Assembly: GCA_039738415.1 (NCBI GenBank) | Contig: JBCLLY010000001.1 | Location: 1-51,620, forward strand | DNA from: Candidatus Levyibacteriota bacterium | GTDB lineage: Bacteria > Patescibacteriota > Microgenomatia > Levybacterales > GWA1-39-11 | Direction of reading: 5' to 3' | Length of the DNA stretch: 51,620 bases | Shown: positions 1 through 51,620 of the stretch, piece after piece | How positions within the stretch are numbered: position 1 is the first letter of the stretch | Layout of the letters: every line of letters starts with the position of its first letter | Position numbers and translations under genes: made by a program | Notes under the pieces: model-generated | Told to the model about the DNA's origin: nothing | The model's database searches: none | What the model saw: only the letters and a program-made list of their open reading frames with translations

Positions 1-553
1 AACGGCTTTCCTGAGGTCCCGTTTGAAATTTATATTTTGCAAATTTTTTCTTCGTATAAGGATTTTGCGAAGGAGACGATAGTTGTTCAAATGTCATGGC
101 ACAAATCCTCATTTCAGGATATAGAGCAACAGGCATTCTGCCTAAATTACCCAACTCCAGAACGCACTGCCCGTCCCATCCGGGATCAAAAACACTTGCA
201 GTTGAATGAACCACTATCCCAAGCCTCCCCAACGATGACCTACCCTCTAGTCTTCCCAGCAAATTATCGGGCAGCTTAATACGCTCCATGGTGACGGCAA
301 GCACAAAATCCCCCGGCTGCATGATAAAGGCGTCTCCTTTTTTAACTTTTATCTCAGAGGTTATTTCGTTCGTATAGTCTTTTTTTGTAGGATCAAGATA
401 CGGAGTCTTGCTGTGCTCAAAAACGCGGAAAGTATTTCCCAATCTTAAATCCAAAGAACATGACCCTAACTGAACTGAAAAATCCGGCTTAGGTGTAACA
501 CCAATTATTCTCTTATTTACAAATTCCTTTATGTCTTTGTCTGATAATACCAT
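1..553 (-). CDS. dcd: dCTP deaminase; C-terminal end cut by the window edge
   Basis: Absent from the ORF track because it runs off the window. Reverse-strand ATG at 553-551. Translation MVLSDKDIKEFVNKRIIGVTPKPDFSVQLGSCSLDLRLGNTFRVF...GRLEGRSSLGRLGIVVHSTASVFDPGWDGQCVLELGNLGRMPVALYPEMRICAMTFEQL carries the Dcd/dUTPase-superfamily signatures (GRSSxxRLG, DPGWxG). Confidence 0.85.
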   Translation of the reverse strand, partial: MVLSDKDIKEFVNKRIIGVTPKPDFSVQLGSCSLDLRLGNTFRVFEHSKTPYLDPTKKDYTNEITSEIKVKKGDAFIMQPGDFVLAVTMERIKLPDNLLGRLEGRSSLGRLGIVVHSTASVFDPGWDGQCVLELGNLGRMPVALYPEMRICAMTFEQLSSPSQNPYTKKKFAKYKFQTGPQESR

Positions 554-653
554 TAAAAAATAATACTAACCTTTTTTGGATAAGAAATCAAGAAACTAAA
601 CTGTTATTGGGAAATTTTTTATTTCTATTTTAACTAACTCTTACTCCTATTAA

Positions 654-2771
654 CTAGTCCTGAACTATGTAGCTTATCTCAACTGCGCTAAATCCTTTTC
701 TTTCAATTTTTTCAAACTGGGGAGGATGATTGTTATCAGAAATAGCTCCACTGTCATTTATGAAAAACACTATATTTGTGTAAGAGTCAGGCTCTGGGGT
801 TATAAATAACGGAAGCAGTTTTTTGGATATTTGGTTTGAGAAATGTGAAATAAATATTCTGCTTGATTTGGTTTCTGATTTGATATATTTAATAAAATCA
901 TAAGTTTCCTTTTCATTCATACCAAGATTATTTGCATAATTTTTTAATTCATTATCTAAATTCATTCTATTTATGATTATTCCTCTTAACGGAAGAGCGT
1001 AATTTGAAGCTAAATCATAATCAAATTCTAATGATAAATATTTTGCTCCCCCTATCTCAATTCCACCGTCCCCCGTTAAAGTACCTGAGAAACCTGTCAA
1101 GGGACTATAGGAGGCATTAGTGTTTGAAACAGTAGTCCCAACGCTAATATTTACATCCATTCCTTTTTGACCATATAGATAAAGTGGACTATTGGAACAC
1201 CCTGCGGATTTTGCTGCCGAAAATTGCTCCTTAAAACACGCATCAAAAGTCTCGTTCTGAGTTCCGGCTTTAGCCTGACTGCCAGTAAAATCAGCTCCTA
1301 AAAGCTCATTGCACGCGGCAGAAGCAACATCTCTGCATCTTTCACCGCTCTGCTGCTCCACACGCTTTGGCTCAAGTGTAGGCTTTATGGTAAATGTTTG
1401 TAGCTGAAGCTGCTCCTTTGTTTTACCCTTTATGCCTCCGCTGTCTGTGTCTGAACTAGAAGAAAAAAGCACCATAGAGTCACCAAAATATGAAGATGGC
1501 TTTACTGCAATTGACTGAACAAAACCACCCATAATATCCAAAGAAACTATATCATTCTCATTTTCGTTATAAATATAGACCCCATCCAAAACTTGCTCAT
1601 AAGAACTACCCAAATTTCCCAAAGTACTTTTTGTAGTAGTAATACTGCCAACCAGCAAGACTCCTGGACTAAGCACAGCTAGAGTTTTTTTGGGACTTTT
1701 TGAAATAGATTCTAAATCATTAAGCATAATCTTATCAAACAAACTCGAGGGTAAGTTATAAGAATAAGTACCTGTTTGATCTACATTTGTAGATACCATA
1801 GAAAATAGAACATTTCCATTAGTCTCATCCCACCAGGCATTTGCATAATAGTTTTCATTTGACAAATTCGAAAGTCTTCTGCGACTCAAGGTATTCAACT
1901 CCAAAACATCTACAGTATTTGCAGATAAAATAGCGCGTCTAACATCACGGACAATCTCGGTACCCGCCCCTTTACTACCATCGTATCCTGTAAACACTAG
2001 CATATTGCCGTCTGGAGATAAAACAGGCTGTGAACCATAAGTTCCGTTACTAACCGCTACCAAATCTTGAATATTAGCACCCGTTATGTCAGCTACGCTC
2101 ATCCCATATGCCCACCCTGCGCTATCATTAGTCAGGAATAGATCCATGAATACTTTGCCTTCATTTGTAACCGCCACAGGATAATGTACCGGCGCATTTG
2201 CAACCTCGCTATAAATCTGGTTTTTAACACCCGTATTTATATTTGCTCCATAAACTCTGGATATACCATTGTAAAGCTGTACAGAATCAGGAGGGAGAGC
2301 AACCTCCCATGTGGCTATATATTGCCCATCAGGAGATACACGATAATCATCTATTTTTACATCTTCATTTGCCTGTAAGACGACCCTTTCCTGTCCATCT
2401 GGAATTGTCTTTACAACTATACTTGCCCCATAGTCATTTTCATCTGTTTCATTAATATAAATAATTTCATTTGATGAAAGTAGTCTCACATGCTTTACAT
2501 TAAGAGGAAGTGTTGCGAGGAGAATCTCTTTACCCGTAGCAAGATCCAGGCTTTTTACTTCACTTTTATCTCCCGCCCAATAAGCATATACAAACACATT
2601 TGGAGATGAAAAACGAGTATCGGCAACTTCATCAATTACTTTCACTTCATCATTCGTGGAGGTTATAACCGCAGCCCCAACTGCTATACCAAGACCTGCT
2701 AAAATTAAAAGGCCAATCAAAAAACCTCGCATATTCTGTCTGGGATTAACAAGGGAAATGTATTTATCCAT
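654..2771 (-). CDS. membrane-anchored protein with TolB/PD40-like beta-propeller repeats; function unknown
   Basis: 705-aa ORF. N-terminal hydrophobic anchor (FLIGLLILAGLGIAVGAAVI), SPDG-type blade motifs (SPDGQYIA, SPDGNMLVF), and a Cys-containing C-terminal domain. Confidence 0.8.
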   Translation of the reverse strand: MDKYISLVNPRQNMRGFLIGLLILAGLGIAVGAAVITSTNDEVKVIDEVADTRFSSPNVFVYAYWAGDKSEVKSLDLATGKEILLATLPLNVKHVRLLSSNEIIYINETDENDYGASIVVKTIPDGQERVVLQANEDVKIDDYRVSPDGQYIATWEVALPPDSVQLYNGISRVYGANINTGVKNQIYSEVANAPVHYPVAVTNEGKVFMDLFLTNDSAGWAYGMSVADITGANIQDLVAVSNGTYGSQPVLSPDGNMLVFTGYDGSKGAGTEIVRDVRRAILSANTVDVLELNTLSRRRLSNLSNENYYANAWWDETNGNVLFSMVSTNVDQTGTYSYNLPSSLFDKIMLNDLESISKSPKKTLAVLSPGVLLVGSITTTKSTLGNLGSSYEQVLDGVYIYNENENDIVSLDIMGGFVQSIAVKPSSYFGDSMVLFSSSSDTDSGGIKGKTKEQLQLQTFTIKPTLEPKRVEQQSGERCRDVASAACNELLGADFTGSQAKAGTQNETFDACFKEQFSAAKSAGCSNSPLYLYGQKGMDVNISVGTTVSNTNASYSPLTGFSGTLTGDGGIEIGGAKYLSLEFDYDLASNYALPLRGIIINRMNLDNELKNYANNLGMNEKETYDFIKYIKSETKSSRIFISHFSNQISKKLLPLFITPEPDSYTNIVFFINDSGAISDNNHPPQFEKIERKGFSAVEISYIVQD

Positions 2772-2843
2772 AAATTTATAATAGAGGATTTATATCAGGC
2801 TTGTCAATCTTTTTTGAACTTGCCTCGGGGGAATTAGGTAAAA

Positions 2844-2955
2844 TGGTGGGTGATCTTGGGATCGAACCCCACACATCTTGCCGTTCGCCTTTATGCACTA
2901 TTCGTGCACGGCTCACGGAGCGATTTGTGCGGGGCAGGCCAAGTACCTGTTCTTA
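2844..2955 (-). pseudogene. tRNA-like 3' fragment whose T-loop is split by a 72-nt insert
   Basis: Minus strand reads TAAGAACAGGTA-CTTGG-[72 nt]-TTCGATC-CCAAG-ATCACCC-A-CCA, i.e. anticodon-stem 3' strand, variable loop, T-arm, acceptor 3' strand and an encoded CCA. CTTGG/CCAAG pair across the insert. No matching 5' half lies adjacent. Confidence 0.5.
2867..2938 (-). ncRNA. unassigned conserved hairpin motif, copy 1 (RNA or folded ssDNA)
   Basis: CCTGCCCCGCACAAATCGCTCCGTGAGCCGTGCACGAATAGTGCATAAAGGCGAACGGCAAGATGTGTGGGG. Shares identical blocks of 15 and 11 nt and the same fold with 51271-51339. Compensatory changes occur in two helices. Confidence 0.45.
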
Positions 2956-2972
2956 CCGTGCCCTCCGCCTCC

Positions 2973-3098
2973 GGGCTGCAAACTGTTGTGGGCTGCCTAG
3001 GAATCGAACCTAGTACCTCTTTCTTACCGTGCCCGACTGCCACGGGGCTGCAAACTGTTGTGGGCTGCCTAGGAATCGAACCTAGTACCTCTTTCTTA
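2973..3098 (-). repeat. two exact 54-nt direct repeats (2973-3026 and 3045-3098, period 72 nt)
   Basis: Each repeat equals tRNA-Ile positions 36-73 plus 16 nt of 3' trailer. Character-by-character comparison of the two stretches. The upper copy is part of the intact tRNA-Ile gene. Confidence 0.95.
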
Positions 3099-3132
3099 TC
3101 AGGAAAGCGTTCTACCAATGAACTAGCAGCCC
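3061..3132 (-). tRNA. tRNA-Ile (anticodon GAU), no encoded CCA
   Basis: GGGCTGC-TA-GTTC-ATTGGTA-GAAC-G-CTTTC-CTGATAA-GAAAG-AGGTA-CTAGG-TTCGATT-CCTAG-GCAGCCC-A folds into a perfect 72-nt cloverleaf. Confidence 0.95.
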
Positions 3133-3150
3133 AATTTTAAATTTACGCGC

Positions 3151-3250
3151 CCTGCCTGTAACGCTTGCTTAGCATAGCGGGCAGGTCTACTACTGTCCGA
3201 TGAGCGATTGATGTCGCTATCGGACTCCGATCTTCTCTGAAGCATCGGAG
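3151..3250 (-). repeat. three consecutive GC-rich hairpins upstream of tRNA-Ile
   Basis: Hairpins at 3151-3185 (CCTGCC...GGCAGG), 3196-3224 (TCCGAT...ATCGGA) and 3225-3250 (CTCCGAT...ATCGGAG). TCCGAT/ATCGGA-type hairpins recur at 6663-6685 and 7033-7052. Confidence 0.6.
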
Positions 3251-3410
3251 AGCCAATCACCCAGATAACTAACAAATGATAACGAATTTCATAAACTAGC
3301 TACTAATATCTAACAACTAATAACTAGACTGTTATTTTACTAAAGATCGGGTGTTCAAACAAGAGAAACAAAACGTTGCGTCATATAAAATGAAATAATA
3401 TACTCACATA

Positions 3411-4871
3411 GTGAGCAATCATTCATTCAGTATTTTTAAGTTTGTCAAAAAAAACCTTCTTATAGTTTTTATAATTACTACGTCACTAATCTTTGACGTA
3501 CTGATATCATTGGATATTTTCGAGGGACTACGCGGACCAAATGATTTAATACTCGAATCCAGGTGGCCATATTATTTTGTAAATACTATGGATAAATTTT
3601 GGGCGCCTCTAAGTATTTTTGCGGTCTTATTATCTTTATACTACTTTGCCACAAAAACAAAACTAAGTCGAAAAAAGGAAATTTTTTTTCTTTTTGCATT
3701 TGTAGTTTCAAGTTTTGCATTTCAAATAGCCCTAGTCTATTTTAGTAGATTTGATATACCTGTTCTGTTCCGAAGAACCGTAGATCCTGGAATCAATGGA
3801 TATTTTTCAAGCGCAACAAAAATAGAAAGTGTTTCTGGGTTTGTTACAAATTATGAGGATGAATTTCCCATACTAGATAACCATGGAAGAGGTCACCCGC
3901 CTGGAGGAGTTATCGTTCTTAAGTGGATAATACAGTTTTTTGATTCAAATGAGAAAATCACCAACATATTTACTTCCTACATAAGACCCCCAAATAATGA
4001 TGGGATCTCCCTATGGAAACAGTTAACGTCTTCAGAACGCGCCGCTGCAATATTTAGCGCCTTCTTCTTGCACCTTCTAGCATCCTTAACTATCATACCG
4101 CTATACTACCTAACGAAAAAAATATTTAGTTCAAAAGCTGCTATTAAAAATATTGTCCTGCTGATTCTGACCCCAAGCTTTGCCTTCTTTGCTTTATTTT
4201 TTGACCCATTTTACGCAGTTTTTCCTATTTTAGTCGGATTATTATTAACCCATTCTTATAAAGAAAAAAGTGGTGTTTACGCTTTCATTGCATCGTTATT
4301 ATCGCTCGTTGGTTTGTTTTTCACCATATCCATTCTACCCGCATTAATACTGGTTTTTGTAATTTGGACGTTGTTTTTAATAAAAAAAAGGAAGGTTTGG
4401 TCGGGAGAATTTATGACGGGTGTTAGCGGAATGTTAGCTGGAATAACTTTTATGTATTTGATGGGATACGACTTCATAAATGTATCTTATCTAGTAATTA
4501 GAAATCAAATGCCTCGTGAATACCTAGCGTGGGTTTTTTATAACCCTTATGATTTCTTCATTTATTTGGGAGTGCCATCCGCGATTTTATTTATCTATAT
4601 AACGGTTGGCATCATTAGAAAAACTCTTGAATTTAAAGTTCAAACTGTTTCCGTCATTTGTTTTTGGATAATATTTGTGGGACTGACAATTTCGGGTGCA
4701 AGTCGCGGAGAAGTGGGAAGGATATGGATACCGCTTATGATGTTGCCAATTTTTCTTTCAGGAGATTTTTTGCAAAATAAAATTAAATCTGAAAAACTAT
4801 TTATAGCAATAGTAACCCTATTGTTTATTCAGATAATTGTGATGCAGGAATTCTGGGTTTCTATTTGGTAA
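3411..4871 (+). CDS. polytopic membrane protein, possibly a GT-C (ArnT/PMT-like) glycosyltransferase
   Basis: 486-aa ORF with a GTG start and about a dozen hydrophobic segments. The functional call rests on architecture only. Confidence 0.7.
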   Translation: MSNHSFSIFKFVKKNLLIVFIITTSLIFDVLISLDIFEGLRGPNDLILESRWPYYFVNTMDKFWAPLSIFAVLLSLYYFATKTKLSRKKEIFFLFAFVVSSFAFQIALVYFSRFDIPVLFRRTVDPGINGYFSSATKIESVSGFVTNYEDEFPILDNHGRGHPPGGVIVLKWIIQFFDSNEKITNIFTSYIRPPNNDGISLWKQLTSSERAAAIFSAFFLHLLASLTIIPLYYLTKKIFSSKAAIKNIVLLILTPSFAFFALFFDPFYAVFPILVGLLLTHSYKEKSGVYAFIASLLSLVGLFFTISILPALILVFVIWTLFLIKKRKVWSGEFMTGVSGMLAGITFMYLMGYDFINVSYLVIRNQMPREYLAWVFYNPYDFFIYLGVPSAILFIYITVGIIRKTLEFKVQTVSVICFWIIFVGLTISGASRGEVGRIWIPLMMLPIFLSGDFLQNKIKSEKLFIAIVTLLFIQIIVMQEFWVSIW

Positions 4872-4932
4872 CAAATACGAAGACCGATTTGTGTTATTGA
4901 AGGAATAAAAAAGTTTTTTTTCAAGTGTATTA

Positions 4933-4958
4933 AAAAGATGTTTGAAAAGTGGTAGGAA
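4933..4958 (-). promoter_or_regulatory. 16S 3'-trailer half of the pre-rRNA processing stem
   Basis: AAAAGATGTTTGAAAAGTGGTAGGAA is the reverse complement of 6763-6788 except for one position, which gives a G-U pair in the RNA. Confidence 0.75.
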
Positions 4959-5029
4959 GAACTAATAAAAATTAGTCCTCCCAATCTTGAAATTTCTTTC
5001 AAGACGTACTGGAAGAGAGTTTTTATTAG

Positions 5030-6483
<1,454 letters not shown>

Positions 6484-6762
6484 AAATTTAACTCTGTTAA
6501 ATTTTTTGCAGTCTCGCCGCAACCCTAAGGCGTAGGCGGACAAAAAAATCTAATTTTGCAAATTTTGTATGACCGTTATTAAATTCAACGGACAAAAATG
6601 TATATTTTGATAAATATACAAAATGTAGTTTATCCTGCTTTCCGTAATTTATTCTAAAGAATTCTAGTCCGATTTAGCATCGGACTGACGTGAACTCTAT
6701 ATATTAATTTGAAAAGCAGTATTACGCTTAGTTATTAGAATAAATTCTAATTTCCAAGCAAA

Positions 6763-6788
6763 TTCCTACCACTTTCCAAACATCTTTT
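6763..6788 (-). promoter_or_regulatory. 16S 5'-leader half of the pre-rRNA processing stem
   Basis: Pairs with 4933-4958 over 26 nt, bracketing the mature 16S. This is the usual RNase III-type arrangement. Confidence 0.75.
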
Positions 6789-7087
6789 CTCACTTGTTAA
6801 GGAGCTTTACACCTAAAAATTCTCACAAACCAAAATGGTAAGTGAGGAATTTAAGGGTTGTTAAGCTGGAAATTTGAAGCGGGAGAGACTTTCTGCACGA
6901 ATTGCTTCGTGTAGAAATTTAATATGTATTTAAGTGATGATAAGTCTCATCTGGTTTAATACTATTTTCAATTCTATCTTCTAGCCTCAAATTAAAGCTT
7001 ATATATGATACTCTACGCGCTCAAATTTGTCAACTCCGACTTAATCGGAGTCAACAGGAACAAAGTATATGTATAATTAAATAGGTT

Positions 7088-7309
7088 GTGAAGATTAAAA
7101 AAGGAATATATAAACACTATAAAGGCAATTTATATGAACTTGTAGATATAGTTCGTCATTCTGAAACGCTTGAAGAGTTGGTTTTATACAAACCACTTTA
7201 CAAGTCAAAAGAATATCCAAATCAAATGTGGATACGCCCACTCAAAATGTTTTTGGAAAATGTAGATTATAATGGTAAAATAACACCAAGATTTGAATTA
7301 CAAAAATGA
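7088..7309 (+). CDS. DUF1653-family small protein
   Basis: GIYKHYKGNLYELVDIVRHSETLEELVLYKPLY...WIRPLKMF matches the DUF1653 pattern. GTG start. Confidence 0.75.
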   Translation: MKIKKGIYKHYKGNLYELVDIVRHSETLEELVLYKPLYKSKEYPNQMWIRPLKMFLENVDYNGKITPRFELQK

Positions 7310-7800
7310 AAGAGTTTGATCCGACACAAATTGATTCCACGAGAGCATATATAGAAAGTCTGAATGCACCAGTCGAGACAACTGAAATTGACGGAATAGC
7401 ATATTCGTATTATGTATTACCCCAATCTTTAAATCCTGATTTACCTGATTTTGCCTTCAGAATGACTGGGTTAAATCCTGAAACAGGAAATACTGAGGGA
7501 ATATATGGAGTTTCAGATAGTGTTCCAGAATCTCTTCGACCATTTTGGGCAGCACACGAAGTAAGAGAATTTGCCCAAATTGGAATAAATGCCCCGGAAC
7601 GCTGTATCACATCAGAGCAGCAAACAGTCCGAAGTATTCCCCCAGAATTACAAAGTGGGTATGTCAATAGAAGAATAGCATTCTTTAATAATCTATTAAA
7701 GTACTTTCAGACAGAAATTGAAAAAGACAGTGGAAATTTTTCCGTTGAAGATATTGAAGAAGCAAAAAAAACCAAGGCATATCTTGAATCACTTTCATAA
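7306..7800 (+). CDS. hypothetical protein
   Basis: 164-aa ORF whose ATG overlaps the stop of the upstream gene (ATGA), suggesting an operon with 7088-7309. Confidence 0.65.
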   Translation: MKEFDPTQIDSTRAYIESLNAPVETTEIDGIAYSYYVLPQSLNPDLPDFAFRMTGLNPETGNTEGIYGVSDSVPESLRPFWAAHEVREFAQIGINAPERCITSEQQTVRSIPPELQSGYVNRRIAFFNNLLKYFQTEIEKDSGNFSVEDIEEAKKTKAYLESLS

Positions 7801-7802
7801 CT

Positions 7803-8960
7803 CTATCTCAATCCTCCGGTAACTTTTACCTGATTCAAAAGTTTTTCGTCACTCAGTAATTTTGCGCAACCCCTTACTACTGTAGTCAGGGGATCATCAA
7901 CTATTGTTACGGGAATTTTCGTTCTCTCCATTATCAAATCATCAATTCCAGAAAGAAGCGCACCGCCTCCGGTCAAAAGTATCCCGTGTTCTAAAATATC
8001 ACTGGTCAACTCTGGTGGGGTTTCCTCAATTACTTCCATTATTCCATCAATTATTTCATTAATAATCGGACCCATTGCCTCGCGGACTTCAGCCTCGGTT
8101 ATTTTAAGGCTCTTCGGAAGTCCTGTCTCTACATTCCGTCCGCGCACTAAAGCAATTTTTTCTTTCCTTTCTTCAATTATCTCAACAGTTTTTGTCTCTT
8201 CCGGCAAAAGTATTTCCAAACTCTTCTCGCTAATCTTTGAATTTTCGTTTTTAGTTTTAAGTTTTAAGTTTTTCTTATAAACGCTTCCTATCTTTACCTT
8301 TACTTCCTCTGCGGTTTTTTCTCCGATAATAAGACCGTGACGAAGCCTTACGTAATGAACTAAAGCCTGGTCCATATCATAACCCGCGACTTTCATCGAA
8401 CGGTTCACAACAATTCCACCCAGAGAGATTACCGCAATCTCTGTCGTTCCACCGCCGATATCCACCATCATAACTCCATTGGGTTCAAAAACAGATACCC
8501 CTGCTCCAATTGCTGCCGCCATAGGCTCCTCAATCAGATAACATTCGCGGGCGCCAGCAGTTAAGGCTGCCTCCCAAACAGCACGTCTTTCGACTTCGGT
8601 CACTCCACTTGGAATTCCCACAACAACTTTAGGACGTGCAAGCATGGGGAGTTTTCTGCCGGAATTTTCATTTATTTTTTTTATATAGTATGAAAGCATA
8701 AATACCACGCCGTCAAAATCTGAAATCACACCGTGCTCTAGGGGACGAATTGCAGAAATACTGGCTGGAGTTTTACCAAGCATTTTTTTCGCCTCAGTTC
8801 CGATCGCAATAAATTCCTTAGTCCTATTGTGTCTTGCGACAATTGATGGCTCGCGGACTGAAATTCCTTTGTCTTTTATAAAAACAAGGGTATTTGCCGT
8901 ACCTAAATCTATTCCCAAATCTGTTGAAAAAAGCGAGAAAAACGAATCAAGAATCTTCAT
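7803..8960 (-). CDS. mreB: rod-shape protein MreB (actin-like) with a Lys-rich insertion
   Basis: DLGTANTLV, VDIGGGTTEIAVISLGG and LTGGGALL motifs. A TATAAT lies 8 nt upstream of the ATG. Confidence 0.92.
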   Translation of the reverse strand: MKILDSFFSLFSTDLGIDLGTANTLVFIKDKGISVREPSIVARHNRTKEFIAIGTEAKKMLGKTPASISAIRPLEHGVISDFDGVVFMLSYYIKKINENSGRKLPMLARPKVVVGIPSGVTEVERRAVWEAALTAGARECYLIEEPMAAAIGAGVSVFEPNGVMMVDIGGGTTEIAVISLGGIVVNRSMKVAGYDMDQALVHYVRLRHGLIIGEKTAEEVKVKIGSVYKKNLKLKTKNENSKISEKSLEILLPEETKTVEIIEERKEKIALVRGRNVETGLPKSLKITEAEVREAMGPIINEIIDGIMEVIEETPPELTSDILEHGILLTGGGALLSGIDDLIMERTKIPVTIVDDPLTTVVRGCAKLLSDEKLLNQVKVTGGLR

Positions 8961-9048
8961 ATCTTACCATTATAGCAGAGGCTGAATTGAATTTTGATAT
9001 TACAAATCCTTGTCGGTAAGTTTTACCTATGCTACACTAAAATACATA

Positions 9049-11295
9049 ATGACAACTTTTCAGGACAGAATTTCTCAATTTCTCAGATTCTCATTTTACA
9101 CGTTGTTTTTTGTAACTCCATTTGCTATGTCAAATGTGAACCACGAGCTTTTTGAATTTAACAAAATGTGGATGGTGTATGGAATAACTGTCATAATTTT
9201 TTTTCTCTGGGGACTACGAATGATTTCCGAAAAAAGATTTTATGTAAGACGCACGGTTCTGGACATTCCGATACTTTTATTTTTAGCATCTCAAATAGTC
9301 TCAACGATAATCTCAATCGACCCGCATACATCCTTCTGGGGATATTATTCTCGCTTTAACGGGGGATTATTATCAATAATAACTTATATCTTTCTCTACT
9401 ATGCACTTGTAAGTAATTTCTTCTTTAGTAAAGAAGACGCAAAAGAATTTGTAAAAAGAATTTTAGGAGTCTCTCTTATTTCAGCAGGACTTGTTGCGCT
9501 TTGGGGAATTCCAAGTCACTTCGGATACGACCCCACGTGTCTTGTTTTTGGAAGAGGTTTTACTACAGCATGCTGGACAGCTGCATTTGACCCAACTGCT
9601 AGAATTTTCTCGACTCTTGGTCAGCCAAACTGGTTGGCCGCCTACCTTGCCATCTTGCTCCCCATCACAATGGCATTTTTTCTAGACCTTTCTTTACCTC
9701 TAAAAAACCTGCAGGAAAAAATCAAAAACTACAGACTAATACTATTTGCACTGCTTTCTATAATTTTTTACATAGCAATTGTCTGGACCAATTCCCAATC
9801 CGGATTTTTGGGTCTATGGGCTGGGATTTTCACTTTCATAGGAATAATAAAACTTGTCGCTTTACGAAAAAAGGGGGTTAGTCCGCAAAAACTTTTGAGA
9901 CTAAAATCTCTCAGACTGCTGGGGTTGTTTGTAATTATTTTTATATTTATAAATTTTATTATCGGAAATCCTTTTCCCAGATTTCAGAATATATCGCTTG
10001 AAGGACTAACAAAAGATAAAACACCATCCTCAACTACGCAAGTTGCGCCTGATGAAACGCAACAAGGCCCCTCTCTTGAATATAATATTACAGGGTCCGG
10101 TGAAATAAGACTTATCGTATGGAAGGGAGCTTTGGAGATTTTTAAAGCCAATCCAATTATAGGATCTGGTGTTGAAACTTTTGCATACGCTTATTACAAA
10201 CACCGCCCCGTAGAGCACAATCTCACGTCCGAGTGGGATTATTTGTACAACAAGGCACACAACGAATATCTAAATTATCTTGCAACAACAGGCCTTTTTG
10301 GACTGGGAACATACTTTGCTTTTATCCTACTATTTCTAATAACAGCAATCAAACACTTTCTATCCCAAAAGACTATAACTCCGGTAATTCTTCCGGCAGC
10401 AATAGTGGGCGGATTTATTTCTATTCTTGTTTCAAACTTTTTCGGTTTTTCAGTTGTGCTTTTAAATCTATATTTATTTGTGCTCCCCGCGATATTTTTT
10501 ATGATAGCAGGATATAGGGGGGAAATAATCTCCCAGCCAAAGAAAGCTAATGAAAGTTATAAGATGAACGACTTTAACTCTATGCAGTATTTAGCTTTGA
10601 CACTAATAAGCGCTCTTTCACTTTTCTGGATTTGGTCATTAGTAAGCTTTTGGAATGCAGATAAGGCTTATGCTCTCGGATATAACTACAACAAAATCGG
10701 AGAATATGTCGCCGCAAATAAGCCTCTGGAAGAGGCAGTAAGAACTCGTCCCAATGAGGATTTGTTCAAAAATGAGCTATCGGTAAATCTTTCCTCGCTA
10801 GCACTTGCCTTTGCACAAAACAACCAAAACGAAAGTGCAGCACTTTTTGGTCAGCGCGCAAAGGAAATGTCCGATGAAGTAATAGAAAATAATCCAAACA
10901 ACGTCGTGTATTACAAAACCAGAACCAGAACGTTATTTACTCTTTCGCAAATACAACCTGAACTTTTGGATGAGGCCTATAAAACAATTCTAAAAGCACA
11001 AATTCTTGCTCCAACAGATGCAAAAATTCTTTACAACAAAGCGCTTATTGAAGAAGTTGTAGGTAATGAAGAGAAAGCTTTAGAAACACTCGAACTGACA
11101 ATTAAATTGAAGCCTAATTATCTTGATGCGATCTTCCGAAAAGCTATAATTTTAGTTAGCCTGTCTGAAAAGGTTGATGATACATCAAGAGCACAAGAAT
11201 ACAAAAAACAGGCAAAACAAACATTGGAATATATTACTAAAACTCTTGCTCCCGGTTTTACGCAAGCAGAAGAGCTACTAAAAACACTTGAATAA
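9049..11295 (+). CDS. O-antigen ligase/polymerase-like membrane protein with C-terminal TPR repeats
   Basis: Many TM segments followed by a soluble repeat region (NPNNVVYYKTR..., ALETLELTIKLKPNYLDAIFRKA). I prefer the ATG at 9049 over the TTG at 9010 used in the ORF track. Confidence 0.75.
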   Translation: MTTFQDRISQFLRFSFYTLFFVTPFAMSNVNHELFEFNKMWMVYGITVIIFFLWGLRMISEKRFYVRRTVLDIPILLFLASQIVSTIISIDPHTSFWGYYSRFNGGLLSIITYIFLYYALVSNFFFSKEDAKEFVKRILGVSLISAGLVALWGIPSHFGYDPTCLVFGRGFTTACWTAAFDPTARIFSTLGQPNWLAAYLAILLPITMAFFLDLSLPLKNLQEKIKNYRLILFALLSIIFYIAIVWTNSQSGFLGLWAGIFTFIGIIKLVALRKKGVSPQKLLRLKSLRLLGLFVIIFIFINFIIGNPFPRFQNISLEGLTKDKTPSSTTQVAPDETQQGPSLEYNITGSGEIRLIVWKGALEIFKANPIIGSGVETFAYAYYKHRPVEHNLTSEWDYLYNKAHNEYLNYLATTGLFGLGTYFAFILLFLITAIKHFLSQKTITPVILPAAIVGGFISILVSNFFGFSVVLLNLYLFVLPAIFFMIAGYRGEIISQPKKANESYKMNDFNSMQYLALTLISALSLFWIWSLVSFWNADKAYALGYNYNKIGEYVAANKPLEEAVRTRPNEDLFKNELSVNLSSLALAFAQNNQNESAALFGQRAKEMSDEVIENNPNNVVYYKTRTRTLFTLSQIQPELLDEAYKTILKAQILAPTDAKILYNKALIEEVVGNEEKALETLELTIKLKPNYLDAIFRKAIILVSLSEKVDDTSRAQEYKKQAKQTLEYITKTLAPGFTQAEELLKTLE

Positions 11296-11340
11296 TTACT
11301 AGAGCGTTAGTAAAATACATAACTTACAAATCAAAAAATT

Positions 11341-11934
11341 ATGTACAAACTTGTAACTACTCCTGACCCGATTCTCAATAATGTCGCAAGACCCGTGACT
11401 GACTTTGATAAAAAACTTAAAGAGACTCTGGGTTCAATGGAACAAGCTTTAAGAATTACCCAGGATCCTATCGGAGTTGGACTTGCAGCACCTCAAGTAG
11501 GACTATCCCTGAGGATTTTTCAAATGCGTCCTGACGAAAAATCCCAAGTCCGTTCATTTATCAATCCGGAAATAGTGAGGATTTCTGAGGAAACAAGTGA
11601 TTACATTTCTCAATCCGGAAAAAAGAAAAAGGCAATCGAAGACGGGAGAATTCCCCCACCCAAAGGTAAAAGGCTTTTGGAAGGCTGTCTTTCGATTCCA
11701 AATATTTGGGGCTATGTTCAGCGGAAAAAAGAAGTGACTCTTGCTTTTCAAGACGCGGATGGAAATAAACACGAGCAAGTTTTTAGCGGATTTCTGGCGA
11801 TAATTGTCCAACACGAAATCGATCACTTAAATGGAACTCTCTTTACAAAACATGTTATAGATCAAAATGAAAAACTTTATAAATCCCACAAAGATAAAAC
11901 CGGCGAAGATGTCTTTGAAAAAATAGAGATCTAG
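11341..11934 (+). CDS. def: peptide deformylase
   Basis: GVGLAAPQVG, EGCLSIP and HEIDHLNG motifs. Confidence 0.93.
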   Translation: MYKLVTTPDPILNNVARPVTDFDKKLKETLGSMEQALRITQDPIGVGLAAPQVGLSLRIFQMRPDEKSQVRSFINPEIVRISEETSDYISQSGKKKKAIEDGRIPPPKGKRLLEGCLSIPNIWGYVQRKKEVTLAFQDADGNKHEQVFSGFLAIIVQHEIDHLNGTLFTKHVIDQNEKLYKSHKDKTGEDVFEKIEI

Positions 11935-13052
11935 AGCTTTTCAACTTTTTCCCAAAAATCATCGGTCTCTTGGAGCTTACTATCGGCAAGAGTAAGTGCA
12001 TTATCAATAACGCTTGAAATTTCTAACAATCGGGTGCGTCTTTCTAGAGGATTTAGTTCATAATAAGTACGAATTTCTCTTGCCTCTTCCGCCTTTTCTC
12101 TCCCAATATATTTTGCAAGTATATTTATATCCGCATCAGTATTTTTTCCAAATAATAAATATCTTACCTGTGCACCCATCTGCACATAAGGCGAGGTGTG
12201 TATTCTTTGAGGCTTAATTTGCGAGTACATTTTTCTTCTTGCAGTATTTGCAAGAGTAGCAGCCTCTTTATTACGCTCTCCCATGTTCTCCAACCGCTTA
12301 ATTTCTTGGCTAAACTGCTGAAATGGAAATCTATCTCGTTCCCGCTCACCATAAAGCACCCCCTCAAGATATCGGTATTTATTTGCTTTCTGCTCATTTC
12401 CGAGTAACATTTTTGTTATTTGTGGATACAAATGTGCAAGCATAAGTCTAGTTCTGCTTGGATTATCGCGTCCAATTCTGTCTTTTTTTACAGCGTTTAA
12501 AATAATTTGCTTTACTAAAAGCTTATCAGTAGAACGAACGTTATCAAATCCATTCTCAACTAAAGCTTTTGCAGCAAGCTCTTCTAATTCTTCCATTGAG
12601 ACTCGCGCGGTGTGCGTCTTTTGCAATTCTATTGCTATACCTCTCATTGCTCTGTGTATCCCAAGAAGTGACAACGTCTCTGAACCGGTCTTTCTATCAT
12701 AACTATCGGCAATATGACGAGCTTGCCTAATTGCAGTTTCCACATCAGGGCTACGCATCCATAAAGATTCTGCAATACTAACACTATCAAATCCCAACTC
12801 ATCTCTCTGAGAAAAATTTGGAAGTGATACCTGAATTTTTTTCCCACTAAATCTTCTTACAAAAACTTTGCCATCTTCGCTATGCCTAATTCTGGGATCC
12901 CCGAGTTCAGGCAACTGATAAATTTCTGCATTTGTCATAGCATCATGAGGAAAAGTTATCGTTTTCTCGCCTGCTATTTTTCCGGGAATATCCTTATGCG
13001 TCTGCAAAACAATTGCGCGTTCAATAGCGTCAGTTGGTCTTTCTGGATTCAT
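11931..13052 (-). CDS. hypothetical protein
   Basis: 373-aa ORF with no TM segment and no motif I recognise. Confidence 0.7.
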   Translation of the reverse strand: MNPERPTDAIERAIVLQTHKDIPGKIAGEKTITFPHDAMTNAEIYQLPELGDPRIRHSEDGKVFVRRFSGKKIQVSLPNFSQRDELGFDSVSIAESLWMRSPDVETAIRQARHIADSYDRKTGSETLSLLGIHRAMRGIAIELQKTHTARVSMEELEELAAKALVENGFDNVRSTDKLLVKQIILNAVKKDRIGRDNPSRTRLMLAHLYPQITKMLLGNEQKANKYRYLEGVLYGERERDRFPFQQFSQEIKRLENMGERNKEAATLANTARRKMYSQIKPQRIHTSPYVQMGAQVRYLLFGKNTDADINILAKYIGREKAEEAREIRTYYELNPLERRTRLLEISSVIDNALTLADSKLQETDDFWEKVEKL

Positions 13053-13096
13053 AATGCTGACATTATATCTTATTTTTCAAATAAAACCTTGAAAAA

Positions 13097-13798
13097 ATGG
13101 CATATTTCCTGTATAATATATGTACTATGGGATTATCAACTGAGTTTGGTCCGCCTACATCGTTTGAAAACGATCCTGATTCCACAACGCGTCTTGCAGA
13201 GCTTTATGCAAATATTGCTCTAACAGATGTATTTATGCATGGAGCTGCCATAACCTCTTTTGGTATATTACAGTATCCGAGCATATTGGAATATGATAAA
13301 GGCAACATGAATCAAAACAACATGGACCTCTATAATCAAGGAAGAATTATCACTGTGCGTCCAGACGAAATAAATGCTGATGTCACTGACTCTTCCCATC
13401 CTCCCATTATTTATCTTATCCCGCCTGGCTCTGTAAATAGACTAGTCATCAAAGAACATTTTAGAGGAAAAAGAAAATTACAACCCTCAATAATGCTTTA
13501 TCATGGAATGGATGATTCTAACAAACCTATAACAGATTCCGTTACCGGAAGTTTTCATCTCATGGAGGGACTCAAACTAGCTGTTCTCCAAAAAATGCGC
13601 GACCATAATATTGAACCAAAAAGCACCTTAGACAGGGCGCCCAAAACTATAGCTAAAGAAGCTCTTATTAATATTGCTTTTTCAATGGGTCTTGGAAATA
13701 TTGATGAGGTTATAAAAAAAACATTGGAAGAAATAGCTATGGAAAAGAATAGAGCAGTATCAGTTGCTGAATCTATAATGAATGGTGGCGAACACTAA
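13097..13798 (+). CDS. hypothetical protein
   Basis: 233-aa ORF (alternative ATG at 13127). Its stop overlaps the fmt start. Confidence 0.65.
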   Translation: MAYFLYNICTMGLSTEFGPPTSFENDPDSTTRLAELYANIALTDVFMHGAAITSFGILQYPSILEYDKGNMNQNNMDLYNQGRIITVRPDEINADVTDSSHPPIIYLIPPGSVNRLVIKEHFRGKRKLQPSIMLYHGMDDSNKPITDSVTGSFHLMEGLKLAVLQKMRDHNIEPKSTLDRAPKTIAKEALINIAFSMGLGNIDEVIKKTLEEIAMEKNRAVSVAESIMNGGEH

Positions 13799-14757
13799 TG
13801 ATGAAACAAAATATTATTTTTTTTGGTAGCGGGAGTTACACAATTCCTATTGTTAAAAAACTCCTAGCTCACAATTTGCTCCTTGTCGTAACTACAGAAA
13901 AAGTTGGGGAATTAGTAAAATTATGCGAGTTAGAACGGATAAAATATATTTGCACAAACTTAAAGGACGAAAATGACATAAAACTTATACAAGAGTCCAA
14001 GCCAACGCTTGCAATCCTGGCAAGTTACGGCGCAGTAATTCCGGAAAAGATTATCAAATCAATAAAAAACGGAATTATCAATATCCACCCTTCTCTTCTT
14101 CCCAAATATAAGGGACCCTCTCCTATTCAGTACACTTTGTTAAATTCCGATACTCAGACAGGAGTCACTTTGATAAAATTGGATAACGAAATTGATCATG
14201 GGAATATCCTTTCTCAAACAAATTACAAGTTAAAAGGAGACGAGACCACAAAAGACTTACTCGATATTTTATTTTTACAAGGTGCTGAAATGGTTGAAGA
14301 CTTAATTATCAAACTTGAAAACGGAGAAAATTTAATCGAAACCCCGCAGAATCATTCTCGGGAATCCTGGAGTTATAAAATTGAAAAAAAGGATGGGGAA
14401 ATAAATATGTCCAGTATACTGGACACTGGAAAATTAAAAAATATGATACGGGCTTATTATCCCTGGCCCGGAGTTTGGCTCCGCTATTCCTTACCCGTCA
14501 TTGCAAACCCAAGTAATGTCATTGCGATCCCGACTAGTCGGGAGAAGCAATCCAAACCCCAACGTCATCCTGAACCTGCTCGCCTCGCTGAGTCGAAGCG
14601 GGTTTCAGGATCTTCAAAACTTACAAATAAAATAATCAAACTCCTACCACAAGACCTCATACAGGTTGAAGGAAAAAACCCGATAAACTATAATGATTTT
14701 ATAAATGGTTTTGGAAATGAAGGAAAAGAATTGCTACAGAAGTTACAATTAATATGA
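13798..14757 (+). CDS. fmt: methionyl-tRNA formyltransferase carrying an in-frame GC-rich insertion
   Basis: HPSLLPKYKGPSPIQ and YYPWPGVW motifs. An extra roughly 40 aa (VIANPSNVIAIPTSREKQSKPQRHPEPARLAESKRVSGSS) follows the PWPG motif. Confidence 0.9.
   Translation: MMKQNIIFFGSGSYTIPIVKKLLAHNLLLVVTTEKVGELVKLCELERIKYICTNLKDENDIKLIQESKPTLAILASYGAVIPEKIIKSIKNGIINIHPSLLPKYKGPSPIQYTLLNSDTQTGVTLIKLDNEIDHGNILSQTNYKLKGDETTKDLLDILFLQGAEMVEDLIIKLENGENLIETPQNHSRESWSYKIEKKDGEINMSSILDTGKLKNMIRAYYPWPGVWLRYSLPVIANPSNVIAIPTSREKQSKPQRHPEPARLAESKRVSGSSKLTNKIIKLLPQDLIQVEGKNPINYNDFINGFGNEGKELLQKLQLI
14497..14612. repeat. GC-rich palindromic element inside fmt
   Basis: GTCATTGCGATCCCGACTAGTCGGGAGAAGCAATC and GTCATCCTGAAC...GAGTCGAAGCG...GTTTCAGGATC. 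It has the same building blocks as the elements at 17895, 26090 and 47908. Confidence 0.7.
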
Positions 14758-15314
14758 CTACACCTGAAGAATTTCTAAGGATCAAAGCACAACATAATGT
14801 TGACACGGGCAGTAACAAGGGCCCATCAAATTTTGCAGAGGCTAGTGAAAAAGCTGAGGCAACAAATTTTCTCTCGAATCTTAAATCTGATTTAAGGATT
14901 GGAAATATTTACTATCCTGGTTGTAGTGATGATTCGATTCTTGAACCGGTTTTTACGGGGCATATAACATATTTGGATGACAGAATTGTGAGGCGTGACG
15001 CGGGAAAGTTAGGTTTTTTATCTAACTTTATGTCGCCTCCCAAAGAGATTGTAGACAACTCTTTTGACGCAGCGTTTATTAAAGATCTTCATCTGCATCT
15101 GAAAGAAGATGGACAAACTGCATCACCTAGTGAAAAGCTTGAAGCCATACTACGAAAGGTAAAAACAAACGGAACAATTATTTACGGCATTAGGAGGGCA
15201 TGTCCCGAATGGGAAGGCGAACTTGGATTTTTAAGTGCCCAAACCAACTTGAGAAATCTTCAACTACCCTATTCCAATCCCAATTTCAAAGTTTTCTTTA
15301 AAATATCTATCTAG
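14754..15314 (+). CDS. hypothetical protein, weakly class-I methyltransferase-like
   Basis: 186-aa ORF. YYPGCSDD and FDAAFIKDLHLHL resemble SAM-methyltransferase motifs I and II. Weak evidence. Confidence 0.6.
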   Translation: MTTPEEFLRIKAQHNVDTGSNKGPSNFAEASEKAEATNFLSNLKSDLRIGNIYYPGCSDDSILEPVFTGHITYLDDRIVRRDAGKLGFLSNFMSPPKEIVDNSFDAAFIKDLHLHLKEDGQTASPSEKLEAILRKVKTNGTIIYGIRRACPEWEGELGFLSAQTNLRNLQLPYSNPNFKVFFKISI

Positions 15315-15576
15315 TTCTAGCAACAATATTTTCTGCATTTTTTATAAAATCACTTTGCATAATTTCTGCTCTTTTTATCTCCGTAACAAATTCAGGTATA
15401 TACTCGGGTGGTATCTCCTTAAACGAATGAGTGTTCAAAATATATTGTAAAGCAACAAGTCCAATGATAGGATTTTCAAGTTGTCTTGGATCAATTGGAT
15501 AAATAAAATTTACACTTTTATTATTTTGTGCAGGAATTATCATTTCTTTTTTTCTGAACTTGAAAAATGTCATCAT
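15307..15576 (-). CDS. hypothetical protein (possibly the 3' part of a frameshifted gene)
   Basis: 89-aa ORF that overlaps the 63-aa ORF 15521-15712 across an A7 tract. Confidence 0.45.
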   Translation of the reverse strand: MMTFFKFRKKEMIIPAQNNKSVNFIYPIDPRQLENPIIGLVALQYILNTHSFKEIPPEYIPEFVTEIKRAEIMQSDFIKNAENIVARTR

Positions 15577-15712
15577 AATCCTTCATTTCCTCATCTAAAA
15601 TTCTTCCCCTCTGAATTGGACTAAGGCGCCCAAATCTTTCAATAAGAGTTGCATTGGTGGATTGAAAGCGGGACACTAGTTTGGGAAAGTCAGGTTCTAT
15701 TCTCATCAGCAA
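15521..15712 (-). CDS. hypothetical protein (possibly the 5' part of a frameshifted gene)
   Basis: 63-aa ORF; see 15307-15576. Confidence 0.35.
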   Translation of the reverse strand: MLMRIEPDFPKLVSRFQSTNATLIERFGRLSPIQRGRILDEEMKDYDDIFQVQKKRNDNSCTK

Positions 15713-15761
15713 ATTTTACTACAGGGTGAAGAGTAAATAAAGAAAAATGTAAAAATCAAGA

Positions 15762-16010
15762 CTAAGCGGCGGCAGTTGGGATTGTGGAGACTTGTTCTTT
15801 CTGTTCTTTTTGTTCTTTAAGAGCAAGCGCTGCTTTTGCAAAAAATCGGATGCATTTTGTGCAAAGCTTCAAGTTCATCGCACGACCCGCAAGAACCACT
15901 CTCTTCTTGTGAAGATTTGGTTTCCAGGTTCTTTTTGAGCGGTTTTTAGCATGAGAAACTTTATTCCCATACATTATCCCCTTTCTGCAGTAATCACAAA
16001 GCATTGCCAT
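15762..16010 (-). CDS. rpmB: ribosomal protein L28 with a KEQ-repeat tail
   Basis: MAMLCDYCRKGIMYGNKVSHAKNRSKRTWKPNLHKKRV is a typical L28 sequence. I moved the start to the internal ATG at 16010, because the track start overlaps the upstream gene. Confidence 0.88.
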   Translation of the reverse strand: MAMLCDYCRKGIMYGNKVSHAKNRSKRTWKPNLHKKRVVLAGRAMNLKLCTKCIRFFAKAALALKEQKEQKEQVSTIPTAAA

Positions 16011-16050
16011 AGGTAGATATTTTAGCAAACTTGAGGTTACTTTACAATCA

Positions 16051-16686
16051 CTACTCAACCATTTCATGTGTTTTTATATAATGTTCCTCGCTTTCATAAA
16101 AAATACCCTCTTCCAAAGAATAAAACCATCCTGTCTGTTTAGCCAATTCCATGGGATCCATCTTGTTGACCTCGGGACTCATATATATGCCCGCTATCTG
16201 CTTCTGAGTATACTTTGGCGCCCAAGTCATTTTTTGCTTCACAAATTTAGACGCTAAATCAATTGAAACCACTTTTACCTGATGAGCTGTCGATGTAGCA
16301 TCAATAGGGAATTCGAATTTAACTGCAAGTCTTCCATCAAAGTCTGGAAGCATAATACCATGACCCTCCGTAATCATCAGGTCAACGATTCTCCGATTTT
16401 CTTCGGATAAAGACCTATAATCGATAATTACATTTGCTGCAGCACCTTCAATCTGAAGATTTTCAAAACTTGCAGATGATGAAAGAGTCTGAACGTTTAA
16501 ATCATAAAATGCTTCACATGCAGGCACTAAAGGCTCATCTACAATATTAGATATTTCTGCCTTATTTAATAATAGCTGATTTCTGCTATCACTTACTGGC
16601 TTTACCTCAGCTATTAGTTTATCTGGAACTTCTGGAACTTCTGGAACTTCTGGAACTTCTGGAACTTCTCCACCCACTTCACTCAT
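16051..16686 (-). CDS. hypothetical protein with an N-terminal (EVP)5 repeat
   Basis: 211-aa ORF; no recognised domain. Confidence 0.65.
   Translation of the reverse strand: MSEVGGEVPEVPEVPEVPEVPDKLIAEVKPVSDSRNQLLLNKAEISNIVDEPLVPACEAFYDLNVQTLSSSASFENLQIEGAAANVIIDYRSLSEENRRIVDLMITEGHGIMLPDFDGRLAVKFEFPIDATSTAHQVKVVSIDLASKFVKQKMTWAPKYTQKQIAGIYMSPEVNKMDPMELAKQTGWFYSLEEGIFYESEEHYIKTHEMVE
16623..16667. repeat. 9-nt tandem repeat x5 (CTGGAACTT)
   Basis: Read directly from the sequence. Encodes EVPEVPEVPEVPEVP on the minus strand. Confidence 0.95.
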
Positions 16687-16712
16687 TAGATAAATAATAT
16701 CACATTCCCACT

Positions 16713-16741
16713 AAAAAAGCCCCATTACTGGGGCTTTTTTT
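16713..16741 (-). terminator. rho-independent terminator after rplL
   Basis: The GCCCC-ATTACT-GGGGC stem is flanked by A and T runs. On the minus strand the stem is followed by TTTTTT. Confidence 0.8.
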
Positions 16742-16803
16742 GAGAAACTTTATAGCTTAATAAGCTAAGATTATTCTTAATTCATAATTCCTACATCTTA
16801 ATT

Positions 16804-17193
16804 CTACTTTAGTGTAACCTTTGCGCCTGCATCTTCAAGTTTCTTTTTAGCCTCTTGCGCAGTAGTTTTATTTACTGCTGTCATAACCTCATTAGGTGCA
16901 GCATCAACTAAATCCTTTGCTTCTTTAAGTCCGAGTGTTGGGACAAGTTCACGTAAAGCCTTAATTACTGAAAGCTTTTGTGCTCCAGTTTCAGTTATTT
17001 CAACGTTAAAAACAGTCTGCTCGGAAACTTCCTCTGCCGGTACGCCTGCACCTGCTGAAGCTGCTGCAACTGCTAACGGAGCTTGAGCTTTAACATCAAA
17101 CTTTTCTTCAATTGCTTTAACCAGCTCTGATAAATCTAGAACTGACATCTCCTCAATTGCTTTTAAAATATCGCTCTGTGTTAGTTTTGCCAT
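16804..17193 (-). CDS. rplL: ribosomal protein L7/L12
   Basis: Ala-rich hinge followed by LKEAKDLVD...[16 protein letters not shown] strong GGAGGTGA Shine-Dalgarno lies upstream. Confidence 0.95.
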
Positions 17194-17370
17194 ATATCAC
17201 TCACCTCCCTTCATTCGGTTGTTTTAGTTAAGAATTCAAAGTTAAAAATGAAAAATTATCACCGCCAAAGCGGAATCCCAACTGCAAACTATCAGCGGGA
17301 CAATTATTAATTAAAGGTTTTTACAATTTCTAATTTTAAACTGCAACTTTGAACTTTTAATTTTAAACTT

Positions 17371-17886
17371 TTAACTTGCTTTTTTCTTCTCAACTTCATA
17401 AAGTGCGATTGCAAGGCTTGAAATCGTGTACTTAAGATCAAAAACCAGCCGTTGCATAGGGCTTTGAAGCGCTGAGGCAATCATCGATAGTAATTGGTCG
17501 CGTGATGGAAGATCTGCAATTGCTTTTACTTTATCGTCTTCGATTATTGCATTCTCGAATACTCCAAATTTTATAACGGGCTTTTCATATTGTTTATAAA
17601 AATTCATCAACGCCTTTGCAACACTTGCGGCATCGCCATAAGCAAAAATCATAGCGTGGGGACCATTTAGTTTTTCGGAAGCGTCAATATCTTTTTCTTT
17701 AAGGGCTATATTAAAAAGTGTATTTTTAAAAATTGCCATTTCTCCGTTCAAATTACCCAAAGTTTTGCGGAATTCCTCTAATTGCTGGTGGGAAAGTCCA
17801 TGGTAATCTACGAAAAATACAGCAGAAGCTCTATTTAACTTCTCCTTTATCTGTTCTAATTGTTCTATGTTTTTCTGACTTGGCAT
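17371..17886 (-). CDS. rplJ: ribosomal protein L10
   Basis: MPSQKNIEQLEQIKEKL...VDYHGLSHQQLEEFRKTL. I moved the start to 17886, because the upstream 50 codons of the track ORF are a translated repeat element. Confidence 0.9.
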   Translation of the reverse strand: MPSQKNIEQLEQIKEKLNRASAVFFVDYHGLSHQQLEEFRKTLGNLNGEMAIFKNTLFNIALKEKDIDASEKLNGPHAMIFAYGDAASVAKALMNFYKQYEKPVIKFGVFENAIIEDDKVKAIADLPSRDQLLSMIASALQSPMQRLVFDLKYTISSLAIALYEVEKKKAS

Positions 17887-17894
17887 AATGTTTT

Positions 17895-17995
17895 GTGTCA
17901 TTCCGGACTTGATCCGGAATCTATATCTGTATCCCGCATCCCATTCGGCAGGCTCAGGGCCTGAGCGAAGTCGAACGGCAAGTTCGGGATGACAA
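17895..17995. repeat. GC-rich palindromic element in the rplJ leader
   Basis: GTCATTCCGGACTTGATCCGGAATC ... GCTCAGGGCCTGAGC GAAGTCGAACGGCAAG TTCGGGATGAC. The ends are inverted (GTCATTCCGGA / TTCGGGATGAC). Confidence 0.75.
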
Positions 17996-18009
17996 ACTAT
18001 TGTCCCATT

Positions 18010-18034
18010 AAAAAAGCGCCCTTTGAGGAGCGCC
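18010..18034 (-). terminator. terminator-like hairpin upstream of the rplJ leader element
   Basis: Minus strand GCGC-T-CC TCAAA GG GCGC followed by TTTTTT. It may act as an attenuator; its role is uncertain. Confidence 0.35.
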
Positions 18035-18299
18035 AACTTTTCACTTTAAATTTTGAACTTTAAACTGAACGGCTCCTCGGCAGGTCTTATTTTTCGTTTA
18101 CCCTGAGGTATTCGAAGGGCCCACTTTCTTAGGATTAAAAGTATTTTAACAGACGCCTTATTATTTTTCAAGCTTAAATCTAAATTTTAACTAAAGCACT
18201 ACCCTATTGAATTTTTAAAAGATAAGGAATAGAATAAAAAGTTGTGATTGTTGAAAACAATCACTATTAAGAAGGCAGTTGTCTTCTTTTTTTAATTTT

Positions 18300-19721
18300 A
18301 TGTTAGGCTTTATTAGAGAAATTATTGCGAGTAAGTTTTTTGGTCGTTCTACTATTATTAGTGTCGCGTTATTTTCTTATCTTAATTTTACCACTCCACT
18401 TTTTGCAGCAACCGAAGAAGCCGCTCACCAGGAAGCAGGAGGCGGACACGGCGCATTTGCTATCACCTTCTTATGGATTGCAGTAATTCTACTTGCCGCA
18501 AAAATATCTGGACTTGTTGAACGTTTCGGCCAACCTTCAGTTCTCGGAGAACTTCTTATAGGTGTCGTAATAGGAAACCTGGTCCTCTTTGGAATTACTA
18601 TTTTTGAACCTATTAAAACTGATTCTATCATTGCCTTCTTGGCAGAACTTGGAGTGGTAATACTTTTATTTCAGATAGGACTAGAATCTAATCTTTCAGA
18701 AATGAGAAAGGTCGGAGCCCGCGCTGGACTAGTTGCAATTGTAGGAGTCGTCGTACCATTTATAGCTGGAGCGTACCTAATTGGTCCTTTAATTCTACCG
18801 GGTCTTTCAAGTAATGCATATTTATTTCTAGGAGCGGCTCTTACTGCAACGTCCGTCGGAATTACCGCCCGCGTGTTTAAAGATTTAGGAAAACTGAAAA
18901 GTAGTGAGGCGCGGATTGTTCTGGGAGCAGCAGTAATTGATGATGTTTTGGGACTTATAATTTTAGCTGTCTTATCTGCTTTAGTTGTAACCGGTGCTGT
19001 AAGTGTCGGAATCATAAGCATAATAGTTGCAAAAGCAGTTCTTTTCTTAGTAGGTGCGATAGTAATAGGACAACTACTTGCTCCTCAAATTGGGCGCTTC
19101 TTTGCGAAAATCCAAACAGGTTCAGGCATGAAATTCACTATTGTCATAGCGTTTGGACTTATTTTTGCATATCTGGCACAAGTAATTGGACTTGCTCCCA
19201 TAATAGGAGCGTTTGCTGCGGGGCTTGTTTTAGACCCTGTTCATTTCAGATTCTTTAAAGACCCCGAAATTATTGACGAAGTAAGAGCAGCACTTTCCAA
19301 ACTGAAAGTAAAAGCAGAAAGCAAGATTATGGCACGACTACGTTACCATGCTAACAGACACATCGAAGAACTAATCGAACCTATAGGGCTCTTCTTAGTG
19401 CCAATTTTTTTCGTCTATACAGGTATAAATGTTGATTTAACAACATTACTTAACCCTTCTGTTCTTATTGCAGGGCTTGTAATTACAGTAGTAGCATTTA
19501 TTGGCAAAATGGCTTCAGGGTTAGTTGCTGGGAAGGTAAATAAGCTTATCGTAGGTATTGCCATGGCGCCTCGTGGTGAAGTCGGGCTTATATTTGCAAC
19601 CATTGGAAAACAACTTGGAGTAGTATCAAACGAGGTATTTTCAGTCATTATCATAATGGTAATTTTAACGACTCTCCTAACTCCCCCCGTTCTTGCAACC
19701 CTTATTAAAAAGATTAAATAA
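18300..19721 (+). CDS. cation:proton antiporter (CPA2, Kef/NapA-type)
   Basis: Many TM segments; SVLGELLIGVVIGN and PRGEVGLIFA motifs. The ATG at 18300 is preferred over the TTG at 18279. Confidence 0.85.
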   Translation: MLGFIREIIASKFFGRSTIISVALFSYLNFTTPLFAATEEAAHQEAGGGHGAFAITFLWIAVILLAAKISGLVERFGQPSVLGELLIGVVIGNLVLFGITIFEPIKTDSIIAFLAELGVVILLFQIGLESNLSEMRKVGARAGLVAIVGVVVPFIAGAYLIGPLILPGLSSNAYLFLGAALTATSVGITARVFKDLGKLKSSEARIVLGAAVIDDVLGLIILAVLSALVVTGAVSVGIISIIVAKAVLFLVGAIVIGQLLAPQIGRFFAKIQTGSGMKFTIVIAFGLIFAYLAQVIGLAPIIGAFAAGLVLDPVHFRFFKDPEIIDEVRAALSKLKVKAESKIMARLRYHANRHIEELIEPIGLFLVPIFFVYTGINVDLTTLLNPSVLIAGLVITVVAFIGKMASGLVAGKVNKLIVGIAMAPRGEVGLIFATIGKQLGVVSNEVFSVIIIMVILTTLLTPPVLATLIKKIK

Positions 19722-19798
19722 ATACTTATATCTCAAATTGAGATTTTTAGGTTCTATTTCCGATTCGAAGGATTTTTTGTGAATTTTATTGGTATGGA

Positions 19799-19823
19799 GG
19801 TGGTCCCGCTAAGCGGGACCACC
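19799..19823. terminator. perfect 11-bp stem hairpin between convergent antiporter genes
   Basis: GGTGGTCCCGC-TAA-GCGGGACCACC. Confidence 0.55.
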
Positions 19824-19847
19824 AAAGGCTAAAACTAGTCAACGACC

Positions 19848-21089
19848 TTATATTTCGAGTTCTGAAGTCGAATGAAGGCCGGTATGCTTTCTGCGAAAAC
19901 GCCCCACTCGGAGCAGATACGCAGAAGCAATTGCAACTCCGATTGCACCGAATGAACCGAGTGCTCCGAGACGCGACGCGTCCAGAAGAGGCCCTTCGTC
20001 GAAAGCAACTCCTGCGACGAAAAGTGAAACGGTGAATCCGATACCCGCGATCATTCCCATGACCAAAAGATCGGACTTGTCCATTCCTGCAGGAAGTTCG
20101 TACCCTCGCAATTTCATAGCGGCAACCGTAAAGGCATAAATACCCAACGGCTTTCCGATAATTAGTGCACCGAGTACGAGAAACGTCCCGTTCCCGAGAG
20201 TTGACATCTTCACGCCAGCGTTTACGAACGCAAAAGCGCAAAGAATCAGCTCCACAGGAAACTCCATGTGGTGCTCGAAACGGTTCAAAGTGTCCTTCCT
20301 CTCACCATTACGATGCGCTTCGGTAAAAATACCAAAATCGCGCTGCGCATGTGGCATGAGAAGGACAATGGGAACCAGCGAGATTGCCGGCTCGAGACCC
20401 GCTTTGTGAAAAGCAATCCAGGAAATTACTCCGGGAATCGCGTACCACAAATAGTTGGTCGCTCCGAACTGCTTGCGCAGAACAAGCGTAAGACCAACTG
20501 CTGCAATGGTTAGCAGACCGCCAATCCCAAGTCCCAAAAAGTCCCAGTCCTGGTAAAAAACTGCCAGAACAATAAGTCCACCTGCATCGTCTGCTATTGC
20601 GAGAACTAGCAGGAACTGGACGACTGGATGCTTCAATGACCCGAAAATCACCTTGCCTGCGAGTGCCGCGAACGCTATGTCTGTTGCCATCGGAATTGCA
20701 GTACCGGGAAGCATATCCGGTGCAATAATGAGTGCAGAAAGCGCGAAAAATCCGGCTGGACCTAGCATGCCTCCTGCAGTTGCTATGAATGGAAGCGCAC
20801 GGCTTTCAGGCCGATTAAGCGCTCCTCCTCGCAAAAACGCCTCAAGAATTTCCTTACCTGCAAGGGCAAAGAACACTGCCATGAGGATTTCGTTGATGAC
20901 CGAATGCGGTGTGAAATGAATACCCCACAACATTCCCAGGTCGTAATCAACGATGTCGTGGTACGAACCAAAGCTCGTATTTGCCCACGTAAGGGCGACT
21001 ACTGCTCCCAGAATCATGAGCCCTGAGCTCTCGATGAGCAACCGGTGGGCATGGTGAATGGCTGGGGACCATCTGGACTGCGATGACAA
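19848..21089 (-). CDS. nhaA: Na+/H+ antiporter NhaA
   Basis: 413-aa ORF with LAIADDAGGLIVLAVFY and about 12 TM segments. Its base composition is visibly GC-richer than the flanks. Confidence 0.9.
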   Translation of the reverse strand: MSSQSRWSPAIHHAHRLLIESSGLMILGAVVALTWANTSFGSYHDIVDYDLGMLWGIHFTPHSVINEILMAVFFALAGKEILEAFLRGGALNRPESRALPFIATAGGMLGPAGFFALSALIIAPDMLPGTAIPMATDIAFAALAGKVIFGSLKHPVVQFLLVLAIADDAGGLIVLAVFYQDWDFLGLGIGGLLTIAAVGLTLVLRKQFGATNYLWYAIPGVISWIAFHKAGLEPAISLVPIVLLMPHAQRDFGIFTEAHRNGERKDTLNRFEHHMEFPVELILCAFAFVNAGVKMSTLGNGTFLVLGALIIGKPLGIYAFTVAAMKLRGYELPAGMDKSDLLVMGMIAGIGFTVSLFVAGVAFDEGPLLDASRLGALGSFGAIGVAIASAYLLRVGRFRRKHTGLHSTSELEI

Positions 21090-21299
21090 TAACTTACCTC
21101 TTTCTAATGTTGTTCGTTAACGATGTGTTGTTGCGTTGACTCTACCCACCCAAAAACTGACGGCATTTACACGAAAGCTAGTTCGCTTTACGTCGTCAAT
21201 TATTGGCAGGATTAGCCTTGTTAAAGTACTTCCGCAGACGCGGAAGGAAATACTATAACACTAAAATTGAGGATATTCAAGATATAATAAAATTAAAAG

Positions 21300-21588
21300 T
21301 TAAGCACCAATCTTCCATTCTCCGTCAACATTTTTCAATATTGCTCTTAATTCCATTTCTGATAGAATAACCATAATTTTTCCGATAGTAATTTTTGTTT
21401 TTCTGGAAATTATATCAATTGCTAGTGATTCGTTTTCCAGAACCTTATAGATTTTCTTTTCTTCTTTACTTAATTTTAAATTTACAATTTTGTTTTTATT
21501 TTTAGTTTTAGGCTTTAAGTTTAATTCACTCAAAATCTCCTCCGCGCTTCCTACCGCAACTGCTCCGTCTTTAAACAAACCATTTGTT
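21300..21588 (-). pseudogene. duplicated 3' fragment of dprA
   Basis: 289 nt colinear with 23455-23743 (offset 2155). The encoded 92 aa match the DprA C-terminus (AVAVGS.EEILSELNLKPKTKNKNKIVNLKLSKEEKKIYKVLENESLAIDIISRKTK). No N-terminal domain is present. Confidence 0.85.
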
Positions 21589-21746
21589 AAAATGCTTCAG
21601 AATGAAGCCCCCTCGGGGACACTTTAGGGGTTCTACCCCTATAAGGGGTTGAACCCCGATAAGCCCCCCCTATAAATCCCAATTATTTAATAGGATTGAC
21701 TTATTAAAGTAAATTTGTCTACTATATGAATATAACTTATTTTTAA

Positions 21747-22352
21747 ATGAGCTCTATTAAAAATCTTATCGAAGGTGCTTTTTTCCACTCGTGGCAGAGA
21801 ACCTTAATGGTCTTGGGTGGAGTTGTTATGGCAATAGCCCTTCCCGCCACAATACTCCTCACCCAACAACAACAGGACCTCCGCCAGAGAGCAGAAAGTC
21901 TATCACCATTAAAACCCACTCAGGTAATGGTAGGCGAGCTTACCAATGGACTATACTGCTTTATCTATCACGGTCCAACCACACCATCTTCTGAGTTTGC
22001 AGAATTCTTTAATCAAGCAGTTGGAGTTGTCAACAAAGAATTTCCCCAAGAAGAAGGATTATGGCGCAGCTGGTCCCGCCTGGCTTCGTTTGAACCATCA
22101 TTAAAGTCCATAAGTGATAAAGATACTTTGTGTGTGGGAAGTACCCCAGTCGGAACTCTTATCTTTTCAGACCCTGCAGTTCCAACAGCAACGCCTACCC
22201 CGACATCAGCATGCCCAACCTCTCCAACAACCGCAAGTATTTCATGCAGTGGAACTACTGTAACTTGTACGTGGACATCTGTTCCAAATGCTGTAAGCTG
22301 GAATGCAGATATTTACTCTATCGTGGGGGGGGGCAATGACTACCAACTGTAG
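21747..22352 (+). CDS. secreted/anchored protein, N-terminal part (frame broken at a G9 tract)
   Basis: TM/signal segment (LMVLGGVVMAIALPATILL), then a Cys-containing domain. Terminates 6 codons after the G9 run. Confidence 0.6.
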   Translation: MSSIKNLIEGAFFHSWQRTLMVLGGVVMAIALPATILLTQQQQDLRQRAESLSPLKPTQVMVGELTNGLYCFIYHGPTTPSSEFAEFFNQAVGVVNKEFPQEEGLWRSWSRLASFEPSLKSISDKDTLCVGSTPVGTLIFSDPAVPTATPTPTSACPTSPTTASISCSGTTVTCTWTSVPNAVSWNADIYSIVGGGNDYQL

Positions 22353-23274
22353 AAGCGTGTATGGCGGAACGCCAACATGTGCGTATAATTCATCATCACT
22401 AACACTTATTCAAACAAGCGCATCACCCGGAACCTATAAATGCAGCGTAGGGGCGCTTGGAAGTCCAGACACTTGCACAACCCAACCGGTAGGCACATCT
22501 TCAATCTGTACTGTTTCATCTGCACCATCACCAGAGCCAACTGCGACTCCTACTGCGACCAGGACTCCAACTCCAACTCCCACTCCCACCCGCACACCTA
22601 CTCCTACCGCAACTAGGACGCCTACCCCAACCGTAACTCCCGGTGCACCTACTCCCACTAGGACGCCTACTCCAACCCTTGGTGCGGGAGAAGCAGGGTT
22701 GAGCCTTACTGTAAATCTTCCCGGAATTGCCTCAAATGCACCGGTTGCGGGTCAGGGATTAAGTAAAAACACCGAGAGCCCTATCAGAACAAGCAGGGGA
22801 GTTGAAGTAAAGCTTCAGTCATCGGATGGAACCGATGTAACAAACTTTTCATCAAAATCAAACGCTAGTGGTATAGTTCCCGGAACTTTAGTATTTGACC
22901 CGGTTACGTTTACATATAAAGGAACTGTTAATATGGGCAACACTCCTACCGGAAGTTATATTGTTCAAATTAGATTTGATAATACTCTTTATTCAAATGC
23001 GCCAGGGTTTCACTCTGTAACCAACGGACAAACAAAAATAATACCTAACTTAAAGCTCATATCGGGAGATATCGATAGAAACGCAAACAGTAACGACATA
23101 CTTACCGTAGACGACTACAATTTGCTTGTAGCTTGTATATTTAAAAAGCCAATCTGCACTCCTCAGGCAAAAATAAGAGCTGATCTTAATGATAATGGTG
23201 GTGATATAGATTCAACAGATTTAACTCTATTAAGAAAAGCTTTTTTTGAAAGGCAAGGAGCATCAGTTCAATAA
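22303..23274 (+). CDS. C-terminal part of the same protein: PT-rich linker plus dockerin-like module
   Basis: TPTATRTPTPTPTPTRTPTPT linker. Two dockerin-type segments: GDIDRNANSNDILTVDDYNLL and ADLNDNGGDIDSTDLTLLRKA. Confidence 0.7.
   Translation: MQIFTLSWGGAMTTNCRSVYGGTPTCAYNSSSLTLIQTSASPGTYKCSVGALGSPDTCTTQPVGTSSICTVSSAPSPEPTATPTATRTPTPTPTPTRTPTPTATRTPTPTVTPGAPTPTRTPTPTLGAGEAGLSLTVNLPGIASNAPVAGQGLSKNTESPIRTSRGVEVKLQSSDGTDVTNFSSKSNASGIVPGTLVFDPVTFTYKGTVNMGNTPTGSYIVQIRFDNTLYSNAPGFHSVTNGQTKIIPNLKLISGDIDRNANSNDILTVDDYNLLVACIFKKPICTPQAKIRADLNDNGGDIDSTDLTLLRKAFFERQGASVQ
22325..22333 (+). repeat. homopolymeric G9 tract
   Basis: Counted in tcgtGGGGGGGGGcaat. Eight Gs would fuse 21747-22352 to 22303-23274 in one frame. 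Confidence 0.95.
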
Positions 23275-23454
23275 ACCCTGCCCGCAATGTTCCCGTAAAT
23301 ATCCGACACTCTACCTTTCCAAACGGGTAGCTGATTCAGTATATGAACGCGATAGGATGAAGGATTGGCTTGAATTTCCCGAACACCATATAATTGCGGC
23401 TGAAGTGCGCGGCGGAAGTGCTACTCAATTTATCGGGGCTGCTTAATACAATAT

Positions 23455-24534
23455 TTAACTATAGATCTCCCACTTTCCGCTGTTATTTCTGAGGACATTC
23501 CTTAATTCCAAATCCGACAGATAAACCATCAGCTTTCCGATAGGAATTTTTGTTTTTCTGGAAATTATATCAATTGCCAGTGATTCGTTTTCCAGAACCT
23601 TATAGATTTTCTTTTCTTCTTTACTTAATTTTAAATTTACAATTTTGTTTTTGTTTTTAGTTTTAGGTTTTAAGTTTAATTCACTCAAAATCTCCCCCAC
23701 GCTTCCTACCGCAACTGCTCCCTCTTTGAACAAACCATTTGTTCCCTTTGAAAGACTGGAAGTTATTGGACCGGGAATTGAAAAAACTTTTCTGCCCTGA
23801 GAAAACGCTTCTTTTGCAGTTATAAGTGCACCGCTATCTGAGGTTGCTTCAGGAATTAAAATAGCATCTGACAAAGCGCTAATTATTCTATTTCTTGCTG
23901 GAAAACTTCCCTTATTTGGAATCATTCCCAAAGGAAATTCTGATACCACCGCACCACCATTTTTAATAATTTCGTTGTACAAACCCCAATGCTCGCCGGG
24001 AGTAGGTAAATCCACACCCGAGCCAAGAACCGCAATTGTTTTTCCTTTATGTTTCAAGCAAGTTTTATGCGCTATACCATCAATTCCCATTGCCATTCCC
24101 GAAACAATCACAAATCCTACATCGACAAAATCGCGGGTGAAACTTTCAGTTACGGTTACCCCATAGCTTGTGGGACGGCGTGAGCCGACTATACCGATAG
24201 AATTTTTTTCAAATATTAAGCTTTTGTCTCCACGACCGTATAAAACAATCGGGGGATTGGAGATAGTTTTTAGTTTTTCCGGAAACTGCGCGTATGTAAT
24301 TACCCAAATATTTTTATTTTTGATTTCCAGTAAAATTTTATTCAAGTCAAATTCACTTTTAAATTTAAGATATTTTTCTAAATTCTTTCCTTTAAATCCT
24401 GCATTAATTAATTCTTTTTCTGAAGCGTTGTAAATTTTCTCCGCAGTTTTAAATTTATCTAATAATTTTACTAAAGTTTTGGGACCAATCCCTATAGAGT
24501 AAGAAAAGAAAACATAATAGTCCGTCTCACTCAT
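23455..24534 (-). CDS. dprA: DNA-processing protein DprA/Smf
   Basis: GSRRPTSYG and VSGMAMGIDGIAH motifs, plus a C-terminal winged-helix-like tail. Confidence 0.9.
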   Translation of the reverse strand: MSETDYYVFFSYSIGIGPKTLVKLLDKFKTAEKIYNASEKELINAGFKGKNLEKYLKFKSEFDLNKILLEIKNKNIWVITYAQFPEKLKTISNPPIVLYGRGDKSLIFEKNSIGIVGSRRPTSYGVTVTESFTRDFVDVGFVIVSGMAMGIDGIAHKTCLKHKGKTIAVLGSGVDLPTPGEHWGLYNEIIKNGGAVVSEFPLGMIPNKGSFPARNRIISALSDAILIPEATSDSGALITAKEAFSQGRKVFSIPGPITSSLSKGTNGLFKEGAVAVGSVGEILSELNLKPKTKNKNKIVNLKLSKEEKKIYKVLENESLAIDIISRKTKIPIGKLMVYLSDLELRNVLRNNSGKWEIYS

Positions 24535-24571
24535 CTTTTAATTATAAACAAAAACTGTTAAATTAGTAGAA

Positions 24572-25405
24572 ATGAAAATAAAACTTTTTCAGCTAAATAT
24601 TTTCCAGGGAATGCATCTTCCGGAAATAATAGAATTTGTAAAAGAGAATAACTTTGACATCCTCCATTTTCAGGAAGTAACAGGGGGAACTTTTTCCCAA
24701 GGAGGCAGTTATATTATTCCCAAAAAATACTTAGGGGAACTAAGTGGCGAAAGACTAGAACCGAAAGCGGAGATAGAAAACGTAGGTCTTAATTGTTTTG
24801 AAGTCATAAAAAAAGAACTTTTACTAAACGGGATTCTCTCAAAAAATGCTGTTATTAAGGAGCGTAAAAATTCATATTTCGGTAACGCAACTTTTTACTC
24901 AGAAAACCTTAACGTTCTGGAGAAAAAAATATTTACTATAGAAAAAACCACATACCTAAATTCTTTCAAAGAGCTTAATCCAAAAACGATAGGCAGATCA
25001 GCAGTAGCGCTCAAATTTAAATTTTCAAACAACAGTATTTGGTTTGTAAATACACATCTTCTTTGGGGACCAAATTCTCTGGATGACAGCGCACGCATAA
25101 AAGACGGTGAGAAATTTATAGATTTTTTAAATTCTTTAGACGAACCTTTTATTCTGTCAGGAGATTTTAATTTAGACAAAAGCTCCATTGTGGTTAAAAA
25201 AATATCTGCTATGGCAACAAATCTTTCAACGGATATTACTAATACACTTAATCCTAATATTCACGCTGCAAAGTATTTATTTCCAAAAGGTCTTGCGGTT
25301 GATTATATTTTTACGAGTCCTCAGATAAAAATAGATAATTTCCAACTTGTAGATAAGCCAAATCTGTCAGATCATTACGGACTTTCTATAGAAATAAATA
25401 TCTAG
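24572..25405 (+). CDS. endonuclease/exonuclease/phosphatase (EEP) family protein
   Basis: ILHFQEV, SGDFNL and SDHYGL motifs in the usual order. Confidence 0.8.
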   Translation: MKIKLFQLNIFQGMHLPEIIEFVKENNFDILHFQEVTGGTFSQGGSYIIPKKYLGELSGERLEPKAEIENVGLNCFEVIKKELLLNGILSKNAVIKERKNSYFGNATFYSENLNVLEKKIFTIEKTTYLNSFKELNPKTIGRSAVALKFKFSNNSIWFVNTHLLWGPNSLDDSARIKDGEKFIDFLNSLDEPFILSGDFNLDKSSIVVKKISAMATNLSTDITNTLNPNIHAAKYLFPKGLAVDYIFTSPQIKIDNFQLVDKPNLSDHYGLSIEINI

Positions 25406-25968
25406 GAGGCGTCCTTAAGCTGGGTTTGCCGTATCTCTCCTCTCATTCTATTTGCTTCATTCCACAGCTCGTAACCTTTTTTAAGATAATCGCCGATATT
25501 TTTTTCCTGTTCTAAGAGTAACTTATTATTCATCGCTCCCCCACCTGAATTATTTCTGAAAATAGCTATGGCTTTTAATTTTGCTATTTCGTCAAAAAAT
25601 ATTTTCCTTTCTCCAGGAACCTTAAAATTGCTTGCGTGCGCAAATATATCTGAATTTTCTATGTTGGTATCCGCAAAGACCTTTGCTACCTCTACTATCT
25701 GCGTCTTTATACCTTCCGGCACCTCTCTTAATTCGTCACCCTCTTGCACACCACCGGTTGCGTCAATTATAGCCTCTCCCCTTTCATTGTATCTAAACAC
25801 AGAACTTTCGCCATCAGGCGAAACGCTCCCAATAGGAGGAAACTCTTGTCTTCGAAATTGTGGGAGCGATTTTGCGGAGGCTACGATCGCGTCTGAGGGC
25901 AAATCAAAACTTTGCCTTTCTACCTCAGGCAACCCCAATCCACCTATTACTGCTTCTCCATCCCTCAT
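25402..25968 (-). CDS. hypothetical protein
   Basis: 188-aa ORF, convergent with the EEP gene (4-nt overlap). Confidence 0.6.
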   Translation of the reverse strand: MRDGEAVIGGLGLPEVERQSFDLPSDAIVASAKSLPQFRRQEFPPIGSVSPDGESSVFRYNERGEAIIDATGGVQEGDELREVPEGIKTQIVEVAKVFADTNIENSDIFAHASNFKVPGERKIFFDEIAKLKAIAIFRNNSGGGAMNNKLLLEQEKNIGDYLKKGYELWNEANRMRGEIRQTQLKDAS

Positions 25969-26003
25969 ACTTTAACTATATTATTAAAATAGTAAATACG
26001 TCA

Positions 26004-26225
26004 AGTTATCTTTTGTTTTTCTTACACAAGAATAGAAATGTCCGCTTTTATCTCTGTATGCACCTTAACTATATGTGTTCATTTCTTTTGTCATTCTGGC
26101 CCGCTTCGACTCGCTCGAATCGAGGCGAGCTTGTCCAGAATCAGATCCTGGATGCGTTCGTTCCTCGCTTACCAGGATGACGAATAGGACATTTCTATTC
26201 TTGTATGACAGTTATCTTTTGTTTT
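26004..26225. mobile_element. MITE-like element: 16-nt direct repeats, 18-nt perfect terminal inverted repeats, GC-rich palindromic core
   Basis: Direct repeat AGTTATCTTTTGTTTT at 26004-26019 and 26210-26225. Inverted repeat ACAAGAATAGAAATGTCC (26026-26043) / GGACATTTCTATTCTTGT (26187-26204). Core 26090-26181 runs GTCATTCTGGCC...CCAGGATGAC. Confidence 0.65.
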
Positions 26226-26313
26226 CAGAATAATCAGTTAATATTTCTTTTGCAATCTTAAATTAATCAAATTTTAAGATCCCTCAAGACAAAACTCTGT
26301 TAGAATCTTTGAG

Positions 26314-26335
26314 TATCATATATTAATATATGATA
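26314..26335. repeat. perfect 22-nt AT-only palindrome TATCATATATTAATATATGATA
   Basis: Self-complementary. Related to the palindrome at 50261-50290. Confidence 0.9.
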
Positions 26336-26377
26336 TGTGGGACGAGTTGTCAGCTTTTCTTATAATGCTTCTTTTTG

Positions 26378-26407
26378 TTGACAAGCACGTGCATTTCCTG
26401 AAATACT
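26378..26407 (+). promoter_or_regulatory. sigma70-type promoter, leaderless layout
   Basis: TTGACA-N18-AATACT, then 6 nt to the ATG at 26414, with no Shine-Dalgarno. Confidence 0.55.
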
Positions 26408-26413
26408 AGATAC

Positions 26414-27205
26414 ATGGAACCTATAAATAACACTCTTCAAGGAAATTTTCCGCCAGAAAATCCTGTTAGCACGGATATTCAAGCAAATCAATCTACCCAA
26501 ACCCACCCAACAAATACTACAAAAAGAAATAATCTAGGAAAAATAATAAGCATCATAATTATTCTAATTTTATTATCTGTATCTGGAGTTGCCGGATATT
26601 TTATTTATAAAAATTTAAATCAATCAAACCCTGAACAAGTCGCTTGCACTATGGAGGCGATGATTTGTCCTGATGGAAGTAGTGTGGGGAGAAGCGGTCC
26701 CAACTGTGAATTTGCTCCTTGTCCAAAATCAGAATCAACCTCAACACCTGATACCTGGCAAACCAAGTCCATCTCCCAAATAAGTCTTTCGTTTAAATAT
26801 CCACAGGACTGGGAAGAAAAAAAGACAGCTACAGGAGGAGTTGTATTGATAGGGCCCAAAGATAATGAAACTACTTGGATTGGCATCAATGATTCAACTT
26901 ATATAAATCTTGGCGATACTCCAGAAAAATTATCTGAGCAAGCGCTTGGGAATGAAACCCCAACGGGAAAAAAACAAATAACGATAGATGGACATAATGC
27001 TGTTTACCAAGAAAGGCGCTATCTAAATAGTGCAAGAATTGAAGTTTACATTGGAGAGGTGAAACAAATGACTAACTTTGCAGAAGGACCTAGATTAACA
27101 AACGGAACCCAAAGTGTTTTCATGGAGATCAAAGACTTAAGCGAACTGGATTCAAGTAGAAAAATTTTCGACCAAATCCTCTCCACCTTTCAGTTTACTA
27201 ACTGA
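26414..27205 (+). CDS. membrane-anchored surface-protein family member (C-terminal ILSTFQFTN)
   Basis: 263 aa: polar N-terminus, one TM (IISIIIILILLSVSGVAGYFIY), extracytoplasmic domain, family C-terminal motif. Confidence 0.8.
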   Translation: MEPINNTLQGNFPPENPVSTDIQANQSTQTHPTNTTKRNNLGKIISIIIILILLSVSGVAGYFIYKNLNQSNPEQVACTMEAMICPDGSSVGRSGPNCEFAPCPKSESTSTPDTWQTKSISQISLSFKYPQDWEEKKTATGGVVLIGPKDNETTWIGINDSTYINLGDTPEKLSEQALGNETPTGKKQITIDGHNAVYQERRYLNSARIEVYIGEVKQMTNFAEGPRLTNGTQSVFMEIKDLSELDSSRKIFDQILSTFQFTN

Positions 27206-27254
27206 CCCGCCAAAGATCGCTCTTCAAGTCGTGTTCGAATAGAACTGAAAAGAC

Positions 27255-27443
27255 TTGAAGCAAGATCAGGAGGGCAAATTCACTGATCAACGACCACCTG
27301 GTGGACAATATTCAACCGAAGGACAATCTTGTGGGAAAAATGCTGGAGCTGCAGGAGATGCACAATGTGAACCAAGCCTTACCTGTGTATACCAAAGCGA
27401 GGAGGCAATACAAAATAAGATAGGTACCTGTCTTAAAAAGTAA
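27255..27443 (+). CDS. possible small Cys-rich peptide (4 Cys); coding status uncertain
   Basis: 62-codon ORF with a TTG start and no Shine-Dalgarno. An identical copy at 30670-30837 lacks any start codon. Confidence 0.25.
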   Translation: MKQDQEGKFTDQRPPGGQYSTEGQSCGKNAGAAGDAQCEPSLTCVYQSEEAIQNKIGTCLKK

Positions 27444-27603
27444 AAATTAATAAGATTTCTTCTCAAAGTGATCTTTCAGAATGTCGCGGGTTATGGGTCC
27501 GGCGATTGACAACTTGATCTTATTCGTGAATACTAATCAAGTGGATAATCAAAATTCTAATCAAACTCAGACGGTTGAAAACGCTTTGCCTCAGCCTCCG
27601 GTT
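27274..27603 (+). repeat. 330-nt duplication, copy 1 (copy 2 = 30668-30997)
   Basis: Aligned by eye over the full length; one mismatch seen (27580 a versus 30974 g). Confidence 0.95.
27506..27534 (+). promoter_or_regulatory. family promoter, leaderless layout
   Basis: TTGACA-N17-AATACT, then 6 nt to the GTG at 27541. Confidence 0.55.
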
Positions 27604-27888
27604 TCACCGATTGAACAGACGGCAGCTATTTCTCAGCCAAAGGCTGATGGGCCTCTGGCCCAAAACCCCAAACCAAAATTTCTAACTCTTCTTACCGGTG
27701 GAATCATAATCCTATTATTAGCTGTTTTTGCTGCCTTAGGATTTTACTTATTTAAAAAATCTTCAAACAATACCACACCAATCTCAACACCAGTTGTTCA
27801 AGAGACCGTCGTAAAGAAAAACCTCAATCCCAATACAGGTAATTTATATGAAGACATAAAGGTAAGATTAAAGGAAGAATTAAAATGA
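27541..27888 (+). CDS. short family member (N-terminal module plus TM only)
   Basis: I moved the start from 27481 to the GTG at 27541, because 27481-27540 is the promoter. Contains SQPKADGPLAQ and the TM segment LTLLTGGIIILLLAVFAALGFYLF. Confidence 0.6.
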   Translation: MDNQNSNQTQTVENALPQPPVSPIEQTAAISQPKADGPLAQNPKPKFLTLLTGGIIILLLAVFAALGFYLFKKSSNNTTPISTPVVQETVVKKNLNPNTGNLYEDIKVRLKEELK

Positions 27889-29171
27889 AGAAAATACCTA
27901 TATTCATATTTTTGTGCATCTTTATGATTTTGGGTTCACAGAAAACCGAAGCAAAAATACTCAGTAAAGAGCTTATAAAAAAAGCGGTAATTGAATATGG
28001 TACCAGGGAGGAATTTTGCATTATCCCAAACCCTCTACTGGCCAATGAATTCCTTAGCCAACCATTAGAGTTAAGTGATGGTTATGATACTCCAAATACC
28101 GGATCGGAAATCACTGAAAAGGATTGCAAGCCAAATAGTAATACTGAAATAATTTTTGGGTATGTCCGCTTAGATTTTCTGGATTCTTTCAATGCACCCC
28201 CTGCTTATGAGAAAATTTTCCTATTTGATGATAAGATTTTGCGCCCTGATTCTATTGGATATGAGTACTATAAAAATTTTGACCCCAATTCTCAATCTAA
28301 CAAAGATATATTTTTGGGGAAGGCAGTTGGGCAAAAATCAATCAGAGCAACCATTTTACACTGGACGGATCCTTCGTTCCCATATGGTCAAAAGACTCTT
28401 CACGATAACGGATTTGTCATAACATTTGATAAAAATGGGGAGAGAGAAAAACTTTTCTTTATCTATGATGGAAATGTCTATTTATCAACAAAAATATTAA
28501 AAGAAATTCGAGAAGATATAGTACTTGTGGATTATACACAAAATGAAACTTCCCCCACTCCCGACCCCGCGGTCACGGGCACGGGCACCACGACAGGCTC
28601 TACTTTCGGCGGCCAGCCCGATAGTAACCCTGGCAGTGGAAATGAATGGGTACAGATTCCTGGCAGCAATAATCAGTGGAAAGCGCAGCCCATCGGCACA
28701 GGCACTCAGCCGCCCCCTCTCACCGCCGATTGGAAAACATTTGTAAATAAAAAATATAATTATTCAATAAAATATCCTACTTCTAGGTTTAATAACTGTT
28801 GGACCGATAAATTTGTATTGCATACAGGCAATGAAAAAACATCAGAATGCTTTGCAGGAGAAGACAGGCCAATTTTTTCAATCGTAAATTCCCTCGATGG
28901 CACTGGTAAATTTAAAACCCCAGAATATCCCCAATGTTATATTGTCCAAGTAGAAAATATCACTCTTAATAACGTCGCTGGGAAAAAATACTCAAATAAA
29001 TCTATCAGCGATAAAGAAAGTTGCAATAAAAATACTGAAGCATACTACTCGTTGAATACTGTAAATATTGTCCTTTACAAAAACGGCTCACCATACAACA
29101 TAACTTATAGGGGAGATTTTGAACCTGAGCTTCTCAATACAATCCTCTCCACCTTTCAGTTTACTAACTGA
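27885..29171 (+). CDS. secreted protein with the family C-terminal motif (ILSTFQFTN)
   Basis: 428 aa. Signal peptide MKKIPIFIFLCIFMILGSQKTEA. The ATG overlaps the upstream stop (ATGA). Confidence 0.8.
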   Translation: MKKIPIFIFLCIFMILGSQKTEAKILSKELIKKAVIEYGTREEFCIIPNPLLANEFLSQPLELSDGYDTPNTGSEITEKDCKPNSNTEIIFGYVRLDFLDSFNAPPAYEKIFLFDDKILRPDSIGYEYYKNFDPNSQSNKDIFLGKAVGQKSIRATILHWTDPSFPYGQKTLHDNGFVITFDKNGEREKLFFIYDGNVYLSTKILKEIREDIVLVDYTQNETSPTPDPAVTGTGTTTGSTFGGQPDSNPGSGNEWVQIPGSNNQWKAQPIGTGTQPPPLTADWKTFVNKKYNYSIKYPTSRFNNCWTDKFVLHTGNEKTSECFAGEDRPIFSIVNSLDGTGKFKTPEYPQCYIVQVENITLNNVAGKKYSNKSISDKESCNKNTEAYYSLNTVNIVLYKNGSPYNITYRGDFEPELLNTILSTFQFTN

Positions 29172-29206
29172 CCCGCTTCTGGGGGGAAAATTTCACAAAA
29201 TAGTTA

Positions 29207-29235
29207 TTGACAAGTAATTGGTAATAAGGTATATT
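29207..29235 (+). promoter_or_regulatory. near-consensus promoter of vapBC
   Basis: TTGACA-N17-TATATT, 10 nt upstream of the ATG at 29246. Confidence 0.65.
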
Positions 29236-29245
29236 TGTTATTGAA

Positions 29246-29479
29246 ATGCAAACTACAACTACTATCACTCCAAAATTCCAAGTCCATATTCCTGTTTCAA
29301 TACGTAAGAAGGCGGGATTGACCCAACATGGAAAAGCCATCATTCGTGCCGAGAAATCAAAGATAATTATTGAGCTGGTTGACAAGAAAAAGGGTATACT
29401 TTCTCTTGCGGGTAAATATAAAGTTAAAAATCCAATTCCAGCAGAAAAAATCCGAGATTTTATTGACTACTCCGAATAA
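29246..29479 (+). CDS. vapB: AbrB/SpoVT-fold antitoxin (VapB-like)
   Basis: The N-terminal FQVHIPVSIRKKAGL looped-hinge-helix motif; 77 aa; abuts the PIN gene. Confidence 0.75.
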   Translation: MQTTTTITPKFQVHIPVSIRKKAGLTQHGKAIIRAEKSKIIIELVDKKKGILSLAGKYKVKNPIPAEKIRDFIDYSE

Positions 29480-29890
29480 ATGACAAAAGTCTTTATTGAT
29501 TCTAATATTTTCATCCGATACTTAACACAGGATGACCCCAAAAAAGCGTTAGATTGTATTCGTCTTTTTGAAATGATAGAGCAAGGCCAGCTAAGACCAT
29601 ACACATCAAACATTGTCATTTTGGAAATTCAATTTGTTCTGATAAAGCAGTATAAATTCCTAAAGGCTGGAGTAATTGAAGATATTAGAACATTGCTATC
29701 CCTTAGAAACCTCACTTTAATTGAAAAAACTGACACAAAAGCTGCACTCTTACTCTACAAGAAATATAATATCAAATTCGGCGATTGTCTCATTGCAACA
29801 CAAATTCCAAAAGGCGTAAAACTAGCTTCATATGATAAAGAGTTTCAAAAAATTGGAATTGCTACATCTACCCCGAAAGATTTTATCTAA
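29480..29890 (+). CDS. vapC: PIN-domain toxin (VapC-like)
   Basis: VFIDSNIFIRYL (first acidic residue), a later E, and the D of the PIN pattern; 136 aa. Confidence 0.8.
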   Translation: MTKVFIDSNIFIRYLTQDDPKKALDCIRLFEMIEQGQLRPYTSNIVILEIQFVLIKQYKFLKAGVIEDIRTLLSLRNLTLIEKTDTKAALLLYKKYNIKFGDCLIATQIPKGVKLASYDKEFQKIGIATSTPKDFI

Positions 29891-29905
29891 ACCCTTCCCC
29901 TGTTA

Positions 29906-29934
29906 TTGACATAGGTCTTCAATACTGAAATACT
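29906..29934 (+). promoter_or_regulatory. family promoter, leaderless layout
   Basis: TTGACA-N17-AATACT, then 6 nt to the ATG at 29941. Confidence 0.55.
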
Positions 29935-29940
29935 AAGAGT

Positions 29941-30564
29941 ATGGAAGAAAATAATAATCCCTCACCCCCTGTTTCTAACCTTGGAATTTCAAACTCAGAA
30001 GTTTCTAATCCCTCCATTGAAACAACCCCTGTTTCAGAGACACCAAAACCAAAAAGTAAATTCCCACTTTCTGCAACAATCGGAATAATTATTTTCCTCC
30101 TCCTCGCAGGAGGTGTTGCTGGATTTTACGCATTCAAACCTCAATTAATGAGTCTTATCTCAAAACCCACCCCAACACTAACCCCTTCACCTACGCCAAC
30201 CCTTTCAAGCGAAAATTCCGATACTTGCATTACAAATGGCGACGAACTTAACCCTGCAGAAAACGTGGTTAATGCCATTAATAATCATGATATGGAAGCA
30301 CTTATTAAAAGTTTTGGGGGTACAGATGAAACTGATACTAAAAGTACACTAACTGACGTCTACTCCTCAGCTTCAGCTAGCTTAATAAAATACAACAAGG
30401 GTGTACGCAAGGTATATGATATACGAATTGATCAAGCAACAATTAGCATAACTTTTCCTCCCAAGCCTGCTAGAATTATGTCATGGGAATTTGCTATATC
30501 CCAATCTTCCGGTTGCTGGCAGGTAGTATCAGTTGTTCCTATTGCTTCCGAATCTGTCCGTTAA
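29941..30564 (+). CDS. family member truncated by an in-frame TAA (probable pseudogene)
   Basis: 207 aa with the family TM and KPQLMSLISKPTP linker. The same frame continues after the stop to ...PPSTFRFE-stop at 30654. Confidence 0.6.
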   Translation: MEENNNPSPPVSNLGISNSEVSNPSIETTPVSETPKPKSKFPLSATIGIIIFLLLAGGVAGFYAFKPQLMSLISKPTPTLTPSPTPTLSSENSDTCITNGDELNPAENVVNAINNHDMEALIKSFGGTDETDTKSTLTDVYSSASASLIKYNKGVRKVYDIRIDQATISITFPPKPARIMSWEFAISQSSGCWQVVSVVPIASESVR

Positions 30565-30667
30565 GTCACTTTTCCCCGAAGCATGATGTGGGGATTTGTT
30601 TTGCTATTGGGCCGGCAATACTTGACCCCCCCCTCCACCTTCAGGTTCGAGTAAACTCTCACTGCAA

Positions 30668-30997
30668 GCAAATTCACTGATCAACGACCACCTGGTGGAC
30701 AATATTCAACCGAAGGACAATCTTGTGGGAAAAATGCTGGAGCTGCAGGAGATGCACAATGTGAACCAAGCCTTACCTGTGTATACCAAAGCGAGGAGGC
30801 AATACAAAATAAGATAGGTACCTGTCTTAAAAAGTAAAAATTAATAAGATTTCTTCTCAAAGTGATCTTTCAGAATGTCGCGGGTTATGGGTCCGGCGAT
30901 TGACAACTTGATCTTATTCGTGAATACTAATCAAGTGGATAATCAAAATTCTAATCAAACTCAGACGGTTGAAGACGCTTTGCCTCAGCCTCCGGTT
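30668..30997 (+). repeat. 330-nt duplication, copy 2
   Basis: See 27274-27603. Confidence 0.95.
30900..30928 (+). promoter_or_regulatory. family promoter (duplicate), leaderless layout
   Basis: TTGACA-N17-AATACT, then 6 nt to the GTG at 30935. Confidence 0.55.
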
Positions 30998-32293
30998 CCA
31001 CCGGTTGAGCAAACTCCACCCGTTTCTCAGCCAAAGGCTGATGGGCCTCTGGCCCAAAAACCAAAATTCCCAATTGCTATCATCGTTGGAATAATTTTAT
31101 TTTTACTCATCGCAGGATCAGCTGCTGGATTCTACGTTTTCAAACCTCAAATAATGAGTATAATTTCAAAACCCACTCCTACCCCAACCCTCACCCCTTC
31201 ACCCACCGAAGCTTCAGCGAAGGCGGGCGACCCAACTTCGGATTGGAGAACGTACCAAGGAGAGGGTTTCAGTTTTAAATATCCCTCCGAGTGGAATTTA
31301 AAAGACTCATCTCTCCAAAGCCCGGACCTTGAATTTAATCAGCCGACAAATAGCTTGGAACCTGCATTAAGCATAAAGACAGGCTCAATTATATTTTGGG
31401 ATATTTCTAAAAGTATCAGAACTGACGAAGAACTCATAAAAAGTATTCAAACAAGTCCGGGTATCGCAAATCCTAAAAAAGAAACAATTGGCGCAAATGA
31501 AGGGTACTTTCTAGACGATTATGAGTTTATTGATGGGCAAAGAGAAAGTTTTGAATTCATTTCAAATTCACAAAAGTATGGATTTTATAGGTCTTACAAA
31601 TCAGGACAGAGAGAACAGTATTTCAATACTTTCAAGCAAATCCTCTCCACATTCAAATTCACGGACCAATCAGCACTTAATGTCATGAGCAAATACAAGA
31701 AACGCTTCTATGACTCCACAGCAGGTTTTGGCCTTTATTCTTTATCATATAAATATCCAGAAGAAATGACTTCCATGAGAGATGTAGACCTTGAAGATCT
31801 TTCATGTTCTCCATTTCTCCAGACCGATGATAATGGAAAATTTTTCTTCATTAAAGATTCTAAGCAAATCAATTTAACATCAGACCCATTACTAAGTGTT
31901 TTTAAAGAGGCTAACGAATTGTTCCCGCCGTACGGAATAAGTACCTCAATTTACTGTACTACAAAATCTAACAATGCAATTCTTGCATATGGAGTTAATG
32001 CAGGAGGTGGGGGAACAAGAAATATGAGTCATGTAGCAATTAAAGAAAACAATTCTGCTATAAGAGGAATTGTAACAATCGCAAATGATAAAGAAATCCC
32101 CTACTACGAGTGTTCAAAGCCATTACAGCTCACGAAAACAGGAGACTTATATATAGAATGCTCTGGAGGAGATGGTGGTAATGGCGGGAACATAATTTTT
32201 AAAGTTAATCTAGCAAACAAAACAAAAACAGTAATAATGGAATGTATCGGCGAAGGAGGTAAAGTTATAGGTACTAATTGTAAGCTATTATGA
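30935..32293 (+). CDS. family member with an extra C-terminal domain after an internal ILSTFKFTD motif
   Basis: I moved the start from 30875 to the GTG at 30935. Contains a TM, the KPQIMSIISKPTPTPT linker, an ILSTFKFTD motif, then about 200 more aa with Gly-rich stretches. Confidence 0.75.
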   Translation: MDNQNSNQTQTVEDALPQPPVPPVEQTPPVSQPKADGPLAQKPKFPIAIIVGIILFLLIAGSAAGFYVFKPQIMSIISKPTPTPTLTPSPTEASAKAGDPTSDWRTYQGEGFSFKYPSEWNLKDSSLQSPDLEFNQPTNSLEPALSIKTGSIIFWDISKSIRTDEELIKSIQTSPGIANPKKETIGANEGYFLDDYEFIDGQRESFEFISNSQKYGFYRSYKSGQREQYFNTFKQILSTFKFTDQSALNVMSKYKKRFYDSTAGFGLYSLSYKYPEEMTSMRDVDLEDLSCSPFLQTDDNGKFFFIKDSKQINLTSDPLLSVFKEANELFPPYGISTSIYCTTKSNNAILAYGVNAGGGGTRNMSHVAIKENNSAIRGIVTIANDKEIPYYECSKPLQLTKTGDLYIECSGGDGGNGGNIIFKVNLANKTKTVIMECIGEGGKVIGTNCKLL

Positions 32294-32991
32294 ATGAACA
32301 ATATTTAAGTCCCGCTCCTCTGGTTTCACCGATTGAACAAACACCATCCGTTTCTCAGCCAAAGGCTGATGGGCCTCTGGCCCAAAAACCTAAATTTTCT
32401 TTAGCTTTAATTATTGGCATAGTTTTATTTTTACTAGTCGCAGGCGGTGTTGTAGGATTTTATGTTTTTAAACCTCAATTAATGAGTCTTATTTCAAAAC
32501 CCACCCCGACCCCCTCGCCCGCCGAAGTTTTAATGAAGGTGAGTACTCCCACACCCGACCCCACTGCAAATTGGGAAACATACACGAACAAGTACTATGG
32601 GATATCCCTGAAGTATCCTAAATCTTTTATTGTCAAAGACGAATTATTATCTTTATGGGGGACTTTAACCTTGCAAGAAAACATCACTGTAACAAACAAC
32701 GGTAAAAGTGGTAATCCATATAAAATTACTATTTATCTCAGAGACGCACGCGGTTATGACAAATACGTAAACTTTTTAGCCAGTCCTGAAGCTGCAGAAG
32801 AAAAAAGACCTATTACAATTAATGGGATCTCGGGATTTGAGTTAAAATCAAATGGACACAGAGTTATTCTTTTGCCATATCACGTCAACGATATCCCGGA
32901 TATGGGAGGACTCTTGATAGAAAGTCAGTATATGCCTCAAGAAGACGATCTTTTTAATCAAATTATCCAAACCTTCAAATTCACCAACTGA
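32290..32991 (+). CDS. family member (C-terminal IIQTFKFTN)
   Basis: 233 aa; SQPKADGPLAQKPKF, a TM, and KPQLMSLISKPTPTP. The start overlaps the upstream stop. Confidence 0.8.
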   Translation: MNEQYLSPAPLVSPIEQTPSVSQPKADGPLAQKPKFSLALIIGIVLFLLVAGGVVGFYVFKPQLMSLISKPTPTPSPAEVLMKVSTPTPDPTANWETYTNKYYGISLKYPKSFIVKDELLSLWGTLTLQENITVTNNGKSGNPYKITIYLRDARGYDKYVNFLASPEAAEEKRPITINGISGFELKSNGHRVILLPYHVNDIPDMGGLLIESQYMPQEDDLFNQIIQTFKFTN

Positions 32992-33100
32992 TCCGCCTTT
33001 GGTGGACAAATTCACAAACTAATTTTTCTCCACCCCAAAATACATTCTCATAATAACACGCAGGACAAAATATAATACCTCAACTCATTATGATAAATTC

Positions 33101-33136
33101 TGCAACCATTTCGTCCATATGGTGAAATTTGTTGCA
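33101..33136. promoter_or_regulatory. 36-nt imperfect palindrome, copy 1 (candidate operator)
   Basis: TGCAACCATTTCGTCCATATGGTGAAATTTGTTGCA, centred on CCATATGG. Confidence 0.5.
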
Positions 33137-33169
33137 ATCGCAACAAATTTCAATTACGATTTATTTGCC

Positions 33170-33820
33170 ATGAGGAAAAAAACGTCTGACATTATTTCTG
33201 ATGAACAAATCAAACATCTTGGAATTCTTCTCTTTCAAAAAATAAAGCTTGAAAAAGAGGATATACAAAACGCAAAAATAAAACATGTATTAACGCTTAT
33301 TGCAAAAGCGGGAACAGTTGCGGTGATGCTTACTGCTCCAAACACAGCATTGCTTGCAAGGGAGCTTTTTGAAGATAAGAAAGATTTTAGAATCTGGAAG
33401 CAATTTAACGAAAGATTGCTAAGACAGAATTTAAAAAGACTTGCCAAGCAAAAAATTATAGACATTTCCCAAAAAAACGGCAATCAGATAATAAAGATTT
33501 CAGAGAAAGGAAAAAGGAAAATCCTATCCTATGTAATTGATGAACTAATGCTTAAAAAACCTACTAGGTGGGATGGCAAGTGGCGACTAGTAACGTATGA
33601 TATTCCTGTAAAAAAAAGTCGTAAAGACAAGATAATAAGCAACACTCTTAAAAGACTTGGTTTTTTTAAAATTCAAAACAGTGTATATATTTCACCCTAC
33701 CCTTGTTTTGATGAAATCGAATTCATGAGAGAATATTATTTTTTGGGTATGAATATCAAATATTTTATTGTTACGAAAATAGAAGACCAAGAAGCATACA
33801 GGACTTACTTTGGAATTTAG
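33170..33820 (+). CDS. PaaX-like regulator (winged-helix N-terminus, Cas2-like-fold C-terminal domain)
   Basis: WDGKWRLVTYDIPVKKSRKDKIISNTLKRLGFFKIQNSVYISP is the PaaX-C / Cas2-fold pattern. The track start at 33119 lies inside the palindrome, so I prefer the ATG at 33170. Confidence 0.7.
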   Translation: MRKKTSDIISDEQIKHLGILLFQKIKLEKEDIQNAKIKHVLTLIAKAGTVAVMLTAPNTALLARELFEDKKDFRIWKQFNERLLRQNLKRLAKQKIIDISQKNGNQIIKISEKGKRKILSYVIDELMLKKPTRWDGKWRLVTYDIPVKKSRKDKIISNTLKRLGFFKIQNSVYISPYPCFDEIEFMREYYFLGMNIKYFIVTKIEDQEAYRTYFGI

Positions 33821-33832
33821 TCCTGGAATTCT

Positions 33833-33868
33833 TGCAACGATTTTATCCATATGGTGATATTGGTTGCA
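33833..33868. promoter_or_regulatory. 36-nt imperfect palindrome, copy 2
   Basis: TGCAACGATTTTATCCATATGGTGATATTGGTTGCA; about 31 of 36 positions identical to copy 1. Confidence 0.5.
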
Positions 33869-33960
33869 GTGTAAAATTATAAATATAATTCACAAGAATA
33901 TAGGGAATAAATAACCCACGACACTACAGTAAAGGATCTAAGTAAGGAATGAATCAGAAA

Positions 33961-35820
33961 CTACTTTTTCTCAAAATACTCAGTTAATATTTCTTTTACT
34001 ATTGGTGCGGCAACTTGAGAACCTTCTCCTCCATGCTCGACGATTATCGTTACGGAAATTTCAGGATTATGATATGGCGCAAATACCGTGAACCAAGCGT
34101 GCGGTTTTCCTCCATCAAATGTTTCAGATGTCCCTGTTTTACACCCGACAGAAATATTTATTGAACTCCCTTTATTCCCTGAAGCACTATTACTGGCATA
34201 CCCTTGCGAAAAATCCAAATCATCAATTTTCAAATTATTATTTCTGACAGTAAAGTTAAAAAACGGATATCCTGTGCCTCCAGTTTGACACGCTTCCAGC
34301 ATTCCCTGCTTTACCAGTTTTAAATTCTCTGGTTTTATAAAGTTTTCCCTTATAACTTTCTTGTTATTAGATACTATGTGCGGTCTATATAATATTCCAC
34401 CGCTGGCAACTACATTTGTCATTGCGTTTGCCTGAAGTGGAGTTACCTGTAAAAACCCCTGCCCTATACTCATATTGTATGTATCTCCCAAATACCAATC
34501 CTCGCTTATAACCCTTGCCTTCCATGATGGTCCGGGGACAATTCCCGCTATCTCTCCGGGGATATCGATTCCAATAATTTTCCCAAATCCGAATTTCCCC
34601 GCCCACTCGGAAAGATTTTTGGCGCCAATTCTCTCAGATGCTACATAAAAGAAAATGTCATTCGAACGCCTCAATGCCCCCACAACATTCAGAGGCTTCT
34701 CAAGCCTTCCGTATTGAAGAAAATTCCACGTGCCAAATGAAATCCCTCCTATAGTTCTTACCCCCGTATCCTCAATTTTTGTATTTGGTTCTATAGCACC
34801 TTCCTCAAGTCCCGCTGTTGCTGTAACCAATTTAAAAGTCGAGCCGGGCGGATAAGCACCGGCAATTGACCTATTTAAAAGTGGCTCTTTTTTATCATTT
34901 AATACTTCTTCAATGCTTTGATATCCTCCATCAGGTTCGTAACTTTTGCCGGCCTGCCCTGAGCTCTTGTCCTGAGCAGAGTCGAAGGATGTTGAACGGG
35001 CCTGCCCTGAGCCTGTCGAACGGGTAAATAAATTTGGATCAAACGAAGGCTTTGACAGCATTGCTAATATTGCACCATCACGTGGATCTGAAACAACTAC
35101 CGCACCGGACTGCACATCCTCCATCGCATTAAAAACAGATTTTTGGATATCTAAATCCAAAGTCGTGGTAATATTTTTCCCGGGAGTTGAAAAATCCTCC
35201 CCAAGCGTTCTTACATAATTCCCCAGAGCATCAACTTCGATAAGCTGTCTTCCATTTTCTCCATGTAAAAGCCTTTCATATTCCTCCTCAATTCCCATTC
35301 TTCCCGTAAAATCAGAGTATCCATAATCACCATACTCGGGACGTAATACTTCATCTTCACTTAATTGCCCTACATATCCAAGTACGTGCGCGAAAATTTC
35401 CTTATATAAATATTCTCTCTGAGGAATACTAAGTACCAAATCCTTATTATTTTCCATTTTTGATAAAGCCTCATCGTGGGACATCCATTCTATCTTCTCG
35501 TCCTTTATAATTCCAAATGTCGGCGTGTTGCGTACCAAAGCCTCTCCATTTCTATCAAAAATTATTCCTCTGGGCGCAGGGATTAATGTGGTTCTTATTC
35601 TATTTTCATTTGAAAGCCTGTCATAATATTCACCGCGAACGACTTGAAGCGTAAAAAGTCGCAATACAAAAATCACAAAAACAACTCCCAAAAACATTAG
35701 AGGAAGTCTTCTCATAATGTCAAAATTATTATCTCCGTCGTTTCTTTGCTGAGAAAAATATTTTTTTGCTAGAAATACATGTTCGGAAAAAGCATATCCG
35801 ATGTCGTTCTTTTTTTTCAT
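33961..35820 (-). CDS. mrdA: penicillin-binding protein 2 (elongation transpeptidase) with an in-frame GC-rich insertion
   Basis: PPGSTFK (SxxK), RSNDIFF (SxN) and KTGTS (KTG) motifs. Insertion GSGQARSTSFDSAQDKSSGQAGKS. Confidence 0.9.
   Translation of the reverse strand: MKKKNDIGYAFSEHVFLAKKYFSQQRNDGDNNFDIMRRLPLMFLGVVFVIFVLRLFTLQVVRGEYYDRLSNENRIRTTLIPAPRGIIFDRNGEALVRNTPTFGIIKDEKIEWMSHDEALSKMENNKDLVLSIPQREYLYKEIFAHVLGYVGQLSEDEVLRPEYGDYGYSDFTGRMGIEEEYERLLHGENGRQLIEVDALGNYVRTLGEDFSTPGKNITTTLDLDIQKSVFNAMEDVQSGAVVVSDPRDGAILAMLSKPSFDPNLFTRSTGSGQARSTSFDSAQDKSSGQAGKSYEPDGGYQSIEEVLNDKKEPLLNRSIAGAYPPGSTFKLVTATAGLEEGAIEPNTKIEDTGVRTIGGISFGTWNFLQYGRLEKPLNVVGALRRSNDIFFYVASERIGAKNLSEWAGKFGFGKIIGIDIPGEIAGIVPGPSWKARVISEDWYLGDTYNMSIGQGFLQVTPLQANAMTNVVASGGILYRPHIVSNNKKVIRENFIKPENLKLVKQGMLEACQTGGTGYPFFNFTVRNNNLKIDDLDFSQGYASNSASGNKGSSINISVGCKTGTSETFDGGKPHAWFTVFAPYHNPEISVTIIVEHGGEGSQVAAPIVKEILTEYFEKK
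34945..35026. repeat. GC-rich element inside mrdA
   Basis: GGCCTGCCCTGAGC occurs twice (34951-34964 and 34999-35012), together with GAGTCGAAGG and TGTCGAACGG blocks shared with the other elements. Confidence 0.65.
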
Positions 35821-36230
35821 AGAAAAGAATATTTGTTAGGTATAAGTCTGTAAATAATCCATGCGGATAGTAACAGCACAAACCATCCAAATAATGCCGT
35901 TGCGGAGTATCCAAATATGATAGCATAAAATACTATTCCAATTATTCCAATTAAAATATAGACAAGTGTGTCTTTTGAACCTAAATATTTTGCGTAAAGA
36001 TAAATTGCCAAAATTAATATACAAACTAAAATTAAAGTTACACCAATTGGATTGAGTATTGCCGCATCACCCGCAATTGATAAAACTGCCGCTGGAATTA
36101 AATATCTCAATCTTTCATTAATAGAAAAAATTATGTAAGTAAAGAGAAAAACTAAAGGGATTGAAATTAATAACTGCTCTATAAAAATTGATAAAAACAA
36201 AAGTACCAGTAAAAAAATTCTTAATTTCAT
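35817..36230 (-). CDS. mreD: MreD-like membrane protein
   Basis: 137 aa, all hydrophobic segments, located between mreC and mrdA. Confidence 0.55.
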   Translation of the reverse strand: MKLRIFLLVLLFLSIFIEQLLISIPLVFLFTYIIFSINERLRYLIPAAVLSIAGDAAILNPIGVTLILVCILILAIYLYAKYLGSKDTLVYILIGIIGIVFYAIIFGYSATALFGWFVLLLSAWIIYRLIPNKYSFL

Positions 36231-36998
36231 TTAGTTAAGTCCTACGATTACAAAGACTGTTGATATCTGAGAGTAATCTATGAGAGGTGTCACTTGAGCG
36301 GCTTGAAAAGAGGCAGTTTCCTCGCGGTCTACTGAGTCAATTTTTCCAACATTTAAATCGCTAGGCACTCCTATACCAGCATTATCTAATTCACCCATAG
36401 TGACAATTATCCCATCCCTTTCTAACGTATCGGTGATAAGTACATTTTCCATAATTAGATATGAATTGTATCCCCTAATAATTCCCCTAGCGGATGTTTT
36501 GGGATATTTCACGATGGTTGAAAAGTCAGGATGTAAAATTGTGTGTACTTCTGATATGTTTTGGGATGTTTTGAATATAGTCCCAACCAAAGTACTTCCA
36601 ACTACAACTGCCGTACCGGTACGAACTCCTTGTTCTTTTCCAGCATCAATCAAAAAGGCTTCATAAACCCCCCGCCCCTTGTATCCTATGATATTTGCCG
36701 GTAAAAGCTTATATACTCCATGACTGTTTTCCTCAAATTGACTACGCAACGCGATATTTTCACGCTCAATTAGTTCAATTCCCGAAAGTTTTTCCTTCAG
36801 TTTTCTATTCTCCTCTAAAAGGCTTGTTTCCTCGTCAGTCTTTGAAGAATAAATAATTGCTCGGGTAGTAGAAATTGTGTTTTGAAAAAAAGAAGCAATT
36901 GAGTTAACAACAAAAGATTGTCTGAATAGGTAAAGAGTAAGGCCTAAAGAAAGGAAGATTGAAAGAACAATTAACTGCTTCTTGCGCATAGAGTTCAT
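36231..36998 (-). CDS. mreC: rod-shape protein MreC
   Basis: N-terminal TM, coiled-coil stretch (EENRKLKEKLSGIELIERENIALRSQ), then a beta-rich domain. Operon position supports the call. Confidence 0.75.
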   Translation of the reverse strand: MNSMRKKQLIVLSIFLSLGLTLYLFRQSFVVNSIASFFQNTISTTRAIIYSSKTDEETSLLEENRKLKEKLSGIELIERENIALRSQFEENSHGVYKLLPANIIGYKGRGVYEAFLIDAGKEQGVRTGTAVVVGSTLVGTIFKTSQNISEVHTILHPDFSTIVKYPKTSARGIIRGYNSYLIMENVLITDTLERDGIIVTMGELDNAGIGVPSDLNVGKIDSVDREETASFQAAQVTPLIDYSQISTVFVIVGLN

Positions 36999-37074
36999 TT
37001 TAACCCCATGCCATTTTTTTTACAAATTTTATTTTTTAATTATAAGTTTTGGGTTTTAAGTTTTAAGTTTTTTA

Positions 37075-37830
37075 TTACGCTGGTTTCGCAAACACCAGAA
37101 GTCTTTTCCATGCAGTCCCCGGAGGATAGCAGGTCTGTAAAATAAGTTCTTCACCCTGCCCTCTTGTACTAGTTATAAATTCTACCTGGTTGGGGTCCAC
37201 CACTTCTTGTTTTTCTACGATATATTTGTAGCGCGTTCCCTGAAAAAAAATATTTATCTCATCACCGGGAACTAATTTACTGATTAAGTAAAAAACCGCA
37301 TTATAGCGCCCCACATTCCAAAAATTGTCAGCGCTATGCGCGAATAAATAAATAGTTCCACCTAGTCCCGGAAATGATGTTCCTTTTGCGTGAGCTACAC
37401 CTTCTACTAAAGCACGCAAATACTCGTCTTTATTACTAGGGTCTACATTTGTTATAACATTTGAATTTGCCCCAATTCTTGGTATTACTATAGAAAACTC
37501 CGCATTTTTTGGCAAGATTATTTGCTTCCGTTCTCCGCTTACTATTGCCCCAAATACATTTTCACTGCCTCCAGGATTTCGCCCCAATTTCTCCAAAAGC
37601 TGACCAAATTCGCTCAGCTCATTTGCAGGAATATCCTCTCTCAGGATAAATTCTACTCCAAAAGCCTGTCCTACGCGGTATTCCACTTCGTAATAAACTG
37701 CCGGACCAAATGTCAAAATAAGTCCTGAAAGCATAAATAAAATCAGAAAGTTTGAAATAGTTCTAATGACTAGAAATTTTATAATTTCGTGACGTCTGGC
37801 GTGATGTGTAATGGGTGGCGGCTTTGCCAT
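37075..37830 (-). CDS. sortase-family transpeptidase
   Basis: N-terminal TM, YLFAHS (His), TLQTCYPPG (TLxTC Cys) and WKRLLVFA (Arg). Confidence 0.8.
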   Translation of the reverse strand: MAKPPPITHHARRHEIIKFLVIRTISNFLILFMLSGLILTFGPAVYYEVEYRVGQAFGVEFILREDIPANELSEFGQLLEKLGRNPGGSENVFGAIVSGERKQIILPKNAEFSIVIPRIGANSNVITNVDPSNKDEYLRALVEGVAHAKGTSFPGLGGTIYLFAHSADNFWNVGRYNAVFYLISKLVPGDEINIFFQGTRYKYIVEKQEVVDPNQVEFITSTRGQGEELILQTCYPPGTAWKRLLVFAKPA

Positions 37831-37918
37831 AATGCTTTTTTGTATACAAAAAAGAAACTCTAATTTTTAAATTTTAAACTCTAAATTCTAATTTCCAAAA
37901 ACCCTAAACTTTAGACTT

Positions 37919-38368
37919 TTAGAATTTTGATTCGTCTTCCTCCTCAGTCAGAATGAAAAACGGTTTTTTATCGGCTATCCATTTTAAAATCGCGTTTCGT
38001 AATGCAGGAGGAGCAAATTTTTCCTCCGTTAGGTCAAACGGTGAAAACCATAAAAATGTCAAATGATCCTCTTTGGAAGTGCCTATGTGACCATTAAGTT
38101 CAGTCAGGAATACGAAATTTAATTCGTGATTTAAAGACCCTCTCTGTAAAAAAATATTCTCAACCGTCCCAATAAACATACTTTTTTTGACTCTTAAGCC
38201 AGTCTCTTCCATAAATTCACGGTTGAGTGCTTTGCGCATATTCTCGCCGAATTCCACATGCCCGCCGGGTAGAAAAAAATAATCTCTATTTTCTGTTTTG
38301 CATACTAAAATTCTACCATCCTTTATAACTAATCCCCGGACGATAATTTCAAAGTCTTTGTGCTTCAT
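37919..38368 (-). CDS. NUDIX hydrolase
   Basis: Nudix box GGHVEFGENMRKALNREFMEETGL. Confidence 0.88.
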   Translation of the reverse strand: MKHKDFEIIVRGLVIKDGRILVCKTENRDYFFLPGGHVEFGENMRKALNREFMEETGLRVKKSMFIGTVENIFLQRGSLNHELNFVFLTELNGHIGTSKEDHLTFLWFSPFDLTEEKFAPPALRNAILKWIADKKPFFILTEEEDESKF

Positions 38369-38446
38369 AAATTTAAGTAGTTATATTATACATAAACCTC
38401 AAGTGTCTTGACACAATGACCTATTTTGCTACATAATGATTTAAAT

Positions 38447-38992
38447 ATGTCAGAAAGTGGAGAAGGAGAAGTAATAATTGGAGAAACTCATTTTTCGCCT
38501 GAGGAGACCGCTAGCCAAGAAACCAATACTAATCAAAGACCCCCTACTAAATCAAGGTTTGGAAGAATGGGTGACTGGATGAGAAAAGGATATGATTTTC
38601 TTGATGCGCCAACAAAGGTCGAAACTGTACCCGTAGAGGAAATTGATGAACGAAAGGTTGCTGAAATAATAAGAAACTATAGATTGGAAGTTGGTAGATT
38701 TAATAAATATGACCCTAAATTTGCCGCAATGCGCTTTTCTACTGCTGATATTCTTAACCAAATGGGATATAAGCCAAACTGGGAAGTAGGAAAAACTGAT
38801 TGGAGGAGTAAATATCCTGTAGAATATGACGCAGTAAGAAGAGGTATTGATGATTTAGTTCGCGAAGGAGCACTAGATAGAGCTCCTACTCAAGAAGGTC
38901 ACCCAGACAATGAACAAGCTTGGTATCAAATAGCAAATGAAAGTACAATAAGAGAACTCTCTCTACCTCAACCTCAGCAAGTAGAACAATAA
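38447..38992 (+). CDS. hypothetical protein
   Basis: ORF of about 181 aa from the ATG at 38447 (the track uses the TTG at 38426). No recognised domain. Confidence 0.6.
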   Translation: MSESGEGEVIIGETHFSPEETASQETNTNQRPPTKSRFGRMGDWMRKGYDFLDAPTKVETVPVEEIDERKVAEIIRNYRLEVGRFNKYDPKFAAMRFSTADILNQMGYKPNWEVGKTDWRSKYPVEYDAVRRGIDDLVREGALDRAPTQEGHPDNEQAWYQIANESTIRELSLPQPQQVEQ

Positions 38993-38995
38993 TTT

Positions 38996-39529
38996 TTATT
39001 TCTTCAAAAGATATAGCAAGAAGACGATTACCAGTAAAAATGCCGTAAGCGACATCACTGGAATTGTGATATATCCAAACTGCGCAAGTTGAATAGCGCT
39101 GCACTTTGCAACCTCTTCACTACACTCAAGTAAATTTGGAAAAAGCTGTATAACATAGTGATAAACAGCGATACCCGCACCAATTAGAGATAGGGGTAAA
39201 ACATATTTGACTACTCCTTTGTCATTTTTAATAAGTGCTATAAAGAGAATAATTGCAGATGGGTACATAAAAATTCTCTGCCACCAGCAAAGCTTACATG
39301 GTGGAAATCCTACTATTTCTGAAAGAAATAAACTTCCCAGAGCTGCGGCGGATGCTGCTAAAAATGCAAAATTCAGCGCGTTTTCTTTGAAAAAGGAATA
39401 TAGCCTACCTGCCCTCCCGTTCTTTTTTTTTGGTAACACCAGAAGTACTACTAAAAAAACTATTAAAAATTGCGTAAAAAGAGTTAGATAACCTAATACA
39501 GAGACTGTGGGTTGTATTAGTTCATTCAT
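38996..39529 (-). CDS. DsbB/BdbC-like disulfide oxidoreductase
   Basis: Four TM segments; FPPCKLCWWQRIFMYP (the CxxC of the BdbC type). Confidence 0.8.
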   Translation of the reverse strand: MNELIQPTVSVLGYLTLFTQFLIVFLVVLLVLPKKKNGRAGRLYSFFKENALNFAFLAASAAALGSLFLSEIVGFPPCKLCWWQRIFMYPSAIILFIALIKNDKGVVKYVLPLSLIGAGIAVYHYVIQLFPNLLECSEEVAKCSAIQLAQFGYITIPVMSLTAFLLVIVFLLYLLKK

Positions 39530-40359
39530 AAATTAATCTGTGGTGACAACGAGTCTTGCGCCGACGGCGTTGAAACTACATCATCTCCTATTGTATTTCC
39601 TCCGCCAATTTGAGCAAGCGCTGAGTCAATTGCCGTCTGAAAGCCTGAAATGTCTGCAGGATTTGCTATCTTTACCCCATTAATAAAAAATGTTGGTGTT
39701 GAATTTACTCCCGCACTAATCCCTTCGGTTCTTTGTGCTTCGATCTTTGCGGTTAAAGATTCATCCTTCATGTCTTTTTTGAATTTAGCCTCATCCAAGC
39801 CTAATTCCTGCGCATATTCTAGAAAAACATCTTCCGGATTGGCAAGTTTTGACCATGCCTCTTGCCGTGCGTAGAGTAAATCTAACATTTCAAAAAACTT
39901 ACCCTGAACACCAGCTGACTCAGCAGCCATTGCGCTAACCACTCCGTTAGGATGAATTGAGCTAATAGGGAAATGCTTGAAATTAATCGCAAGAGTTTCA
40001 GGATATAAGCCTAAGAGAGTATTTACGATAGGATTATACTGCTTGCAGGCAGGACATTGAACGTCGGCAAATTCTACCAATGTCACAGGACGCTCTTTGA
40101 TTGGAGTAGTTGATTCCGGCGCAATTCTGAACTCACCCGAGTCAGAAAGCACCACAGGCGCACTACTGTTTGGAGTAGCTAAATTAGGATTATTATTACG
40201 TAAAAACACTACTAAAAATAAAAACGCTCCTAGAAAAACAGTTGATATAATTCCTATGGTAATCCACTTAGTCATTGAGGCTTTTTTTTCTAAGTTTATG
40301 CGTCTTGCTTCTTCGATCTTACGCATTTCTTTTAGTTCTTTCTTACTCATTTCAGACAT
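39526..40359 (-). CDS. DsbA-like thioredoxin-fold thiol:disulfide oxidoreductase (membrane-anchored)
   Basis: CPACKQ active site and an N-terminal TM. I moved the start to 40359, because the track start overlaps a repeat element. Confidence 0.8.
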   Translation of the reverse strand: MSEMSKKELKEMRKIEEARRINLEKKASMTKWITIGIISTVFLGAFLFLVVFLRNNNPNLATPNSSAPVVLSDSGEFRIAPESTTPIKERPVTLVEFADVQCPACKQYNPIVNTLLGLYPETLAINFKHFPISSIHPNGVVSAMAAESAGVQGKFFEMLDLLYARQEAWSKLANPEDVFLEYAQELGLDEAKFKKDMKDESLTAKIEAQRTEGISAGVNSTPTFFINGVKIANPADISGFQTAIDSALAQIGGGNTIGDDVVSTPSAQDSLSPQINL

Positions 40360-40427
40360 ACCGTATATGATAATTGAGATTTGAAAATAAGTCAACGCTT
40401 CAAACGCGAAACATAATAAATCAACGA

Positions 40428-40559
40428 TTGAAGCTCCCACGACCTTACGGTCGGGGAATCAGCAAAACGCTTCGTCGAGCGCAAATCCGCCGAAGCGGAA
40501 AATCACTCTGCATCCCACCTGACTTACATCCAGGGAATTTTGCGAAGGCGGATTCAAAC
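40428..40559. repeat. hairpin-module repeat, long version (the short version is 45244-45295)
   Basis: TTGAAGCTCCCACGACCTTACGGTCGGGGAAT ... TTGCGAAGGCGGATTCAAAC, with an 80-nt extra block (40460-40539) bounded by GGGAAT on both sides. Confidence 0.8.
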
Positions 40560-40600
40560 GTTTCAACAGCGTTTAAATTGCAGAGCAATTTATTACGCTG

Positions 40601-40673
40601 CGCCAGTGAGAGGAGTCGGACCTCCAACCTTTCCCTTAGGACGGGACTGCTCTATCCATTGAGCTACACCGGC
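40601..40673 (-). tRNA. tRNA-Arg (anticodon CCU) with a non-canonical T-loop
   Basis: GCCGGTG-TA-GCTC-AATGGATA-GAGC-A-GTCCC-GTCCTAA-GGGAA-AGGTT-GGAGG-TCCGACT-CCTCT-CACTGGC-G. The cloverleaf is good except for C55, G32 and a 27:43 mismatch. Confidence 0.8.
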
Positions 40674-40754
40674 ATATACACTTTTCTTAAATTATAACTA
40701 AGCTAAAAATGGCAAGCAAGTTCAATTCAGCTAAAAACTTGTCTGTACAAATCC

Positions 40755-40785
40755 GCCAGCTCCGATTGAATCGGAGCCAGCTGGC
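40755..40785. repeat. long hairpin GCCAGCTCCGATTGAATCGGAGCCAGCTGGC (inverted copy at 50165-50193)
   Basis: The second copy equals the reverse complement with one mismatch over the 29 nt compared. This one sits just downstream of the hydrolase stop codon. Confidence 0.85.
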
Positions 40786-40808
40786 AGACTAGGAGGATTT
40801 TAACACAA

Positions 40809-41645
40809 CTACAAGATTTTGAGGTCTTTTGAAAAATCCTTAATCAAATCCGCTACCTCTTTCGGTTTTTCGAGACTTACCACATGCCCCGCCTCCTCCA
40901 CCCAGCGTACTTTTACGTTATTATTTGTTTTTCCAATTCTTACTGCTTCGGACAAATTCATGACTTTATCATAGCGACCTAAAATTATAAGCATTGGATT
41001 TTTTATTTCATTTAAGGTTTTTTCCAAATGATAATTATACATCGCCTTTCCCATTTGAAACAATGCTCTCGCATCTATACTCCTTCTTCCACGCATCCCA
41101 TGCATATTTATCAAATCCCTATCGTAGTTATGCATATTTATGTATTTGGCAGTAAGGTGCCCATACCACCCGGAAGACATAATTTTATGCCCTGATTTCA
41201 TAAGAATAATGTTTTTATTCATAAACTTTATCCAATCACGGTAAAGCTTTGAAAATTTCCAGTCATATTTAATAATAGGTGGACCAATTAACACCACAGA
41301 ATTTATGCGATTACTATGCTTTTTCGCAAAATCCGCAGCAATTACTGTCCCCATAGATAAGGCGCACAAAATATCTATTTTTTCCCCGTTTTTCTTTTCG
41401 ATAAACTCCGCCACCACATCAGAAAGCTTTTCTACTGAATACTCTTCCTTTAAAGTATCCGACTTGCCATATCCTGGTAAGTCAATTGCAATTACATGAA
41501 ATTTATCTTTTACATTTTCTATCAAAGGAACAAATCCGCTCCAGTCATTATTCCACCCGTGAATAAGTAATAAAGTCGGACCCTGCCCAAATTCTTTGTA
41601 GTGAATTTTCAAGCCGTTATCTAGCGCAATAAATTCGTTCTCCAT
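40809..41645 (-). CDS. alpha/beta-fold hydrolase
   Basis: HGWNNDWSGF and a nucleophile elbow ALSMGT; 278 aa. Confidence 0.8.
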   Translation of the reverse strand: MENEFIALDNGLKIHYKEFGQGPTLLLIHGWNNDWSGFVPLIENVKDKFHVIAIDLPGYGKSDTLKEEYSVEKLSDVVAEFIEKKNGEKIDILCALSMGTVIAADFAKKHSNRINSVVLIGPPIIKYDWKFSKLYRDWIKFMNKNIILMKSGHKIMSSGWYGHLTAKYINMHNYDRDLINMHGMRGRRSIDARALFQMGKAMYNYHLEKTLNEIKNPMLIILGRYDKVMNLSEAVRIGKTNNNVKVRWVEEAGHVVSLEKPKEVADLIKDFSKDLKIL

Positions 41646-41712
41646 AATTACCTCCTTAATATTTTATGGACAACAAGGACTATTAACAAGTATTTGATGT
41701 TAAAATGCATAC

Positions 41713-42381
41713 ATGGAGGGAATTTTTGCAGTGAATAAACCTGTGGGAATTACGTCACATGATGTAATTTACAGCTTGCGCAGAAAAACCGGTATAAGAA
41801 GAATTGGTCACGCAGGAACTTTAGACCCACTCGCTTCCGGCGTACTGGTGGTTGCTATCGGGCGGGAATTTACGAAGCAACTTGACTCAATAGTTAAAAG
41901 TGAAAAGGAGTATATCGCGGAGATTTTCTTGGGCGCAAATTCTACAACTGATGATATGGAGGGCGTCCTTCGTCCCGCTTCGCCAAAGCTACAGCGAGGC
42001 GAGCAAACTCAGGATAAAAATGTACCAAATCCAACTTTAAAAGAAGTTCGAACGGCACTCAACCAATTTATCGGTAAAATCATGCAAACTCCCCCTGCCT
42101 ATAGCGCAATAAAGGTAAAAGGACAGGTTGCCTACAAAGCCGCACGTCAAGGACGGTCCTTGCCATTGGTTCCCCGCGAGGTTGAGGTAAAGGAAATTGA
42201 AATACTTGAATATAAATATCCTATTGTAAAACTAAAAATAACTTGCGGTAAAGGTGTTTATATACGCAGTATCGCACGCGATTTAGGTGAAAAACTAAAA
42301 ACCGGAGGCTATCTAAAAAGCCTAGTTAGAACCAGAGTTGGGGAATATACTATCGAAGAAGCGGTGCTTCTCAATGACTAA
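41713..42381 (+). CDS. truB: tRNA pseudouridine-55 synthase TruB (short form) with a GC-rich in-frame insertion
   Basis: GHAGTLDPLASGVL and QTPPAYSAIKV motifs. Inserted LRPASPKLQRGEQTQDK. Confidence 0.9.
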   Translation: MEGIFAVNKPVGITSHDVIYSLRRKTGIRRIGHAGTLDPLASGVLVVAIGREFTKQLDSIVKSEKEYIAEIFLGANSTTDDMEGVLRPASPKLQRGEQTQDKNVPNPTLKEVRTALNQFIGKIMQTPPAYSAIKVKGQVAYKAARQGRSLPLVPREVEVKEIEILEYKYPIVKLKITCGKGVYIRSIARDLGEKLKTGGYLKSLVRTRVGEYTIEEAVLLND

Positions 42382-42384
42382 AAA

Positions 42385-42975
42385 TTATTTATTAATTTCT
42401 TCACCTAAAAAATCTTGAATGTTTCTATATTGATGAATTTCCTCCGCAGTAAACCATAATCCTGCCTCAACTTTTGCCTCATCAACAGAACCCGACGCAT
42501 GTACTATATTCATAACACCACGCCTTTCGACGTTCGCGTATGCTGCTGAATCAGTTGAAAAATCACCACGGATTGTTCCACCAACCGCCGAAACAGGCAT
42601 AGTTGGTCCTACTAAAGAAATTACATTCTCAACTGCGTGTCGACCTTCCCACACCATTGGAACTACGGGACCGCTTTTCATGTATTTTAATAACCATCCC
42701 ATTACTAATTTACCTAATTCGAGCTTATCTTTAGTTCCAAAATCTTTCTGCGCATCCATTCCATATTTTTCGTATGTAGAAAGAGTTTTTCCTCCAAGCG
42801 TCATTAGATATTGCTCATCTGTACTTTTATAATGTTTTTTAAGCAGCTCCTCGGGAGCTGAAACCATTTTTATAGCAACAAGTTTTAACCCTGCATTTTC
42901 AAATCTCTTTATAACTTCCCCGACCAAGCCACGCTTTACTCCCTCCGGCTTTACCATAATAAATGTTTTCTCCAT
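42385..42975 (-). CDS. ndk: nucleoside-diphosphate kinase (long form)
   Basis: FIMVKPEGVKRGLVGEVIKRFENAGLKLVAIKMV and NIVHASGS motifs. I moved the start to 42975. Confidence 0.88.
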   Translation of the reverse strand: MEKTFIMVKPEGVKRGLVGEVIKRFENAGLKLVAIKMVSAPEELLKKHYKSTDEQYLMTLGGKTLSTYEKYGMDAQKDFGTKDKLELGKLVMGWLLKYMKSGPVVPMVWEGRHAVENVISLVGPTMPVSAVGGTIRGDFSTDSAAYANVERRGVMNIVHASGSVDEAKVEAGLWFTAEEIHQYRNIQDFLGEEINK

Positions 42976-43038
42976 AACCCATATCATACAAAGCATTAAG
43001 ATAAAAATCAACACGAAATAATTTGCTATAATCTAATT

Positions 43039-43653
43039 ATGGATAACGGTGAACCTGAAATAGACCTTCATCCCGAAGATCAAGAAGTAGAGGAATTATT
43101 AAAATTACTTGTTACAAAAAAACAAAAAGTTCAGGATGCCAAACAACAAGGTATCTTTTTACCCATCGACGAACCTACTAAATACGCTAGAAGTGAAACA
43201 TATGCTACTCCAGAATTAAGAAAAAAAGTCCAAGAAAATATAGACAGACTTACTATAATTATTATGGCAAATGGAAAAGAGTCTTTGCTAAAAGAACAAG
43301 GGGACAGAAAGTACGAGTTCACCTCAGATTTTCTAAAAGCGAGTGCTACAATCCCAGATCCTGATGACCCCTACACAGATGCTCCCTCTGAAATAATTGA
43401 ACTAGAATTTGATACAGATGGACGCAATGATATAAGATTTTACCACGATACAAGAGATGAAGGCGTTTATACGTTAAGTATTATTTTTAGTGAAGCGGAA
43501 GAACATGAAGTTTCAAATATTATTACATTTAATTCTGGTGAAACGCAGGATCAGGAAATGAGAGATGACGAGGCCATAATCCTAGATTTCTACATAAGGG
43601 AAGCTATGGAAATGATTGACCCATCAATGGCAAGTACCCAAGTAGTCAAATAA
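43039..43653 (+). CDS. hypothetical acidic protein
   Basis: 204-aa ORF, Asp/Glu-rich, no TM. Confidence 0.6.
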   Translation: MDNGEPEIDLHPEDQEVEELLKLLVTKKQKVQDAKQQGIFLPIDEPTKYARSETYATPELRKKVQENIDRLTIIIMANGKESLLKEQGDRKYEFTSDFLKASATIPDPDDPYTDAPSEIIELEFDTDGRNDIRFYHDTRDEGVYTLSIIFSEAEEHEVSNIITFNSGETQDQEMRDDEAIILDFYIREAMEMIDPSMASTQVVK

Positions 43654-43684
43654 AGCCACTTCACTCTTCTGATATACTTAATTT

Positions 43685-44470
43685 ATGAAAAATTATACCC
43701 CTGACATTTCCTTGGTCAGTCCTCTTCATGATCCGCAAGCGCGTCTCGCAAAATTAACCAGAACCTACGGTAAGGATTTGAAAAGAATTTATTTCGGGTA
43801 TATTGCGATTAGAGTCACGAAAAATACCCACCCGGATACTCTAAAAGCCCTAACCTCTGCAAATATTTTTTATACCAAACAGAGCGCTCACGGGAATTAT
43901 GTAGCTATGGGAAAAACATACAAAGAAGCGATAAGAATGGGATTAAAAATGAAAACACGCCATATTCATGTATGTGATTTTGATAGAATTTTACATTGGG
44001 CAAAAACTTTTCCAAATGAACTGCGCGATATCGTAGAAATATTACCTTCGAACACCGGTATCACATGGATAGGAAGAACAAGAAGAGCTTTCGAAACTCA
44101 CCCCAAAACTCAGAGAGAGACCGAAGAAATTGTAAATACTCTAGCTTCAAAAGTTGCAGAAAATGAGGTAGATATCATGTCCGGCTCATTTGCCATGGAT
44201 TCTCAAACCGCAAATATCATTTTAAAATTTTCAAAACGAAATGACTTTTCATTTTATGCGGAATTTCTGACTATCGCAAAGAAGAAAAACATCCAGATAA
44301 ATTCCCTAGTTACCGAAGGACTCGAATGGGAAACACCGGACCAATATAAGGATAAAATTCAAAAAGAGGGTTACTCCGACTGGCTTGAAGAATTTATGTC
44401 GCTTCCGGAGTGGAAAAGAAGGATTGAGCTGATGGAGAAAAACGCTATGGTTCTGACGGAAAATATTTAG
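43685..44470 (+). CDS. hypothetical protein
   Basis: 261-aa ORF; no motif I can name. Confidence 0.65.
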   Translation: MKNYTPDISLVSPLHDPQARLAKLTRTYGKDLKRIYFGYIAIRVTKNTHPDTLKALTSANIFYTKQSAHGNYVAMGKTYKEAIRMGLKMKTRHIHVCDFDRILHWAKTFPNELRDIVEILPSNTGITWIGRTRRAFETHPKTQRETEEIVNTLASKVAENEVDIMSGSFAMDSQTANIILKFSKRNDFSFYAEFLTIAKKKNIQINSLVTEGLEWETPDQYKDKIQKEGYSDWLEEFMSLPEWKRRIELMEKNAMVLTENI

Positions 44471-45201
44471 GAATTAAAACGGTCAAGGACAAAAGGTACT
44501 GCGCTATCGATAGAAAGATGTCCACCGGAAATTTCAGATAAATCCTCCCAGCCCCGTTTCTCTGCTTCTCTTGCTACTCTATCGTAGGGAAAAAGCACAT
44601 CGCCTTGGGCGTGCAAGGTTATTATATTTACTCCCAGTTCCTTTAACCTCCCAAGATACTCATACATATCAAATTCTGTTATGATTTTTGCCATTTCGAT
44701 AAAATCAGATTTACTTCTGGTTTCCTGAATGTTACCACTTGAAGCACCTTTCCTCAGTTCTCCATACCGCCTGATTAGCTCTTTAATACTATCATCTCCT
44801 ATCATAGAAGCTGGATTTACTAATATTATTTTGCCCGCGGCGTTTGGGCGATCTAAGGCTGCTTTAACCACGCTTATAGCGCCAACCGAATGCGCAACCA
44901 CATCAACTCCGCGTACTTTTTTACTATAAATCAATGAATTTATATCCTCCGCTTTCTGGTCTTCATCACCCGAAAGCTCAACAGACAAAACTCTCCTATT
45001 GTAACCAAAAAAATATCGCACAGGCTTTTTATAGTCGTTAATTTGCGCCCTCCAACCGGGAATAATTAAGATTGAATTATCTGAATGATTTGGAGGAATA
45101 ACATCCAGAACACTAACTCCACGTTCTCCGAACCGCTCGCGCGCGGCAAATTGTTCTTCAAATGAGGGATATTCAATACCTTCTTTCATATTTACAAACA
45201 T
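44467..45201 (-). CDS. alpha/beta-fold hydrolase-like protein
   Basis: VVAHSVGA nucleophile-elbow-like motif; 244 aa. Confidence 0.7.
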   Translation of the reverse strand: MFVNMKEGIEYPSFEEQFAARERFGERGVSVLDVIPPNHSDNSILIIPGWRAQINDYKKPVRYFFGYNRRVLSVELSGDEDQKAEDINSLIYSKKVRGVDVVAHSVGAISVVKAALDRPNAAGKIILVNPASMIGDDSIKELIRRYGELRKGASSGNIQETRSKSDFIEMAKIITEFDMYEYLGRLKELGVNIITLHAQGDVLFPYDRVAREAEKRGWEDLSEISGGHLSIDSAVPFVLDRFNS

Positions 45202-45243
45202 ATAATAACACTAAATTGAATTGAAATCCTTCAAGCAGGAATA

Positions 45244-45295
45244 TTGAAGCTCCCACTACCTTACGGTTGGGGAATTCCGCGAAGGCGGATTAAAC
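45244..45295. repeat. hairpin-module repeat, short version
   Basis: TTGAAGCTCCCACTACCTTACGGTTGGGGAATTCCGCGAAGGCGGATTAAAC, directly 3' of the M16 peptidase stop. Confidence 0.8.
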
Positions 45296-46561
45296 TAGGA
45301 GTTTTTCGAACTTACTTTTATCCTCAAAATTTCCTATCACTGCAAGGGAGAGATTTTTAGTATCCAGATATGTTTTTGTAACTCTGTGGATATCGGAAAG
45401 ATTTACTTTTTCTATTTTCTCAATTATTTTCTCAGCCGAATCTATATTGTTTTCCAAAATCTCCTGCATGGCATAAAGCACTGCTACCGACTGACTATCC
45501 TCAAGACTTAGTACAAAATGCCCCTTGCTGTATTCCTTTGCTTTTTTAACTTCCTCAGAGTCAATTTCCTTATGGTCAATTATTTTTCTATATTCGTCAC
45601 ATACTATTTTTATCGCCTCTTCTAGCCTTTTCGGATCCGCCCCGACAAATGTTGCCATATATCCGCAGTCTAAATATTCATCTGTATTTGTTCTCACATA
45701 ATATGCAAGACCGCGGCGCTCGCGGATTTCATAAAAAAGACGTGATGACATTCCCCCGCCCAGAATTGAAGCCAATATTGACAGGGGATATCTATCGTTC
45801 TCATTAAACAAACTAACAGTTCTTACACCTAATGCAAAATGCGCTTGATCCGTTGTCTTTTTAACAAGCGTTACGAGAGGCTTATCCTGCGCATCTTTAA
45901 CTTTTTCGTGACCTACGGTTTTGAATTTCTTAAGTCCTGAAAATCTCCTTTTAATTTCTTCTAGGATTTTTTCCTTATCGAAATTTCCGGCAACTACAAC
46001 CACCATATTATCAGCGCTATAAAGACTATTCATATAATCTATAAAATCGGCTCGGTTAAACTTCGTGACAGTCTCTTTTCTACCCGCGATATCCCAACCC
46101 ATAGGAGTATCTCCATAGAGAAGTCTTTCATAAACATTTCCGATATTTCTCATTGGTGTATCATTATACAGATTTATCTCCTCAACAATTACGCCCTTTT
46201 CACGCTCAATTTCTTCTGATTTAAACAAAGACTCTGTAAGCATATTTGAAAGAATGTCTAGTGCGAGCGGCACATGCTCCGTTGCGGATTTTATATAATA
46301 TCCGGTCATTTCTTTTCCGGTAAATGCGTTACTCTCTGCGCCAATGCCGTCAATTAGTGTCGAAATTTCACGAGCCGTAGGACGAGATTTGGTACCCTTA
46401 AATGCCATATGCTCGAGAAAATGAGACACTCCGCTGTTTTTCGCATTTTCATAGCGACTCCCCGCACCAACCATAACTAAAGCTGTCGCGCTTTCTACTC
46501 CACCATTAGGAGCAAGAATTATTCGCAGGCCATTTGGAAGCGTTGTTTTTTCAAATTTCAT
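45290..46561 (-). CDS. M16-family (pitrilysin/insulinase-like) zinc peptidase
   Basis: HFLEHMAFKGT (HxxEH) motif; 423 aa. Confidence 0.88.
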   Translation of the reverse strand: MKFEKTTLPNGLRIILAPNGGVESATALVMVGAGSRYENAKNSGVSHFLEHMAFKGTKSRPTAREISTLIDGIGAESNAFTGKEMTGYYIKSATEHVPLALDILSNMLTESLFKSEEIEREKGVIVEEINLYNDTPMRNIGNVYERLLYGDTPMGWDIAGRKETVTKFNRADFIDYMNSLYSADNMVVVVAGNFDKEKILEEIKRRFSGLKKFKTVGHEKVKDAQDKPLVTLVKKTTDQAHFALGVRTVSLFNENDRYPLSILASILGGGMSSRLFYEIRERRGLAYYVRTNTDEYLDCGYMATFVGADPKRLEEAIKIVCDEYRKIIDHKEIDSEEVKKAKEYSKGHFVLSLEDSQSVAVLYAMQEILENNIDSAEKIIEKIEKVNLSDIHRVTKTYLDTKNLSLAVIGNFEDKSKFEKLLV

Positions 46562-46624
46562 AAACTCAATTTAAGCATAGAACTCCTATCTTTGCAAACA
46601 ATATCAAATGGATTACAATATACA

Positions 46625-47017
46625 CGTTTGGAGATTTTTCTTGAGTGCAAATGCGCGCTCAAAGAGAAGTCCCAGAACATATTCGAGACGGAGGTAATCG
46701 TGGCCCGCAAGGGCAAATTTAGACAAAGGTAAACCGTAGTTCGTCAGGGAGTCTTTCGGGATTCCCGCCAAGCTTTAGGAGAGCAGATGCCGGATAGTCA
46801 GCTTGAACTAGCAACTTCTGGTCGCCTCACGGCGAAGGAGAGGGTCGAAGCAGATCCCAATAGCCAAGTGCGTATGCGTATGATACGCAAAGCACAAGAA
46901 CTACGTCATCAACCCGTAAAGCAGCCAGAGAGCGAGTAGTTCTCACCACCGTCTCACGACCGGAAGGTTACCTCGTCTTAACGAGGGTTTTGTAGGTTCC
47001 AAACCTTCACCTTCCGG
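46625..47017 (+). ncRNA. rnpB: large structured RNA, RNase P RNA-like (tentative)
   Basis: A 470-nt non-coding, GC-richer gap. In order it contains AGAGAAGTCCC (CR-I-like, 46664), GGAGGTAATCG plus a GGCCC-GCAA-GGGC hairpin, AGACAAAGGTAAACCG, a cUUCGg-capped hairpin, CCAAGCTTTAGGAGAG, AGATCCCAATAGCC and CACAAGAAC (CR-V-like, 46894). A long-range helix joins 46685-46694 and 46946-46955. A three-way junction spans 46960-47017. I could not draw a convincing P4. Confidence 0.45.
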
Positions 47018-47066
47018 CATTTTCTTTGCTTGAAATTATTCATACTATAAGTTATAATCACTCCTT

Positions 47067-47594
47067 ATGTCACTCGAAAGTCAGATAGAATGTTTTTCAG
47101 AAAACGCCCATGGCTTACAAGTGATTCCTTCACCAGAAGAATTCTTGTATATCAAATGTGTTGATGCCGCCGAAGATGCATTCACAAGTTCAATCCTTAG
47201 CGATTCACGAGATTTAAGATTGCTGATAGTCCCAGAAATAGCAGAAAAAATGGAAATCGTTCATAATGCCACCAATGGCCGCATTAACTCTGCAAATCTT
47301 ATGAAAGATGGCGTAAATGGGTTACGGATGATTGTCAGACACAAAGAACTTGAGCCAATAGCAATATCCGATACGGATCTAAAACCTTCCGACTTTGATC
47401 AAAAAGCGAATCAGTTCAAGCAGTGCATGAATACCGTTTTTGAACGTGCTTTTGCATATATGCAATCAGGGGGTCTAACTCATGCTGAACGTCAACGTCT
47501 AGCCTCTATTAAAAGAGGTGTCAGAGAGATTCCATCGGGACGATCGCGAAACATTCACTCTAGGCCTGCTTCATCTGACGACAATTCCCGCTAG
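47067..47594 (+). CDS. hypothetical protein
   Basis: 175-aa ORF. Confidence 0.6.
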   Translation: MSLESQIECFSENAHGLQVIPSPEEFLYIKCVDAAEDAFTSSILSDSRDLRLLIVPEIAEKMEIVHNATNGRINSANLMKDGVNGLRMIVRHKELEPIAISDTDLKPSDFDQKANQFKQCMNTVFERAFAYMQSGGLTHAERQRLASIKRGVREIPSGRSRNIHSRPASSDDNSR

Positions 47595-49430
47595 CTACAT
47601 CCTCGCAACAGTCTCTATTCCTAGTAAATTCAAGCCATTTTTAACGGTCTGACCCGTAGCCTTCGTTAATTCCAAACGGAAATTTTCATTTTCAGATCCG
47701 ATAATTTTATGCTTTTGGTAAAAAAGATTAAATTTTTGAGATAACTCAAACAAATAATTACATATTACACTTGTCGCAAATTCAATGCTTGCCTTCTCCA
47801 CGAAATATGGATAATAACTAAGAAATCTCAAGAGTTCATCCTCTTCAGCTTGTAGTCTGTAGTTTGTAGTCTGTAGTTCACTTGAATTTGTTTCAATATC
47901 ATCATTTGTCATTCTGGCTTGCCCAGAATCGATTCTGGCGTCCTTCTCCGTGCTTTGCTCTGAGTCGTCCCCAGAATGACGGACAAAAGCCTTCTCCAGA
48001 ACGCTCTGCGTTCTGACATAAGTGTACTGAATATAAGGCCCGGAGTTGCCTTGCATGTTCAAAATGTCCTCCCAATCAAAAACAATATCCTGCACCGAAC
48101 CTCTTTTTAAGTCGTTCCATTTTAATGCCCCAATTCCAATTGCCGTAGAATCTACGTCGTGATTTTTTTCTTTAACCAAACCTTCTGCGCGTTTTTCCGC
48201 CTCATCCAAAACATCTTCAAGCCAAACAGTATTTCCGCGTCGAGTCGACATTTTTCCTTCCTTAAATCTGTAAAGTCCGTGTTTTATATGAATTCTCTGT
48301 CCATCCTTCACCCATCCGAGCATTTTTTCCGTTTCAAAAAGCTGGTAAAAATATAATGACTGCTCTGCTCCGACTTCATTAATAATGGTAATATCCGGGC
48401 CATATTTATCAAGACGAAACTTATCCGTTGCCAAATCACGAGTGGCGTAAAGAGTAGTACCGTCGCTTTTTACAATCATAAGCGGAGGATATTTATCACC
48501 TGGAAAATAGACAAGCTCTGCTCCTTCATGTTTTTTAAGAAGTCCTTTTGTTCTCAGTTCTTCAATTACAGGCTCCATTTTGTCTTCAAAGTACGATTCG
48601 CCGTAACCCTTACCGTCATTTTCTGTGAAAACAATATTTAATTTTTGATATATTTTTTCAAACTCCTTTAAAGACCAATCTGTGCACTTTTGCCAGAGCC
48701 TTTTTGCTTCAGGGTCGCCGTCTTCCAATTTTTTAAACCATGCGCGAGCTGCGTCTTCAAGCTTCGGGTCTTTTTCTGCTTCCTCATGGAATTTAACATA
48801 AAGGGCAACCAAATTTTTTACAGGATTGTCAGTCTTTTCAATATCCTCTTCATTTCCCCACGCTTTTATGGCAAAGATTTGTTTACCAAACTGCGTACCC
48901 CAGTCCCCCAAATGGTTATCTTTATATACTTCCCAACCGGTTGCCATTAATAGGTTTGCAACCGCATTACCTATAATTGTTGAGCGTAAATGTCCAACAG
49001 TGAAAGGCTTAGCAATATTTGGAGATGAGAATTCAACCACAGCTTTTTTTCCTTTATTCATATTAGACTTTCCAAAGTTTTCTTTCTCGCGCAAAATAAA
49101 ATTTAAATTTTCAAAAAGATATTTTTCCGAAACCCAAAAATTCACAAATCCGGGTGCAACAGCCTCGACTTTTGAAATATATTCGTCGGGGGAAAATTTT
49201 GAGACAATACTTTCTGCCACATCCATTGGACTTCCCAGACCTAAGTCATAAGCAGAGCTTTTCTGCGAATAAGTCTTAAGCCTTAAGTCTTTAGACATGC
49301 GCATCGCGACATTTGTATAGTAGTCACTGTGCTCGAGGTTGTCTGAAATTTTTATTTCAGGCGAAATTTCAAACTTTAAGTCAGACAAATTCTCCCGAAG
49401 CTTTTTTGCAATATGTTTTTTGATATCCAT
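47595..49430 (-). CDS. argS: arginyl-tRNA synthetase with in-frame repeat insertions
   Basis: SSPNIAKPFTVGHLRS (HIGH region), the class I fold order, and a DALR-type C-terminal domain. Confidence 0.92.
   Translation of the reverse strand: MDIKKHIAKKLRENLSDLKFEISPEIKISDNLEHSDYYTNVAMRMSKDLRLKTYSQKSSAYDLGLGSPMDVAESIVSKFSPDEYISKVEAVAPGFVNFWVSEKYLFENLNFILREKENFGKSNMNKGKKAVVEFSSPNIAKPFTVGHLRSTIIGNAVANLLMATGWEVYKDNHLGDWGTQFGKQIFAIKAWGNEEDIEKTDNPVKNLVALYVKFHEEAEKDPKLEDAARAWFKKLEDGDPEAKRLWQKCTDWSLKEFEKIYQKLNIVFTENDGKGYGESYFEDKMEPVIEELRTKGLLKKHEGAELVYFPGDKYPPLMIVKSDGTTLYATRDLATDKFRLDKYGPDITIINEVGAEQSLYFYQLFETEKMLGWVKDGQRIHIKHGLYRFKEGKMSTRRGNTVWLEDVLDEAEKRAEGLVKEKNHDVDSTAIGIGALKWNDLKRGSVQDIVFDWEDILNMQGNSGPYIQYTYVRTQSVLEKAFVRHSGDDSEQSTEKDARIDSGQARMTNDDIETNSSELQTTNYRLQAEEDELLRFLSYYPYFVEKASIEFATSVICNYLFELSQKFNLFYQKHKIIGSENENFRLELTKATGQTVKNGLNLLGIETVARM
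47851..47878. repeat. 14-nt tandem repeat x2 (TGTAGTCTGTAGTT) inside argS
   Basis: Read directly from the sequence. Encodes LQTTNYRLQ. Confidence 0.9.
47908..47970. repeat. 63-nt GC-rich element with perfect 10-bp terminal inverted repeats inside argS
   Basis: GTCATTCTGG...CCAGAATGAC. Its length is a multiple of 3, and it sits in the linker before the anticodon-binding domain. Confidence 0.85.
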
Positions 49431-49478
49431 TATCTATGTATATTAAGCTAAACCGTATTCTATTAACAATCGCAACCC

Positions 49479-50184
49479 CTAGGGACAATTAAGGTAATAA
49501 TCAAACACTTCCTTAGGTGTTTTAAAGTTAAGACGTTTTCTGGGTCTGTTGTTAAGTTCCCATTCAACATCTCTTAACTCTTCATCAGTGATTGTACTAA
49601 AGTCAGTTCCTTTAGGAAAGTAGCATCTGATAAGTCCATTTGCATTTTCATTACCTCCTCTTTGCCAGGAGGAGTATGGATCTACAAAATATGTTGGTAT
49701 TCCAAATTCTTTATGTCTTACATGTTCTGAACCATTATCAAGTGTTACTGTTCTCTTAGCATGGGGAGGAAGATGACTAAAGATCTTATTTACTGCAAGT
49801 ACTGTTTCAAAAGAGTTGATTCTCTTTATATATTCCAACCTTGTTTTACTTGAAACCCTCTCGTACTCAGTGTGGAGTCCTGAGGTGTGACCTTTACCTA
49901 CAATACTGTCTCCCTCCCAGTGACCAAATTGTATTCTTCTTTCAACAATTTTTGGTCTTGAATGTATTGATACTCTATCCGGTATTCTAACTCTCTGTGC
50001 TTTTCTTCCTACCTTTTTCCCAAAGCTCTTTTATCTCAGGATTTTCGTCGTAAATTTGTTTGTTTAATCGTTGAATTTCTTTCTTCGCCTCATCACTATT
50101 TTCAAACTCGGTTGCACCATAAGCATCAGCTAAATCTTCCGTAGCTAAATTTTGAGTTTTGTCCACCAGCTGGCTCCGATTCAA
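49479..50184 (-). mobile_element. IS30-family transposase remnant (5'-truncated, frameshifted)
   Basis: IPDRVSIHSRPKIVERRIQFGHWEGDSIVG...TLDNGSEH...PYSSWQRGGNENANGLIRCYFPKGTDF...LNNRPRKRLNFKTPKEVF is the IS30 DDE domain. The frame is open to 50030 without a start codon. The HTH part is absent, and the upstream 65-aa ORF is in another frame. Confidence 0.75.
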
Positions 50185-50193
50185 TCAGAGCTG
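50165..50193. repeat. inverted copy of the 40755-40785 hairpin
   Basis: CCAGCTGGCTCCGATTCAATCAGAGCTGG. Confidence 0.85.
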
Positions 50194-50260
50194 GCGTATC
50201 GTAATTTAATTGTCTCTTGTAGTTTACTTGTTCTCGCCCTTGAACTCAAGACACTAACGC

Positions 50261-50290
50261 TGTGTATCATATATCGATATATGATACACA
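50261..50290. repeat. perfect 30-nt palindrome TGTGTATCATATATCGATATATGATACACA
   Basis: Self-complementary. Shares the arms TATCATATAT / ATATATGATA with 26314-26335. Confidence 0.9.
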
Positions 50291-50349
50291 CAGCTGTTGC
50301 ATCCTCCATCATAGTCTGCACGAAATTACACGGGAAAATAAAATAGTTG

Positions 50350-51231
50350 CTAATCCAACCGGAGTTCTTTCAGGAATTTCCTAAATTCTCCATTTAACGC
50401 AGGGTGCTGGAGGGCAAATTCGACTACTGTCTTCATATATTCAAGTTTTGACCCCGTATCATAGTACTTTCCATTCTCTATCTCTACTCCATACACGGGC
50501 ACACCTTCATCACGAAGTTTATTTATCGCATCAATCAGCCAAATCTCCCCGCCTTTTCCGGGTCCAATATTTTTTAATGCTCCAAAAATTTCAGGCGGTA
50601 AAATATACGCTCCATGCGTTGCCATATTCGACGGAGCATGCTCGGGATCAGGCTTCTCAACAATTTCTTTAATTCTAAAAACATTACCTTCAACTGTTTC
50701 GATATCAGCAATTCCATAGCGCTTGAGGTCTTCTTTGTTCTCTATCCTTACACCGGAAATAACTATTCCTCCGTACTTGTCGTATACATCAATCATTTGC
50801 TTCAAGCGCGCGGGCTTTGAATAAATAAATTCATCTCCCCAAAGAACTGCAAATGGTTCGTTTTCTATTACCGGTTCTGCCGCCAAAACAGGTGTTCCAT
50901 TTCCATACGGACCTTTTTGTCTAACATAAATAAAATTTGCCAACTCTGAAATCTTTTGTACTTCCTTAAGCATTTCTTCTTTTCCACCGTCTTTAAGATT
51001 TTTCACTAAATCTTGATTTAGAACGTCGAAATGATCCTCTATGGCACGCTTTAGCGCACCCGTAACAATAATAATATCTTCAATTCCGGATTCAACCGCC
51101 TCTTCAACTACGTATTGGATAACCGGTTTATCAACTACAGGAAGCATTTCTTTGGGCATGGCCTTTGTTTGGGGGAGAAACCGGGTTCCAAAACCAGCAG
51201 CGGGAATTACAGCTTTACGGATTTTAGTCAT
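50350..51231 (-). CDS. galU: UTP--glucose-1-phosphate uridylyltransferase
   Basis: VIPAAGFGTRFLPQTKAMPKEMLPVVDKP motif; a GGAGGG Shine-Dalgarno 7 nt upstream of the ATG. Confidence 0.93.
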   Translation of the reverse strand: MTKIRKAVIPAAGFGTRFLPQTKAMPKEMLPVVDKPVIQYVVEEAVESGIEDIIIVTGALKRAIEDHFDVLNQDLVKNLKDGGKEEMLKEVQKISELANFIYVRQKGPYGNGTPVLAAEPVIENEPFAVLWGDEFIYSKPARLKQMIDVYDKYGGIVISGVRIENKEDLKRYGIADIETVEGNVFRIKEIVEKPDPEHAPSNMATHGAYILPPEIFGALKNIGPGKGGEIWLIDAINKLRDEGVPVYGVEIENGKYYDTGSKLEYMKTVVEFALQHPALNGEFRKFLKELRLD

Positions 51232-51380
51232 ATAAACCCTCCGAATTAATACTATCTATAAAAACAGCTCGCCCGCCAGTAATTGCTCCGTGAGCCGTGT
51301 ATGAATAATACTTTAAGGCGAACGGGAAAATGCGGCGGGAACCAGCAGCGGGAATTACAGCTTTACGGATTTTAGTCATA
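51192..51380. repeat. 41-nt exact direct repeat (51192-51232 and 51340-51380) bracketing a 107-nt insert
   Basis: Each repeat is the galU start (1 nt upstream of the ATG plus the first 40 nt of the CDS). Compared base by base; offset 148. Confidence 0.95.
51271..51339 (+). ncRNA. unassigned conserved hairpin motif, copy 2
   Basis: GCCCGCCAGTAATTGCTCCGTGAGCCGTGTATGAATAATACTTTAAGGCGAACGGGAAAATGCGGCGGG; same fold as 2867-2938. Confidence 0.45.
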
Positions 51381-51566
51381 AATTTATTATCAAATATTTA
51401 TAGTTCTATACTCTATATTCTATACTTGATACGCAATACTATTTTTAAATTGTAGTTTGTGTTGTCTACATTGTCAATCCGTTGTCATGTCTCCCCATAA
51501 TCCCACTAAATCCCCCAACTATTTACTCTTTGCATTCTTAGGCTAAGCTGTGGTAAAATTAGCACT

Positions 51567-51620
51567 TATGTTGAGCTTCTTGACTGAAGTTAAAAATGAA
51601 CTGTATAAGGTAACGTGGAC
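51567..51620 (+). CDS. secE: preprotein translocase subunit SecE, 5' end only
   Basis: MLSFLTEVKNELYKVTW matches the conserved SecE N-terminal pattern (FL.EV..EL.KV.WP). Runs off the window. Confidence 0.55.

Follow-up and report, generated by a model that had tools for sequence, protein, structure and literature searches.

A folded repeat of about 70 nt in Microgenomates genomes, apparently undescribed, with duplicated gene starts beside some copies

Introduction

The Patescibacteria (candidate phyla radiation, CPR) hold a large share of bacterial diversity, and their tiny genomes are thought to be poor in repetitive DNA. In a stretch of 51,620 nt from a Candidatus Levyibacteriota bacterium, referred to as the window, an original prediction made from the letters of the DNA had described two GC-rich hairpins at unrelated loci as an unrecognised structured motif. 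This raises the question of what these hairpins are, how far they extend beyond the window and how genes live with them. The paired hairpins are members of a large Microgenomates repeat family, a folded repeat of about 70 nt found in many of these genomes and apparently undescribed.

Such a family provides a ready-made marker of genome dynamics in uncultivated lineages and a handle on a candidate fold-recognising enzyme or RNA-binding protein. Its hairpins also cause annotation errors in the form of split or extended ORFs, false gene starts and pseudo-tRNA fragments. The duplicated, coding-like gene starts beside some copies make testable the long-standing question of how an essential gene survives the insertion of a selfish palindrome, with rescue by a second start, translational coupling and recombination with functional alleles as candidate answers.

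Hairpin copies in the window

Table 1. Features of the hairpin loci in the window.
Feature	Positions	Strand	Basis or remark
tRNA-Ile-like T-loop/acceptor end TTCGATCCCAAGATCACCCACCA	2844-2866	-	sequence; unique in window
Hairpin copy 1	2867-2938	-	sequence; fold z -5.25; covariance model R1 78.6 bits
Copy 1 P1 arms CCCCGCACA / TGTGTGGGG	2926-2934 / 2867-2875		sequence
Two tandem tRNA-Ile 3' halves, 72-nt period, plus 16-nt trailer	2967-3098	-	60-nt repeat, 97%
Hairpin copy 3, variant core	27205-27275 (model match 27202-27278)	+	R1 55.8 bits, E 2e-15; sequence
Displaced gene-end fragment 3' of copy 3	27279-27443	+	translation; alignment with P0052, P0062, P0057, P0031
galU (UTP-glucose-1-phosphate uridylyltransferase family)	50350-51232	-	Pfam NTP_transferase 7.3e-28; 596 relatives
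T2, functional galU start	51192-51232	-	within galU
Linker, hairpin to real galU start, begins CGAGCTGTT	51233-51270	-	homologous to linkers in L063, L140, L160
Hairpin copy 2	51271-51339	+	P1 = CCCGCC/GGCGGG; sequence; R1 75.0 bits
T1, orphan galU start MTKIRKAVIPAAG, position -2 to +39	51340-51380	-	41/41 direct repeat

Both hairpins of the original prediction were found where it had placed them, but the window holds three copies and not two (Table 1), that is, 3 copies in 51 kb. The covariance-model search proposed with the prediction was run on the window and recovered copies 1 and 2 at E about 1e-21 to 1e-23, together with the third copy that had been missed. The 15-mer GCTCCGTGAGCCGTG and the 11-mer AAGGCGAACGG named as shared blocks are exact in copies 1 and 2, and 0 of 100 shuffles matched their observed counts. 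Another 11-mer, CGAACGGCAAG, is indeed present in the rplJ leader (17973-17983), but its supposed link to the hairpin did not stand. The covariance-model search of the window gave no hairpin homologue in this leader, and since about 1.5 shared 11-mers are expected between a 70-mer and 103 kb by our arithmetic, the match is ascribed to chance.

Copy 1 has the same orientation as the 16S and tRNA-Ile genes. The fragment at its 3' side holds the T-loop, the T-stem 3' strand, the acceptor 3' strand and the CCA of a diverged tRNA-Ile-like 3' half, and the T-stem 5' strand CTTGG (in gtaagaacaggtacttgg, 2939-2956), which pairs with CCAAG, lies on the far side of the hairpin. As the T-stem strands flank copy 1, it sits within the T-loop of a tRNA 3'-half fragment. 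The tandem tRNA-Ile 3' halves nearby begin in the anticodon loop, and the upstream one belongs to an intact tRNA-Ile (3060-3132).

Copy 3 begins at the TGA stop of ORF 26414-27205. In its core, P3 reads CUUC/GAAG and P4 GUC/GAC, with AA/UU in the place of the tandem GA/GA. The open frame 3' of it encodes FTDQRPPGG...CGKNAGAAGDAQCEPSLTC...GTCLKK*, homologous to a Cys-rich C-terminal tail that, in more distant homologues, follows the PsbP-like domain without a break. The reading of copy 3 as the interruption of a gene is only partly upheld. By these alignments the tail is a true gene end with homologues, but in its closest relatives the copy-3 gene stops naturally at the same position, at FTN*/FTQ*, with neither hairpin nor tail.

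Size and distribution of the family

An exact-pattern scan of GTDB species representatives, with 22 core bases of the hairpin fixed in the pattern, listed at least 118 matching stretches, at least 112 of them true copies. The hosts of the copies listed are nearly all Patescibacteria/Microgenomates MAGs, and the family spans Levy-, Gottesman-, Roizman- and Woesebacteria. Among the matches listed, the length mode is 70-71 nt. The two-block hairpin pattern gave 0 matches in viral contigs. Nested and composite forms are present, as is typical for interspersed repeats; copies within a genome are diverged rather than near-identical, with no sign of recent bursts.

Neither hairpin of the original pair matched Rfam 15 at E<=10 with lax filters, and at the gathering score Rfam 15 recognised only the 16S and two tRNAs in the entire window. 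Searches of the literature by taxon, by concept and by literal core sequence did not find the family. The motif was thus rightly called unrecognised; further copies and covariation came to light, and an Rfam family did not.

Fold and covariation

Copies 1 and 2 fold into the hairpin as described and on the strand named for it: copy 1 reaches -36.7 kcal/mol on this strand and -29.1 on the opposite one, and copy 2 reaches -28.6 (z -3.2) and -21.0. Across the family the same strand folds better, with G.U against A.C at 61:33 overall and 33:7 in inner P1 among the matches listed. The claim that selection acts on the pairing, either as RNA or as folded single-stranded DNA, is backed by very strong covariation. 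In at least 112 copies among the matches listed, 94.2% of the pairing cells are paired and double changes occur in 20 of 22 pairs. Slid pairings reached at most 47.5%, and the observed values were attained in 0 of 500 shuffles. In addition, four orthologous copies upstream of galU carry compensatory changes in every helix, P1-P5. Pairing is thus kept in individual old copies, which would not be expected of decaying junk; either each copy has a function, it seems, or gene conversion overwrites it with the sequence of others.

The consensus core reads CCGU-GA-GCC...GGC-GA-ACGG, where the tandem G.A pairs form a symmetric 2x2 loop. Two details of the predicted fold had to be revised. In place of a strict 3-nt bulge, the family consensus has a 4-bp apical stem flanked by GU / UGAAAA, and the core blocks taken to be invariant are altered with compensation in variant copies. 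Outside the search pattern, P3, P4 and the tandem GA all vary in this manner, several copies having Watson-Crick pairs at the tandem GA. The P1 arms covary as well (CCCGCC/GGCGGG, UCCUCC/GGAGGA, CCCCGU/ACGGGG). Conserved features that resemble those of RNA are the tandem G.A pairs, a GAAUA loop and a GCU/UAA internal loop; the apparent loop conservation is inflated, as the search pattern fixed the 22 core bases.

K-turns have a 3-nt bulge directly 5' of G.A pairs, hammerheads a CUGANGA...GAAA core, and group II domain V a paired AGC triad with a 2-nt bulge. These three, the bulge-helix-bulge and twister were rejected, each failing a defining feature against the hairpin consensus.

Among the matches listed, the antisense frames are open in 56-68% of the copies, versus 41% in shuffles, and the three sense frames in 40%, 40% and 1%. 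Openness in 5 of 6 frames holds for the typical sequence and is a modest effect family-wide.

Genomic placement

Hairpins occupy intergenic spacers, including those between tRNA genes, and are found ahead of 16S and immediately 5' of ribosome-binding sites; others lie at stop codons, within gene fragments and, as an in-frame insertion, in a conserved protein domain. The copies are predominantly intergenic and occupy divergent, convergent and tandem spacers, 19 lying between divergent starts (all among the matches listed). No common gene class was seen among the flanking genes. At orthologous sites the hairpin may be present or absent, as in the galU loci and the relatives of the copy-3 gene. 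The case within a domain is an rpsA-like ORF (L039), where 25 hairpin-encoded residues split the Pfam S1 match; after their deletion the match is contiguous (208-282 to profile 3-74). Other hairpins within ORFs occur in L037 and L093, and across loci the hairpin is read in at least three frames, giving peptides with ..LPFAFSVLFVHGSRS.., ..LTVRL.. and ..RSPSGTIRTRLTE... Arrays of tRNA genes carry the hairpin between genes. In L011 they consist of tRNA-linker-hairpin units in one orientation. A tRNA-Pro gene is split by a new tRNA-Pro with linker and hairpin.

Among the matches listed, hairpins are co-oriented with tRNAs 13:2 and opposed to mRNAs about 3:1. In a separate count among the matches listed, coding lies mostly on the strand opposite the hairpin sense, 68 to 39. 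The sense strand is the C-rich one, with negative GC skew, in 86 of 107 loci among the matches listed; this places the better-folding strand off the presumed lagging-strand template, in a bias confounded with gene orientation.

The 36 ORFs scanned in the 51-kb window contain no transposase, integrase or reverse-transcriptase domain, Y1_Tnp included; a DprA gene is present in the window. Neither a target-site duplication nor a target motif recurs consistently in the hairpin flanks. CAAG on the 3' side is a trait of one subfamily only and weak over the whole set. Positions +2 to +4 of the 3' flank are rich in A, and this flank lacks a T-run. A role as intrinsic (Rho-independent) terminator was rejected on the missing U-run and the 19 copies between divergent gene starts. 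A sense-strand promoter was likewise rejected: TANNNT at -13, in 17% of the copies, is the arm of an AT-rich hairpin in a composite element.

Duplicated gene starts

At galU, copy 2 is antisense to the gene and is accompanied by a 41-nt perfect direct repeat of the gene start. The orphan start, T1, keeps the native upstream region and directly adjoins the 3' side of copy 2. Its frame crosses the hairpin and the linker and meets its stop, a TAA, 5 nt past the real galU ATG, which has a Shine-Dalgarno sequence, GGAGGG, 5 nt 5' of it in the linker. Among 80 metagenomic galU loci, just 2 carry the hairpin, and the codon it occupies there is the one occupied in the window and L063. The homology of the linkers suggests that the galU unit goes back to a single ancient insertion passed on vertically.

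Gene-end fragments that abut the 3' side of the motif, as had been noted for the first two copies, recur in other genomes at galU, pth, tsaD, a PHP-domain gene and tRNA-Pro. Without exception the displaced fragment is on the 3' side with a gap of 0, and an intact gene end plus linker on the 5' side (galU, pth, tsaD, the PHP gene, tRNA-Pro and the PsbP-like gene). Where the hairpin lies within the first codons of a gene, a second gene start follows. Duplicated starts occur in one orientation only, in at least 8 of 53 loci versus 0 of 25 among the matches listed. Long flanking repeats, of 9 to 41 nt and more, accompany about 10% of the copies among the matches listed; about 90% of all copies listed lack a duplicated gene end.

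In 11 of 11 loci the orphan frame stays open across the hairpin, its stop falling -21 to +12 nt from the real ATG and forming an ATGA overlap with the real start in 4 of the 11. Over 10 loci from 4 gene families, orphan and real starts differ at 56 sites, distributed 14:2:40 over the codon positions; 37 of the codon changes are synonymous and 8 conservative, and serine codons TCC and AGT face each other. By this comparison the orphan starts evolve as coding sequence does, nearly all of their differences from the real starts being synonymous. In L089, T1 has a 3-nt deletion and non-conservative changes. The orphan of L007 is similar to the functional allele of L089.

Comparison with known systems

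The nearest known kinds are the REP/REPIN elements and the Rickettsia palindromic elements (RPE). REP/REPIN elements are described as short GC-rich imperfect palindromes with single-strand folding, many per genome and mostly extragenic, and as non-autonomous and long-persisting, a REPIN being a hairpin of similar length with internal bubbles (PMC3116915, PMC3337134). The present family shares with them the GC-rich imperfect palindrome, the multiple copies and the mainly extragenic location. It differs in that its stems diverge from copy to copy through compensated changes, where those of REPs are near-identical per genome, that it is conserved across a very broad clade, and that copies enter coding sequence and are accompanied in places by duplicated gene starts. 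REP-associated tyrosine transposases (RAYT), which mobilise REP elements from a single-copy gene flanked by REPs, were not seen within the 51 kb. The GTAG/CGTC terminal tag of REP palindromes (PMC3733652) is absent from the hairpin consensus and from profiles of the flanks (+/-12 nt). GTAG occurs in the apical stem of one subfamily only.

RPE belong to a reduced-genome lineage and occur in frame inside protein genes and in non-coding DNA (PMC10969869). The 25-residue in-frame insertion into the S1 domain of L039 resembles them. However, RPE measure about 100-150 bp and encode a conserved peptide, whereas the hairpins are about 70 nt, use different frames and are mostly intergenic; a sequence relationship is absent. 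Bacterial MITEs (Correia, ERIC, Chunjie) are small and non-autonomous, form a hairpin transcript, are occasionally intragenic and supply expression signals (PMC10969869). The hairpin family shows none of the AT-richness, terminal inverted repeats and fixed-length target-site duplications from a parent IS that are typical for MITEs. IS200/IS605 ends are biased in orientation relative to replication, with the active strand on the lagging-strand template. The hairpin bias for the C-rich strand, in 86 of 107 loci among the matches listed, is strong, but it puts the better-folding strand off the presumed lagging-strand template and is confounded with gene orientation; TnpA was not seen.

Integron attC sites are recognised by their fold, have variable stems and conserved unpaired features, measure 57-141 nt, act through one strand, and are located at the ends of gene units in same-orientation arrays. 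Variable stems, conserved unpaired features, size, strand polarity, position at gene-unit ends and same-orientation arrays are all recognised in the hairpin. Unlike attC, it has a conserved, not variable, internal core, and R''/L''-L'/R' boxes and GTTRRRY are missing from its ends and flanks; neither integron integrase nor attI was seen in the window. Integrative elements targeting tRNAs and gene ends (attL/attR) similarly leave an intact end on one side and a displaced copy on the other, and the tRNA duplications at hairpin loci begin, as with these elements, in the anticodon loop or T-loop. In contrast to them, only 30-110 nt (linker plus hairpin) separate the repeats, and integrase and cargo are absent.

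Proposed explanation and alternatives

On balance, the hairpin is probably the unit of an interspersed, non-autonomous, structure-dependent repeat family of the REP/REPIN/RPE type, native to Microgenomates/Patescibacteria. Its spread, present or past, would depend on a factor that is encoded in another part of the genome and recognises the fold of the single strand. An HUH/Y1-type or tyrosine-recombinase-type enzyme acting on ssDNA is a candidate; an RNA-level route is possible. Orientation may then reflect tolerance, the stable, stop-codon-bearing sense fold being accepted in tRNA/rRNA transcripts, and mRNAs accepting the weaker antisense version, open in all three frames in most copies. Essential genes that have the hairpin within their first 7-15 codons (galU, pth, tsaD, the PHP-domain gene) presumably stay functional through a second complete start, which has a ribosome-binding site of its own and lies downstream of the hairpin in the direction of the gene. 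Ribosomes from the orphan start would cross the hairpin and stop at or beside the real start codon, so that both starts are probably translationally coupled. The coding-like evolution of the orphan starts is not predicted by a purely selfish insertion.

A rather unlikely alternative is that the hairpin is a structured RNA module used by the host in processing, stability or translation coupling, selected copy by copy, with mobility incidental; a conserved protein would bind the stem-loop, or a conserved RNase would cleave it. Compensatory evolution at the single galU locus, where GalU proteins are only 55-66% identical, argues for it, and so do the RNA-like pairs and loops, the 47% of copies that lie at most 70 nt upstream of a start codon among the matches listed, an orientation that tracks transcript type (with tRNAs, against mRNAs) and an orphan uORF that is always open across the hairpin and ends at the real start. 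However, at most loci among the matches listed the strand that folds better runs antisense to the protein genes beside it, which would leave the selected fold out of the mRNA. The copies also share no gene class and occur in ORFs, in a tRNA fragment and in all spacer types, Watson-Crick pairs stand in for the tandem GA in several of them, and the 22 fixed bases inflate loop conservation.

It is unlikely that the hairpin is the core of a new CPR genetic device, either for fold-specific ssDNA recombination or as a two-start translational module; what speaks for this is that a decaying insertion fails to explain both the coding-like orphan starts and the compensatory evolution of orthologous copies. 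One form of the device would be an attC-like site without integron hallmarks that installs a gene start or tRNA with linker and hairpin; in the other, ribosomes would have to start at the orphan, unfold the hairpin on their way and initiate anew at the real start, and purifying selection would keep the orphan. Taken by itself, we judge it very unlikely that the hairpin is an attC-like folded-ssDNA recombination site by which units of a gene or gene end with linker and hairpin enter the resident homologue, pushing the resident gene end to the hairpin 3' side, similar to the restoration of a tRNA 3' end by integrative elements. The invariable 3' position and zero gap of the displaced fragment, with the intact end and linker 5', agree with such a site, as do the same-orientation arrays of L011, stems that vary under a conserved structure as in attC, and the strand bias relative to GC skew together with the DprA gene in the window. 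The differences between T1 and T2 are moreover those of two functional alleles, as the arrival of one of them by recombination would predict, and the L007 orphan resembles the functional allele of L089. Against it stand the absence of an integrase nearby (window ORFs) and of conserved ends resembling R/L boxes (GTTRRRY), the roughly 90% of copies without a duplicated gene end among the matches listed, and the ancient vertical look of the galU unit. Finally, T1 could be the true N-terminus, with hairpin, linker and T2 removed from the mRNA as an intervening sequence or bypassed. T1 keeps the native promoter-proximal position, and its substitutions are those of translated, constrained sequence (second-position changes 2/56; 10 loci, 4 families), but T2 carries its own ATG and Shine-Dalgarno sequence and is equally constrained, T1 of L089 has the deletion and changes described, take-off and landing codons are unequal in L063, L160 and L068, and an intron-like Rfam match and conserved splice-site-like junctions are absent, which makes this reading extremely improbable.

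Some narrower mechanisms were rejected at individual loci. Programmed bypass of the kind in T4 gene 60 or mitochondrial byp is contradicted by the differing codons, GGT/GGG in L063 and L160 and CTT/TTA in L068. Reverse-transcription run-off at an mRNA 5' end, as a source of the duplicates, disagrees with the SD-bearing 5' leader of the L113 orphan and with the L140 repeat boundary, which falls at codon 5/6 and not at the ATG. As an antisense 'guide', the L160 orphan would mispair with its target every third base.

Hairpin copies in the window

A covariance model, a check proposed with the original prediction, was built from 113 copies and run on the window without filters (model E-values are rough), and it revealed one further copy in the window and more in other loci. 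Both predicted copies were recovered, at 78.6 and 75.0 bits, and a third copy scored 55.8 bits (rough E 2e-15). The sequences of copies 1 and 2 are as originally written, and they share exact 15-mer and 11-mer blocks that shuffles do not reproduce. Both copies fold into the proposed irregular hairpin, at -36.7 and -28.6 kcal/mol (z -5.25 and -3.2), and the predicted strand is clearly more stable, the complements reaching only -29.1 and -21.0 kcal/mol. Rfam 15 gave no match at either hairpin, even at E<=10 with lax filters, and in the whole window it matched the 16S rRNA and two tRNAs only.

Copy 1 is located in the T-loop of a diverged 3' half of tRNA-Ile, the third in a series of tandem tRNA-Ile 3' halves. 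This third half ends in CCA, yet the resident tRNA genes have no encoded CCA. The duplication has a 72-nt period, with 60 nt at 97%, and the series resembles stacked att-site-like scars or repeated gene-end replacements.

Coordinates of features in the window and in other hairpin-bearing loci
Feature	Location	Strand	Remarks
Hairpin copy 1	2867-2938	-	Within tRNA-Ile 3' half
tRNA-Ile(GAT) 3' half, tandem duplicate	2967-3098	-	Anticodon loop to discriminator, plus 16-nt trailer caacagtttgcagccc
tRNA-Ile	3060-3132	-
ORF, 486 aa	3411-4871	+	No Pfam match
16S rRNA	5030-6484	-
Peptide deformylase ORF, 197 aa	11341-11934	+
ORF with motif CTMEAMICPDGSSVGRSGPNCEFAPCP	26414-27205	+	Motif at residues ~78-104
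Hairpin copy 3	27202-27278	+	Covariance model hit
Displaced tail	27279-27443		3' of copy 3
ORF, 233 aa	33119-33820	+	PaaX-type central Cas2-like domain (1.1e-15), weak CRISPR_Cas2 match
Nucleoside diphosphate kinase ORF, 209 aa	42385-43014	-
Hairpin copy 2	51271-51339	+	5' of galU
L101, locus with nested palindrome	2158-2250
L065, locus with nested palindrome	866-960
L044, hairpin	7316-7392

Family size and host range

One genome per GTDB species was scanned with the exact two-block pattern CTCCGTGAGCC-N12-40-AAGGCGAACGG. At least 118 stretches match, and among those listed 112 are true copies, the other six being chance matches with long gaps in GC-rich genomes; copies from the same MAG are not independent. 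The pattern biases the collection to one core variant, and 22 core bases in the alignment of its matches are invariant by construction. About ten more copies, missed by the pattern, were found with the covariance model over 100 loci. The element length has its mode at 70-71 nt, and the sense strand of most copies contains the series TGA, TAG, TGA and TAA in one frame.

The listed carriers are MAGs labelled Patescibacteria, Microgenomates, Levy-, Gottesman-, Roizman- and Woesebacteria, with a few Saccharimonadia or Paceibacterota and one Nanoarchaeota. Many are TPA bins labelled 'uncultured Gammaproteobacteria' (L005, L007, L009, L011-L013, L063 and others). This label looks wrong: both the genes that these bins contain and, in L063, the orthologous galU insertion suggest Patescibacteria. 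With the two-block pattern, the hairpin was found in no viral contig.

Compensatory evolution of the fold

The copies that were not chosen by the pattern show that the 'invariant' core does vary, always with compensation. Among the helices P1 to P5, P3 changes from CCGU/ACGG to CUUC/GAAG, CCUU/AAGG, ACUUU/AAAGU or CCUC/GAGG and P4 from GCC/GGC to GUC/GAC or GGC/GCC, while the tandem G.A/A.G is exchanged for Watson-Crick pairs in some copies. In an alignment of the 112 listed copies, which was fitted to the model and hence favours structure, 94.2% of cells hold standard pairs and double-sided changes occur at 20 of 22 pairs (367 cells). No shuffle reached the observed pairing values, and sliding the 3' partners by 1-3 columns lowered pairing to 11-47.5%. 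The gap to these slid controls, together with the unselected variants, makes the structural conclusion safe despite the fitted alignment.

The strongest single evidence for structure is the set of four orthologous copies 5' of galU (window, L063, L140, L160), which carry compensatory double changes in every helix: P1 CCCGCC/GGCGGG versus CCCCGU/ACGGGG; P2 AACC/GGUU versus AUCC/GGAU; P3 CCGU/ACGG versus CUUC/GAAG versus GCAU/AUGC; P4 GCC/GGC versus ACC/GGU; apical stem UAU/AUA versus UAC/GUA versus CUAC/GUAG.

An A.C mismatch on one strand is a G.U pair on the opposite strand. On the predicted strand G.U exceeds A.C by 61 to 33 overall and by 33 to 7 in the inner P1 pairs, and the constrained fold is therefore that of this strand, as RNA or single-stranded DNA.

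Genomic contexts and orientation

Copies are mostly intergenic. In one recurrent context the 5' side of the hairpin adjoins a Shine-Dalgarno sequence and start codon on the opposite strand (CAT-N6-10-CACCTCC-N3-6-hairpin); a gene start lies within 70 nt in this orientation at 53 of the 112 listed copies and in the other orientation at 25. In another, the other hairpin end is touched or overlapped by the stop codon of the upstream gene. Arrays in L011 place copies between tRNA genes (tRNA, ~45 nt, hairpin, 8 nt, tRNA), and in L022, L028, L096 and L099 the hairpin lies ~45 nt 5' of the 16S 5' end. Some copies are within ORFs. In L039 the element contributes 25 in-frame residues within an S1 domain, for which the Pfam match is split with the insert (residues 261-307 to profile 28-74) and contiguous without it (208-282 to profile 3-74).

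Of 15 copies near tRNA genes, 13 share the direction of the tRNA; copies between co-directional protein genes are antisense to them by 31:10. In the 3-kb flanks, the hairpin-sense strand has negative GC skew in 86 of 107 listed loci, a count confounded by gene orientation; among these are 22 of the 39 loci with most coding on the hairpin-sense strand. On the plus strand of the window the skew stays below zero in all 4-kb segments (-0.04 to -0.17), although genes lie on both strands, and the stretch as a whole seems to form a single replichore arm. Copies 2 and 3 belong to the plus strand, and copy 1, the tRNA-linked one, to the minus strand. Stable-RNA transcripts may tolerate the stable sense fold, and selection may act against it in mRNAs or on the replication-exposed strand.

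Composite forms also occur. In one subfamily an AT-rich hairpin (CTTAGAAACnCTTA, 12-17-nt loop, TTAGnGTTTCTTAA) stands immediately 5' of the GC hairpin (left flanks of L035, L040, L055, L060, L072, L090, L095, L026 and L011), and a ~50-nt module related to this AT-rich hairpin (ATTGACATTTCTTT...GAGAGTTTAGAAATGAC) begins directly behind tRNA 3' ends in L011, L019 and L097. In L101 and L065 the apical loop houses a small nested GC palindrome (CCTGCCTCGCCGGCAAGGCGGGCG or similar). L101 has two nested copies in tandem, the second ~40 nt downstream, with a perfect direct repeat of 21 nt, GCTACCTTAGATATATAATGA, on either side. Another small stem-loop unit (e.g. TCAA-GGGGTAAAGT-13 nt-ACTTTACCTC-GCAG) lies 5' of the hairpin in L044, L017, L023, L029 and L042, and its first 10 nt restart right after the hairpin; here the hairpin may have inserted into members of a different repeat family. 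At the copy ends and in their flanks, neither a strong target motif nor a regular short duplication was seen.

Duplicated gene ends

The claim that the 3' side of the hairpin adjoins gene-end fragments holds beyond the two loci for which it was made. In hairpin sense the order is intact gene end, linker of 7-40 nt, hairpin and, with gap 0, a second copy of the gene end. Such duplicated ends belong to galU (window, L063, L140, L160), peptidyl-tRNA hydrolase (pth; L034, L068, L076, L106), tsaD (L113), a PHP-domain gene (L007, L089), the PsbP-like gene of the window, and tRNA-Pro in L054, where a new tRNA-Pro with linker and hairpin splits the older tRNA-Pro. Copy 1 of the window departs slightly from this order, being placed within one tRNA-Ile 3' half.

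Among the best 80 metagenomic galU loci (46-80% protein identity to the window GalU), only L140 and L160 have the hairpin, both 5' of galU. In the four filled galU loci the hairpin was inserted at one common point, after GCnGCnGGT(T) (PAAG|FGT), and their linkers all start CGAGCTGT. They therefore represent a single old insertion that lineages have inherited or exchanged; the other loci are empty sites. At copy 3, the sequence 3' of the hairpin encodes a tail that aligns to the Cys-rich tail found together with a PsbP-like domain in single proteins of more distant homologues. The two closest relatives end FRFTN*/FKFTQ* like the window ORF, without hairpin or tail, and the copy-3 hairpin therefore parts a short-ended gene from a displaced longer end. 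The motif CTMEAMICPDGSSVGRSGPNCEFAPCP recurs at 70-90% identity in hundreds of CPR/DPANN metagenome proteins, which are small and otherwise unrelated, several being annotated PF27300, PF27023 or PF05375.

A protein-level search found duplicated starts in at least 8 of the 53 loci of one orientation and in 0 of 25 of the other. In gene sense, the orphan start (T1) holds the native promoter-proximal position, and the functional start (T2) follows the hairpin and linker; at the pth loci a -10-like TATAAT/TATAGT lies 7-15 nt 5' of the T1 ATG. T1 and T2 are identical at 41/41 positions in the window, 36/37 in L140, 29/36 in L063 and 18/25 in L160. Over ten loci their 56 differences fall 14:2:40 on the codon positions. 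The codon changes are synonymous in 37 cases and conservative in 8, with exchanges such as TCC for AGT, both serine; the linkers diverge freely. T1 is either under purifying selection or renewed time and again from functional alleles, through gene conversion or homologous exchange. Some refresh and decay is favoured, because the T1 of L007 resembles the functional allele of L089, and the T1 of L089 has a 3-nt deletion and non-conservative changes.

The T1 frame is open through the antisense hairpin in 11 of 11 loci and ends -21 to +12 nt from the T2 start codon, as an ATGA stop/start overlap in L034, L076, L106 and L113 and at a TAA 5 nt past the ATG in the window. This is the geometry of termination-reinitiation coupling, which, judging from the sequences, likely operates at the duplicated-start loci. 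Hopping of the gene-60 type, which was also considered, was rejected because take-off and landing codons differ at three loci.

Relation to known elements

Of the 36 ORFs scanned in the 51-kb window, none encodes a transposase, an integrase or a reverse transcriptase; the gene content is of the ordinary housekeeping sort and includes DprA. The hairpin family fails the defining tests of Rfam families, DDE-type MITEs, attC sites, terminators and bypass elements, and those of small ribozyme and K-turn motifs. Its general character is shared with REP/REPIN (PMC3116915, PMC3337134), although it lacks their GTAG/CGTC tag (PMC3733652). In-gene insertion is shared with the Rickettsia palindromic elements, but the hairpin is half as long as these and lacks a conserved peptide (PMC10969869). 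On these grounds the family was provisionally filed with interspersed palindromic repeats, as a putatively non-autonomous kind recognised by its fold. It goes beyond the known palindromic repeats in three ways: copies at orthologous sites evolve with compensation throughout a very broad clade, orientation follows rules tied to transcript type and strand, and the gene starts are duplicated and coding-like.

Other features of the window

No CRISPR array was noticed near the ORF with the Cas2-like domain. The 486-aa ORF lies between the 16S and tRNA-Ile genes on the opposite strand, and the rRNA genes appear unlinked, as no 23S gene follows the 16S in the window. No hairpin homologue is present at the nucleoside diphosphate kinase and peptide deformylase ORFs; in each the Pfam family is matched in two separate stretches, which suggests internal insertions.

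Follow-up and report, generated by a model that had tools for sequence, protein, structure and literature searches.

Why does an intact tRNA-Ile gene sit in the middle of a block of 420 bases (2844-3263) whose two ends pair with each other as one acceptor stem? In the window, by which we mean the whole stretch of 51,620 nucleotides analysed, this block differs in base composition (50-54% GC vs 39% for the window) and its minimum-free-energy fold is far better than that of shuffled sequences (z = -6.2). Its features and those of its leader, all on the minus strand, are given below from high to low coordinates, each with its basis.

3333..3345, minus strand: promoter-like box CTTTAGTAAAATA, with the -10 TAAAAT at 3339-3334; conserved upstream of tRNA-Ile
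3302..3326, minus strand: leader stretch of degenerate heptad repeats (3.6 copies at period 7 by Tandem Repeats Finder)
3250..3262, minus strand: outer acceptor-stem 5' strand (GGGTGAT), then nt 8-9 and the 5' strand of the D-stem (GCTC); identical to the outer piece of L011 and colinear with the intact tRNA-Ile of L001
3196..3249, minus strand: insertion at the D-stem/D-loop boundary, two hairpins sharing the 6-bp stem TCCGAT/ATCGGA (sequence reading and fold)
3186..3195, minus strand: outer D-loop remnant CAGTAGTAGA (CAGTGGTAGA in L001), from the concatenated outer pieces aligned with L001
3151..3185, minus strand: F1 hairpin element (CCTGCCCGC...CAGGCAGG) at the 3' end of the outer D-loop, aligning with inserts in L009, L010 and L012
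3146..3150, minus strand: outer remnant GCGCG, made up of the last part of the D-stem 3' strand, nt 26 and bases 1-2 of the anticodon stem (L001 alignment)
3133..3145, minus strand: AT-rich 13 nt occupying the place both of outer nt 29-35 and of the 5' end that the anticodon-loop insert has elsewhere (compared with L011, L009 and L012, which have CCTGA followed by CCCRCCYGCC)
3061..3132, minus strand: inner intact tRNA-Ile(GAU) (ARAGORN and Rfam, 67.5 bits; the only tRNA called in the block)
3027..3060, minus strand: trailer and 3' end of the inner insert (...GTCGGGCACGG), homologous to ...GTCGGGCGCGG in L011 and ...GCGGGCAGG in L012, each immediately before TAAG
2973..3026, minus strand: 3' half (nt 36-73), left stranded, of an intermediate tRNA-Ile gene with its 16-nt trailer; identity to the inner gene 100%
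2956..2972, minus strand: spacer ending in GGGCACGG, apparently the 3' end of an older insert (read from sequence)
2939..2955, minus strand: outer nt 36-53, covering what remains of the anticodon loop, the 3' strand of its stem, the variable loop and CTTGG, the 5' strand of the T-stem (colinear with L001)
2867..2938, minus strand: 72-nt "rod" hairpin splitting the outer T-loop at nt 53/54 (covariance model R1)
2844..2866, minus strand: outer T-loop followed by CCAAG (3' strand of the T-stem), ATCACCC (3' strand of the acceptor stem) and A73, after which comes CCA (pairs with 3262-3256)

The inner gene and the outer pieces

Much of what a sequence-only reading had described at this locus was borne out. 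The tRNA-Ile(GAU) at 3132-3061 is the sole tRNA called there; its segment 3098-3045 recurs exactly, over 54 nt, at 3026-2973, 72 nt downstream of its counterpart (Tandem Repeats Finder: period 72, 2.2 copies); and a third tRNA 3' part follows, made of TAAGAACAGGTACTTGG (2955-2939), a 72-nt insert (2938-2867) and TTCGATCCCAAGATCACCCA with CCA (2866-2844), CTTGG and CCAAG being complementary on either side of the insert. As proposed, one breakpoint is in the anticodon loop (35/36) and the other in the T-loop (53/54). Other points needed amending. The inverted repeat bounding the block is real and is formed by both acceptor-stem strands, but its length of 11-13 nt had been overstated: it is exact over just 8 nt (TGGGTGAT/ATCACCCA), the 7-bp acceptor stem and one base, beyond which TTGG and CCAA pair around a bulge of 2 nt (GA). 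This inverted repeat was absent from the repeat-finder output, although the minimum-free-energy fold does pair both ends. The CCA encoded by the third copy is present, but probably by chance, since this position varies among the relatives' genes. The three GC-rich hairpins exist as well, yet the D-arm remnants between them, CAGTAGTAGA and GCGCG, had gone unrecognised. What was missed is that the hairpins are separate D-loop insertions, and that the intact tRNA belongs to another gene, one that was inserted and is nested within a resident gene.

The inner gene scores 67.5 bits against an Rfam threshold of 29, forms a complete cloverleaf and is presumably the functional gene; relative to the inner genes of the related loci L011 and L009, this cloverleaf is kept via compensatory changes. 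All the intact tRNA types fold as cloverleaves, with compensatory changes at 10 of 21 pairs and none broken in the inner genes. The outer pieces, once joined, are colinear with the tRNA-Ile of L001, which keeps the GGGTGAT/ATCACCC acceptor-stem type intact: 56 of 65 positions are identical, with a single 7-nt gap (nt 29-35) where the TTCCTGA that follows GCGCG is absent from the window. Judged by this alignment, the outer pieces represent the resident gene for tRNA-Ile, orthologous to that of relatives and now dead, and because they are colinear with the plain tRNA-Ile of relatives, the resident gene appears to have been split between nt 35 and 36. The same relation is seen in L009, whose outer gene is identical to the functional gene of L002 at 70 of 73 positions, while the inner genes differ more. 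Decay takes other forms elsewhere, T36 being missing from the outer gene of L009 and pairing being lost in the outer T-arm of L011; in each of the two outer types, the acceptor stem pairs perfectly. As for the stranded 3' half, its homologue in L011 has a different sequence, with the acceptor strand GATGCCC, so gene conversion is the best explanation for the identity that the window shows between stranded half and inner gene.

Two other candidates were tried for the block and rejected. In a tmRNA or other large tRNA-ended RNA, pair 3-70 would be G3:U70 and is here G3-C70, ARAGORN and Rfam return no such RNA, and the block ends are colinear with an ordinary tRNA-Ile. A giant tRNA using hairpins 1-3 as its D, anticodon and T arms is contradicted by the D-loop remnants that lie between the hairpins.

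The whole block is probably covered by one transcript, driven by the box CTTTAGTAAAATA. A 12-15-nt core of this box lies upstream of tRNA-Ile in every locus covering that region; a consensus promoter scan left it uncalled because its -35 is weak, and no terminator was found between the box and 2844. A promoter-like -10 box also falls inside the AT-rich 13 nt (GTTACA-17-TAAAAT at 3162-3134). Heptad repeats of the kind seen in the leader form an array of ~200 nt in L011 (2450-2650, ~30 copies of TGATTAG) and occur in the tRNA-Cys leader of L012 too.

Related loci at tRNA-Ile and tRNA-Cys

The comparison with sister loci that had been suggested was made with 17 related loci. Relatives with the plain layout have one ordinary tRNA-Ile between the 16S gene and a gene of 705 aa, and the nested architecture is found in at least four other lineages (L011/L010, L009, L012 and, partly, L017), the inserts occupying the D-loop, position 35/36 and the T-loop. 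L010 and L011, from two different metagenomes, are identical over 2957 nt. The junctions are of more than one kind. In L012 the insertion is clean, between A35 and T36 (CCTGA-insert-TAAG), and the core is not repeated; at the outermost junctions of L011, CCTGA stands on both sides, reminiscent of a recombinase core. Across five lineages and two loci, the tRNA pieces are separated by just 4-34 nt.

The second of these loci is tRNA-Cys, where relatives have L001-type outer halves around an intact inner tRNA-Cys, and where the insert has inverted ends (TCCCAGCAC/GTGCGGGA). A simple form occurs at the tRNA-Cys of L012: an intact gene, 17 nt, then a 3' half. Composite loci are scattered among plain-gene relatives. 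The neighbour protein of the window is 73% identical to that of the simple locus L001, against 63% for the composite L011, and the neighbour protein of L012 is 76% identical to that of the simple locus L002, against 63% for the composite L009. Given a rough neighbour-joining tree and the presence of paralogues, this scatter could partly reflect allele transfer by homologous recombination.

Searches beyond the relatives returned little. The block had no match to phages by blastn; the junction TCCTGACCCRCCYGCC had 102 matches in an IMG/VR scan, taken as chance because none adjoined tRNA-Ile; and IMG/VR scans for the D-arm type of the inner tRNA and for a GGGCGCG-type 3' end gave 0 matches each. 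A literature search found no description of nested bacterial tRNA genes.

The hairpin inserts

Covariance model R1 places three copies of the rod in the window (2938-2866, 27202-27275 and 51268-51340; n = 3 in 51 kb), with 98% of their cells paired and compensatory changes at 10 of 20 pairs, and 0 of 500 shuffles did as well; the rod is a real multicopy family of structured hairpins. It matched no Rfam family, its model found no copy among the 17 related loci, and a pattern scan of IMG/VR with its core gave 0 matches.

In the sample (~156 kb of relatives plus the window), F1 occurs at tRNA loci only. The window copy aligns with the D-loop insert of L009, with the tRNA-Cys T-loop insert of L010 and with both ends of the anticodon-loop insert of L012, so that, by loop, the sites are the tRNA-Ile D-loop (window, L009), the tRNA-Cys T-loop (L010) and the tRNA-Ile anticodon loop (L012, L009). 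F1 is seen in both orientations, with or without a tRNA inside: in L012, F1 ends in opposite orientation enclose the whole inner tRNA, and cargo-less copies lie in the D-loops of the window and L009 and in the tRNA-Cys T-loop of L010. The ends of the insert are mutually complementary (CCCGCCTGC...GCGGGCAGG). F1 copies are few and highly alike, and compensatory change was assessed on the rod only; the sample being small, calling F1 mobile rests on five or six sites. Moreover, the positions of the D-loop copies in the window and L009 are 2 nt apart, and these could therefore stem from one old event plus recombination, and not from two insertions.

Other inserts occupy the same loops. At the D-stem/D-loop boundary, where the window has its TCCGAT pair, L011 has a different GC-rich hairpin (between GGCTC and CAG). 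A 22-nt T-loop insert is identical in L009 and L012 despite differing flanking outer sequence, and 14 nt at the end of the L012 insert are complementary to the F1 arm in the D-loop of L009. Like miniature mobile elements, the rod and F1 have several copies at unrelated sites and conserved ends, and the rod shows compensatory pairing. The flanks show neither a target-site duplication nor a common target motif. The absence of a nearby integrase, already noted from sequence, was upheld by a Pfam sweep of 33 of the 47 window ORFs of at least 110 aa, which gave no transposase, integrase or reverse transcriptase, and no autonomous element with such ends was found anywhere among the sequences searched.

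Origin of the nested arrangement

We regard it as fairly probable that the block is a layered fossil in a low-GC bacterium, itself probably a member of the CPR/Patescibacteria, in which a resident tRNA-Ile was split by insertions and a replacement tRNA-Ile came to be nested in its anticodon loop. The resident gene (GGGTGAT/ATCACCC) would have been split at nt 35/36 by a short GC-rich F1 insertion, whose cargo was a complete tRNA-Ile(GAU) of different sequence that replaced the function destroyed. Such nested splitting, occurring at least twice, would leave an intact inner gene, a stranded intermediate 3' half and both original halves. In the window, later gene conversion would have equalised the stranded 3' half and the inner gene over 54 nt, and the intermediate 5' half would have been lost, probably through recombination between directly repeated 5' halves. 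The dead outer gene, from then on free of selection, would have gained the D-loop hairpins (the two TCCGAT hairpins and a cargo-less F1) and the 72-nt rod in its T-loop, and would additionally have lost nt 29-35. The inner tRNA would be released by RNase P and 3' processing, the remainder being leader and trailer. The order of insertion events is one that we infer. F1 and the rod would be, or once have been, mobile DNA elements that moved in trans and preferred tRNA loops, and survival in a live gene would be limited to insertions carrying the cognate tRNA. Among the options offered by the sequence-only reading, a tiny non-autonomous element is the one that fits best. More tentatively, and with doubt outweighing belief, bacteria of the CPR may harbour an undescribed class of miniature cassettes that target tRNA loops, have complementary GC-rich ends and carry a cognate tRNA as self-rescuing cargo, so bringing about serial replacement at Ile and Cys loci. 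If such cassettes exist, "selfish tRNA genes" might kill the resident gene, the dead shell then being a landing pad for cargo-less hairpins, an extension that we hold just as loosely.

How does this compare with systems already described? Palindromic families, such as REP/BIME, the Rickettsia palindromic elements, Correia/NEMIS and the GC clusters of yeast mitochondria, are similar in being GC-rich hairpins of 35-75 nt in an AT-rich genome, non-coding and multicopy, with covarying stems (as in the rod), and in lying in both orientations, behind stop codons and within other genes. F1 differs in being confined to tRNA loops and in having one form that encloses a complete tRNA gene, and the inserts as a group differ in lacking a RAYT/IS200-type transposase, a GTAG-type end and a target duplication. 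Group I introns are found in the anticodon loops of bacterial tRNAs, and one is also known from a tmRNA T-loop. They thus share the anticodon-loop and T-loop positions in bacterial tRNA-like genes; the block, however, has inserts that are hairpins of 35-72 nt or bear a tRNA, has incomplete exons and contains no Rfam intron family. A group I intron was indeed a candidate and was rejected, with no Rfam match at E <= 10 (2500-5100) and none at the gathering threshold (whole window). In the tDNA fragments of integrative elements, a tRNA gene is interrupted, the element's own tRNA sequence restores function and the displaced anticodon-loop or T-loop fragments stack (PMC4383910, PMC9897764). Interruption, restored function, displaced fragments and stacking are thus common to the block and to the tyrosine-integrase/Islander tDNA fragments, but here the anticodon loop contains a whole tRNA gene and not just a 3' part, the displaced 5' half has been retained as well, neither element body nor integrase is present, the L012 junction is coreless and the ends are short and mutually complementary. 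For the disrupted tRNA genes of archaea, the Caldiarchaeum model invokes a mobile element, of 1.8 kb with a recombinase gene; a stranded older 5' fragment lies beside a newer gene, and population heterogeneity is ascribed to the mobile element (PMC3293823). Several loop insertions in one tRNA gene and an old fragment adjoining a newer gene are found in both; the block differs in belonging to a bacterium, in having no bulge-helix-bulge at the L012 junction and in having incomplete outer exons, which therefore cannot be spliced into a tRNA.

Other histories must be weighed against nested insertion. Classical stacked att scars, proposed by the sequence-only reading, would have arisen if larger tyrosine-integrase elements (prophages or islands) hit the anticodon loop repeatedly and supplied 3' parts, their bodies being later deleted down to the att-proximal ends. 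The stranded fragments are 3' parts, from the anticodon loop (nt 31-36) to the 3' end, and a 3' part from the anticodon loop is the pattern of integrase-target tRNA genes (PMC4383910; PMC9897764, citing Williams 2002); the repeated CCTGA at both L011 outer junctions, the simple tRNA-Cys form of L012 and, taken alone, the 54-nt repeat of the window also fit. Yet the outer 5' half runs into non-tRNA GC-rich sequence and is never fused to a 3' half; in the window, L011, L009 and L012 alike, the insert holds a whole tRNA with its own matching, different 5' half; the L012 junction lacks a duplicated core; and spacings as short and as recurrent as those observed are not expected from random deletion. 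With no integrase in the scanned ORFs and the IMG/VR scans and phage BLAST empty, we judge this history unlikely. The same reading also entertained an RNA-level arrangement. In one version, the outer gene would be a multi-intron pre-tRNA of the kind known from some archaea, and splicing of its three inserts would give two tRNA-Ile molecules per transcript; in another, the outer halves would assemble as a split tRNA once RNase P and RNase Z had excised the inner tRNA. Every insert does lie in a loop or at a loop boundary of the outer cloverleaf and none within stems, insert ends are able to pair with each other at the junction, and the outer acceptor stems are perfect in both types. The exons, however, are incomplete: the window lacks outer nt 29-35, L009 lacks T36 and the T-arm of L011 is unpaired. 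By inspection, the L012 insert opens with CCCGCC, which is unable to pair with TAAGAC at the start of the 3' exon, giving no bulge-helix-bulge; F1 stands in both orientations, and Rfam shows no group I intron. No protein-dependent tRNA splicing is known from bacteria, and we consider such an arrangement highly improbable.

A tandem triplication followed by decay, in which the 3' half disappeared from the first copy and the 5' half from the last while the middle one stayed alive, would account for the period-72 repeat of the window and for the match between the flanking halves, expected of copies of one gene. It is, though, the live inner gene that diverges, by many compensated pairs, while the dead outer one stays near the functional gene of relatives; this is the reverse of what decay predicts, and with insert ends that are defined and conserved across lineages with different outer genes, it makes triplication very unlikely. 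Processing stems flank rRNA, and by analogy the outer stem and hairpins may have been co-opted as leader and trailer, kept to process, stabilise or regulate the inner tRNA transcript. The high GC and strong fold of the block agree with such a role, as do the 22-nt insert common to L009 and L012 and the 14-nt complementarity between them. Against it, most relatives have no outer pieces, the decay of the outer parts differs between lineages and, with few sequences, covariation specific to long-range helices could not be demonstrated; we find co-option quite improbable, if less so than triplication. An assembly artefact or population chimera in the metagenome-assembled contig deserves mention, the organism being uncultured and known from a single assembly (an exact-sequence search with the proteins of the two flanking genes gave no contig), with repeats prone to mis-joining. 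But these repeats (54 nt, period 72) are below read length, and at least four further lineages have homologous composites, of which one recurs unchanged in two independent metagenomes; we take an artefact to be very improbable.

Returning to nested insertion, tRNA genes are usually seen as stable landmarks, used and carefully repaired by mobile elements. Repair here takes the form of a whole new gene nested in the old one, in several lineages and at two tRNA loci, in genomes that probably keep one copy of each tRNA. This recurrence suggests that tRNA genes in these tiny bacteria turn over in a way that has not been described. If the inserts are mobile, they would provide a new route of turnover and of horizontal replacement of tRNA genes, could explain why the same isoacceptor differs sharply in acceptor and T-stems between close relatives, and would add a structure-targeting family of mini-elements to bacteria whose mobile DNA is poorly known. 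On the practical side, loci of this kind are a source of annotation errors. The ORFs of 75-96 aa that span the block are spurious, and the tRNA finders reported the inner gene only, the surrounding halves of the dead gene escaping them.

Anatomy of the tRNA-Ile block

The sequence-only reading of the minus strand at 3263-2844 is borne out by the sequence: the block holds one intact tRNA, tRNA-Ile(GAU) at 3132-3061 (67.5 bits; ARAGORN and Rfam), an exact 54-nt copy (3098-3045 = 3026-2973, 72 nt downstream) made of tRNA nt 36-73 and the 16-nt trailer, and a third 3' part, TAAGAACAGGTACTTGG, 72 nt and TTCGATCCCAAGATCACCCACCA. The block ends, read earlier as an inverted repeat of 11-13 nt, are indeed complementary and pair in the minimum-free-energy fold (z = -6.2), yet exactly for 8 nt only, the rest being TTGG/CCAA over a 2-nt bulge. 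The CCA encoded at the third 3' part is probably due to chance, since that position varies among relatives.

Outside the intact (inner) gene, the pieces are, in order, GGGTGATTGGCTC, CAGTAGTAGA, GCGCG, TAAGAACAGGTACTTGG and TTCGATCCCAAGATCACCCA. When joined, they are colinear with the tRNA-Ile of the closest full-length relative, L001 (73%), being identical at 56/65 positions with a single gap of 7 nt (TTCCTGA, nt 29-35). This colinearity argues that the block is a resident tRNA-Ile gene, the outer gene, which has been opened up and now encloses all the other parts; a tRNA plus trailing fragments is thereby ruled out. The "three hairpins" previously placed ahead of the tRNA are instead insertions in the outer D-arm.

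Insertions in the outer D-arm of the window
3249-3196, minus: two hairpins sharing one stem sequence, TCCGAT/ATCGGA, where the D-stem meets the D-loop
3185-3151, minus: 35-nt hairpin, at the 3' end of the outer D-loop

Outer nt 29-35 and the 5' end of the insert that follows were replaced by 13 AT-rich bases, from which a promoter-like site (GTTACA-17-TAAAAT, 3134-3162) arose; it ends 1 nt ahead of the inner tRNA, and its role is doubtful, as such closeness precludes a normal leader. Two ORFs spanning the block, of 96 aa (2850-3140, plus) and 75 aa (2891-3118, minus), in which the peptide KEVLGSIPRQPTTVCSP is repeated, owe their existence to the repeated tRNA sequence; neither should receive a gene annotation.

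Simple and composite loci in relatives

Directly downstream of the block lies the gene for a 705-aa protein (2771-654), through whose homologues (58-79% identity) the relatives' contigs were gathered; distant homologues are labelled Levybacteria or Saccharimonadales by their sources, which makes the organism a probable member of the candidate phyla radiation. Most relatives carry one ordinary tRNA-Ile(GAU) at the equivalent position (a simple locus), with a conserved promoter-like box upstream (core of 12-15 nt; CTTTAGTAAAATA in most loci) and the 705-aa homologue downstream. The resident tRNA begins GGGTCGT in most relatives and GGGTGCA in L001. A second member of the 705-aa family occurs directly downstream of the homologue in L001 and directly upstream in L017, L019 and L122. 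In L004 (780-1130; also L005 and L006) a 75-aa ORF between tRNA-Ile and a 713-aa gene resembles the stranded C-terminal end of a paralogue from the latter's family. Some relatives also have arrays of a 7-nt repeat between box and tRNA.

TGATTAG arrays
L011, 2450-2650: before tRNA-Ile, roughly 200 nt, about 30 copies
L012, 3250-3345: before tRNA-Cys, about 14 copies
Window, 3302-3326: degenerate trace only

Nested (composite) loci were found in several relatives. L011 is identical over 2957 nt to L010, from a second metagenome.

Order of pieces in L011 and L010
1: outer 5' piece, same as the window's
2: GC-rich hairpin at the same D-arm site, differing from the window's
3: outer nt about 14-35, ending CCTGA
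4: CCCGCCCGCC..., complete inner tRNA-Ile, ...GTCGGGCGCGG
5: 3' half of a third tRNA-Ile type, then degenerate outer 3' part

In L009 the outer gene, which agrees with the functional L002 gene at 70/73 positions, is interrupted three times.

Interruptions of the L009 outer gene
D-loop: 36-nt hairpin
After A35: insert with a complete inner tRNA-Ile of the GGGCGCG type
T-loop: 20-22-nt insert

Starting at the anticodon stem, L012 is the same as L009, and it shows a clean junction (CCTGA|CCCGCCTGCC ... GCATTGCGGGCAGG|TAAG). In L017 the T-loop of a second 3' part is replaced by about 64 nt. Every intact tRNA-Ile gene, whether inner or at a simple locus, folds as a cloverleaf; 10/21 pairs show compensatory changes, and no pair is broken in the inner genes, which thus look functional. 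Inner and outer genes differ by whole compensated stems.

The tRNA-Cys(GCA) locus of relatives is nested in the same manner.

Nested tRNA-Cys loci
L010, 3395-3120, minus
L007, 7698-7910, partial
L013, 5892-6101, partial
L012, 3346-3475, partial
L019, 5491-5547, partial

In L010 the outer 5' part, to G34, is followed by an insert with inverted ends TCCCAGCAC/GTGCGGGA containing a complete inner tRNA-Cys, and then by the outer 3' part, whose acceptor strand pairs with the outer 5' strand and whose T-loop carries a GC-rich hairpin of family F1. The outer type is that found intact in L001. The inner gene is preceded by a terminator-like hairpin.

Hairpin inserts

The D-loop hairpins of the window and L009 align with the T-loop hairpin of the dead tRNA-Cys in L010. 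The ends of the F1 hairpin, CCTGCCCGC...GCAGGCGGG, are the reverse complement of those of the L012 anticodon-loop insert, which surrounds a whole inner tRNA; D- and T-loop F1 hairpins are the cargo-less form. In the window, the conserved ...GGGCACGG directly 5' of each TAAG is the 3' end of F1-type inserts. A GC-richer stretch of ~180 nt (23274-23450), between convergent genes for dockerin-like and DprA-like proteins, starts with CCTGCCCGCAATG, the same 13 nt with which F1 opens in L009 and L012. Either a longer relative of F1 or a chance match would explain this, and the 66-aa ORF in the stretch has no Pfam match.

The 72-nt insert of the outer T-loop, here termed the rod, is a rod-like hairpin whose stem is broken by a symmetric internal loop (GA/GA) and whose end loop reads GAAUA; it has no match in Rfam. 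A covariance model built from this insert and a second copy found a third, more divergent one (49.9 bits).

Rod copies in the window
Copy 1: T-loop of the dead outer tRNA-Ile
Copy 2: 51268-51340, plus, antisense, upstream of a GalU-like gene
Copy 3: 27202-27275, beginning at the stop codon of ORF 26414-27205

Across the three, 98% of cells are paired and 10/20 pairs show both-sided changes, a pairing and covariation matched by 0/500 shuffles. Given that their contexts differ so widely, a REP/MITE-like DNA element fits better than a dedicated RNA. Copy 2 lies between exact 41-nt direct repeats (51192-51232 and 51340-51380) that correspond to the beginning of the GalU-like gene (50350-51231, minus), with its start codon and first 40 nt. 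A GGAGGG ribosome-binding site precedes the gene-proximal repeat, and therefore the other, upstream of the rod, is a stranded pseudo-start; the arrangement looks like a protein-gene analogue of insertion with a duplicated, function-restoring piece. The coding-like sequence 3' of copy 3, for a cysteine-rich peptide, lacks a start codon.

Origin and surroundings of the composite loci

Classical att scars, left by integration at a tRNA, would account for 3' halves beginning in the anticodon loop, but fit poorly with the retention of a 5' half, with an inner gene that is complete, with the clean junction and with spacers this small. If the outer tRNA were spliced or split at the RNA level, its exons should be retained, yet parts are missing or degenerate in the window, L011 and L009; moreover, the one junction checked has no bulge-helix-bulge, and F1 is present in both orientations. 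Tandem triplication of the resident gene is at odds with the divergent copy being the live one, and an assembly artefact with the L010/L011 identity and the shortness of the repeats.

From the observed anatomy of the block and its comparisons we infer, rather, mobility, an enzyme, a loop preference as mechanism and an order of events. The best-supported reading is that a short element, its two ends complementary, brought a cognate tRNA gene as cargo into the resident gene between nt 35 and 36, at least twice in the ancestry of the window and L011; this would be survivable solely because the cargo stands in for the gene destroyed. The dead outer gene could then have tolerated more hairpins, and recombination between directly repeated halves may have removed the intermediate 5' half and made the 54 nt identical in the window. 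All insertions seen fall in a cloverleaf loop or at its boundary, which suggests that structure directs them, for example through hairpins extruded in single-stranded DNA.

Neighbour-protein identity
Window and L001 (simple): 73%
Window and L011 (composite): 63%
L012 and L002 (simple): 76%
L012 and L009 (composite): 63%

By this comparison each composite locus is nearer to a simple-locus relative than to another composite one, and the outer gene is in every case the local resident type. Such a distribution may point to repeated gain or lateral spread of the composite allele, and is suggestive only, as the neighbour-protein tree is rough and paralogues exist. Fragments of tRNA derived from integrative elements have been described (PMC4383910, PMC9897764), as has an archaeal model in which a mobile element disrupts a tRNA (PMC3293823); our literature searches turned up no account of nested bacterial tRNA genes or of tRNA-carrying mini-inserts. 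Mobile DNA that breaks into a tRNA gene and makes good the lost function is a known kind, to which the block would belong.

The window (39% GC) has a bacterial 16S gene (6484-5030) that no 23S gene follows in an Rfam scan of the window, and its remaining genes are housekeeping (Pfam). A DprA gene (ORF 23455-24534), recognised by eye from the translation, would be in keeping with the uptake of DNA and the replacement of alleles, which we note as a remark only. Between the 16S gene and the block, on the opposite strand, lies a 486-aa membrane-protein ORF (3411-4871) without a Pfam match; in several relatives the gap from 16S to tRNA-Ile is only about 190-230 nt.

What the first reader, a model, noticed from the sequence alone, without database searches (positions are those of the whole stretch)
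47908..47970. A 63-nt GC-rich element with perfect 10-bp terminal inverted repeats sits in frame inside argS
GTCATTCTGG...CCAGAATGAC spans exactly 63 nt (21 codons). It lies inside the essential argS gene, in the linker before the anticodon-binding domain, and it does not break the frame. Next to it is a 14-nt x2 tandem repeat (47851-47878). The same element vocabulary (GTCATTC[CT]GG ends, GAGTCGAAG/GTCGAACGG cores) recurs in fmt, mrdA, truB, the rplJ leader and an intergenic MITE. Palindromic miniature elements that repeatedly land in essential ORFs and stay in frame suggest one of three things: strong filtering for in-frame, loop-tolerated insertions; removal at the RNA level; or co-option as surface loops.
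Basis: partly seen in the sequence, partly recalled or inferred. Interest (0 to 1): 0.62.

Follow-up and report, generated by a model that had tools for sequence, protein, structure and literature searches.

The report
Ssn-type hairpin pair translated inside argS
The flagged element is a 73-base pair of DNA hairpins of a repeat family published in 2025 (the recognition sites of small Ssn nucleases); it landed in a floppy surface loop of an essential enzyme in a tiny-genome bacterium and is simply translated as about 25 extra amino acids.

Summary
The inverted repeat is real, but it spans 47908-47980. That is 73 nt, not 63, and not a whole number of codons. On the argS coding (minus) strand it reads GTCAT-hairpin A-ATC/GAT-hairpin B-ATGAC.

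This is a gene-less copy of a 381-bp cassette elsewhere in the genome (C3:31078-31458), where the same two hairpins bracket a 95-aa GIY-YIG nuclease gene. That architecture, and a near-canonical NTS unit in this genome, match the Ssn nuclease / SRM hairpin system of Chenal et al. 2025 (PMC11893778).

The element lies in a variable loop of the ArgRS anticodon-binding domain that the model predicts to be disordered. Close relatives lack it, but other lineages carry independent hairpin inserts in the same loop.

Removing the exact 73 nt would shift the frame, so RNA-level excision of the repeat-bounded unit is unlikely. The element is read through. About 8 of 28 element loci lie in bona fide genes, although about 86% of the genome is coding. 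In-frame survival therefore looks like selection, not a special mechanism.

This is a new member of a known kind, behaving like Rickettsia palindromic elements. This scan had already noted the same cassette and in-frame miniatures in many other Patescibacteria genomes.

The parts
47908..47980 (-). Whole element, 73 nt. On the coding (minus) strand it reads GTCATTCTGG-[32 nt]-CCAGAATC GATTCTGG-GCAAG-CCAGAATGAC and encodes RHSGDDSEQSTEKDARIDSGQARMT (ArgRS residues 483-507).
47931..47980 (-). Hairpin A, 50 nt: an SRM-type unit in 'GTCAT-first' orientation on the minus strand, with a 7-bp stem ATTCTGG/CCAGAAT and a 32-nt GC-rich loop. It is the closest relative of the hairpin just upstream of the genome's ssn-like gene.
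   Evidence: 41 of 44 shared positions match; two 3-nt indels
47908..47930 (+). Hairpin B, 23 nt: a minimal SRM-type unit GTCATTCTGG CTTGC CCAGAATC, in 'GTCAT-first' orientation on the plus strand. It is the short form of the hairpin downstream of the ssn-like gene.
47595..49430 (-). argS (arginyl-tRNA synthetase, 611 aa), the host gene. Its frame is continuous through the element.
47850..47878 (.). Exact 14-nt x2 tandem repeat (also 7-nt x3.9) in the same variable loop, 29 nt from the element. It is not part of the element.
   Evidence: similar 7/14-nt repeats in relatives
14564..14612 (+). Sibling unit inside fmt: GTCATCCTGAA...TTCAGGATC with an expanded loop.
17897..17993 (+). Sibling two-hairpin element in the rplJ leader (GTCATTCCGG...CGGGATGAC). 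It lies upstream of the L10 start, so it is not translated as part of L10.
26090..26181 (+). Sibling two-hairpin element, 92 nt, intergenic.

Best explanation
The element is a head-to-head pair of SRM-type hairpins. SRM (Ssn-related motif) hairpins have the form GTCAT + covarying stem + loop + stem + ATC and are the ssDNA recognition sites of small single-domain GIY-YIG 'Ssn' nucleases.

The pair is the gene-less, MITE-like version of the hairpin-ssn-hairpin cassette present once in this genome (C3:31078-31458). It was inserted into the loop between the first two helices of the ArgRS anticodon-binding domain after this lineage split from its sampled relatives. It is transcribed and translated with the rest of argS, adding about 25 hydrophilic residues that the model predicts to be disordered.

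It persists because this loop tolerates length variation. Copies that landed out of frame, or in constrained parts of genes, were lost.

Shown here: the anatomy, family membership by architecture, the gene-bearing sibling, absence from close orthologues, recurrence at the same loop, and the open frame.

Inferred: the cognate nuclease nicks single-stranded DNA just 5' of each GTCAT (top strand at one end, bottom strand at the other), and this underlies spread without target-site duplication.
For: (1) Anatomy. There are two local hairpins. As ssDNA the coding strand folds at -13.6 kcal/mol, z = -3.9.

(2) Family. The pattern GTCATYCYGR..YCRGRATC hits 43 times in this 0.8-Mb genome and 0 times for the reversed control. 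In 31 minimal units from this and related genomes the 8-bp stem is 100% paired, with 35 double (compensatory) changes, reached by 0 of 500 shuffles.

(3) Gene-bearing sibling. C3:31078-31458 has GTCAT-hairpin A, a 95-aa GIY-YIG ORF (PF01541, E = 1e-10), and hairpin B-ATGAC. Hairpin A of argS matches that cassette's hairpin A at 41 of 44 shared positions and differs by two 3-nt indels.

(4) The cassette is conserved. 69 of 151 genomes of the order have a GIY-YIG match at E <= 1e-8; this cut-off also admits a weaker GIY-YIG subfamily, and the fetched loci had E <= 3e-20. In the 29 homologous loci fetched, about 26 have a GTCAT hairpin just upstream of the start and about 22 a hairpin-ATGAC at the stop. 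The stem sequences differ from locus to locus.

(5) Published match. Chenal et al. 2025 (PMC11893778) describe NTS = CGTCATTCCCGCGMAVGCGGGAATCYRG, the NTS-ssnA-NTS architecture, and ssDNA-only cleavage upstream of the hairpin. This genome holds AGTCATTCCCGCGAAAGCGGGAATCTAT at C1:92081.

(6) Insertion. 29 relatives' ArgRS lack it. The gap falls after VRTQSVLxK. The loop is 97 aa here against a median of 67 in 114 homologues.

(7) Tolerated site. Model pLDDT is 48-55 for residues about 491-520, against 88 overall. Independent GTCAT...ATGAC inserts occur in the same loop in G029 (57 nt) and G024 (56 nt). About 12 further homologues carry SRM-type peptides there.

(8) Lineage-specific expansion. 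The two same-genus genomes have 0 hairpin hits and no ssn homologue.

(9) Selection filter. About 8 of 28 element loci lie in bona fide genes, against 86% crude coding density.
Against: - The two argS hairpins do not match the paper's strict degenerate search string. Only 2 true units in the genome do.
- Assignment of the nuclease to CDD cd10448 could not be tested. NCBIfam gave nothing, and the nearest PDB hit is a weak UPF0213 match.
- No orthologue closer than 66% identity exists in the databases searched. The empty site, and hence the exact inserted bases, cannot be defined.
- No target-site duplication is seen.
- Mobility of Ssn cassettes is only a hypothesis in the literature.
Confidence: 0.8

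Rival explanations
1. The hairpin pair is kept inside argS because it works at the DNA level as an Ssn cleavage site, for example limiting recombination or transformation of this gene, as NTS-gene-NTS does in Neisseria. The extra peptide would be a by-product.
For: Chenal et al. show that NTS/SsnA modulates transformation in N. meningitidis. In this genome two hairpin elements in inverted orientation also bracket a 3.3-kb pair of surface-protein genes (C1:102852-106200).
Against: Orthologues lack the site. Inserts at this loop differ in sequence and position between lineages, which looks like tolerance rather than a conserved function. The paper reports that NTS are rare inside genes (2%).
Confidence: 0.1
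2. The hairpins are REP-like elements mobilised by a RAYT / IS200-type Y1 transposase, not by the GIY-YIG nuclease.
For: The genome encodes two PF01797 (Y1_Tnp) proteins. One of them (C1:95770-96426) has a two-hairpin GTCAT element about 105 nt downstream.
Against: Neither Y1 gene is bracketed by GTCAT hairpins. The C4 copy is flanked by a different repeat (CTTGGCAAGGACCGTCCTTGAC). The GIY-YIG gene is bracketed by them in about 26 of 29 loci across the order.
Confidence: 0.07
3. The insert has been co-opted as a functional surface loop of ArgRS.
For: An in-frame hairpin insert in the ychF-like gene (EIASSSSTPRNDE) is shared by this genome and G007, so such inserts can persist through speciation. 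The translated frame gives a hydrophilic peptide.
Against: The peptide is not conserved in any orthologue. It has low model confidence and no predicted secondary structure. Hairpin pairing is still intact, which suggests the DNA repeat has been kept or is recent, rather than reshaped for a protein role.
Confidence: 0.05
4. The element is removed from the message or skipped by the ribosome (intron-like excision or translational bypass).
For: It is strongly structured and GC-rich in an AT-rich gene. Bypass elements of this size are known in yeast mitochondria (my own knowledge, not tested here).
Against: The ORF is open through it, and both flanks are in the same frame with it included. Deleting the 73 nt puts the DALR domain out of frame and gives an early TGA (read directly from the sequence). 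Other in-gene copies are 62, 63, 92 and 93 nt. No Rfam family matches.
Confidence: 0.03

Closest known systems
Ssn nucleases with NTS/SRM hairpin repeats (SsnA of Neisseria meningitidis; Chenal et al., Nat Commun 2025, PMC11893778)
   Same: - Oriented hairpin repeat with a conserved GTCAT 5' flank and ATC 3' flank.
- Many copies per genome.
- A roughly 94-aa single-domain GIY-YIG gene bracketed by inverted hairpins.
- A near-canonical NTS is present in this genome.
   Different: - The host is a Patescibacteria (Microgenomates-type) genome.
- Stems are mostly TCTGG or CCTGAA rather than TCCCGCG, and loops are often expanded to 20-35 nt.
- The argS hairpins fail the published search string.
- The pair sits in frame inside an essential gene, whereas the paper reports NTS as rare in genes (2%).
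- No biochemical data exist for this nuclease.
Rickettsia palindromic elements (RPE; Ogata et al. 2000, 2002, as summarised in PMC10969869)
   Same: Palindromic selfish DNA inserted in frame in unrelated housekeeping genes of a reduced genome, translated, and apparently compatible with protein fold.
   Different: RPEs are about 100-150 bp and belong to their own sequence families. No sequence relationship was tested here. No nuclease partner is described for RPEs in the review I read.
MITEs, such as Correia elements of Neisseria
   Same: Short terminal inverted repeats, no coding capacity, many copies, and a gene-bearing sibling with the same ends.
   Different: No target-site duplication was found at 10 copies. 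The partner gene is a GIY-YIG nuclease, not a DDE transposase.
REP/BIME elements with RAYT (IS200/IS605-like Y1 transposases)
   Same: Hairpin repeats recognised as ssDNA, paired inverted units, no target duplication. The Ssn authors draw the same analogy.
   Different: REPs are extragenic by definition. The associated enzyme here is GIY-YIG. The Y1 genes of this genome are not bracketed by these hairpins.

Membership tests
SRM / NTS hairpin repeats of the Ssn system | Oriented unit: conserved GTCAT 5' flank, palindromic stem, short ATC 3' flank, forming a hairpin | tested here: met
   Both argS hairpins have GTCAT + 7-bp stem + ATC. In 31 units the stem is 100% paired with compensatory changes.
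SRM / NTS hairpin repeats of the Ssn system | Match to the published degenerate search string HGTCWYN(0-2)YYVSBRHN(0-5)WNVSBRGN(0-2)RNCYNB | tested here: not met
   The regex hits 4 sites in the genome (2 true units, C1:92081 and C1:110427) and neither argS hairpin. The string was built from 29 genomes and allows only short loops.
SRM / NTS hairpin repeats of the Ssn system | Many copies per genome, far above chance | tested here: met
   43 pattern hits against 0 for the reversed control. The terminal 10-mers occur 21 and 17 times against 2.4 and 1.4 in shuffles.
SRM / NTS hairpin repeats of the Ssn system | Hairpins flank a small single-domain GIY-YIG (ssn) gene on both sides | tested here: met
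   C3:31078-31458 in this genome. About 26 upstream and about 22 downstream hairpins in 29 homologous loci.
Ssn nuclease family (CDD cd10448) | The protein is assigned to cd10448 / groups with N. meningitidis SsnA | not testable with these tools
   No CDD search and no SsnA sequence were available. Pfam gives only PF01541, NCBIfam gives nothing, and the best PDB match is UPF0213 at E = 3e-4. Size (95 aa) and single-domain layout fit.
Ssn nuclease family (CDD cd10448) | Cuts only single-stranded DNA, upstream of its cognate hairpin, on one strand | not testable with these tools
   Biochemical assay needed.
MITE | Terminal inverted repeats and a gene-bearing relative with the same ends | tested here: met
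MITE | Target-site duplication flanking each copy | tested here: not met
   No direct repeat flanks any of 10 two-hairpin copies. Only the gene-bearing cassette has AAT on both sides, which may be chance.
Rickettsia palindromic elements | Sequence membership in an RPE family | not tested
   No Rickettsia sequences were compared. The resemblance is in behaviour only.
Self-removing insert (intron, intein, bypass element) | Removal restores the host frame, or known catalytic motifs are present | tested here: not met
   73 nt is not a multiple of 3. Excising it shifts the frame (read directly from the sequence). No Rfam match. A 25-aa peptide is far too short for an intein.
REP with RAYT | Repeats bracket a Y1 transposase gene | tested here: not met
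   The two PF01797 genes are not bracketed by GTCAT hairpins.

The most novel reading that the evidence does not exclude
Hairpin-ssn-hairpin cassettes are autonomous mobile elements that move through single-stranded DNA using a GIY-YIG nuclease instead of a transposase. Their gene-less hairpin pairs would then be a major, recurrent source of new surface loops in essential proteins of ultra-small (CPR) bacteria. This would be the same process that produced the protein-coding palindromes of Rickettsia, a genus the Ssn paper lists as SRM-rich.
Probability: 0.3. Interest if true: 0.65.

Novelty: new member of a known kind. Interest (0 to 1): 0.35.

Why it matters
It assigns an unexplained GC-rich palindrome in an essential gene to a system characterised biochemically in 2025. 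It also shows that Ssn-type hairpin pairs are not only intergenic: in Patescibacteria they are repeatedly fixed and translated in tolerant loops of aminoacyl-tRNA synthetases and a GTPase.

This matters in three ways. For annotation, such inserts inflate protein lengths and create spurious ORFs. For the open question of whether Ssn cassettes are mobile, it supplies relevant cases. For protein evolution in reduced genomes, it offers a parallel to Rickettsia palindromic elements.

It is not a new kind of element.

Tried and rejected
- Rfam scan of 47700-48200 at E <= 10: only noise.
- Published SRM regex: it misses the argS hairpins.
- Target-site duplications: none found.
- Empty-site allele: the closest ArgRS in 5.8 billion proteins is 66% identical over residues 300-611, so exact insertion boundaries cannot be set.
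- The adjacent 14-nt duplication as the frameshift that compensates for 73 nt (73 + 14 = 87): rejected. The stretch between them (IETNSSEL) is homologous in the present frame to G007's FETNSNEL, and G007 has its own 14-nt repeat there.
- Strand bias explained by stop codons: rejected. Sense and antisense frames are about equally open. All 5 two-hairpin in-gene copies are in the A-to-B sense orientation, but n is too small to conclude anything.
- The ~70-nt hairpins at 2867-2938 and 51271-51339 noted earlier on this window: a different family.
- Seven other small GIY-YIG genes of this genome: tRNA-associated and not flanked by GTCAT hairpins.
- NCBIfam and PDB naming of the nuclease: uninformative.
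- Intrinsic terminator or promoter in the element: none.

Full report
**Observation**

The window region 47700-48200 holds a perfect 10-bp inverted repeat, GTCATTCTGG at 47908-47917 and CCAGAATGAC at 47971-47980 (pair I2). The element therefore spans 47908-47980, which is 73 nt.

The stretch is 55% G+C, in contigs of 33-41%. It lies in a continuous 611-aa ORF on the minus strand (47595-49430) with the three ArgRS Pfam domains. An exact 14-nt x2 repeat lies at 47850-47878.

A single 10-bp inverted repeat at this spacing is expected a few times by chance in 51 kb. The case rests on the family.

**Anatomy**

On the coding strand the element reads c|GTCATTCTGG ggacgactcagagcaaagcacggagaaggacg CCAGAATC GATTCTGG gcaag CCAGAATGAC|a. 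It encodes RHSGDDSEQSTEKDARIDSGQARMT, starting at the second base of a codon.

It is two adjacent hairpins: A with a long loop and B with a 5-nt loop. Each carries GTCAT at its outer end, one on each strand. As ssDNA the coding strand folds into the two local hairpins at -13.6 kcal/mol, z = -3.9.

**Family**

- 'GTCAT + hairpin' units are common in this 797-kb, 19-contig genome: 64 exact-stem units against 10.8 in shuffles, 43 of them GC-rich.
- The terminal 10-mers occur 21 and 17 times against 2.4 and 1.4 expected.
- The pattern GTCATYCYGRN{3,50}YCRGRATC hits 43 times against 0 for its reversed control.
- Stems differ between units (TCTGG, CCTGAA, TCCGGA, CCCGCA, GCTGAA...) but always pair. 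In 31 minimal 25-nt units from this genome and relatives, all 248 cells pair, 35 carry changes on both sides, and 0 of 500 shuffles reach this. I took the 25-nt units I read from the list. A few listed units with one mismatch or wobble were not included.

**Gene-bearing sibling**

At C3:31078-31458 the same ends enclose a 95-aa ORF with a GIY-YIG domain (PF01541, E = 1e-10). Hairpin A ends 4 nt before the ATG, and hairpin B overlaps the TGA.

Hairpin A of argS is the closest relative of this cassette's hairpin A: 41 of 44 shared positions match, with two 3-nt indels. Hairpin B is the short form of the cassette's hairpin B. The argS element is thus the cassette without its gene.

Across 151 genomes of the order, 69 have a GIY-YIG match at E <= 1e-8. 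That cut-off also admits a weaker, tRNA-associated GIY-YIG subfamily; the 29 loci fetched were the best matches (E <= 3e-20). In those 29 loci about 26 show a GTCAT hairpin just upstream of the start and about 22 a hairpin-ATGAC at the stop, with stems that differ from locus to locus. The seven other small GIY-YIG genes of this genome are tRNA-associated and lack these hairpins.

**What is known**

Notes from this scan pointed to Chenal et al. 2025, which I read.
- SsnA of N. meningitidis is a 94-aa single-domain GIY-YIG nuclease (cd10448).
- It binds the hairpin repeat NTS (CGTCATTCCCGCGMAVGCGGGAATCYRG) only as ssDNA, on one strand, and cuts upstream of it.
- Homologues in many phyla are flanked by 'SRM' hairpins.
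- The NTS-ssnA-NTS layout is likened to an insertion sequence, but mobility is not shown.
- NTS are said to be rare inside genes (2%).

This genome holds AGTCATTCCCGCGAAAGCGGGAATCTAT at C1:92081. The paper's strict search string finds only that unit and one other, not the argS hairpins. The CDD assignment could not be tested. I therefore file the element under this system by architecture and gene association, with one defining test (the published regex) not met.

**The insertion in ArgRS**

Searches of 40 relatives' genomes break the ArgRS match at residue about 481 and resume at about 513-526. In an alignment of 30 orthologues the extra residues follow VRTQSVLxK, and the closest relatives lack them.

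E. coli ArgRS (4oby) aligns to residues 60-483 and 548-611. Pfam places the site inside DALR_1.

An AlphaFold2 model built on 78 sequences (mean pLDDT 88) has helices 464-487 and 528-537 with an unstructured 488-527. Mean pLDDT is 48-55 for residues about 491-520.

Among 114 homologues the loop has a median of 67 residues; here it has 97.

Independent GTCAT...ATGAC pairs occupy the same loop in G029 (57 nt, VILRTKPEGSQILRFAQND) and G024 (56 nt, RHSERSEESQEILRFTQDD). About a dozen further homologues show SRM-type peptides there, for example VILGSAATPES..DSGQARMT, IDSGQARMT and HPELVSGS..LVQHD. Positions differ by a few codons, so this looks like a tolerated site rather than a precise target.

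**Other genes**

- LeuRS (C1:119158-122400) carries at least five hairpin-derived stretches.
- A ychF-like gene carries two.
- fmt carries at least one.
- A 1797-aa surface protein carries two.
- In the ychF-like gene the 93-nt insert is absent from four relatives. G007 has a different hairpin insert at the same loop, and a second insert (EIASSSSTPRNDE) is shared with G007, so in-frame copies can persist through speciation.

**Frame**

The repeat-bounded lengths of in-gene copies are 73, 63, 62, 92 and 93 nt here, and 57 and 56 nt in relatives. There is no intrinsic multiple-of-three rule.

Deleting the exact 73 nt from argS puts the downstream DALR domain out of frame, with an early TGA (read directly from the sequence). 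This argues against RNA-level excision of the repeat-bounded unit.

With a crude ORF map, 86% of the genome is coding, yet only about 8 of 28 element loci lie in bona fide genes. In-frame copies therefore look like survivors of selection. The two 3-nt indels in hairpin A fit evolution under a coding constraint.

No target-site duplications were seen.

**Distribution**

The two same-genus genomes have no hairpin hits and no ssn homologue. Genomes with many hairpins (G007, G009, G012, G036, G038) have ssn homologues.

**Rivals**

- Two Y1-transposase genes exist, but GTCAT hairpins do not bracket them.
- No Rfam family, terminator or promoter explains the site.
- Co-option is not supported, because the peptide is unconserved and of low model confidence.

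**Verdict**

It belongs, by architecture and gene association, to the Ssn/SRM hairpin system published in 2025. Here it is a gene-less hairpin pair translated within a tolerant loop of an essential enzyme.

The behaviour parallels Rickettsia palindromic elements (review PMC10969869). I found no paper linking the two, and no later paper on Ssn hairpins inside genes.

The same cassette and in-frame miniatures had already been noted many times by this scan in other Patescibacteria genomes, and the gene-bearing cassette of this very genome had been noted too.

Noticed in passing
window 47850-47878, and the same ArgRS loop in loci L021, L025, L026, L027, L035, L036, L040, L043: The ArgRS loop holds short tandem repeats with a period of 7 or 14 nt in many unrelated lineages: AATTCAG x4 in L040, 14 nt x2.7 in L036, and 14 nt x2 both here and in G007 but with different sequences. 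A heptamer period in coding DNA, recurring at one site across genomes, is odd and unexplained.
   Followed up: partly
window 47997-48015: An 8-bp palindrome CAGAACGC-tct-GCGTTCTG lies within the conserved VRTQSVL codons, about 20 nt from the insertion. Several relatives keep the GC-rich codon choice ACGCAGAGCGT in AT-rich genes. This could be a conserved DNA or RNA hairpin next to the insertion hot spot.
   Followed up: no
G000 C1:102852-106200 (locus L001): Two two-hairpin GTCAT elements in inverted orientation bracket a 3.3-kb pair of putative surface-protein genes (518 and 326 aa), and a paralogue of the first gene follows. This recalls the NTS-gene-NTS layout around surface genes in Neisseria.
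   Followed up: partly
G000 C1:106088-106151: Three tandem half-units (GTCATCCTGAA + 8-10 nt) precede one complete hairpin, as if the 5' half had been reiterated.
   Followed up: no
G000 C1:119158-122400: LeuRS (1081 aa) carries at least five hairpin-derived in-frame stretches, including GTCATTGCGA-type ones (VIASVARQSN...GLARND, VIATRQLAGKQS, VIAIRQLAEKQS...GLARNDE).
   Followed up: partly
G000 C4:7113-7799 and C1:95770-96426: Two Y1 (IS200/RAYT-like) transposase genes. The C4 copy is flanked on both sides by a different repeat, CTTGGCAAGGACCGTCCTTGAC, which may be its own REP-like partner.
   Followed up: partly
window 34945-35030 and 41956-42015: GC-rich in-frame blocks that the first-stage notes place in mrdA and truB (I did not check the gene identities). 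They share loop 'vocabulary' (GAGTCGAAG, GCCTGCCCTGAGC, CGAGGCGAG) with the expanded hairpin loops but lack GTCAT/ATGAC ends. They may be decayed copies.
   Followed up: partly
window 46650-47000: A GC-rich (50-57%) non-coding stretch downstream of argS, flagged by another note as RNase P RNA-like. I did not examine it.
   Followed up: no

Follow-up and report, generated by a model that had tools for sequence, protein, structure and literature searches.

The start of galU is duplicated in a Candidatus Levyibacteriota bacterium, and we consider that this 41-nt repeat, on balance, probably marks a filled insertion site, in which an element that is or formerly was mobile has left a block of about 148 nt (a hairpin, a linker and a galU start) with its two copies of the start matched by gene conversion. 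The hairpin represents a structured element that covaries strongly, is widespread in Microgenomates/Patescibacteria and has not been described in Rfam or in the literature searched. The DNA analyzed here, hereafter the window, is a stretch of 51,620 nucleotides (contig JBCLLY010000001.1, positions 1 to 51,620).

Results

Anatomy of the duplicated galU start

The exact 41-nt direct repeat AACCAGCAGCGGGAATTACAGCTTTACGGATTTTAGTCATA occurs at 51192-51232 and 51340-51380 with a spacing of 148 nt, which is far beyond chance when compared with same-locus controls (z = 30). The 107-nt insert between the two copies (51233-51339) is composed of a linker of about 38 nt and one hairpin copy of about 70 nt (Table 1), and the hairpin can be divided into P1a (CCCGCC/GGCGGG), P1b, P2 (CCGU/ACGG), a tandem GA/GA loop, P3 (GCC/GGC) and the P4 hairpin. 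The motif-proximal part of the linker, CGAGCTGT (the reverse complement of 51264-51271), is kept in the galU-linked copies of the window, L035, L111, L131 and L178, while L184 has CGAGCTGC in its place with one mismatch. The one recombinase-like feature noted nearby in the window is a truncated IS30 remnant 1.4 kb off.

Given that the repeat resembles a k-mer in length and that the source is a metagenome-assembled genome, variants of the galU upstream region from two strains might have been joined via a shared k-mer. The repeat around the insert is, nonetheless, borne out as originally predicted: the same architecture is present in other species, with homologous filled alleles in independent JGI, Logan and NCBI assemblies, and the 51-aa ORF spanning the junction is recorded on two contigs that differ in length, its protein cluster being placed on contigs of 52.6 kb and 133.8 kb. 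The repeat is therefore not considered to be an assembly artefact, the probability of which we regard as negligible.

The insert had also been proposed to supply both the working promoter and the Shine-Dalgarno (SD) sequence. The latter is indeed there, namely GGAGGG in the linker, but a consensus scan found no promoter-like site within 51233-51339; instead, the near-consensus site (51477 to 51449 on the minus strand) is located 5' of the decoy copy. As far as such scans can tell, this native promoter would transcribe the decoy start, the hairpin and the linker, and GalU would be translated from the SD and ATG provided by the insert. The upstream ORF opened by the decoy ATG, which was first given as 49 codons, has 51 codons and may help to open the hairpin. 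The linkers of other alleles hold a -10 box, as in L088, L111 and L178, or even a start codon. The position of promoters was uninformative as a test of the strand, since -10-like boxes are enriched on both strands.

Table 1. Positions of the features in the window
Feature	Position	Strand	Basis
galU (UTP-glucose-1-phosphate uridylyltransferase), functional ORF, 293 aa	50350..51231	-	ORF list; Pfam NTP_transferase; 6426 homologues
Repeat copy X', 40 nt opening the galU CDS plus 1 upstream nt, joined to the gene body	51192..51232	-	Sequence
Upstream ORF, 51 codons, from the decoy ATG through the reverse complement of the hairpin to a stop 5-7 nt within galU	51224..51379	-	ORF list; homologous 42-aa ORF called in L178
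Linker of the inserted block	51233..51271	-	Sequence; galU-linked copies in relatives
SD GGAGGG in the linker (reverse complement of CCCTCC)	51237-51242	-	Sequence
Hairpin motif copy 1	51272..51339	+	CM match 51268-51343, 77.1 bits; family covariation
Repeat copy X, displaced native galU start with decoy ATG (51379-51377), adjoining the hairpin 3' foot	51340..51380	-	Collinear with empty allele L182
Native promoter-like site TTGACA-17-TACAAT, 11/12 matches, common to empty and filled relatives	51449..51477	-	Consensus scan; comparison
Divergent secE start (nusG-rplK-rplA past the window end)	51568..51620	+	Sequence; SecE/NusG/L11/L1 Pfam in L001 and relatives
Displaced tRNA 3' fragment (T loop, T-stem 3' strand, acceptor 3' strand, ACCA), adjoining the 3' foot of copy 2	2844..2866	-	Sequence
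Hairpin motif copy 2, 3' of tRNA-Ile and co-oriented	2867..2934	-	CM match 2863-2938, 82.6 bits
Hairpin motif copy 3, P2/P3 compensatory variant	27206..27274	+	CM match 27202-27278, 61.7 bits

Empty and filled alleles of galU

When the galU upstream regions of relatives were compared, both empty and filled sites were found. In the metagenomic galU loci, two (and one variant) out of 80 are filled; among close relatives with the same synteny and promoter, L178/L179 and L184 are filled, and L173-177, L180-183 and L185 are empty. The empty allele L182 is collinear with the window through the promoter, the leader and the decoy copy, and its promoter and leader run straight into the gene, no hairpin or linker intervening. 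Copy X is therefore in the native position, and the hairpin, the linker and the second copy constitute the inserted block. Together with an SD-led start, which is typical of filled alleles (SD present in 4 of 6, versus 9 of 46 empty alleles), these results support the earlier proposal that an element was placed just inside galU and gave it a replacement 5' end. More specifically, the deeply conserved hairpin would have been inserted, together with a short linker and a repeat of the opening galU codons, after codon 13 of a galU that first began right behind its own promoter and leader. A nearest-relative test for the native copy with the metagenome set had been uninformative, the synonymous sites being saturated; it was the closer relatives that resolved the native copy.

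The perfect identity of the two 41-nt copies is not a sign of fresh integration: copies are non-identical in L178 and L184, and the copy identity in orthologous filled alleles is 29/33 and 22/33 with the repeat starting at codon 3. Because the orthologous filled alleles hold non-identical copies, the perfect identity in the window is most likely a result of recent gene conversion, whose direction and reality are read from three alleles only. Gene conversion would keep both copies alike, and this would explain not only the identity in the window but also the coding-like evolution of displaced copies described below. The MTK versus MSK N-terminus was considered as a marker of conversion but is weakened by the occurrence of MTK in empty alleles as well. 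The filled state itself appears to be old and inherited. Also, a compensatory change in P1 has occurred in situ between the orthologous copies of the window and L178, and such changes suggest selection on the resident copy and hence a host function rather than pure selfishness.

A purely local rearrangement, in which a pre-existing hairpin 5' of galU provoked slippage or template switching and duplicated 41 nt without any mobility, would fit the exact identity, suggestive of a recent local event, and the exact or near-exact repeats that adjoin all three hairpin copies in the window. L182 has, however, no hairpin from which to start, the insertion codon and the linker start CGAGCTGT are identical in filled alleles from distant lineages, and the polar layout of a gene end is also found at unrelated genes (see below). 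We thus regard a local origin as quite improbable.

A covarying hairpin family

The hairpin family was represented by 90 genome matches and 99 copies in 86 loci, namely 85 fetched loci of Patescibacteria and the window with its three copies. In the family alignment, 93% of the cells are paired, 20 of 22 pairs are compensatory, and the covariation score is 0.42 as compared to 0.07 or less for slid controls. The hairpin has an invariant, mostly paired interior and a foot with the consensus CCnCC / GGnGG. A search of Rfam (Rfam 15) gave only rRNA and tRNA in the window and no family at the three copies; for both motif regions, neither the gathering threshold nor a relaxed limit of E<=10 brought up a match, and the literature searched likewise contained none. 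The 5' hairpin of class-b copies, which would form a two-domain RNA of ~125 nt, was not called as a consensus fold by RNAalifold because of indels, and its covariation was judged by eye only.

In P1a, G.U pairs outnumber A.C pairs by 40 to 7 and the loops are purine-rich, which would favour folding of the strand antisense to the linked genes. The orientation of the hairpin relative to neighbouring genes is mixed (44 versus 27). None of the stems is the same among the three copies in the window or among the copies of a single MAG, and nothing points to a recent burst within one genome. Within 2.5 kb of the 99 copies, no recurrent recombinase, transposase, reverse transcriptase, nuclease or guide-RNA effector was detected, nor was a target or crossover consensus found at the element boundaries. 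No copy was found on 2.9 million viral contigs, and a phage-borne attP form was accordingly rejected.

Several other candidates were also rejected. The hairpin is not a K-turn, since the tandem G.A loop is symmetric in the alignment without a 3-nt bulge; specificity for a replication strand is incompatible with the uniform GC skew and the copies on both strands; and the apparent placement of class-b copies after the 16S 3' end (CACCTCCTTT) is explained by tracts that are reverse-complemented SDs with no adjacent rRNA.

Duplication of gene ends at other loci

The arrangement at galU is not confined to this gene. Flank duplication at p<=0.005 was observed in 14 of 84 copies, against 0.4 expected, and the same polar layout recurs at a number of genes: namely, the gene body, the end copy X', the linker, the hairpin and the displaced end copy X. 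Besides galU, the 5' ends of pth, tsaD, a miaB-like gene and mreB are arranged in this way, as are the 3' ends of rpmG and tRNAs. In every duplicated locus, the duplicated flank begins 0-2 nt past the 3' foot of the hairpin. Duplications are detectable in about 17-27% of copies only and range from 11 to more than 50 nt in length, and identity runs often adjoin the hairpin (41, 20, 11, 11, 9 and 8 nt); some pairs share only 2-4 nt. Between displaced and functional copies, 73 differences are distributed as 17/5/51 at codon positions 1/2/3 (P=7.6e-8); the displaced copies thus evolve like coding sequence, with changes almost all synonymous or conservative.

At the tRNA and rpmG loci and at copy 3 of the window, the element follows the gene in sense. 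Copy 3 begins at the stop codon of the ORF 26414-27205, and behind it comes a displaced reading frame that resembles a C terminus. At the tRNA-Ile of copy 2, tRNA 3' halves are arrayed in tandem; a tmRNA or tRNA-like gene around this copy found no support from ARAGORN or Rfam.

The constant offset of 0-2 nt brings to mind the layout of omega-RNAs and their guides, and the original prediction had raised an antisense or guide-like role. A plus-strand RNA of hairpin and flank would then act, together with a protein encoded elsewhere, on the galU start (antisense) or on empty alleles (homing). Consistent with this idea, the plus strand is the one that folds best, its flank is perfectly complementary to the galU start over 41 nt in the window, and guide-RNA systems are present in CPR bacteria (PMC12045711; bioRxiv 10.64898/2026.09.09.750476). 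As a general property, however, such a role is not supported: complementarity to the functional start is not kept (in L131, 7 of the 8 third positions do not match, and pth in L040 is identical at 12 of 21), the flank at the tRNA and rpmG loci is a sense copy, and neither a plus-strand promoter 5' of the hairpin nor a terminator 3' of the flank was found. Considering also the invariant interior, which differs from the spacers of tigRNAs, the lack of a scaffold match in Rfam and the lack of an effector gene near the copies, we judge a guide function to be improbable.

Discussion

Could the hairpin instead be a regulatory module of the host? Read in galU sense, or transcribed divergently as a small RNA, it might regulate housekeeping genes, with the decoy upstream ORF opening the hairpin and coupling to the real start, and the duplication would be kept because it is needed. 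The deep conservation, the in-situ compensatory change between orthologous copies and the persistence of the insert in spite of a 41-nt repeat that should ease its deletion are all in line with this possibility; so are the recurrent linkage to housekeeping genes and a 16S leader, the P1 stem that often contains or adjoins an SD in the family loci, and the upstream ORF, which in 14 of 55 loci runs through the hairpin and ends at the real start or overlaps it. On the other hand, this last proportion led us to reject upstream-ORF coupling as a family-wide trait, and the linked genes are functionally unrelated without a common pathway. A constant 5' UTR orientation and related genes, as in a cis-regulatory leader or riboswitch, are not what was found, given the mixed orientation, a folding strand that is mostly antisense and elements lying 3' of genes in sense. 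Furthermore, the -10 boxes in the linkers of L088, L111 and L178 would allow for an mRNA that does not include the hairpin, and most close relatives have galU without the hairpin. We therefore hold a regulatory module to be rather unlikely.

We prefer an insertion, in which hairpin elements, mobile now or formerly, would enter genes at most about 50 nt from an end and make a second copy of that end by means of a trans-acting machinery. Mobility has evidence against it, too: no linked machinery, no viral copies, no burst, and duplications of 11 to more than 50 nt unlike those of any defined transposition mechanism. It is a speculative and, in our estimate, not very probable extension of the insertion that the hairpin is the conserved core of a novel non-autonomous CPR mobile element that brings expression signals along and relies on a folded single-stranded DNA or RNA intermediate and an unlinked enzyme, the flank possibly specifying the target for homing. 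Were the mobile-element reading true, a structured nucleic acid and a copy of its target would be the whole element.

Integrase-type elements (phages, ICEs and derivatives lacking an integrase, such as CIMEs), which enter the ends of tRNA or protein genes and restore them, are similar in that direct repeats bracket the insert, a gene end is duplicated while the gene stays intact, the displaced fragment still sits on its native flank, and empty and filled sites occur among relatives. As Williams is said to have described in 2002, integrase crossover sites typically lie at anticodon-loop or T-loop positions of tRNAs; it is at such positions that the displaced tRNA fragments start here, and the tandem tRNA 3' halves in the window are a further likeness. 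Unlike in those elements, however, the insert measures no more than about 110-150 nt, none of the 99 copies has an integrase nearby and no phage-borne form was found; the repeats (11 to more than 50 nt) are often diverged without a clearly defined identical core, and the only constant part is a hairpin of about 70 nt conserved over a superphylum-level clade.

Small size, multiple copies and a long imperfect hairpin near gene starts or ends are shared with MITE-like repeats (Correia/NEMIS, ERIC, RUP, BOX and REP/BIME), which can also be co-transcribed, carry outward expression signals and are non-autonomous. The P1 stems, indeed, act as inverted repeats. Those families are, nevertheless, specific to a species or genus, with near-identical copies and short target duplications of fixed length, whereas the present copies are divergent within a genome, their core is nearly invariant over many candidate phyla, their stems covary in an RNA-like manner, and the target duplications are long, variable and placed over gene ends.

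The attC sites of integrons are another relevant comparison: they form imperfect hairpins of 60-140 nt with strand-specific folding and conservation of structure rather than stem sequence, and they recombine at the hairpin foot, where the duplicated flank starts in our loci. The RYYYAAC/GTTRRRY boxes are, however, absent (the foot is CCnCC / GGnGG), the apical sequence is invariant instead of variable, and the 86 loci showed no intI/attI platform or array of ORF cassettes, the cargo being a gene-end fragment and not an ORF.

With guide RNAs (omega-RNAs of TnpB/IscB, TldR guides and tigRNAs of TIGR-Tas), the element has in common that a conserved structured part runs straight into a variable segment with the sequence of a target close by, that a tandem G.A motif is present and that the hosts are CPR bacteria. 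No TnpB, IscB or TldR gene, whose 3' end an omega-RNA or TldR guide scaffold would overlap, is encoded nearby, the putative scaffold is much shorter than omega-RNAs and has no Rfam match at E<=10, and the complementarity between flank and target is not maintained. In tigRNAs, box C and box D flank two variable unpaired spacers, and a Tas (Nop-domain) gene is located nearby (PMC12045711; bioRxiv 10.64898/2026.09.09.750476); with an interior that is invariant and mostly paired, a TIGR-Tas guide RNA was rejected on architecture.

The fixed polarity, the duplicated gene ends and the coding-like displaced fragments thus point to an insertion or recombination process unlike any defined mechanism of transposition or integration. 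Should its machinery come to light, this could prove to be a novel system of recombination or retro-insertion, with a possible use as a tool. Whatever the process, essential genes (galU, pth, tsaD, mreB, miaB-like, rpmG and tRNAs) are recurrently split near their ends and yet kept functional, and native starts that are leaderless or have short leaders are replaced by SD-led or newly promoted ones. As empty and filled alleles that share one promoter occur naturally, the effect of the element on expression can be tested directly.

Finally, the galU locus resembles leaders with an upstream ORF or translational coupling, in which an upstream ORF crosses a structured leader and ends overlapping the main start codon. 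The upstream ORF here differs in opening with a copy of the N-terminal codons of the main gene; it is also limited to the subset with duplicated starts, and its frame through the hairpin is not conserved. Gene-start annotation in CPR genomes is affected by this arrangement, as decoy ORFs such as the 51-aa one in the window are called as genes.

Results and Discussion

Empty and filled alleles at the start of galU

As the original prediction had it, an exact 41-nt direct repeat, AACCAGCAGCGGGAATTACAGCTTTACGGATTTTAGTCATA, brackets an insert at the start of galU; the copies lie at 51192-51232 and 51340-51380 with a spacing of 148 nt, and each reads on the minus strand as T, ATG and the 37 nt after the galU start codon. 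We call X' the copy contiguous with the functional gene body and X the displaced copy abutting the 3' foot of the hairpin in the insert. The upstream ORF opened by X was predicted to have 49 codons, but its actual length is 51, and it stops 5-7 nt inside galU; this junction-spanning ORF of 51 aa is recorded on two contigs, and the GalU protein cluster is found on contigs of 52.6 and 133.8 kb. The insert was further proposed to supply both a promoter and a Shine-Dalgarno (SD) sequence. Indeed, GGAGGG is present in the linker, whereas a consensus scan found no promoter-like site inside the insert and placed a near-consensus promoter, TTGACA-17-TACAAT, upstream of the distal copy.

Integration just inside galU is borne out by the closest relatives (85-90% amino acid identity, shared nusG-secE <> galU-argS synteny), in which both empty and filled sites were found. 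The empty locus L182 runs from TTGACA-17-TACAAT through a 56-nt AT-rich leader and ATGACTAAAATC... directly into galU, and L180, L173, L176, L181, L183 and L185 are also empty. The filled loci L178/L179 and L184 are homologous to the window over the leader, X, the hairpin and the linker start, which is CGAGCTGT in the window and L178 and CGAGCTGC in L184. The distal copy X of the window therefore occupies the native site, and the inserted block consists of the hairpin, the linker and X'. A purely local duplication is contradicted by the empty allele of L182 and by recurrence at other genes. An assembly artefact at the galU start was also considered and is excluded. Of 6 filled alleles, 4 have an SD sequence before the real start, against 9 of 46 empty ones; the linker of the two remaining filled alleles contains a -10 box. 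Among 80 metagenomic galU loci (46-80% amino acid identity), only L111 and L131 have the hairpin; L110 has the duplicated layout of the window around a divergent hairpin, and in all three the insertion point follows the IPAAG codons.

The repeat of L178 and L184 covers the gene only from codon 3 onwards, and an ATG in the linker serves as the gene start (MSNSKIRK...). X and X' are identical at 29/33 (L178) and 22/33 (L184) positions; in L184, X also contains 39 extra nt, inserted in frame, and a replacement of Pro by Ser. The galU body differs by 22% between the window and L178, with 49% identity at third positions, and a compensatory change in P1 distinguishes the two hairpins (CCCGCC/GGCGGG in the window, CCCACC/GGTGGG in L178). 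Judging from these differences, the filled state is old and inherited. The perfect 41-nt identity in the window, including TATGACT, would then be best explained, on comparison of the three alleles, if X and X' had recently undergone gene conversion, of which the MTK/MSK start type is not diagnostic by itself.

Two further features lie beside galU: a perfect 30-nt palindrome (TGTGTATCATATATC/GATATATGATACACA, 50261-50290) about 60 nt downstream of its stop, and, between galU and argS, a truncated IS remnant, namely a 119-aa ORF (49479-49838, minus) corresponding only to the C-terminal third of an IS30-family transposase (NCBIfam NF033563, positions 175-267 of 267).

Features of the window and gene ends duplicated around the hairpin (L, comparison locus)
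Feature	Position or locus	Strand or sense	Remarks
galU	50350-51231	minus	293-aa ORF, continuous with repeat copy 51192-51232
Upstream ORF	51224-51379	minus	51 codons, opened by repeat copy 51340-51380
Linker between repeat copies			38-39 nt; GGAGGG in reverse complement, 51237-51242
Hairpin copy 1	51272-51339	plus	68 nt, between the 41-nt copies
Covariance-model matches	2863-2938, 27202-27278, 51268-51343	-, +, +	three copies
Copy 3 left flank	27175-27210 = 29141-29176		36 nt, exact; repeats 1.9 kb downstream
Copy 3 right flank	27274-27573 = 30668-30967		300 nt, exact; repeats 3.4 kb downstream
galU 5' end	window, L035, L111, L131, L178, L184	antisense to hairpin	
pth 5' end	L014, L040, L046, L083	antisense to hairpin	
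tsaD-like gene 5' end	L065	antisense to hairpin	
miaB-like gene 5' end	L022	antisense to hairpin	
mreB 5' end	L082	antisense to hairpin	
rpmG/L33 3' end	L047	sense	stop codon included
tRNA 3' ends	window copy 2, L028	sense	

A structured hairpin family

A blastn-short search found a second hairpin copy near tRNA-Ile, and the shared core, CCGTGAGCCGTG...AAGGCGAACGG, has 90 matches in species-representative genomes. About 87 of these are in Microgenomates-type Patescibacteria, often several per genome (Levy-, Gottesman-, Roizman-, Curtiss-, Ames- and Blackburnbacteria and mislabelled MAGs). From 88 copies we built a covariance model, which detects 99 at 86 loci. The hairpin is a rod that begins with stems P1a (CCnCC/GGnGG) and P1b and continues through a GCU/UAAG internal loop into P2 (CCGU/ACGG). 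A tandem G.A loop, which is symmetric, leads on to P3 (GCC/GGC), and beyond an asymmetric, A-rich loop lies the P4 hairpin, whose loop is GAAUA. In an alignment fitted to, and hence biased towards, the model, 93% of cells are paired, compensatory changes occur in 20 of 22 pairs, and the covariation score is 0.42, compared with 0.14 after shuffling and no more than 0.07 when partners are slid. P2 and P3 have changed compensatorily in some variants, among them window copy 3 and L111; in 98% of copies the strand as written folds better than the complementary one, and G.U outnumbers A.C in P1a (40 versus 7). Rfam 15 gave no match even at E<=10, nor did the literature searched for core sequence and topic; this structured core is a previously undescribed, superphylum-wide one.

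The family is wider than the covariance model, which missed the divergent galU hairpin of L110:1-528 (P2 CCTCGTG/CACGAGG, apical GAGGC-TGTAA-GCCTC, UAAG retained). In L004, L006, L007, L009, L011, L029, L030, L032, L045, L054, L056, L067, L072-L074, L081 and L086, a second hairpin, TAGAAACnC-TTAACGA...GAGTTT-GnGTTTCTA, lies directly (~45 nt) 5' of the motif; its stem covaries by eye (CTC/GAG, TTC/GAA, CAC/GTG, CGC/GCG) and was not called by RNAalifold because of indels, and the two suggest a two-domain unit of ~125 nt. At unrelated loci (L069:1690-1750, L089 and L024), a conserved GGCGATGCTCTTTTTTTG (boxA-like GCTCTTT) and a variable hairpin precede the motif.

Gene-end duplication at other genes

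The X-X' duplication was found in 14 of 84 testable copies against 0.4 expected, and is detectable in at most a quarter of hairpin copies. In these 14, X begins 0-2 nt past the 3' foot and X' ends 8-38 nt before the 5' foot. At the loci of the table X' is always the terminal segment of the adjoining functional gene, the order in the hairpin's sense being gene body, X', linker, hairpin, X and outside flank. The 73 differences between X and X' fall 17/5/51 at codon positions 1/2/3 (P=7.6e-8 against a uniform spread; P=0.008 assuming that just half of the changes came from an unconstrained copy), and 45 changed codons are synonymous and 14 conservative replacements. We propose that displaced copies evolve in this coding-like manner because gene conversion, in a direction likewise inferred, would expose changes in X to selection.

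That the hairpin is a scaffold followed by a guide antisense to the gene start, as alternatively predicted, would be compatible with the layout. The flank complementarity is, however, not conserved, the tRNA and rpmG flanks are sense copies, the hairpin interior is invariant, unlike TIGR guide RNAs of CPR bacteria, and promoter, terminator and effector were looked for and not found. No recurrent recombinase, transposase, reverse transcriptase or guide-RNA effector was found within 2.5 kb of the hairpin copies, and no copy is on a viral contig. A host regulatory leader or small RNA would, in turn, account for the deep conservation, in-situ compensatory change and persistence; against this stand the antisense position of the folding strand, promoters carried by the linkers, close relatives that do without the hairpin and its mixed orientation, which is biased (left gene on the opposite strand, 44 versus 27) and has no correspondence with replication direction. 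This reading is compatible with insertion, as an inserted element may be domesticated.

Around a hairpin copy in L069:1987-2200 (minus), 37 nt of flank are duplicated, the first 20 of them exactly; this segment is non-coding (on the opposite strand, GGGTCGGGTGGATCGTTGG...) and may be where an unannotated RNA has its 5' end.

Proposed working and origin of the block

The anatomy, both allelic states and the linker expression signals are observed at galU. From the consensus scans, the native promoter (51477->51449) would transcribe the leader, the decoy start, the hairpin reverse complement and the linker, and GalU would be translated from the second ATG, with GGAGGG of the linker in front of it. 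Ribosomes that initiate at the decoy would read the 51-codon ORF across the hairpin and stop just inside galU, and this may hold the hairpin open, as in translational coupling.

The block looks like a small non-autonomous element inserted by trans-acting machinery, and we rate the galU arrangement as a target-gene-preserving insertion of this kind. Its mobility is inferred from the constant polarity, duplications of 11 to >50 nt up to the gene end, intragenic sites confined to the first or last ~17 codons, gene-specific linkers (CGAGCTGT at galU, TA-CA--CTATTT at pth), tRNA fragments beginning at anticodon-loop or T-loop positions, and the patchy distribution; survivorship would select insertions leaving the gene intact. 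Duplication of a gene end around an insert resembles the att-site duplications by which integrases restore tRNA or protein gene ends, but there is no integrase near hairpin copies and no fixed core. The arrangement also resembles promoter-bearing hairpin repeats (Correia, ERIC and RUP), but our copies are not near-identical and have no fixed target duplication. Like attC, the hairpin folds in a strand-specific way and has the junction at its foot, but it has no attC boxes, and unlike guide-RNA systems it has no effector gene nearby. A categorically new mechanism is a minority possibility.

Other copies and features

A surface-protein paralogue ends in the stop codon at which window copy 3 begins, and a displaced, C-terminal-like frame comes after the copy, whose flanks coincide with exact repeats elsewhere in the window (table). 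The downstream repeats bracket a 1.5-kb block with a PIN (VapC-like) toxin preceded by a small ORF, and a further surface-protein paralogue; homology breaks off at positions coinciding with the hairpin edges, and at 29170-29190 just a mini hairpin, CCCGCttctGGGGGG, is left. Adjoining tRNA-Ile (3060-3132) are two tandem 72-nt units (2967-3026/3039-3098, minus; 97% identical), each being the 3' half of tRNA-Ile, beginning in the anticodon loop, with a 21-nt trailer. A third, diverged 3' half follows, in which the hairpin separates the T loop from the 5' strand of the T stem. The array looks like serial att-type duplications. L004:76-1501 (minus) has tRNA-Ser, 5' hairpin and motif twice and then a terminator; at some distance follow tRNA-Arg, 5' hairpin, motif and tRNA-Ser. 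All of these are co-oriented, and tRNA processing would release the motif RNA. In L057:3747-4018 (minus), two tandem copies lie antisense ~40 and 240 nt upstream of the 16S rRNA 5' end.

An ORF at 33119-33820 (plus) has a PaaX central/Cas2-like domain (Pfam PF20803, PF09827), with no CRISPR array near it. Unrelated to the motif, a 33-nt repeat with its own small hairpin, ATTGAAGCTCCCACGACCTTACGGTCGGGGAAT, occurs at 40427-40459 and 45243-45275 (94% identical), one copy being 140 nt from tRNA-Arg (40600-40673).
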